A DNA stretch of 32,250 bases from Myxococcota bacterium (lineage in GTDB: Bacteria; Myxococcota_A; UBA9042; PHBI01; JAWLBL01). Under the pieces are notes generated by a model. The model was given only the letters and a program-made list of their open reading frames with translations. It did no database searches and was not told the DNA's origin. Where the stretch lies: contig JAWLBL010000045.1 in assembly GCA_041687695.1 (NCBI GenBank), positions 1 to 32,250 of the forward strand, given 5' to 3'. Positions within the stretch are counted from its first letter, which is position 1, and every line of letters starts with the position of its first letter. Both the position numbers and the translations under genes were made by a program. This document shows, in pieces, positions 1-32,250 of the stretch.

Positions 1-113
1 CCAGCCGGCCGGCGCGACGCAGGCCTCCGCGTCCGCCGCCTGGGATCGCCGGCTTCCAGCCGGCCGACACCTCACCGGCCTCCGCGTCCGGCGCCTGGGC
101 TCGCCGGCTGCCA

Positions 114-286
114 GAGGGTGTCGCAGAAGGACCAACCGGAGTGCTCCACCTTGGTGGAGCCCCCATCCGGCGCAGCTTGCTGCGCCGGTTTGGTAGCCCG
201 ATCCCGGCGGCAAGCCGCCGGGGCCGGGGCTCCGGCAAGCCGGAGCACTCCATCGCCGGCTCAGCCGTCATCAATACGACACCCTC
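114..286 (-). mobile_element. MITE-like element type A (173 bp), non-coding, inserted in a REP loop
   Basis: Ends GAGGGTGTCGCAG...AATACGACACCCTC form an inverted repeat. Flanks are TGCCA (109-113) and TTCCA (287-291). It is the near-exact reverse complement of 954-1125. Confidence 0.8.
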
Positions 287-456
287 TTCCAGCCGGCCGG
301 CGCGACGCCGGCCTCCGCGTCCGCCGCCTGGGATCGCCGGCTTCCAGCCGGCCGGCGCTTCGCCGCTCTCCGGTTCGGCCTCCTGGGATCGCCGGCTTCC
401 AGCCGGCCGGCGCTTCGCCGCTCTCCGGTTCGGCCGCCTGGGCTCGCCGGCTGCCA

Positions 457-673
457 GAGGGTGTCGTATTGAGGTCACCTTCGGGTGCCGACGTGTCGAG
501 ACACAGCGAGTCCGGGACGGCAACCCGCGCCGGCTCCGCCGGCGCGGAAAGCGCCGCCATGGGCGGCGCACTCCCAAAGCGGGCCTTCGGCCCGCGTAAG
601 CGGCGGGGCGCTCGGCTTTGGTCAACTCCAAGGCGAGCCTGGAGCGCGGGGACGACCCTTTTGCGACAGCCTC
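457..673 (+). mobile_element. MITE-like element type B (217 bp), same terminal repeats, different interior
   Basis: Ends GAGGGTGTCGTATTG...TTTTGCGACAGCCTC. Flanks are TGCCA (452-456) and TTCCA (674-678) within GCCGGC arms. The interior is a string of hairpins. Confidence 0.75.
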
Positions 674-953
674 TTCCAGCCGCCCGGCGTCTCGCTGCCG
701 TCCGCGTCCGCGGTCTGGGATCGCCGGCTTCCAGCCGGCCGGCGCTTCGCCGCTCTCCGGTTCGGCCTCCTGGAATCGCCGGCTTCCAGCCGGCCGGCGC
801 TTCGCCGCTCTCCGGTTCGGCCGCCTGGGATCGCCGGCTTCCAGCCGGCCGGCGCCTCGCCGGCCTGCGCGTCCGCGGTCTGGGATCGCCGGCTTCCAGC
901 CGGCCGGCGCTACGCCGGCCTCTGCGTCTGGCGCCTGGGATCTCCGGCTTCCC

Positions 954-1125
954 GAGGGTGTCGTATCGATGCCGGCTGAGGCGGCCTTGGAGTGCTCCGG
1001 CTTGCCGGAGCCCCGGCCCCGGCGGCTTGCCGCCGGGATCTGGCCGCCAGACCCGGCGCAGCAAGCTGCGCCGGATGGGGGCTCCACCAAGGTGGAGCAC
1101 TCCGGTTGGCCTTTGCGACAGCCTC
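954..1125 (+). mobile_element. MITE-like element type A (172 bp)
   Basis: Ends GAGGGTGTCGTATC...TTTGCGACAGCCTC. Flanks are TTCCC (949-953) and TTCCA (1126-1130). Homologous to 114-286 (inverted) and to 32127-end (direct). Confidence 0.8.
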
Positions 1126-1247
1126 TTCCAGCCGGCCGGCGCTTCGCCGCCCTCCGGTTCGGCCTCCTGGAATCGCCGGCTTCCAGCCGGCCGGCGCCAC
1201 GCCGCCCTCGTTGTTGGTGGCGGCGCCGGGCGCGCTACCCTGCGGGC

Positions 1248-2858
1248 ATGCCCCTGCCGAAGCCTCGTCCGCGTCGCGGCGCGATCTGGCTGTGTTGCGT
1301 CGCAGCATGGCTGGTCGCGCTGGCCGCGCCCGCGCCGGCCGCGCCGCCCCAGCGCGTGCCCTCCGGGATGGGCCCGCATGGGCTGCGTGCCGTCGGGGCG
1401 CTGGATCTGCGCGCGGTGGCTTCGCGTGCCGGCCTCCGGGTCGACGTCGAGCGGGTGGGCGAGGTCTACTACCTGGCGTTCCGGCCCTTGTTCGCCTGGT
1501 CCGACGCGGACGGCGACCCGGCCCTGCTGGTCTCGGTGCCGCTGCGCTTCGAGCTGCTGGACACCCGCGGCGCGACCAGCGACGAGCGCTTCGGCGACCT
1601 GTTCGCCCTCCGCACGGCCGATTGGGCCAGCGTCTGGGACGTCGTGCGCACCGTCGAGCTCCTGCGGCTGGGCGGCCCCGACGCTCGCTTCGAGGCCGAG
1701 GTCAGCACCTTCACGCCGCTGACCCTGGGCCACGGCACCTGGGTGCGGCGCTACAACCCCAACCTGACGGTGACCGGACGCCGGCTCGCCACGCGCCTGG
1801 CCGGCCGGGCGCCGCTGGGCGAGGTCGAGCTGCTGGTGGACGACCCCTTCGACCCGCGCGTCCTGGGGGCGCACGGCGCGATCCGCCCCGCCGGGACCGC
1901 CGACGCGGGCTGGGCGTCCCGCCTGGCGGTGACCGGGACCCTGGTCGCCGACATCGACGCGCCGCTGATGAACCGCCTCGATCTCTTCGACGCCGACCGC
2001 GACGGGCGGCGCGACGAGATCCTGCTGACCGGCGCCGCGGATCGGCCCTCGTACCTCGACGGGCTGGTGGCCGCCTGGGCCGTCGGCGTGGCCCTCGGGC
2101 CCGAGGCGGCCGACCGCGGCTGGTCCGGCTTCCTCGAGATCGGCGGCCTGACCGGGCCGCTGCCGCGCCCCTGCGCCGACTGGGAGGGCCCCGAGGTCGA
2201 GCGATGTCCGGCGGTGTTCGGCGCCGTGAACGACGGGCTCGCGCCGCAGCCGAGCGAGCTGGAGACCGAGCGGGTCGGCGCCCTCGGCGGCGTGGTGGGC
2301 CTCGAGCGACGCCTGGTGACCGAGGGCGGCGGCCGCCTCCTGGGCCGCGTCGAGGGCCGCCTCGGCGAGCGCGGCGCCCACTTCCGCTACTTCGATCTGC
2401 TCTATCCGCTGCAGCGCGTGCTGTTCCGCGTCCCAGACGGCGCCGACGGCGCGACCCTGGCCAACCGCACCAAGGCGCGCGAGGTGCTGGCCGCGTCCGA
2501 CCGGCTCGTCCCGGCGCTCGCGGCCGAGGTCCACTGGCGCTCCGCGGGCGGCCTCGAGGCCGCGGCCGGCGTGGACGCCGCGTTCGGCGCCCCGCAGGGC
2601 GGCTGGTTCGCCCACCTGGGCATGCCCGACGGCCGGCACCTGGGCTGGTCGCTCGCCTACCACAAGCGCGCCAGCGCCGCCGACGAGCTGGGGGACCTGG
2701 GCCGCGGCGCCGTCCTGCTGGCGGCGGCGCGCGCGACCCTGCTGCCGATCCTGCACCTCAACGCGCGCGCCCTGGTCCCGCTGGACGTCGGCGCCCACGC
2801 GCTGGAGGACCGCCTGTTCGACGTCACCCTGGGCGTCGAGCTGGCCTTCGACTACTGA
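1248..2858 (+). CDS. Exported hypothetical protein, possibly outer-membrane beta-barrel (536 aa)
   Basis: In frame with ORF 618..2858, whose upstream part is only repeat DNA. ATG 1248 gives a signal peptide (MPLPKPRPRRGAIWLCCVAAWLVALAAPAPA). C-terminus is an alternating beta-strand ending in an aromatic residue (VTLGVELAFDY). GC3-biased codons. Confidence 0.7.
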   Translation: MPLPKPRPRRGAIWLCCVAAWLVALAAPAPAAPPQRVPSGMGPHGLRAVGALDLRAVASRAGLRVDVERVGEVYYLAFRPLFAWSDADGDPALLVSVPLRFELLDTRGATSDERFGDLFALRTADWASVWDVVRTVELLRLGGPDARFEAEVSTFTPLTLGHGTWVRRYNPNLTVTGRRLATRLAGRAPLGEVELLVDDPFDPRVLGAHGAIRPAGTADAGWASRLAVTGTLVADIDAPLMNRLDLFDADRDGRRDEILLTGAADRPSYLDGLVAAWAVGVALGPEAADRGWSGFLEIGGLTGPLPRPCADWEGPEVERCPAVFGAVNDGLAPQPSELETERVGALGGVVGLERRLVTEGGGRLLGRVEGRLGERGAHFRYFDLLYPLQRVLFRVPDGADGATLANRTKAREVLAASDRLVPALAAEVHWRSAGGLEAAAGVDAAFGAPQGGWFAHLGMPDGRHLGWSLAYHKRASAADELGDLGRGAVLLAAARATLLPILHLNARALVPLDVGAHALEDRLFDVTLGVELAFDY

Positions 2859-3623
2859 CTACCGACCCTGCGCGGCGGCGCGCGGCGGCGCCTCGGGCAC
2901 CTGGGCGCCGGGCCCGTAGGTCCGGTGCAGGTAGGCCACGATGTCCTCGGACTCGTACATGGCGGCCCCGGTGTTCGGGTCCTGCAGGTACGGCACGCGC
3001 ATCTTGCCGCCCAGGGCGACCAGCTGCGGGCGGCGCGGGCTCTTCTTGGCCACGTTCTTGACGTGGTAGGGCAGGTCCAGCTCGTTCAAGGCCTCGCGCA
3101 CCTTGCGGCAGTAGGGCGAGGCCTCGAAGTTCCACAGGACCAGCGGCTCGGCCGGCGCCGGGCGGCCCTGGACCTCTTCCAGCACGCGCAGCCCCCGCGG
3201 TCGCGCGCCGCTGGCGACCGCCGACGAGGCGGTGTTGAGCGGCGACAGCGCCCGGCCCAGCGCGGCGCGGCCGTGGCCGTAGGTCTCGGCCAGGTACGTC
3301 ACGATGTCCTCGCTCTCGTACAGCGACCGGCCGGTGTTCGGGTCGACCAGGAACGGGAACTGCCCCTTGCCGCCCGCCTGCACGACCGCGTCGCGGTGTC
3401 GCGAGCCGCGCGCGCACGGGTAGACGATGGCCTCGAGGTCCAGCTCGCTCAGCGCCTCGCGCACCTTTCGGCAGTAGGGGCAGGCCTCGAGCTCGTAGAC
3501 GATGAGCGGCTGGGCCGGTCGCCGGGCCCCGTCGAGGCCGCCCTGCACACGCAGGCCGCGGCCGCCGCGCAGGATCGACACGAGCAGGGAGTAGGCGTTG
3601 TTCAACGTGACGCGGGTGGACAT
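2859..3623 (-). CDS. Glutathione S-transferase N-terminal (thioredoxin/glutaredoxin-fold) tandem-domain protein
   Basis: Two homologous domains: YELEACPYCRKVREAL...QFPFLVDPNTG..LYESEDIV and WNFEASPYCRKVREAL...VPYLQDPNTG..MYESEDIV. Confidence 0.9.
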   Translation of the reverse strand: MSTRVTLNNAYSLLVSILRGGRGLRVQGGLDGARRPAQPLIVYELEACPYCRKVREALSELDLEAIVYPCARGSRHRDAVVQAGGKGQFPFLVDPNTGRSLYESEDIVTYLAETYGHGRAALGRALSPLNTASSAVASGARPRGLRVLEEVQGRPAPAEPLVLWNFEASPYCRKVREALNELDLPYHVKNVAKKSPRRPQLVALGGKMRVPYLQDPNTGAAMYESEDIVAYLHRTYGPGAQVPEAPPRAAAQGR

Positions 3624-3666
3624 GGTCAGGCTCCGTGTGAGGGTGCGGCGGGGCAGGGGGAGGGGC

Positions 3667-4737
3667 TCAGGGGACGAGGACCAGCTTGCCGACGGTCTGG
3701 CCGCTCTCGAGGTCGCGGTGGGCGTCGCCGACCCGCTCGATGGGGTAGGTGGTCACCTTGGGGGCGCGGATGCGACCCTCGGCCAGCCACGCGCCCAGCT
3801 CGGTCATGGCGTCCTCGAGGATGTCGACCCGGTCGAAGAGATCGCTCAGGTTGAACGCCATGACGCTGCGGTTCTTCTCGGTCAGCGACAGCGGGCTGAA
3901 GCGGGGCGTCCTCAGGAAGTCGCGCGCCAGCTTGAGCCAGTTGGGGCGGCCGCCGACCTTCGGGATCATCGTGTGGAAGCCGTAGACGACCAGCTTGCCG
4001 CCCTTGGCCAGGTGGTCGTAGCTCTTGCGCAACGTCTCGACCCCGTTGGCGTCCAGCACGACGTCGAAGCCGTCCGGGGCGATGGCCCGCGCGCGGGCCC
4101 ACAGGTCCTCGCGCCGCTTGTCGATGACGTGGTCGGCGCCGTTGTCCCGGACCGCCTCGACCTTGTGGCTCGCCCCGACGACGCCCGTCACCTCGCACCC
4201 CAGCAGCTTGCCCAGCTGCACCAGCGCCGTGCCGACCCCGCCGGCCGCCGAATGCACCAGGAGCTTCGCCCCCGGCCGCGGGTGCGCCTGCTCGCACAGC
4301 GCGTACCAGGCCGTCAGGAACACCGTCGGGAAGCCGGCCGCCTCGACCGCGGTCAGCGCCTCGGGCCGCGCGAACACGAACGCGCGCGGCGTCACCACGT
4401 GCGAGGCGTACCCGCCGAAGCGGCTGACCGCCACCACCGGATCGCCGACCTTCAGATCGCTGACCTTGGACCCGACCGCCGCGACCCGCCCCGCCGACTC
4501 GAACCCCGGCGTCATCGGCCAGCCGAACTGGCGCGCGGTCGCGTACAGCCCCATCCGCACCATCACGTCGGCGTAGTTGACCCCGATGGCCTCGGTCTCG
4601 ACCACCACGTCGTCCGGCCCGGGCGCCGGCGGCGTGAAGGGGACGACCTTCATCTTCTCGTAGCTGCCGGCGCGCGAGATCTCGACGCGGCGGGGTGGGG
4701 CCGCGGCGGCGGACCGGGGGCTGGGGGAGGCGGTCAT
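3667..4737 (-). CDS. MDR-superfamily NAD(P)H quinone oxidoreductase, VAT-1-like
   Basis: AIGVNYAD, TPGFESAG, GGYASHV, VHSAAGGVG nucleotide-binding motif and terminal GKLVL. No Zn-binding Cys cluster. Confidence 0.92.
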   Translation of the reverse strand: MTASPSPRSAAAAPPRRVEISRAGSYEKMKVVPFTPPAPGPDDVVVETEAIGVNYADVMVRMGLYATARQFGWPMTPGFESAGRVAAVGSKVSDLKVGDPVVAVSRFGGYASHVVTPRAFVFARPEALTAVEAAGFPTVFLTAWYALCEQAHPRPGAKLLVHSAAGGVGTALVQLGKLLGCEVTGVVGASHKVEAVRDNGADHVIDKRREDLWARARAIAPDGFDVVLDANGVETLRKSYDHLAKGGKLVVYGFHTMIPKVGGRPNWLKLARDFLRTPRFSPLSLTEKNRSVMAFNLSDLFDRVDILEDAMTELGAWLAEGRIRAPKVTTYPIERVGDAHRDLESGQTVGKLVLVP

Positions 4738-4761
4738 GGCTGGGATCCTGCGAGGCGGGGG

Positions 4762-5697
4762 TCAGACCGCCGCGTCGAGCGGGAGGCGCGTGCGCCCCAG
4801 GATGAGGTCGACGAAGTGCTGCGCGGCCGGCGGCAGGGCCCCGCTCTCGCGGGACAGGACGTACAGATCGCGGCTGAGGCTCAGGCCCTCGACCTCGAGC
4901 GCGACCAGGCTGCCCGCCTCGAGCTCGCGGCCGATGCAGTGGGTGGGCAGGGCCGCGAAGCCGACGCCAATCTCGACCATCCGCTTGATGACCTCGATGT
5001 CGCTGCTCTCGGCGACCACCTTGGCGCCGACGTCGAGGTCGGCGAAGGCGCGCTCGGTCATGTGGCGGGTCGGGGCCTGCTCGTCGAAGGCGACCATCTC
5101 GAGGCCGTCGAGCACCTGCGGGGCGATGGGCTCGCCGCGGCGCGCGCTGCGGGCGAGCGGGTGATCGAAGGCGACGACCACGCGGATGGGGTTGTGCAGG
5201 AAGGGCTCGGCCTCGAGCCCCTCGGTGTCGGGCTCGCCGGCGACCAGGCCGATGTCGATGCGGTGCTCGCGCAGGGCCTGCACGACCTGGGCCGAGCGGC
5301 TGGTGACCAGCTTGAGGCGCACCTTGGGGTGGGCCTGGCGGAAGCGGCGCAGGTACAGCGGCAGGATGTGCACGCCGATGCTGTTGACCGAGCCGATGGC
5401 GACCCGGCCGGCGCTGCCGCTGCGCAGCTTGTCGACGGCCTCTTCCAGATCGCGCAGGTGGCCGAAGACCCGCTCGCAGTGCTCGAAGACCACCTGGCCG
5501 TCGGCGGTGGGCTGCATGCCGCGCGGCGAGCGGTGGAAGAGCTGCAGCCCCAGGGCGTCCTCGAGGGCCTGGACCTGCTTGGACAGGGCCGGCTGGCTGA
5601 CGCCGAGGCGCACCGAGGCGCGCTTCATGTTCTGCGAGCGCGCGACCTCGTAGAAGTAGCGGAGTTGATTGAGGTTGATGGGCGACTGGTCCGCCAT
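4762..5697 (-). CDS. LysR-family transcriptional regulator
   Basis: N-terminal HTH LNQLRYFYEVAR..NMKRASVRLGVSQPALSKQVQALEDALGLQLFHR, followed by a typical substrate-binding domain. ATG 5697 chosen over the track start at 5745. Confidence 0.95.
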   Translation of the reverse strand: MADQSPINLNQLRYFYEVARSQNMKRASVRLGVSQPALSKQVQALEDALGLQLFHRSPRGMQPTADGQVVFEHCERVFGHLRDLEEAVDKLRSGSAGRVAIGSVNSIGVHILPLYLRRFRQAHPKVRLKLVTSRSAQVVQALREHRIDIGLVAGEPDTEGLEAEPFLHNPIRVVVAFDHPLARSARRGEPIAPQVLDGLEMVAFDEQAPTRHMTERAFADLDVGAKVVAESSDIEVIKRMVEIGVGFAALPTHCIGRELEAGSLVALEVEGLSLSRDLYVLSRESGALPPAAQHFVDLILGRTRLPLDAAV

Positions 5698-5755
5698 GAC
5701 AAACCCCCGAACCGGCGGGCGCGCCGGCGGGCGACACCCTACCACAACGCCGCGA

Positions 5756-7597
5756 TCAGAGGGCGTGACCGTCCACGCGCAGCTGGAACAGGAAGTAGGG
5801 CGGCATGCAGGCGCCCTCGCCAGGCGGGGCAGAGGGCGTGCGGGCGCAGATGTAGTCGTCGCGGCAGGGGCGGGCGGCGCTGCAGGCGCGCAGGGCGCCG
5901 GGGCGCGTGTTGTCGGCCAGGCACTGCTCGAAGGGGATCTTCTGGGCGAGGCACTGGTTGAACCCCACCAGGACCGGGATGCCCGTGCAGGCGGCGGCCG
6001 GGTCCGCGCTGTCGCAGCCCTCGACGCAGACGCCGTTCGGGAAGCCGACCCGGTTGTCGTTGCACGCGGCGTCGGGCCCGCAGGCGCGCGCCGCGACGTC
6101 GCGGACGCGGTCGCGGTGCGGGTCGGCCTGCTGGGTCACCCGGCCCACCTCGCACGGGCCGCCGACCGACGGCCGCGTTGGCAGGCACAGCCCGACGTGG
6201 GGCTCGTCCAGCGGGGCGCAGGCCAGACCGGGGTCGCAGGTCCAGCCGGCGAACCCCGGGTCGCCCAGGCCACAGCGCGCGCCGTAGCCGCCGGAGGGCG
6301 AGGTGCGCTCGGCATGCGGCCGGCTGGGGTCGGGCAGGGCGCCCGCGGCCAGCGCGGTCACCCAGGCGGCGCGCCGGGGCAGGTCCTCGGTCAGGTGCGG
6401 CGAGCGGCCCAGCGCCAGGGCGTCGACGCGGCGCGCCGGATCGGGCTCGTCGCCCAGCAGGTGGAAGCCCGCGACGCTCCGGCTCTGGTGGCAGCCGGCG
6501 CAGCTCAGGCCGTCCAGGCGCCGCACCAGGGCCTCGGGGCTGGCGATGGTGCGCGTGCCGGCCAGCGGCAGGTCCCCCAACTTCCGCGGGTCCAGCACCT
6601 GCCGAAACGGCCGGTTCGCCAGCCGCGCCAGCCCGCGCGGCGCCACCGACACCGCCCGCTCGGCCAGCAAGTGCTCGGGCAGCAGCGCCGTCCCCGCGTC
6701 GATGGCCGCAAGGTTCGCCGCCACCCACGCCCGCAGCTCGGCCTGCAGCTTCCGGCTGCCCCGGATGCGCGCCACGTCGGGCGTGTTCTCGAGCCGCCCC
6801 GGGACCAGCCGCCCGCCCTTCTGGTGGAACACGCGCATCAGGTACTCGGCGTGCCCGGCCATCCCCGGGTGCACCGTCGACGGCCACCGCACGCTCTGCA
6901 GGTTCACCTCGACCGACCTCAGCCGGTCCAGCCCGACGCGCTCGCTCGCCAGCGGCCCGTCGGCCGCCACCAACGCCTCCGCCAGCGCCTCGCCCGTCAG
7001 CCCCTCCAGCCGCACCCACCGCTGGGCCTCGGCCCGGCACCCCGCCACCCCGGTCACCGTCCCATCCAGCCAGTACACCACGTTCACCGTCATCGGCAGC
7101 CGCGATGCCACCCGCAGCCCGCCCACCTCGGTCGCGTAGCTCAGCCGATGGACCAGCCGCACCTCGCCGCACCGCTCCGGCGCGAACGGCTGCCGGTCCA
7201 GCCGCGCCGCCACCCCCGCCAGCTCGAACCGCGCCTCGTCCGACGCCAGCCACCGCGCATCGAACAGCCGATGCCCATACCGCAGCCCCACGCCGCTCTT
7301 CGGGTCCGCCGCCGCGATCTCGGCCAGGTCCGCCGTCACGCGCCGCAGCACGTCCCGCGCCAGCGGCGCCTCCGACAGCGCCTCCGTCGTCACCGCCTCG
7401 CGCGTCCCCAGCCGCGCGCCCAGCCCCATCCCGGCCGCCTCCAGCGCCCGCAACGCGTCGGGGTCTGAGATCAACGTCGTCGCCCGCCCCGGCGCCGCCG
7501 CCCGCGCGTCCCCCGGCTGGTCGCCACCCGCGACCCCGCCCCCGATCAGCGCCCCAGCGACCACTCCGGCCGCGAGCAGCCCACTCCACCTCCGCAT
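5756..7597 (-). CDS. Exported hypothetical protein with single CxxCH (putative c-type heme) and Cys-rich C-terminus
   Basis: Signal-like N-terminus MRRWSGLLAAGVVAGALIGGGVA, motif SCAGCHQS and many Cys in the last ~170 aa. Start 7597 vs 7624 is uncertain. Confidence 0.75.
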   Translation of the reverse strand: MRRWSGLLAAGVVAGALIGGGVAGGDQPGDARAAAPGRATTLISDPDALRALEAAGMGLGARLGTREAVTTEALSEAPLARDVLRRVTADLAEIAAADPKSGVGLRYGHRLFDARWLASDEARFELAGVAARLDRQPFAPERCGEVRLVHRLSYATEVGGLRVASRLPMTVNVVYWLDGTVTGVAGCRAEAQRWVRLEGLTGEALAEALVAADGPLASERVGLDRLRSVEVNLQSVRWPSTVHPGMAGHAEYLMRVFHQKGGRLVPGRLENTPDVARIRGSRKLQAELRAWVAANLAAIDAGTALLPEHLLAERAVSVAPRGLARLANRPFRQVLDPRKLGDLPLAGTRTIASPEALVRRLDGLSCAGCHQSRSVAGFHLLGDEPDPARRVDALALGRSPHLTEDLPRRAAWVTALAAGALPDPSRPHAERTSPSGGYGARCGLGDPGFAGWTCDPGLACAPLDEPHVGLCLPTRPSVGGPCEVGRVTQQADPHRDRVRDVAARACGPDAACNDNRVGFPNGVCVEGCDSADPAAACTGIPVLVGFNQCLAQKIPFEQCLADNTRPGALRACSAARPCRDDYICARTPSAPPGEGACMPPYFLFQLRVDGHAL

Positions 7598-7759
7598 CTT
7601 CGAACCCCGCGCGCCCCATCCCATGCGCCCAAGCTACTGCGCCGCGCTGCGCTTGGCGACCCGAGCAAACGTTCGTGGTGCCATTTGCAACCAACGCGCT
7701 TTGGGCTATGAGCGCCCCACGTGCGGTGGGGAAGCCGCGCGTCCACCCGGAGAACTACC

Positions 7760-8197
7760 ATGCGCATTCTGACGATGATCCTGGCCATCCTGTGTCTGCT
7801 CGCGACCACCGGCCTCGGCGGCTTCACCTACAGCGAGTTCTCGAAGCGCGTCGGCATGGACGCGGTCGACGACGCCGAGAAGGTCTCGGCGCAGGTCGAG
7901 AAGGAGACCGGCTCGGCCCCGCCCGAGGCGGCGATGCTGGGCAAGGTGAAGACGACGCTCTACATGTGGCTCGGCCTCGCCGGTCTGTCGCTCGTCCTGC
8001 TCGTGCTGCTCTTCGTCAAGAAGGGCGTGCTCCCGGTCGGCGCGGTGGTCGCCGTCCTGGCCATCGCCAGCTTCGCCCTGCTCCCGGACCAGCAGGACTT
8101 CAAGCGGCTCGGCATGGTCATCGCCATCCCCGGCCTGCTCGGCGCCGTCTTCGCCATCCTCAGCGACAAGCTGCGCCAGAAGAACGCCGCCGCCTGA
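7760..8197 (+). CDS. Small integral membrane hypothetical protein (about 4 TM)
   Basis: GGAG RBS at 7749-7752, ATG 7760, four hydrophobic segments and typical codon bias. Confidence 0.8.
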   Translation: MRILTMILAILCLLATTGLGGFTYSEFSKRVGMDAVDDAEKVSAQVEKETGSAPPEAAMLGKVKTTLYMWLGLAGLSLVLLVLLFVKKGVLPVGAVVAVLAIASFALLPDQQDFKRLGMVIAIPGLLGAVFAILSDKLRQKNAAA

Positions 8198-8426
8198 TCC
8201 CCGCCTCCGGGGGCACCGACCCGCGGGTCGGCCGCCCCCGGACCGCTTGCTTGCTCGGCTCACGGCCGCGTGGCACCGTCGCCTCATCTCGCGACGCACC
8301 CCACCACGCGCCACGGCCCTCCGCCCGTAGAAGGCCCACGCCCGTCTCGGTGGCTCCTCGCCTCGCGTCACCCAGGCCACGCCGCGCGCGTCGCTGCGTC
8401 GCCCATCGACCTCGAGCAAGCAGCCC

Positions 8427-12965
<4,539 letters not shown>

Positions 12966-12990
12966 CCGGCGCCGCTTGGGCTCGCGGTCC

Positions 12991-13071
12991 CTGGGATCGC
13001 CGGCTTCCAGCCGGCCGGGTCAGTGACGCTTCTCGCGCCCTCCAGCTGGGATCGCCGGCTTCCAGCCGGCC
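12991..13071 (+). repeat. Two REP-like palindromes, 55 bp apart
   Basis: CTGGGATCGCCGGCTTCCAGCCGGCC twice, with loops at 13005 and 13060, directly after the ATPase stop codon. Confidence 0.9.
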
Positions 13072-13122
13072 GAGCCTCCCGGACGCCTTCGCCTCCGCGG
13101 CGGCCCCTGCTAGGCTGCGGCC

Positions 13123-13314
13123 ATGCCCTCGCCCGACCCGCTGCTCGACGCCCTGCTGACCGCCGCCGCCACCCACGGCCGTGAGTCGGACCCCGACCAC
13201 GAGGTCGGCGACCTCCAAGACATCCTCCGCACGGCCTGGGCCCACCTCACGCCCGTCCAGCGTCGTGCGGTCTTCGCCCAGCACGAAGACCTCGTCACCG
13301 ACTGGCCTGCCTAG
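13123..13314 (+). CDS. Small hypothetical protein (63 aa)
   Basis: Protein-like helical composition (DPDHEVGDLQDILRTAW), GC3 bias, TAGGCT -10-like hexamer 6 bp upstream of the ATG; fills the gap between the REP pair and the convergent gene. Confidence 0.65.
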   Translation: MPSPDPLLDALLTAAATHGRESDPDHEVGDLQDILRTAWAHLTPVQRRAVFAQHEDLVTDWPA

Positions 13315-13317
13315 TAG

Positions 13318-13602
13318 TCAGCCCTCGAAGCTCCAGGTCGCGCCAGCGGGCAAGGCCAGGACCTGGCCGCACCCATAGCAGAGCAGCCGCGGGTCGCTCG
13401 ACGCGTCGTCGGGCCAGGGCTCCTCGGCGCCAGCGACCGTCAGCCCCCCTGACGGATCCACGCCCTCCACCCCGCGGTAGGTGGTGACCTCTTCGACGAA
13501 GTAGAACGCCGGGCGTCCCAGGATGCGCGGCTCGTCGCTGCGGGCTCCGCAACGCGGACACTCGATGGCCCCATCGCCCACCGTCGCCGTCGCTCGCTTC
13601 AT
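13318..13602 (-). CDS. Small Zn-ribbon-like protein (94 aa; CPRC...CYGC)
   Basis: Strong RBS GAGGAGG upstream of ATG 13602, 19 bp after the mcrC-like stop. Two CxxC pairs. Confidence 0.7.
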   Translation of the reverse strand: MKRATATVGDGAIECPRCGARSDEPRILGRPAFYFVEEVTTYRGVEGVDPSGGLTVAGAEEPWPDDASSDPRLLCYGCGQVLALPAGATWSFEG

Positions 13603-13621
13603 CTCGACCCTCCTCGTTCGA

Positions 13622-15022
13622 TCAGCTCGCCAGCGCTTCACGCAGCGCCCGCAGGCTGGCCTCGCGTTGCTCGGGGCCGCGGAAGCCGAAGGGCAAGGAC
13701 GCCAGCATCACCCGCACCCGCCGCCGCCCCGAGGTGACGGACGCCAGGGTCGTCGTCGGTCGCGCGTCGAGCCCCAGCGCCGGATACAGCAGCACTGTGT
13801 CGACCCGCGGCGCGTCCGACAAGCTCGCATAGGCCAGCGCCTGGTGCAGATCGGCGCGGTGCTGCGCTTGCAGCGGCTCACTCAGGCCGGCCCAGCCGTG
13901 CCGCGCCAGCAGCTGCAGATGGGGCTTGTACTTGGCGTCGATCCACACGACGTGCTCGGGGCCGCGCAGCTCGACGTCGGGCGCCAACGACTCCATCGAC
14001 GCCACTCCGGACCACTGCAGAGCCCGGCGTGTGCCTCCGAACGGGCTACCCACCAGCCCCAGCATCCCGCCCAGCTCCCCGGCCACCGCCGAGACCCAGG
14101 CCTCCCAGACCTGGTCGACCGCCAGGCTCCAGGCCAGCCCGTCCAGCACCCGCGCGCCGCCCAGGCCGCGCTCCTCGGCGATCCAGCCCATCCCCTCGAC
14201 CGCCGCGCGGATCCACTCGCTGACCGCGGTCGACGCCCACGAGGCCGGCGGCCGCCGCGCCTGCCCCGCGCCCACCGACAGGCTCAGCTCGCGCGCCCGG
14301 GCGACCAGCTTGCGCGCGATCGGCGCGTCCGGTACCGCCCGCAGCTCCTCCTCCAGCCGCCCTAGCGTCCAGCGCACGGCCGACAGCAGATCGGGGTCGT
14401 CGTCCGGCTCCGAGAAACGACACGGGAAGCTGGTCCAGCGGCCACTCGGGACCTGCCGCGTCGCCCACCGCGACCACTCGACCGCGCCCCGCGGGCTGCC
14501 GCGCTCCTCGCTGCGCGGGACGAAGGCGCGCCGCCGATGGTTCAGAAGCCCCGCGATGCGCTCCAACACCGGCCCCGCCAGGATCCAGGGCGGCACCTCG
14601 CGCGCCGACCCGGGGACCAGGTGGGTCCCGCCCAGCGTCGGCTCGACCGCGAAGCCGATCGCCCCGAACACCGCCCCCAGGGCCGACCAGTCGAAGCGAG
14701 GCTTGACCAGCACGCCCGCAACGACCCGCCGGGTGGCCGGCGACACCAGCGGCGCCGCGCCGACCCGCCGCCCCGGATGCAGCAGCACGCGTGGCCGTGG
14801 ATCGATGCGCACCTCGGGCCGCAGCTCCAGCCGCGCCAGCTCGGCCCGGTTGGCCTCCAGGAAGGGCTCGACCCAACGGTCGCTCTTTGGCCCGACGTCC
14901 GTGTCGTGCACGGCGACCGGATCGCCCTGGTCGACGGCGCGAAACAGCGGCCGCGTCGCGACCTCGGCCGCCAGCAGCCGCCCGGCCCGCGAGCGCCCGC
15001 GCTGGGTGCGCCCTCGGCTCAA
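13622..15022 (-). CDS. mcrC: McrC-like PD-(D/E)XK restriction endonuclease subunit (about 466 aa)
   Basis: LAPDVEL...WIDAKYK...ADLHQALAY catalytic signature, immediately downstream of the mcrB-like gene. A TTG at 15022 overlaps the mcrB TGA (TTGA). The start is inferred. Confidence 0.85.
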   Translation of the reverse strand: MSRGRTQRGRSRAGRLLAAEVATRPLFRAVDQGDPVAVHDTDVGPKSDRWVEPFLEANRAELARLELRPEVRIDPRPRVLLHPGRRVGAAPLVSPATRRVVAGVLVKPRFDWSALGAVFGAIGFAVEPTLGGTHLVPGSAREVPPWILAGPVLERIAGLLNHRRRAFVPRSEERGSPRGAVEWSRWATRQVPSGRWTSFPCRFSEPDDDPDLLSAVRWTLGRLEEELRAVPDAPIARKLVARARELSLSVGAGQARRPPASWASTAVSEWIRAAVEGMGWIAEERGLGGARVLDGLAWSLAVDQVWEAWVSAVAGELGGMLGLVGSPFGGTRRALQWSGVASMESLAPDVELRGPEHVVWIDAKYKPHLQLLARHGWAGLSEPLQAQHRADLHQALAYASLSDAPRVDTVLLYPALGLDARPTTTLASVTSGRRRVRVMLASLPFGFRGPEQREASLRALREALAS

Positions 15023-16536
15023 AGCCCCGACCCGCCGACCTGCTGTAGCCGCGCCTCGACCCGATCGGCCAGCGCGGCGATGGCCTCGCTGGCCCCGCCG
15101 CACAGGCGCTCGGCCAGGTAGTCGCGCAGCAGCGGCAGCAGCTCGAAGCGCAGCCGCCGCGCGACCCTCGCCTCGCGTCCCTCCGGCGCCTGGTCGCCCC
15201 AGGGGTCCAGGAAGTAGGCGTGCCCCGGGATGAGCTGCAGCGTCTCGTCGTCGGCGTACTCGGTGAAGGTGTGGACCACGTCCTGGAACAGATCGATGGC
15301 CAGCGGCACGCCCTGCTGCTCCACCGCGTCCAGGTCGGGCCACATCGGCACGAAGGCGAAGCGCCGCCGGATGGCGACGTCCATGCGCGCGATGCTGCGG
15401 TCGGCCGTGTTGCGCGTGCCCAGCACCAGCAGGTCGCGGCTCAGCTGGAGCTCGGACCCCTCGCCCTCGGGTGTGTGCGGCAGCCGCACCGAGCGCTCCG
15501 ACTCGCCGACCTCGAACAGCACCACCGCCTCGCCCAGCACTCGCGCCAGATCCGCGCGGTTGATCTCGTCCAGCACCAGCAAGTGCTCGCCCTCGCGCGC
15601 CTTGGCGTTGGCGACCAGCAGGTCCCCCGGTCGCACCTCGAAGGCCAGCCCGCCCGCGGTCGGCTTCGGATACAGCCCCACCACGAAGTCCTCGTAGGTC
15701 CGCGCCGCGTGGAACTGCACGTTGGTCGACGAGCCGACTTGCTCGGCCAGCTGATAGGCCAGCCGTGTCTTGCCGGTCCCCGGCGGCCCCTCCAGCACCA
15801 CGAAGCGGCGCTCGCGCAGCAGCCTCAGCACCTCGGCCGCGTCCAGCGCCGGAAAGACCGCGCCGCTCATCGCGGTCAGCCGCTGCTCCCATCGTTTCCC
15901 AGCCGCTCCCGTGACGGGGATCCCATGTTCGCTGAAGAACAAATCCAGCAGATCGGCCACCGCTTCAGTATCGGTCTGCGAACGCACCGTTACCGCGGCG
16001 TAGATGTGCCGGGAGTAGCTCTTGAGGGCCTTGCTTATGTCCGGCCAGTGTTCAGTTGTCGGAGTGGGAACCGGCTGACCAATGTCCAGAAGATCCGGCT
16101 TGACCCATAGCGCGCCTCGATGCAGCCGTGACAGCGCTCGCAGCCGTCGCCCGTGCCCCGGACGCCCCAGGATCGCTGTGTCGGCCCCGAAGCCGTCGGT
16201 GCCGATGACCAGCACCGCCACGCTGCCCTGTTCGGCCGGCATCCAAACGAAAGAGGTACCTTGGTACGGACCCGAGGTCGGGTTCTCGGAGGTGATCCAG
16301 CCGGCGTATGAGGCGTTGTCGTCCTTCTTCGGCAGGTTGACGCGCTTCTGGAATCGCTCCCGATAGTGCGCCTGCGAATTGAACCTCTCGTCGTAGACCC
16401 GGTCCATCAGCCCGCGCACTGCGTCCGTGTCGCCCATCAAGGACCAACCACGGCCCGCGGCCATCCCCTCGATCAACTCATCGAACGCCGTCGTCGCCAC
16501 GCGCCCCTCCTCGTCCTGGTCCAGCGCAGCCGACAT
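15019..16536 (-). CDS. mcrB: McrB-like AAA+ GTPase subunit of a modification-dependent restriction system
   Basis: Walker A GPPGTGKT, QFH..TYEDFV.G, Walker B LDEINRA, McrB signature GTRNTADRS, D.AIRRRF and GHAYF. Confidence 0.93.
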   Translation of the reverse strand: MSAALDQDEEGRVATTAFDELIEGMAAGRGWSLMGDTDAVRGLMDRVYDERFNSQAHYRERFQKRVNLPKKDDNASYAGWITSENPTSGPYQGTSFVWMPAEQGSVAVLVIGTDGFGADTAILGRPGHGRRLRALSRLHRGALWVKPDLLDIGQPVPTPTTEHWPDISKALKSYSRHIYAAVTVRSQTDTEAVADLLDLFFSEHGIPVTGAAGKRWEQRLTAMSGAVFPALDAAEVLRLLRERRFVVLEGPPGTGKTRLAYQLAEQVGSSTNVQFHAARTYEDFVVGLYPKPTAGGLAFEVRPGDLLVANAKAREGEHLLVLDEINRADLARVLGEAVVLFEVGESERSVRLPHTPEGEGSELQLSRDLLVLGTRNTADRSIARMDVAIRRRFAFVPMWPDLDAVEQQGVPLAIDLFQDVVHTFTEYADDETLQLIPGHAYFLDPWGDQAPEGREARVARRLRFELLPLLRDYLAERLCGGASEAIAALADRVEARLQQVGGSGL

Positions 16537-16568
16537 ACCACACCCGATCCGGCCCCACCAACAGCACG

Positions 16569-16600
16569 AAGGCCCCGCCGGCGGCTGCCGACGGGGCCTT
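16569..16600 (-). terminator. GC-rich stem-loop between the helical-protein gene and mcrB (possible terminator or processing site)
   Basis: Minus strand AAGGCCCCGTCGGC-AGCC-GCCGGCGGGGCCTT: 14-bp stem with one G-U pair. No strong U-tract. Confidence 0.45.
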
Positions 16601-16624
16601 GGGGGAGGGCCGCTCCCGGGCGGG

Positions 16625-17338
16625 TCAGGCGACCGGCTCGGAGGTAGGCTCGGGCGGGGCCGCCGGGGCGGGGGCGGGGCGGGACTCGGTCACCTGGAGG
16701 TCCTTGAAGAAGAGGCGGTATTCGCCTTCGCGGCCCAGGACGGCCAGCAGCGCGCGGGTCGCCGGCTTGGCGACGCGGTTGTAGACCTTCAGAAAGTGGT
16801 CGCGAGCTGCGGTCAGGCCGGCGGTGGCGACGATCGACTCGGCGCGGGTGCTCTGCGAGCCGTTGACCAGGGCGTACAGCGCCTCGCGGTCGCCGCTCAG
16901 ACGCGTCTTCCAGTCCTGCGCCTCGGGCAGGGCGGCGTGGGCCGGCGCCTCGAAGCCACGCAGGATCTCGTCGACCCGCTTGAGCAGATCGGCCGGCTTG
17001 AGGCCCGAGAGGTTGCCCTTGCGCCCGCCCTTGAAGAAGACGGCGACGTCCACCACCACGGCCTCGTCGAGCTGCGCCAGGTAGCTCCAGAAGTAATCGA
17101 CCGAGCGGCGCGCCCGCGTCATCACCGCGTCAGCGCCGGCCACGGCCAGCCGGGCTTCACTGCGTCGCACTCCCGTAGCCAGCAGCTCCGCGTCCATTCG
17201 TGCCACGGCGTCGGCGACCAGCGCGCGGATCGCCTCCATGTCCACGATGGCATGCGCGCCGATGAGCCGCTTGCACTCGGTGACGAAGTAGTCGCCGTAC
17301 TCACCCACCTCGAGATAGTCGATGTAGCTGTCCGCCAT
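16625..17338 (-). CDS. Hypothetical alpha-helical protein (237 aa) with Pro/Ala-rich tail
   Basis: GAGGAG RBS at 17345-17350, natural amino-acid composition and amphipathic helices. No motif recognised. Confidence 0.85.
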   Translation of the reverse strand: MADSYIDYLEVGEYGDYFVTECKRLIGAHAIVDMEAIRALVADAVARMDAELLATGVRRSEARLAVAGADAVMTRARRSVDYFWSYLAQLDEAVVVDVAVFFKGGRKGNLSGLKPADLLKRVDEILRGFEAPAHAALPEAQDWKTRLSGDREALYALVNGSQSTRAESIVATAGLTAARDHFLKVYNRVAKPATRALLAVLGREGEYRLFFKDLQVTESRPAPAPAAPPEPTSEPVA

Positions 17339-17438
17339 CTTGCGCTCCTCCGGGTCGTAGGGGGTAGGGCGTTCAGGACTAGCACGGGTGCCGCCACGCT
17401 CGCAACCCGACCCCCAGACGCCGGGCGGAGGTCGGCGA

Positions 17439-17730
17439 CGCGTCCCGAGGTTCGTGATCGGCGCCTGGCCTGCCGAGGCATCGATCCCGAGGCTCGGGAT
17501 GGGCGCCTTGGCCGGCAGGTGTCGATCCCGAGGCTCGTAAAGGGCGCCTTGGCCGGCGATGTGTCGATCCCGAGGCTCTGGGTGGGCGCCTGGGCTGCCG
17601 AGGTGTCGATCCCGAGGCTCGTGAAGGGCGCCTGGGCTGCCGAGGTGTCGATCCCGAGGCCCGGGATGGGCGCCTGGTCTGCCGAGGTATCGATCCCGAG
17701 GCTCGGCGCAGACACCTGGGAGGCCAAGGT
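17439..17730. repeat. Tandem array of about 7 degenerate 42-bp units (core TCGATCCCGAGGCTC-N6-GGCGCCT)
   Basis: Core starts at 17481, 17522, 17564, 17606, 17648 and 17690 (spacing 41, 42, 42, 42, 42), plus a degenerate copy at about 17439. Confidence 0.92.
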
Positions 17731-17748
17731 CCGCCCGGAGGGACGCGG

Positions 17749-20700
17749 TCAGGGTTGCGGCGTCAGCCAGACCACGAGGCTATCGCATTCGAGGCCCTGG
17801 GCGCGCAGCTGTCCCAGCGGCGTGTCGGGTCCCTCGGCGACCAGGGCGCCCAGACGCGCCGTCAGATCGACCGCGCGCCCCTCCTTCAGGACCCCAACGA
17901 GGCGCCACGAAGCGCGGCGTCCCGCGCCATGGGCCGAGCGCCGGAAGGACGTGATCTGGTTGAGGCTCAGGTGGACCGACCACAGACCACGCGCTTCGGT
18001 GATGGCTTTGGTCTCCCAGCAGACGGCCTGCAGCGCCGCGCCGTCCTCAGCGAGCCCCAGGAGGTCGAAGCCGGCGTTGCCCCACCGCTTCGAGACGTGC
18101 AGGCCAGACTTCAGCGACTCCGGGGCCGGCGTCTTGGTCCACATCGTCAGCGCCTCGTCCAGCGCATCGGCCGTCCGGCTCCGCGTCGGGACCGCCTGCA
18201 GTAGCACGGCGATGGCCTCGTCGAGTCGGCCGGCGTGGCGCGAGGCCGTCAGCAGCTCGTGCGTGCGCTTGGCCAGATATTCCAAGGCCGCTCGCTCGGC
18301 GGCGTCGCCGGCCTCGGCCTGCACGGCGGCGCGTCGCAGGTAGTGCTCGGTCGTCGCGGGCGTCAGGACCTTTTCCTGGCCACGGTCATCCGGCGCGACC
18401 AGCGACGGCGGAGGTGCGCCGTCATAGGTGCTCAGCCGAGTCACCGGGTCGAAGTGGACGGGGCGCCAGTCGTGGAGCCAGGCCTGCAGCGCCTCGGCCG
18501 AACGCGGCGCTCGGTCGCCTTCCTTCGAGCGCAACCACGCGTGCGTCACCGCCGCCGGCTCGAAGCGCCATCGCTGTAGGCGCGGGCCGACGTGGTGGTC
18601 GAGGTCGGCGAGCCCAGCGCCGCCATCCTCCGTGTAGGCGTCCAGCAAGGCTAGGAGCGCCCGCCGGTGGAGCTGCTTCCAACGTCCCCACGCCTCACGG
18701 TGCGCGGAGTGGAAGTCGAAGACCGGGAGGAACCGCGCGCACTCCAAGGCGTCGGGGTGCCGGGCCAGCCCCGCGGTGAGGGTCTGCTCGTCGGCCTGGT
18801 CGGCCTCTTCGGTGGCGCCGGGGAGGGCGACGAGGTCGTCGGGCACCAGCCGCTGCGGCCACCCCGAGGGATCGAAGGCGACCCTCGGCGCGAGGCCGCA
18901 GCGCGCCAGCGTGTCGAGCAGCGCCTGGCGCAGCCGCGCCAGCTGCGGCCCGGGCAGGGGCTGCAGCGCGCGCTCATAGGGCCCCTTGAGGACCACCGCT
19001 GCCTCGCGTTCGAGCCGCGCGTCGAGGGCCTTCGTGTCGCGGTCGCGGTCAACCCACCCCAGCGCCTGAGCCAGCACCGGGGTCAGCTGCCGGTTGCCCA
19101 GCACCCAGTCGGCCAGGAGATCGGCGAAGGGCTCCAGATCGACGTCGGCGGCCTCCGCGACGAAGTAGGCGTCGATGCTGCTCTCGTCCTTGCCGCGATC
19201 GGGGCGCGACATCGCTACCCGAGGTGTCGTGTCCTTCGTGTCCAGCCGCCCGTCGGGGACGGTCAGTCGCATGTGCAAGGTCAGCCGCTCGACCTGCCGC
19301 AGCCGCAGTCCCCGCCAGCGGTCGGCGCACTGCTCGGGCAGCGGCACCGGGATGCGTGTCGCCTCGGCCAGCGCGAACAGGCTCGGGAGCAGTCGTTCGA
19401 GGCGGACGCGCACCTCGCTGGCCTTCGACGGCACGGACTCGGCGCCGGGATCGAGCGCCTCGTCGAACTTGATGGTGCGGGACTGGACCCAGGTCGGAAC
19501 GGAGTCTCCGCGCTGGGCCACGTCGGCCGTGGCGACGGTCAGGCGCGGGAAGTGGCGCCGCAGGCGTTCGCGGTCGCCGCCGTCGGTGGCGAAGACCAGG
19601 TCGTCGGGCAGGCGCCAGGCCAGCTCGCGCGAGGCGAAGGAGCGTGCGTCGTCCGCCCCGACCCAGGCGAGCATCGGCAGGGGGGCGCAGTGCGCGCCGG
19701 CGGCGCTGGAGATGGCTTCGACCAAGGGTCCCATCAACTCGATGAGGGCGGTGCGGGCTTCGGGGCGCTGTTGGAGGCGGGTCAGGTCGAGACCGCGGGC
19801 CGCCTGTAGCAGAGCGATCGCTCTCGCAGCGTCGCCATGGCGCAGGTCCGACTGCTCCAGACCGTCGGCCGCCCCGAGCTCGATGAGCCATGAGAGGAAT
19901 TCGCGGCGCAACTTGGAGGCGTGGGGTGGCCGCGCGAACCCCCAGACCACGTGAAAGAGCCGGGAGCTGCTGGGCAAGACGACGATCTCGCGCGGGGCGA
20001 GGGCCTCGCGGGGGGGCCCGAAGGCGGCGGGCGAGGGCAGCGGACGCGCGGCCCGTTCGCCGTCGGGATGGGCCAGCGAGGTGGGCACCCAGGGCCAGGT
20101 GGCCAGCGGTTCACGGACGCCTGGGACGTCGAGCAGCGCTCGCAGCCAGGGACGCAGCTCGTGGAGCAGCGGGTGGAGCCAGGCCCCCGGCGGCCTGCCG
20201 AGGGTCGCCAGCGCCGCGGGTGGCGTGGCGACGTGTCCTCCGGGCGAGCGGAAGTACAGGGCCGGCGGACTCGCCAGCGGCGGCACCAGGCCATCGTCGG
20301 CCCCCTCGACGAGGACCAGGCGCGCTCCCGAGGGTAGGCGCTCGGACAGCGGCGTGACGCCCAGGAACGCCAGAAAGGCGGTGACCAGCTTCGCATCGGC
20401 GTCGGGGAGCCCCAGGGCCTCGACCCGGACGTTGGCGAGGGTCAGCTGGCGGGCCGGCTCCCAGTGGTCGTCCGTGGTGGGCAAGAACAGCGTCCCCAGG
20501 GCGCGACCGGCTCCCCGAGCGTCCGAGGCGTCCGGCTCGCGCAGCCACCAGCCCCAGCCGTAGCGCTCGGGCTGCCCGGCGGGCGGCTCGTTCTGGTTGC
20601 CCAGCCTGCGGCGGAAGAGGTCGAAGGCGAGGCGGATGAGCCCGCGCTGCTGGTCGCTGGCGATCCTCGGGTCCTGGTGCAGCGGATCGCACCAGCAGCG

Positions 20701-22620
20701 CGGGTCGTCCCCACCCGAGGGCAGCTGGCGCAGGTTGGCCAGCACCGCCCAGCGTTCGAGGCCCACCAGGCCCGCGGGGCCGTTGCGCTCGCCGAGCGAT
20801 CCCGGCAGCCGATAGGTCGTCAGCGCGCGGCCGGCGGTCTGCAGGGCCTCGGGCAGGTCGAAGGCCTGGTCGTCGTGGCTCGCGTCCACCGCGAAGATGC
20901 GCACCTCGGCGCGCTGCACCTCGCCGCGCACGATGCGACTGGGCAGGGGGAAGGCGCGCTCGACCGTCACGGCGGCCGAGACTTCGTCGTGGCGACAGGC
21001 CGTGAGCGGGATGAGCGGGACCTGCGCGTCCCGGCGCAAAGGGGCGAGCAGCGCGTGGGCGAAGCGGTCGAAGACCTTCCCCGATTGATGAGGAGCCAAC
21101 AAGTCGAGCCAGGCGACGGTGGCCTCCCAGAAGGCATCGTAGACGGCGCGGGGATACACGCGATCCCCCGAGAAGAAGCCCCGCGCGAGCGCGGCCCAGC
21201 GGTCGGGCTCGAAACGCTTGGGGTTCTCGGACCCCATCTCCTTGGGTCGCTTCTCGGCAAAGAGCAGCCTACGAATGTCGTCCAGCAACGGGCCCCAGGT
21301 AGACAGCTTCTTGGGGTTGAGCCGCGTCCAGAAGGCCGCGTCGACAAGCTCGGGTCCTGGCGCCGTGACATCGGCAGCCGGGATGCGGGTGGGAGCGGGA
21401 AAGCGCGCGCCGACGGCGGCGAAGGCGCCAAGGACGTGCAGCTCGGCCGCCAGGCGGAGCAGAGTGCGGTTGTAAGCCGCGGTCGCGTCCTCGCCCTGCC
21501 AGCTGAGTCCCTTGCGGTCGAGCGTCATCTGGAAGTCGGCGTGGACGTCCAGCCCGGGTGCGACGCGCTGCTGCGACGGGAGGAAGTTGAAGAGCTGGCC
21601 TGGGTCGGTCGCGGGAAGCCACGCGACGGCGACGCCGGGCTGCTCAACGGAGTGGCCGGCGGCTTTGGCCCGCGCGACCAGATCGGGATCGGTGCACTTC
21701 CAGCTGGCGAGCCAGAGCGTCCGCTCGTCACCGTCAGTCGAGGTGCGCCGCGCGCGATCGCCGAGGAGCACTTCGACGCTGAGGGGCGGCCTCTGCTTGC
21801 GGCGACGGTGAACCCCGACGAAGTGCAGTCGGGCTTCGAGCAGCTCCTCGACCGAACCTCGCAGCTCGTCGGCGCCAGCCTCTTCGAGCGGGACCAGGAC
21901 GATGGTGGTCCATAGGTCGAGATCGAGTCGAGGGGCTGAGGGAGCGCCGAGGCGCGGCAGCGGGAAGTAGAAGCTGGGATGTCGGCGATCCTGGGCCGGA
22001 TGGCGAGCGAGGGGCGGGTCGTCGGGCCAGATGCTCGCGATGACCTCGGGATCTGCGGAAGCCATCAGGGCGCTCGGGGTCCCCTCGCGCAGCATCTCGA
22101 GGCCCCACCAGCTCCCGTCGTCCAGGCGGCTCCAGACCTCGACCCGCGACGCGACCGAGAAGACCGAGCGGAAGCCGACGCCCTTGTTGCCGACGCTGTC
22201 GTTCGGGTCCTTGTTCGATGTGCTGAGGGAACACAAGGCCTGGAAGTCGGCGCGGCCTGGTCGGCTGGCGTCTTCGACCCGACCGTCGTAGTCGTGGTCG
22301 GGGGCCACGGTCAGCGGGGCCGCGCCATCGTTGGCGACGACCAGGCAGCCGTCGACCAGCTGCACGAGGACCCGCTGGTGCGCGCGGTCAATGGCGTTTT
22401 GGAGCAGTTCGAAGGCGACGCGTGAGCCGTACTGGCGCTGTACCGACGACTCGCCCCCGAGCTGTTGGCGGATCGTCTCGGCGCCGACTCGCAGGTAGTA
22501 GGCGTGATGGCGGCGAAAGGCTTGTACGACGTCGGCCCACCTCGGCGCTGCGGGCGAGCTGGCGGGGGCTGGAGCCTGGGCGGGTCTGGCCTCGGGGCGC
22601 TCGCGGATGGCGGTCGTCAT
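17749..22620 (-). CDS. Sacsin-like N-terminal GHKL/HATPase protein with C-terminal DUF3883 (NO VEIN-like) PD-(D/E)XK nuclease domain (1623 aa)
   Basis: N-terminus: FELLQNAID, VANDG, ALCSLSTSNK, GNKGVGFRSVF, later HADFQMTLDRK. C-terminus: GDAAERAALEYL, GNAGFDLLG, WETKA and LSLNQ. Confidence 0.85.
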   Translation of the reverse strand: MTTAIRERPEARPAQAPAPASSPAAPRWADVVQAFRRHHAYYLRVGAETIRQQLGGESSVQRQYGSRVAFELLQNAIDRAHQRVLVQLVDGCLVVANDGAAPLTVAPDHDYDGRVEDASRPGRADFQALCSLSTSNKDPNDSVGNKGVGFRSVFSVASRVEVWSRLDDGSWWGLEMLREGTPSALMASADPEVIASIWPDDPPLARHPAQDRRHPSFYFPLPRLGAPSAPRLDLDLWTTIVLVPLEEAGADELRGSVEELLEARLHFVGVHRRRKQRPPLSVEVLLGDRARRTSTDGDERTLWLASWKCTDPDLVARAKAAGHSVEQPGVAVAWLPATDPGQLFNFLPSQQRVAPGLDVHADFQMTLDRKGLSWQGEDATAAYNRTLLRLAAELHVLGAFAAVGARFPAPTRIPAADVTAPGPELVDAAFWTRLNPKKLSTWGPLLDDIRRLLFAEKRPKEMGSENPKRFEPDRWAALARGFFSGDRVYPRAVYDAFWEATVAWLDLLAPHQSGKVFDRFAHALLAPLRRDAQVPLIPLTACRHDEVSAAVTVERAFPLPSRIVRGEVQRAEVRIFAVDASHDDQAFDLPEALQTAGRALTTYRLPGSLGERNGPAGLVGLERWAVLANLRQLPSGGDDPRCWCDPLHQDPRIASDQQRGLIRLAFDLFRRRLGNQNEPPAGQPERYGWGWWLREPDASDARGAGRALGTLFLPTTDDHWEPARQLTLANVRVEALGLPDADAKLVTAFLAFLGVTPLSERLPSGARLVLVEGADDGLVPPLASPPALYFRSPGGHVATPPAALATLGRPPGAWLHPLLHELRPWLRALLDVPGVREPLATWPWVPTSLAHPDGERAARPLPSPAAFGPPREALAPREIVVLPSSSRLFHVVWGFARPPHASKLRREFLSWLIELGAADGLEQSDLRHGDAARAIALLQAARGLDLTRLQQRPEARTALIELMGPLVEAISSAAGAHCAPLPMLAWVGADDARSFASRELAWRLPDDLVFATDGGDRERLRRHFPRLTVATADVAQRGDSVPTWVQSRTIKFDEALDPGAESVPSKASEVRVRLERLLPSLFALAEATRIPVPLPEQCADRWRGLRLRQVERLTLHMRLTVPDGRLDTKDTTPRVAMSRPDRGKDESSIDAYFVAEAADVDLEPFADLLADWVLGNRQLTPVLAQALGWVDRDRDTKALDARLEREAAVVLKGPYERALQPLPGPQLARLRQALLDTLARCGLAPRVAFDPSGWPQRLVPDDLVALPGATEEADQADEQTLTAGLARHPDALECARFLPVFDFHSAHREAWGRWKQLHRRALLALLDAYTEDGGAGLADLDHHVGPRLQRWRFEPAAVTHAWLRSKEGDRAPRSAEALQAWLHDWRPVHFDPVTRLSTYDGAPPPSLVAPDDRGQEKVLTPATTEHYLRRAAVQAEAGDAAERAALEYLAKRTHELLTASRHAGRLDEAIAVLLQAVPTRSRTADALDEALTMWTKTPAPESLKSGLHVSKRWGNAGFDLLGLAEDGAALQAVCWETKAITEARGLWSVHLSLNQITSFRRSAHGAGRRASWRLVGVLKEGRAVDLTARLGALVAEGPDTPLGQLRAQGLECDSLVVWLTPQP

Positions 22621-22626
22621 TTCGGC

Positions 22627-25338
22627 TCAGGAAGAAGGGGTCAGGGGGACGGTGAAGCGGACCGGCAGGCGCTTGGGCAGCTCGGCGGAGGCGTCGACGC
22701 CGTAGACCTGCTTGATGAGGTTGGTCGCGCCCTCGGTGTCGATGCCGCCGACATCGACCACCATCTGCACCAGCGCCGGGCCGCCGATCTCGCCGTCGAG
22801 GGTGGCCGAGGTGAGGGTGGCCGGGGCGCCGGGGGCGGTGGCGGCGGTGACCGTCAGGTCCAGGACGTCCAAAGTGCCCATGGGGGCGCCGGCGCCGTCG
22901 AAGACCAGCAGGGTCCAGGTGGCGGTGGTGCCGGTCCAGGCGTCGCCGTCGAGGGTGGCGACCAGTTCGAAGGCGCCGTCCGGGTCCGGCAGGTCGTTGT
23001 CGTTGTGGTCCTGGGCGCCCACCAGGGTGGCGACGCCGGTCGCCGGGTCGCCCAGCAGGCCGAAGAGCAGGCGGGGCATGAAGCTGCCCAGCACCGCCGC
23101 GGCCACCGGGTCCGAGGGCGCCTCCATCACGATGGCGTCGCGGGCGCCGACGAAGACCTGGGCCGGGGCGGTGGCCCAGCCCTCGGCGGCCGTGCCGAAG
23201 ACCTGCCCGACCAGCAACTCGAGCTGCGCGTCGCGGCGGGTCCAGAAGTAGCCAGAGTGGGTCTCGTAGAGGTAGCCGAAGGGGTAGGAGGTCAGCGACT
23301 CGGGCTTGGGCCGGGTCAAGAGCTCCGGCGAGTAGCGGTAGTCGGCCTCCATGGCGACCAGCTTGGGCAGGACGGCGGCGCTGATCGCCTGCGCGTCGGC
23401 CAGAAAGCCTTCGGCCTTGGCGAGGGCGGCGTCGCGGACGGCCTCGTCGGCCTGCTCGCCCTCTTCGCGCTGCTCGCGGGCCCACTCGCGGGCCGCCGCG
23501 GCGCCCTGGTACAGGGCGACGGCGTGCTCGATGCGCTGCACGTACACGTCCAGCGACACGCGCGCTTCGCGGTACAGGCGCGTCTGCTGCGGGGTGCCCC
23601 CCTCGAGGGCGTCGGGCAGCCCCTCGAGCGCCTGCGCGTACTCGCCGCGCATCTTCTGCAGCTGGGCCAGATCCCCGGCCTGCCAGGCGGCGAACTCGGC
23701 GTCGCTCATGGCGACCAGCTTGGTGAAGGCCAGCTTGGGCCGCCGCGCCAGGATGCCCGCCTTCTCGCCGATCTCGTCCTGGGGCAGCTCGCCGGCCAGA
23801 TAGAAGTAGATGAGCGGCGACTCCTCGTAGAAGTGCCGCCGCTGCAGCTCGGTGAAGGCCTGCAGGGCGTCGGCCATCGCCGGCCCGGCGTCGCCGTACA
23901 GCGGCGCAATCTCGTCGAGATAGGCGCGCCAGGTCAGATCGCGGTCCCAGGTGACCCGGGTCAAATAGTGGTCGTATTGCCAGTAGGTCCACTCGCGGCC
24001 CGAGGTGAAGGTGACGTGGCCCGAGACGTCCCAGGCGGGCAGGACGCGCTGGATGTCGTGCTCGCGCGACCAGCCGGTGATGGGCAGGACCAGCGGCAGG
24101 TTGTTGTCGAAGCCCAGCCACCAGGCGGTCTCGGGGAAGAAGACCAGCTCGCGCTGCCCGTCGGCGGCCTCGAAGAAGTCCTTCTGGTGCGAAAAATCCT
24201 CGCAGTCGTAGACCGGCGCCGGGTGGTCCAGCGTGTAGAACATGGTGGTGTGGACGAAGGCGCCCAGATCCGGGTGGGCCTGCAGGGGCAGGTGATAGAA
24301 CTTGCCGCCGGCCTCGGTCTCGAGCGAGCAGGTGGTGTGGATCCAGGCGAAGGGGACGACCCCGGGGTGCTGGTCCCAGATGTGATCGACCGCAAGGTTG
24401 AGCCAGCTCAGGACCTGGGCCTCGTCGGGCTTGGTGAACTCGCTGGTGCCGATCTGCAGCCCCACGTGGTCGAAGCCGGCGGCCAGCAGGGTGTCGAGGG
24501 CGTCGCGGATCTGCTGCTCGGCGGGGACGGGCTGGCCGTCCGCGTCGACGACGTCCTCGCGCACCATCTTGAAGGCGTTCTGCTGCTGGTCGACGAAGCC
24601 GATGACCAGGCCCACGTGGATGCCGCGGGCGTCGGCCTCGGCGTTGAAGTCGGCGGCGTAGGGCACCCAGGCGTCCAGATCCACCGTCTTGAGCATGTGG
24701 AAGAACAGGGTGTTCTGCCGGTTGCGCTGCAGCCACCGCAGGTAGTTCGTAAGGTGGGCGCGGAAGTCGTCGCGGCCGGGGCGCAAGAGGAAGTCGCTGA
24801 GCACGATGGGGTGCTGGGTGTGCTCGTGGAAGCCGCGGCGCGCGAAGTCGGGCAGGACCGGGGCGCCGTCGTAGTCGCGCGGCAAGCCGCCTTCGGGGCG
24901 GGCGGCGCTGGCCGGGAAGAAGGTCTCCTCGGGGTGCAGGTAGCGCACGCCGAGATCGTGCGCCAGGTGGTACAGGCCGTAGCTGGCGCCGGTCTCGGTG
25001 GCGGCGACGACCGAGACACCCTTGGCCTCGCGCACCAGCCGGTAACCCTCGTCGCCCAGCTCGGCGTCGCCCGCGTCCACCCGGGCCTCGACCACGCAGG
25101 CGGCCCCGCCGGGGGCGGCCCCGCTCGACAGCGCGCGCGGCGCCTCGGCCCCGCCCAGGCGGGCCAGCGCGTCCAGGAGATCCTCGCCAGCGTCGGTGAG
25201 CCCCAGCCCGGCGCCCGCCGGCACGACCACCTCGACCCGGTCCAGCCGCCCGCACACCGGCTCGGCGGTCGACTCGCCGCACGCCGCCAGCCCCGCGACC
25301 AGCGTCGCCCCCATCCCGACCCACGCCCACGCCCGCAT
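22627..25338 (-). CDS. Large lipoprotein with GH20/GH67-like N-terminal domain and probable TIM-barrel catalytic domain (903 aa)
   Basis: AGGAGG RBS; lipobox LAAC; DEGYRL...VVAATETGASYGLYHL...P.FARRGF pattern typical of hexosaminidase-like domain 2 leading into a barrel. Substrate unknown. Confidence 0.7.
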   Translation of the reverse strand: MRAWAWVGMGATLVAGLAACGESTAEPVCGRLDRVEVVVPAGAGLGLTDAGEDLLDALARLGGAEAPRALSSGAAPGGAACVVEARVDAGDAELGDEGYRLVREAKGVSVVAATETGASYGLYHLAHDLGVRYLHPEETFFPASAARPEGGLPRDYDGAPVLPDFARRGFHEHTQHPIVLSDFLLRPGRDDFRAHLTNYLRWLQRNRQNTLFFHMLKTVDLDAWVPYAADFNAEADARGIHVGLVIGFVDQQQNAFKMVREDVVDADGQPVPAEQQIRDALDTLLAAGFDHVGLQIGTSEFTKPDEAQVLSWLNLAVDHIWDQHPGVVPFAWIHTTCSLETEAGGKFYHLPLQAHPDLGAFVHTTMFYTLDHPAPVYDCEDFSHQKDFFEAADGQRELVFFPETAWWLGFDNNLPLVLPITGWSREHDIQRVLPAWDVSGHVTFTSGREWTYWQYDHYLTRVTWDRDLTWRAYLDEIAPLYGDAGPAMADALQAFTELQRRHFYEESPLIYFYLAGELPQDEIGEKAGILARRPKLAFTKLVAMSDAEFAAWQAGDLAQLQKMRGEYAQALEGLPDALEGGTPQQTRLYREARVSLDVYVQRIEHAVALYQGAAAAREWAREQREEGEQADEAVRDAALAKAEGFLADAQAISAAVLPKLVAMEADYRYSPELLTRPKPESLTSYPFGYLYETHSGYFWTRRDAQLELLVGQVFGTAAEGWATAPAQVFVGARDAIVMEAPSDPVAAAVLGSFMPRLLFGLLGDPATGVATLVGAQDHNDNDLPDPDGAFELVATLDGDAWTGTTATWTLLVFDGAGAPMGTLDVLDLTVTAATAPGAPATLTSATLDGEIGGPALVQMVVDVGGIDTEGATNLIKQVYGVDASAELPKRLPVRFTVPLTPSS

Positions 25339-25470
25339 GCCCGCCTCCTGGTCCAGTCGCGGCAGGGTTATGGCGGCGCGTCGGCGGTCGTGTCCAGCGA
25401 CGCCCCCACGCCGCGCGAAACCGCCTCGCCCCCTTGAATCCCCCGGCGGCGGGCCGACCCTCAGCCGACC

Positions 25471-25935
25471 ATGTTCAAACGCGACATCCTCCTGCGCATC
25501 ATCGAACAGATCGTCCGCGTCCTCGCGCGCATGCTGAAGCTGCGCGACGCTGGCCGCTACGAGGAGGGGCTCGCCCTGGCGGCCGAGACCTACCGCGAGG
25601 ACTTCGGCCTCGATCCGCTTTACGTCGATGTCATGGACTCCGAGAAGCTGGCCGAGATGCTGGGCGAGTACGCCACCATCCGCGCGCTGGCGCAGGTCGT
25701 GACCGTCGAGGCCGAGCTGCTGGCACTGAGCGGGGACCCGGTGCGCGCGGCCGGCAAGCGTCGGCGGGCGCTAGAGCTGTGCCTGGAGGCCTGGATGCGG
25801 CGCCAGCCGGACGCCGAGCCCGACGAGGATCTCCTGGACGGCGTCCGGGGGCTGCTGGGCGAGGTGGGCGCCCAGTCGCTGGCGGACAAGTACCGGCCGC
25901 TCGCGCAGGCGCTGGCCGGCCAGGAAACTGTCTAG
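25471..25935 (+). CDS. Helical hypothetical protein, DUF6483-like
   Basis: N-terminus MFKRDILLRIIEQIVRVLARML recalls DUF6483 proteins; TPR-like helices. Confidence 0.7.
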   Translation: MFKRDILLRIIEQIVRVLARMLKLRDAGRYEEGLALAAETYREDFGLDPLYVDVMDSEKLAEMLGEYATIRALAQVVTVEAELLALSGDPVRAAGKRRRALELCLEAWMRRQPDAEPDEDLLDGVRGLLGEVGAQSLADKYRPLAQALAGQETV

Positions 25936-25963
25936 GACCATGGGGCCGTGTTAAGCCGCGGCC

Positions 25964-27271
25964 ATGTTCGAGCGGCTGTTTTCGCTGGTCGGCCTCGCGG
26001 CCATCCTGGGCCTGTGCTGGCTGGTGTCGACCGACCGCCGGGCGGTCCGCTGGCGGCCCGTCCTGTGGGGCGTCGGCCTGCAGCTGGTCATCGGCGCCAT
26101 CGTGCTGGCCCCCGAGGTGGGCCAGATCCTGTTCGCCTCGGTCGACGCGGGCGTCAACAAGCTGCTGAGCTTCGCCGAGGAGGGCAGCGCCTTCGTCTTC
26201 CAGACGGTCGAGGCCCACCAGGTGACCGTGCTCACCGAGGCCGGCCCCGAGGTGCGCACCTTCGCCGGCACCATCTCGCCGCCGCTCAAGTCCATCGCCT
26301 TCTGGGTGCTGCCGACGGTCATCTTCTTCTCGGCCCTGATGGCGGTCCTGTACCACTACGGGATCATGCAGCGCTTCGTCGCGGTCTTCGCCCGGCTGAT
26401 GCAGCGGACCATGGGCACCAGCGGCGCCGAGAGCCTGTCGGCCGCCGCCAACATCTTCGTCGGGCAGACCGAGGCCCCGCTGGTGGTCAAGCCGTTCGTC
26501 GGCGCGATGACCCGCAGCGAGCTGCACGCCGTGATGGTCGCCGGCTTCGCCACCGTGGCGGGCGGCGTGATGGCCCTTTACGTCAAGTTCCTGTCGGGCA
26601 TCGAGGGCATCGCCGGCCACCTGGTCACGGCCTCGCTGATGAGCGCCCCGGCGGCGCTGGCGGTGGCGAAGCTGCTGGTCCCCGAGACCGAGACCCCCGA
26701 GACCATGGGGCGGCTGCACCTGGGCGACGACGACCGCAAGACCCGCCCGGACGTCAACGGCCTGGACGCCTTGAGCCGCGGCACCCTGGAGGGGCTGACC
26801 CTGGCGCTGAACATCGGCGCGATGCTGCTGGTGTTCATCGCGGTCATCGCGCTGGTCAACAGCCTGCTGGCGGTGGTGGGGGATCTTGTCGGCGCGACCC
26901 TGTCGCTGCAGCAGCTGCTGGGCTGGCTGTTCTGGCCGTTTGCGCTCTTGATGGGGGTGCCGGCCGAGGAGGCGAGCCAGGTCGGGATGCTGCTGGGCGA
27001 GAAGCTGGTGCTGACGGAGCTGGTCGCCTTCATCCACCTGGGCGAGCTGCAGGCCTCGGACGCCGCGCTGTCGCCGCGCACGGCGGTCATCGCGTCGTAC
27101 GCCCTGTGCGGCTTCGCCAACTTCGCCAGCATCGGCATCCAGCTCGGCGGCATCGGCGGCATGGCCCCGGCCCGCCGCGGCGATCTGGCGCGTCTGGGCC
27201 TGCGCGCGATGTGGGGCGGCACCCTGGCGACGATGATGACGGGCGCGGTGGCGGGGCTGCTGTACCGGTGA
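25964..27271 (+). CDS. nupC: Concentrative nucleoside transporter (CNT/NupC family)
   Basis: VLPTVIFFSALMAVLYH, GTSGAESLSAAANIFVGQTEAPL, GFATVAGG and YALCGFANFASIGIQLGG. Confidence 0.95.
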   Translation: MFERLFSLVGLAAILGLCWLVSTDRRAVRWRPVLWGVGLQLVIGAIVLAPEVGQILFASVDAGVNKLLSFAEEGSAFVFQTVEAHQVTVLTEAGPEVRTFAGTISPPLKSIAFWVLPTVIFFSALMAVLYHYGIMQRFVAVFARLMQRTMGTSGAESLSAAANIFVGQTEAPLVVKPFVGAMTRSELHAVMVAGFATVAGGVMALYVKFLSGIEGIAGHLVTASLMSAPAALAVAKLLVPETETPETMGRLHLGDDDRKTRPDVNGLDALSRGTLEGLTLALNIGAMLLVFIAVIALVNSLLAVVGDLVGATLSLQQLLGWLFWPFALLMGVPAEEASQVGMLLGEKLVLTELVAFIHLGELQASDAALSPRTAVIASYALCGFANFASIGIQLGGIGGMAPARRGDLARLGLRAMWGGTLATMMTGAVAGLLYR

Positions 27272-27322
27272 GGTGCTTAGGGTTGCCTGGCGCACCCGCC
27301 TCACCCCCGCAAGGAGCACGCC

Positions 27323-27901
27323 ATGGCCGAGCTCACCCCGCACACGCCCAGCCCGGGCGACCGACCCGTCCCCGGCGCGCCGCAGCCGAGCCGCGCCGCC
27401 ATCAAGGGCCACCCCATCCATCCGATGCTGGTCGCCTTCCCCATCGTCTGCCTGGTCCTCGCCTTCGCCACCGACATCGGCTTCGTCTCGACGGGCGACG
27501 GTGCCTGGACCCAGGCCTCGACCTGGCTGCTGGGCGTCGGCGTCGTCACGGGCCTGCTGGCCGCCATCTTCGGCGTCATCGACTTCGTCTCGATCAAGGC
27601 GGCCCGCGAGCACCACGCCGGATGGGTCCACGCCGCCGGCAACGTCGTCGTGATGCTCATCGCGCTGGTCAATTGGCTGATGCGGCTGGACGACCCGGTC
27701 AGCGCCGCGTGGCCCCTGGGCACCATCTTGTCGGGCGCCACGGCGCTGCTGCTGGTGGTCACCGGCTGGTACGGCGGCGAGCTGTCGTATCGGCACAAGA
27801 TCGGCGTCATGCCCAGCCCCGACTACGCGACCGACCGCGAGCCCGAGCCGGAGCGCCAGCGCGAGCCCGGCCCGCCCGGGCGCGAACCCATCGAGGCCTG
27901 A
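27323..27901 (+). CDS. DUF2231-like membrane protein
   Basis: AAGGAG RBS; GHPIHPMLVAFP...GWVHAAGN...GWYGGELSYRH.GV with four TM segments. Confidence 0.88.
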   Translation: MAELTPHTPSPGDRPVPGAPQPSRAAIKGHPIHPMLVAFPIVCLVLAFATDIGFVSTGDGAWTQASTWLLGVGVVTGLLAAIFGVIDFVSIKAAREHHAGWVHAAGNVVVMLIALVNWLMRLDDPVSAAWPLGTILSGATALLLVVTGWYGGELSYRHKIGVMPSPDYATDREPEPERQREPGPPGREPIEA

Positions 27902-27994
27902 GAGGGGCCGCGCCGCCCGGGTTTCGATCCCAAAGCCCTGTTCCCGACTGACGCGTTCTGGTAGGAAGGCGCGCGTCTCAGCGGGAGCAGGTGC

Positions 27995-30900
27995 ATGCGT
28001 CGTTCATCCATTCGTTACGCGGGTTTCGCGGTTGTGTTGGCGTCCCTGGTGGCCTGTGGCTCACCGGGCTCGTCGCCCGTGGGGCCGCTGCCCGACACCA
28101 TCGACGGGGACGTCCCTGGCGACGTGCCCAAGGCCGACGGCGAGGGGCCGGACGGCCACGAGGGCGACGAGGGGCCGCTGCCGGACGGCCACCTCCCCGA
28201 TGGTGACGAAGGCGACGAGGGCCAGCTGCCCGACGGCGAGCTGCCCGACGGCGACGAGGGCGACGAGGGCCAGCTGCCCGACGGCGACGTCGGCCCGGAC
28301 CCCGACGGCACCAACGACACCGACGACGGCGGCCCCATCGTGCCGGTCGGCTGCGAGCCGCTGGCGCCCATCGCGGGTGGCGACACCTGCGCGGTGACCG
28401 AGGGCGACCCCGAGGTGCTGCTCATCCAGGGCGACCTGGTGCTGCCCAACGGCATCCAGGAGGCCGGGCAGCTGCTGGTCGTCGACGGCAACATCGCCTG
28501 CGTCGGCTGCGACTGCGCCGCCGACCCGCAGGCCGCGGGCGCCACGGTCATCACCTGCCCGAAGGGCGTGGTCTCGCCGGGCCTCGTCAACGCCCACGAC
28601 CACATCACCTTCGCCGAGATGAAGCCGGTCCCGCACACCAGCCGCTACGACCACCGGCACGAGTGGCGCACCGGCGCGAACGGCAAGCAGAAGCTGTCGA
28701 CCAGCCAGAACAAGCACGCCAAGGGCGATGGCTGGGGCGAGATGCGGCAGGTCATGGCCGGCACGACGAGCCTGTTCGGCTCGGGCGGCGAGGGCGGCTT
28801 CCTGCGCAACCTGGACGTGGCCGCGCGGCTCGAGGGCCTCAGCCACGGCACGGCGGACTACAGCACGTTCCCGCTGGGCGACTCGAACGGCACGATGCTG
28901 ACGACCGGCTGCAACTACCCCAAGTTCGACCAGCCCGGCACCGTGCTGAAGAACGTGGCCTACGTGCCGCACGTCTCCGAGGGCATCAACACGGCGGCGC
29001 GCAACGAGTTCCTGTGCCTGTCCGGCATCCAGGCGGGCGGTCAGGACCTGACCGAGCCCAACAGCGCCTTCATCCACGGCATCGGCCTGCGCACCGAGGA
29101 CATCGGGCTGCTGGCGGCCGAGGGGACCGGCCTCGTGTGGTCGCCGCGCTCGAACACCGATCTGTACGGCATGACCGCCGACGTGCCCATCTATCACCGC
29201 CTGGGCGCGATGATCGCCCTGGGCACCGACTGGACGGCCTCGGGGTCGGTCCACATCCTGCGCGAGCTGTCCTGCGCCGAGGAGTGGAACGACGTCTACT
29301 GGGGCGGCTACTTCTCGGACGCGCAGCTGGTCGCGATGGTCACCCACTGGGCGGCCGAGCTGCTGGGCTTCGCGGACGTGCTGGGCGCGCTGGTGCCGGG
29401 CAAGGTGGCGGACGTCACCATCTGGGACGGGGCGATGAACGACGGCTACCGCGCCATCCTCGACGCCGGCGTCCAGGACACGGTGCTGGTGCTGCGCGGC
29501 GGGCTGGCGCTGTACGGCGACGCGAACCTGATGGCGGCGCTGACCGGGCCCGGTGACTGCGACGCGCTGGACGTGTGCGGGCGCGACAAGCAGCTGTGCA
29601 CGCCGCGCGAGTTGGGGATGACGACCAACCAGCTGCAGAGCGAGCTCGGCTCGAACGTGTACGGCCTGTTCTTCTGCGGTCAGCCCACCAACGAGCCCAG
29701 CTGCCTGCCCTCGCGGCCCGGCGAGTACAGCGGCCTGCCGACCGCGGGCGACGCGGACGGCGACGGCATCCCGGACGCGCAGGACAACTGCCCGGATCTG
29801 TTCAACCCCGACCGTCCGGTCGACAACTTCGTCCAGGTGGACACCGACGGAGACGGGCTGGGCGACGTGTGCGACCCGTGCCCGCTCGACGCGAACACGA
29901 CCGCCTGCTCGTCGGTCGATCCCGAGGACGTCGACGGCGACGGCTACGGCAACGCGCTGGACAACTGCCCGGGCGTGGCCAACCCCGACCAGCTCGACAG
30001 CGACGGCGACGGCAAGGGCGACGCCTGCGACGCCTGCCCGGACGACTACAACCCGGCCGGCCAGGCGTGCCCGGCCAGCATCTACGACGTCAAGAAGGGC
30101 GTGGTCCCGGTGGGCGCGGCCGTGATGATCCCCAGCGCCATCGTGACGGCGGCCAAGAGCGGCGACTTCTTCATCCAGGTCTCGCCGGCGGACACCGAGG
30201 GCTACCAGGGCCCCGAGTTCTCGGGCCTGTACGTGTTCGGCGCCGGGGCGGCCAACACCCCGCCGGTGGGCGCGCGGGTGCGGGTCAACGGCGTGGTGGC
30301 CGACTACTTCGGGCAGATCCAGCTGAACAGCCCGACGGTCGAGGTGCTCGAGGCGGCCGCGGGCGTGCCGGCGCCGCTGGTCATCGACCCGGCCGACGCG
30401 GCGCCGGGCGGGGCCAAGGAGGCCGCCTACGAGGCGCTGCTGGTGCAGGTGCAGGACGTCGAAGTGCTGGACACGACGCCGGCCGGGCAGACCGGCGAGA
30501 CGGTGGTCGGCGAGTTCCTGGTGACGGGCAACCTGTCGGTGGACGACTACCTTTACCTGCTCGATCCGATGCCGGCCGAGGGCGCGGTGCTGCCCGGGCT
30601 GACCGGCGTGCTGCGCTACAACTGGGAGCGCAACAAGCTGCTGCCGCGCTCGGCCGACGACGTGCTGCTGGGGCCGCCGAGCCTGTTGGCCTTCGGCCCG
30701 GACGAGGTGTTCCTGTACGAGGGGCAGGAGGGGGCGACCGCGCCGGCGCTGACGGTGACGCTCAGCTGGGAGGCGCTGGAGGACACGTTCGTGGCGGTGA
30801 CGCCGACCGAGCTGGTCGCGGGCGGGGGCGTGACCGTGCCCGCCGGGCAGAGCCAGGCGACGGTGCTGGTGGCCAGCGGGCTGCCGGTGGGGACGACCAC

Positions 30901-31768
30901 GCTGACGGCGACGCTGGACGACGCCAGCCTGCAGGCCGACGTGACCGTGCTGGCGGCGGACTCCGTGCCGGCGGTGGTGGGGCTGTCGCCCGAAGACGGG
31001 ACCGGGTTCGTGGGGACGCCGGTCGAGTACGAGCTGACCCTGAGCCACCCGGCGCCGCCGGGCGGGCTGTCGGTCGACGTCTTCGTCACGGGCGGGGCGG
31101 CCGACGCGCCGGCCACGGTCACCGTGCCGGCGGGGGCCACGACGGCGACGTTCACGGTGCTGCCGAGCGAAGAGGCGACCCTGGTCGTCGAGGCCGAGAC
31201 CGCGACGGGCGGCGTGTCCGCGACGCTCGAGGTGGTCGAGGGGACGCTGACCGGGCTGATCCTCGTCGAGGTGTTCTACAACCCGGGTGGCACGGACGGC
31301 GGGCTCGAGTGGGTCAAGCTGTTCAATGGCACGGGCGCGGCGGTGGATCTCTCGGGATACTCGCTGGGCCACGGCGGGGCGGACTACACCTACGGCAAGG
31401 TGCAGCTGGCCGGCGTCGTGCCGGCGGGGGCCTGCTGGACGGTGGGCGGGACGCCGGCCGCGCTGGCGGGCAAGCCGGTGGTCGACCAGGAGCTGCTGTT
31501 CGAGCCGAACATCCAGAACAGCGGGAGCCAGGCCGACGGCGTGGCGCTGTTCGACGTCACGGCGGCGCAGATCACCAAGACCACGGTCCCGGTGGACGCG
31601 GTCGTCTACGGCGGCTCGAACACGGCGAACCTGCTGGGCCCGGACGGGCAGCCGGCGCCGGTCCACGTCGGCGACGCCGGCAGCGACAAGAGCATCGTCC
31701 GCACCAGCCTGACCACCTGGGAGATCAACGCGACGCCGGACTCGCAGCAGTGCGTGGTGATTCAGTAG
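27995..31768 (+). CDS. Multidomain lipoprotein: amidohydrolase (deaminase-like) + thrombospondin type-3 repeats + OB-fold + Ig-like + lamin-tail domain (1257 aa)
   Basis: Lipobox [23 protein letters not shown] and [19 protein letters not shown] repeats; [46 protein letters not shown]. Confidence 0.88.
28151..28294 (+). repeat. Coding tandem repeat, 3 x 48 bp (DGxEGDEGxLPDGxLP) in the lipoprotein linker
   Basis: Units [16 protein letters not shown] / [16 protein letters not shown] / [16 protein letters not shown]. Confidence 0.8.
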
Positions 31769-31889
31769 TCGACCCGCACCAGTAGCTTGTTCGAAGGCGG
31801 CCTCCTCGCTGTCCCCCGGCGACGGCGGGGCGGGCCGCCGCGGGGCGAGCTTTGGTGTGGCCGGCGCGGTCGATGGCGCCAGCGGGGCC

Positions 31890-32126
31890 GGTGGCGGTCC
31901 GGGCCGGCTGGAAGCCGGCGGTCCAGGTGAACGCCGGGGCCTGTGGCGGTCCGGGCCAGCTGGAAGCCGGCGGTCCAGGTGAACCTCCGGGGTCCGTGGC
32001 GGTCCGGGCCGGCTGGAAGCCGGCGGTCCAGGTGAACGCCGGGGCCGGCGACGGGTCCGGCCGGCTGGAAGCCGGCGATCCGAGGGCGCTGGACGCTGAG
32101 GCCGTGGCGGGTCTGGCCGGCTGGAA
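31890..32126 (-). repeat. Tandem array of five REP-like palindromes in reverse orientation (GCCGGC-TGGAA-GCCGGC), 52-56 bp period
   Basis: Loops at 31909, 31961, 32014, 32066 and 32122. The last is interrupted by a MITE-like element. Confidence 0.9.
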
Positions 32127-32250
32127 GAGGGTGTCGTATTGATGCCGCCGAAGGCGGCCTTGGAGTGCTCCGGCTTGCCGGAGCCCCGGCCCCGGCGGCT
32201 TGCCGCCGGGATCTGGCTACCAAACCGGCGCAGCAAGCTGCGCCGGGTGG
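32127..32250 (+). mobile_element. MITE-like element type A, truncated by the window edge
   Basis: Begins GAGGGTGTCGTATTGATGCC directly after GCCGGC-TGGAA. Interior matches 954-1080. Confidence 0.8.

Follow-up and report, generated by a model that had tools for sequence, protein, structure and literature searches.

REP1 arrays and inserted elements of the window

The window, which is the whole analysed stretch of 32,250 nucleotides, comprises the entire contig C45 of a 7.97 Mb assembly in 63 contigs (99.27% complete) and carries tandem arrays of a hairpin repeat, REP1, near both of its ends. The REP1 hairpin (GCCGGCT-TCC-AGCCGGC) has the stem GCCGGCT, the loop TCC and, in the array at 1..1195, a GGATC tag. 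Several of the hairpins are associated with short elements bounded by the inverted repeats GAGG(G/C)TGTCG(C/T)A. The features of both arrays are as follows:

1..1195, + strand: REP1 tandem array of 55-bp units with one REP1 hairpin per unit; 11 cores, three of them interrupted
109..113, + strand: left target duplication TGCCA, flank of the 114-286 element
114..286, + strand: type A MITE, 173 bp, with IS1182-type ends and a REP2 doublet in its interior
138..163, + strand: REP2 hairpin, left member of the internal inverted doublet, with GGAG tag and CTTG centre
226..251, - strand: REP2 hairpin forming the right half of the inverted doublet inside the 114-286 type A MITE
287..291, + strand: right target duplication TTCCA, flank of the 114-286 element
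452..456, + strand: left target duplication TGCCA, flank of the 457-673 element
457..673, + strand: type B MITE, 217 bp, with the ends of type A and a different interior
551..574, - strand: REP3-type hairpin in type B, with GGAG tag and CAT loop; a like architecture adjoins the Y1 gene at C54:488
674..678, + strand: right target duplication TTCCA, flank of the 457-673 element
949..953, + strand: left target duplication TTCCC, flank of the 954-1125 element
954..1125, - strand: type A MITE, 172 bp, in opposite orientation to 114-286
1126..1130, + strand: right target duplication TTCCA, flank of the 954-1125 element
31883..32126, - strand: second REP1 array, 52-bp units, terminating in a half-REP and the loop copy TGGAA (32122-32126)
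32127..32250, - strand: type A MITE cut by the contig end; starts after TGGAA and continues in the end of contig C5

Re-reading of the window reproduced the three elements, the fourth at 32127, their ends and their flanking pentamers as described in an earlier note, which had been made from the sequence alone. The elements at 114-286 and 954-1125 are members of one family with 93% identity and lie in opposite orientation, as was also claimed there. The type B element has a second full copy at C32:13928-14145, with 95% identity and a perfect duplication. The end of contig C5 overlaps the truncated element at 32127 by 99 nt and supplies its other end and the second TGGAA. No Rfam family reached its gathering score in window positions 1-1300.

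Excision of each window element together with five bases yielded spacings of 55 bp in ten out of ten cases, in agreement with the claim that removal of an element plus one loop copy restores the phase of the array, while excision with 0, 3, 4 or 6 bases gave 60, 57, 56 or 54 bp at the three sites. Of the lengths tried, removal of five bases alone restores the 55-bp phase, and the duplication is therefore one of 5 bp. All three flanking pairs in the window are imperfect and two have one variant junction in common, with positions 95-123 and 438-466 identical over 29 nt. This variant junction is present three times genome-wide, at these two sites and at the end of contig C26, where it is preceded by the unit that precedes type B in the window and followed by a type A end. 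The window array has therefore been shuffled, either by recombination or by assembly. Because of the identical 29-nt junctions and their three occurrences, the two TGCCA/TTCCA mismatches probably represent one event that was copied by recombination or shuffled in assembly, and owing to this reuse the three sites in the window carry less weight than the copies counted genome-wide.

Between the two arrays, the frame at 8427-12965 (+ strand, 1512 aa) has a P-type ATPase (E1-E2) core from residue 717 and a long N-terminal part without Pfam match, and the 1257-aa protein encoded at 27995-31768 (+ strand) combines amidohydrolase, thrombospondin type 3 and lamin-tail domains. The long frames at 17749-22620, 13622-15892 and 5756-7624 (all - strand) and at 1247-3061 (+ strand) have no Pfam match at E 0.001; some of these may be shadow frames in DNA of 74% G+C. 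A separate 42-bp tandem array of 6.3 copies is located at 17443-17706. Its unit includes GAGGTGTCGA, which lacks one base of the MITE end motif and adjoins a GATCCC tag, and the likeness to the MITE end may be due to chance.

Genome-wide census, target site and independence of insertions

A BLAST search of the own genome with the 114-286 element as query identified 170 non-overlapping type A loci, of which 79 are near full length and 67 have both ends good. The set of 67 was defined by at most two mismatches in each 10-bp end, and the remaining 12 near full-length copies were dropped for more than two mismatches in an end. Flanking pentamers are identical in 45 of the 67 copies, differ by one mismatch in 17 and by three to five mismatches in five; perfect direct repeats of other lengths are confined to a single one of 3 bp, with none of 4, 6 or 7 bp. 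Four perfect pairs deviate from the REP1 loop consensus (TTCGA, CGAAA, CCATA and TACTT), from which it follows that the duplicated pentamer derives from the site and is no part of the element. The mismatch rate in the 62 good pairs (17 of 310 positions, 5.5%) is comparable in magnitude to the divergence among type A copies (median identity 92.5%, i.e. a median difference of 7.5%), as expected of ageing duplications. The pattern of half-REP, five nucleotides and element end occurs 86 times in the genome, compared to zero for the reversed control. With lengths of 168-218 bp, multiple copies, terminal inverted repeats, a target-site duplication of 5 bp and too little space for an internal transposase gene, the elements have the characteristics of MITEs (70-300 bp).

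Fifty-nine of the 67 type A copies reside in REP1, where the two orientations are represented by 35 and 24 copies. The genome-wide search for element ends with tabulation of their flanks bore out what had been proposed from the window, i.e. targeting of REP loops in both orientations with a 5-bp duplication, as most copies are in REP loops with the pentamer duplicated. Eight copies lie outside REP1, and several of the non-REP1 sites fold weakly. REP1 cores are intact in 193 cases and split by an element with both ends in 71, so that roughly a quarter of the REP1 copies are occupied; these 71 were retained from a loose split-REP search with 451 candidates, the other 380 of which lacked ends on both sides and were mostly noise. 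REP1 is a RAYT-associated REP, a high-copy tagged hairpin flanking a Y1 gene: the Y1 gene at C22:44011 (PF01797) has one REP1 upstream and seven downstream in opposite orientation. The REP1 tags are GGATC or GGACC instead of GTAG. A second abundant hairpin, REP4 (185 motif matches in the genome), carries an element at only five or six sites according to a reading of 13 entries. In each case the insertion directly follows GCCGGC, in a single register shifted by one base from the hairpin axis; these few and possibly non-independent sites suggest that sequence may be preferred in addition to symmetry.

At C27:125278, a lone end-like motif follows a REP1 half-site and is succeeded by non-MITE sequence and a gene start; it may be left over from a different element with such ends. 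The own genome has 11 Y1-transposase matches (L013-L023), located on contigs C59, C40, C61, C26, C48, C54, C22, C47, C15 and C53. At least four of them have a flanking hairpin family of their own, with the tags GGATC, GGAG, ATAG and GGACC, and five are near contig ends.

Type A DNA was represented by a single 30-nt match and no full copy in 30 sampled relatives, none of which belongs to the same family or genus, and the junction pattern was found in none of 17 other genomes of the order. Among 106 other genomes of the class, end-pair patterns of approximately 144-199 bp were limited to one 156-bp element in G005, a genome of the same order. This element (L165:1501-1656, corresponding to G005:C48:33013-33168) has similar ends, an unrelated interior and hairpin-like arms around it, and is without perfect duplication.

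The 67 copies are distributed over 51 loci. In nine of the ten multi-copy loci all copies have a single orientation, and several tandem neighbours pair on the tree of copies; those copies are therefore later duplications. Nearest neighbours from other loci are alike in orientation in 20 of 44 cases versus a shuffled mean of 22.1, and copies of 98.8% identity are found in opposite orientation or in different targets. The tree of copies needs 24 label changes versus 26.5 after shuffling. As it is weakly resolved (6 of 60 branches starred, with starred branches forcing three changes only), the weight is carried by the pairwise orientation test. Relatedness between copies at different loci does not predict their orientation, which bears out independent insertions. 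The earlier argument for independent insertion rather than array duplication therefore stands for the separate loci, and part of the copy number is attributable to local tandem duplication.

The most serious rival to repeated transposition is a history of few insertions, after which the unit of REP1 and element would have spread as a passenger by means of the REP1 RAYT and recombination between arrays. The uniform orientation and tree grouping of tandem copies, the presence of a REP1-flanked Y1 gene together with the absence of an IS1182 gene, and the shuffled appearance of the window junctions are in line with such spread, but it is at odds with the unclustered orientation between loci, the at least four non-consensus pentamers that are perfectly duplicated, the eight copies outside REP1 and the at least four different interiors that share the same ends. 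As the main route it is largely refuted and we regard it as improbable; for the tandem copies it is the right account.

IS1182-family relatives and proposed mode of mobilisation

A survey of 30 DUF772 loci from the same class led to locus L060 in genome G086, which contains a full IS of 1802 bp (L060:1145-2946) with the ends GAGGCTGTCG(T/C); a duplication of GGAA and arms of 7 bp flank the element. Its transposase, P0001 (536 aa), has DUF772 and DDE_Tnp_1_6 domains and scores 283 bits on the model NF033551 (cut-off 270), and weakly on IS5 models (47 bits, cut-off 140). P0001 alone was scored on NF033551; the other loci of the subgroup were gathered as P0001 homologues. P0001 as a single query against the genome contigs retrieved itself and one distant match only. 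In an alignment of 44 homologues, D181, D321, R448 and E453 are invariant, which we take to form the DDE centre. With this alignment 80 metagenome loci were added, and an end pair was obtained at 73 of 84 subgroup loci, the other 11 giving none. The majority ends of the subgroup (column majority) are GAGGGTGTCGCAAAAG on the left and GAGGGTGTCGTAAAAG on the right, with the same C/T asymmetry as in the MITE ends. Because the MITE motif, with two mismatches in 10 allowed, served as seed in the end search, the independent part of this likeness lies in positions 11-16 and in the spacing around the gene. Compared with the nearest IS ends, the four MITE ends of the window have 1, 2, 2 and 0 deviating bases out of 16. 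This range of zero to two differences supports assignment of the MITE ends, as judged by their sequence, to the IS1182-family type; together with the score of P0001 above the NF033551 cut-off it substantiates a resemblance that had been suggested in the earlier note.

Flanks were compared for 61 IS, omitting L085 (the same element as L076) and 12 loci without 20-nt flanks. The flanks pair at seven or more of eight positions in 34 of the 61 IS, versus a random mean of 0.5 and maximum of 3, so that a palindromic target is common to the MITE (59 of 67 in REP1) and its IS1182 relatives. Perfect duplications in this set are mostly of 4 bp (n = 13), with three of 5 bp and one of 6 bp. The nine IS with the C/T end type of the MITE have two perfect and two near 5-bp duplications and no perfect 4-bp duplication. 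Inverted or unmatched flanks, found in 34 of the 61 IS, probably reflect chimeric assembly of multicopy elements or rearrangements. A pyrimidine-rich arm is present in 21 of the 61 IS flanks (survey of metagenome loci L086-L164; control 0.24). A build with (C/T)GTC tag, 8-9-bp stem and 4-5-nt loop occurs in 15 of the 61 IS flanks (control mean 3.3, maximum 8). CGTC REPs of this same build are reported to be without a dedicated transposase (PMC3733652). In the surroundings of the L060 IS (760-1144 and 2947-2990), a GTAG-tagged hairpin follows the element. The reading frame before the element may resemble the opposite strand of a Y1 gene, and the IS may sit in a RAYT locus.

The own assembly was searched for a cognate gene in several ways. 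The domains PF05598, PF01609 and PF13751 (DUF772, DDE_Tnp_1 and DDE_Tnp_1_6) had no match in the assembly, P0001 found neither a match nor a remnant in the own genome, and the 44-sequence profile against all stop-to-stop frames of at least 30 aa gave a best E value of 0.24. Among 39 end-like motifs that face contig ends or gaps, 30 are type A and one more is a short type A end; none of the remaining eight looks like a full IS in REP1. The segment C46:22150-24059, with 1.7-1.9 kb between end motifs, was considered as a candidate IS and turned out to consist of individual MITEs and REP1 units together with a small gene. A full IS with the same ends and a transposase, for which the earlier note had suggested a search, was recovered from other genomes (the L060 subgroup), and no autonomous IS1182 partner was found in this assembly of 63 contigs and 99.27% completeness. 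Mobilisation in trans by a DDE transposase is accordingly proposed from relatives elsewhere, which match in ends and hairpin target; the part of that proposal which called for a cognate gene did not hold for the assembly. Loss of the donor appears more likely than its collapse in assembly, because no remnant was detected and the break-facing ends are MITE ends.

We consider it highly probable that gene-less mini-elements with IS1182 ends were inserted one by one into the REP1 tip, in trans, by a DDE transposase of the IS1182 family. The observations to be explained are the ends, the 5-bp duplication, the target, both orientations, the empty REP1 copies and the hairpin-flanked full IS with the same ends; for the enzyme step and the mode of recognition we infer the following course. 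The transposase would bind the 12-16-bp ends, excise or copy the element and join it to the tip of REP1 by cuts staggered by 5 bp. The two-fold symmetric REP1 is probably extruded as a cruciform in this step, and a GCCGGC half-site next to the cut would be locally preferred. Repair would then duplicate the REP1 tip, and the two-fold symmetry of REP1 would permit either orientation of insertion. The donor IS may since have been lost from the lineage or be absent from the assembly. Unequal recombination would later have produced the tandem units of REP and MITE, and decay presumably followed as well. As the interior of type A is an inverted REP2 pair, each jump likely moved a REP doublet too.

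A DDE transposase of another family with similar ends (IS5 group or ISNCY) is a very unlikely mover. Other DUF772 elements of the class have the related ends CAGGCTGTTG and GAGCCTGTCGG, P0001 has its weak score on IS5 models and no donor was found in this assembly, but those DUF772 elements duplicate TTAG, CTAG or CTAA and their ends match less well, whereas the IS1182 subgroup agrees at 14-16 of 16 end bases and in the hairpin target. An origin of the pattern in short-read assembly over repeats has a negligible chance of being correct: 37 of 126 contig ends have these motifs, gaps of N are located inside some element copies and one junction is reused three times, but the copies differ by a median of 7.5%, are mostly inside contigs and have site-specific pentamers duplicated, and assembly could have shuffled a few junctions without being able to create 51 loci.

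REP cargo of the elements and comparison with known systems

Folded as DNA, type A forms a closed structure of multiple hairpins (-61.2 kcal/mol, z -7.9), the core of which is an inverted pair of GGAG-tagged REP2 hairpins around two more hairpins. The doublet at 138-163 and 226-251 has the organisation of a REPIN, with inverted tagged hairpins that fold together. Of 288 REP2 motif matches in the genome, 236 are in intact or decayed elements: 191 have an element end 21-38 nt upstream (peaks at 23 and 35 nt; random 0.9%) and the end is a decayed one in a further 45 (random 4 of 500). Three further matches are at contig ends and 49 are free. The predominance of REP2 copies inside elements argues that a DDE transposase likely spread the REP2 hairpin. 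No REP2 was found within 1.5 kb of the 11 Y1 matches, five of which are close to contig ends, and GGAG-tagged hairpins built like REP2 flank the Y1 genes at C26, C54 and C15. The same ends carry at least four different interiors; in addition to type A these comprise type B with two full copies, one of 168 bp at C10:144721, and others at C23:8884 and at C46:23870-24059. Non-type-A interiors have hairpins of the REP3 and REP4 kinds, which flank the Y1 genes at C54 and C15. The data fit either order of events, an invasion of a small MITE by REPs or the capture of REP clusters by IS ends.

As with IS1272 and TnSha1 of staphylococci, the ends of the elements point to a DDE family with members that target inverted-repeat structures (PMC5678879, PMC4923244); Siguier et al. 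are given in both papers as the source on palindrome targeting within the IS1182 family. IS1272, itself of the IS1182 family, is described in these sources as deleting part or all of the stem-loop, with no duplication and no sequence preference; duplication of the loop only is drawn as a possible pathway (PMC5678879, Fig. 13c). Unlike IS1272, the elements described here are gene-less, keep both arms of the hairpin, duplicate its tip by 5 bp and have REP1 as target in 59 of 67 cases; stem-loop replacement of the IS1272 type was therefore not observed. For ISPse1, another IS1182 member, a 4-bp duplication is listed (PMC3281130).

IS that target REPs include IS1397, ISKpn1 and ISPsy8 (IS3), IS621, ISPpu9/10 and ISPa11 (IS110), and ISRm22 (IS4) (PMC1525189, PMC3184786). 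The five families given in the available portion of PMC1525189 are IS3, IS110, IS4, IS256 and IS5, without IS1182, and the word MITE does not appear in the main text of that paper as available. With these IS the elements share a fixed insertion point in the REP, as in ISPsy8 (3 bp) and ISRm22 (6 bp), which insert at the symmetry axis with a short duplication; the REP-targeting IS are autonomous, while the window elements are non-autonomous (PMC1525189, PMC3184786). Length (70-300 bp), IS-type terminal repeats, duplication and stable fold are in common with the bacterial MITEs RUP, Correia/NEMIS, ERIC and Nezha, and as for Nezha the matching IS is found only in another species. Unlike the MITEs described in the available parts of these papers, the elements have the REP loop as regular target and a REP doublet as core (PMC3184786, PMC3733652, PMC2229807).

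REP1 resembles RAYT REPs in flanking a Y1 gene in inverted arrangement, and the type A core resembles group-3 REPs in being an inverted doublet of tagged short hairpins; unlike the GTAG-tagged REPs, the tags are GGATC/GGACC and GGAG, respectively (PMC3116915, PMC8266576, PMC3733652). REPINs inserted into or beside REPINs (PMC3116915) and REP dimers within longer palindromes (PMC3733652, section 7) are on record. Unlike REPINs as portrayed there, the type A doublet lies between DDE-type ends flanked by a 5-bp duplication, and no Y1 gene was found beside REP2. In the open-access literature we found no paper on IS1182-derived MITEs in REP loops or on MITEs with REPIN cores. Targeting of REPs by IS and of hairpins by IS1182 is already published, and the behaviour is for this reason less novel than first supposed. 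What is distinct here is that the elements carry other hairpin repeats inside, the main element consisting mostly of a REP doublet of a second family.

Nothing in these results overturns a principle. The 51 loci, with one base-exact cut position and a 5-bp stagger, constitute a clean natural data set that bears on how an IS1182-family transposase chooses the hairpin tip and keeps the hairpin, in contrast to IS1272, which destroys it. Moreover, a short element directed to the tips of intergenic hairpins offers a testable model for site-selective insertion. The spread of REPs is described as poorly understood (PMC8266576). A REP family with most of its copies enclosed in DDE-bounded elements would demonstrate that a second enzyme can drive both REP counts and REPIN population models. 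Tentatively, and with somewhat less than even confidence, we suggest that IS1182 ends act as a general REP carrier: REP2 would owe about four fifths of its copies to a DDE-driven MITE in the loop of a rival REP instead of to its own tyrosine transposase, and the same ends occur with at least three other REP cargoes. If this is general, DDE hitch-hiking would be a second route of REP spread, and the widespread IS1182 subgroup would be a specialist of REP loops including CGTC-type REPs.

Twenty-four of the 49 free REP2 copies are on contig C31. Tandem arrays of REP2 doublets without element ends are located at C31:20694-21651, C31:90711-93552 and C3:359750-360108. No RAYT was present beside the free arrays on C31 and C3 among the listed frames or Y1 matches. 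These arrays are likely the free form of the type A core.
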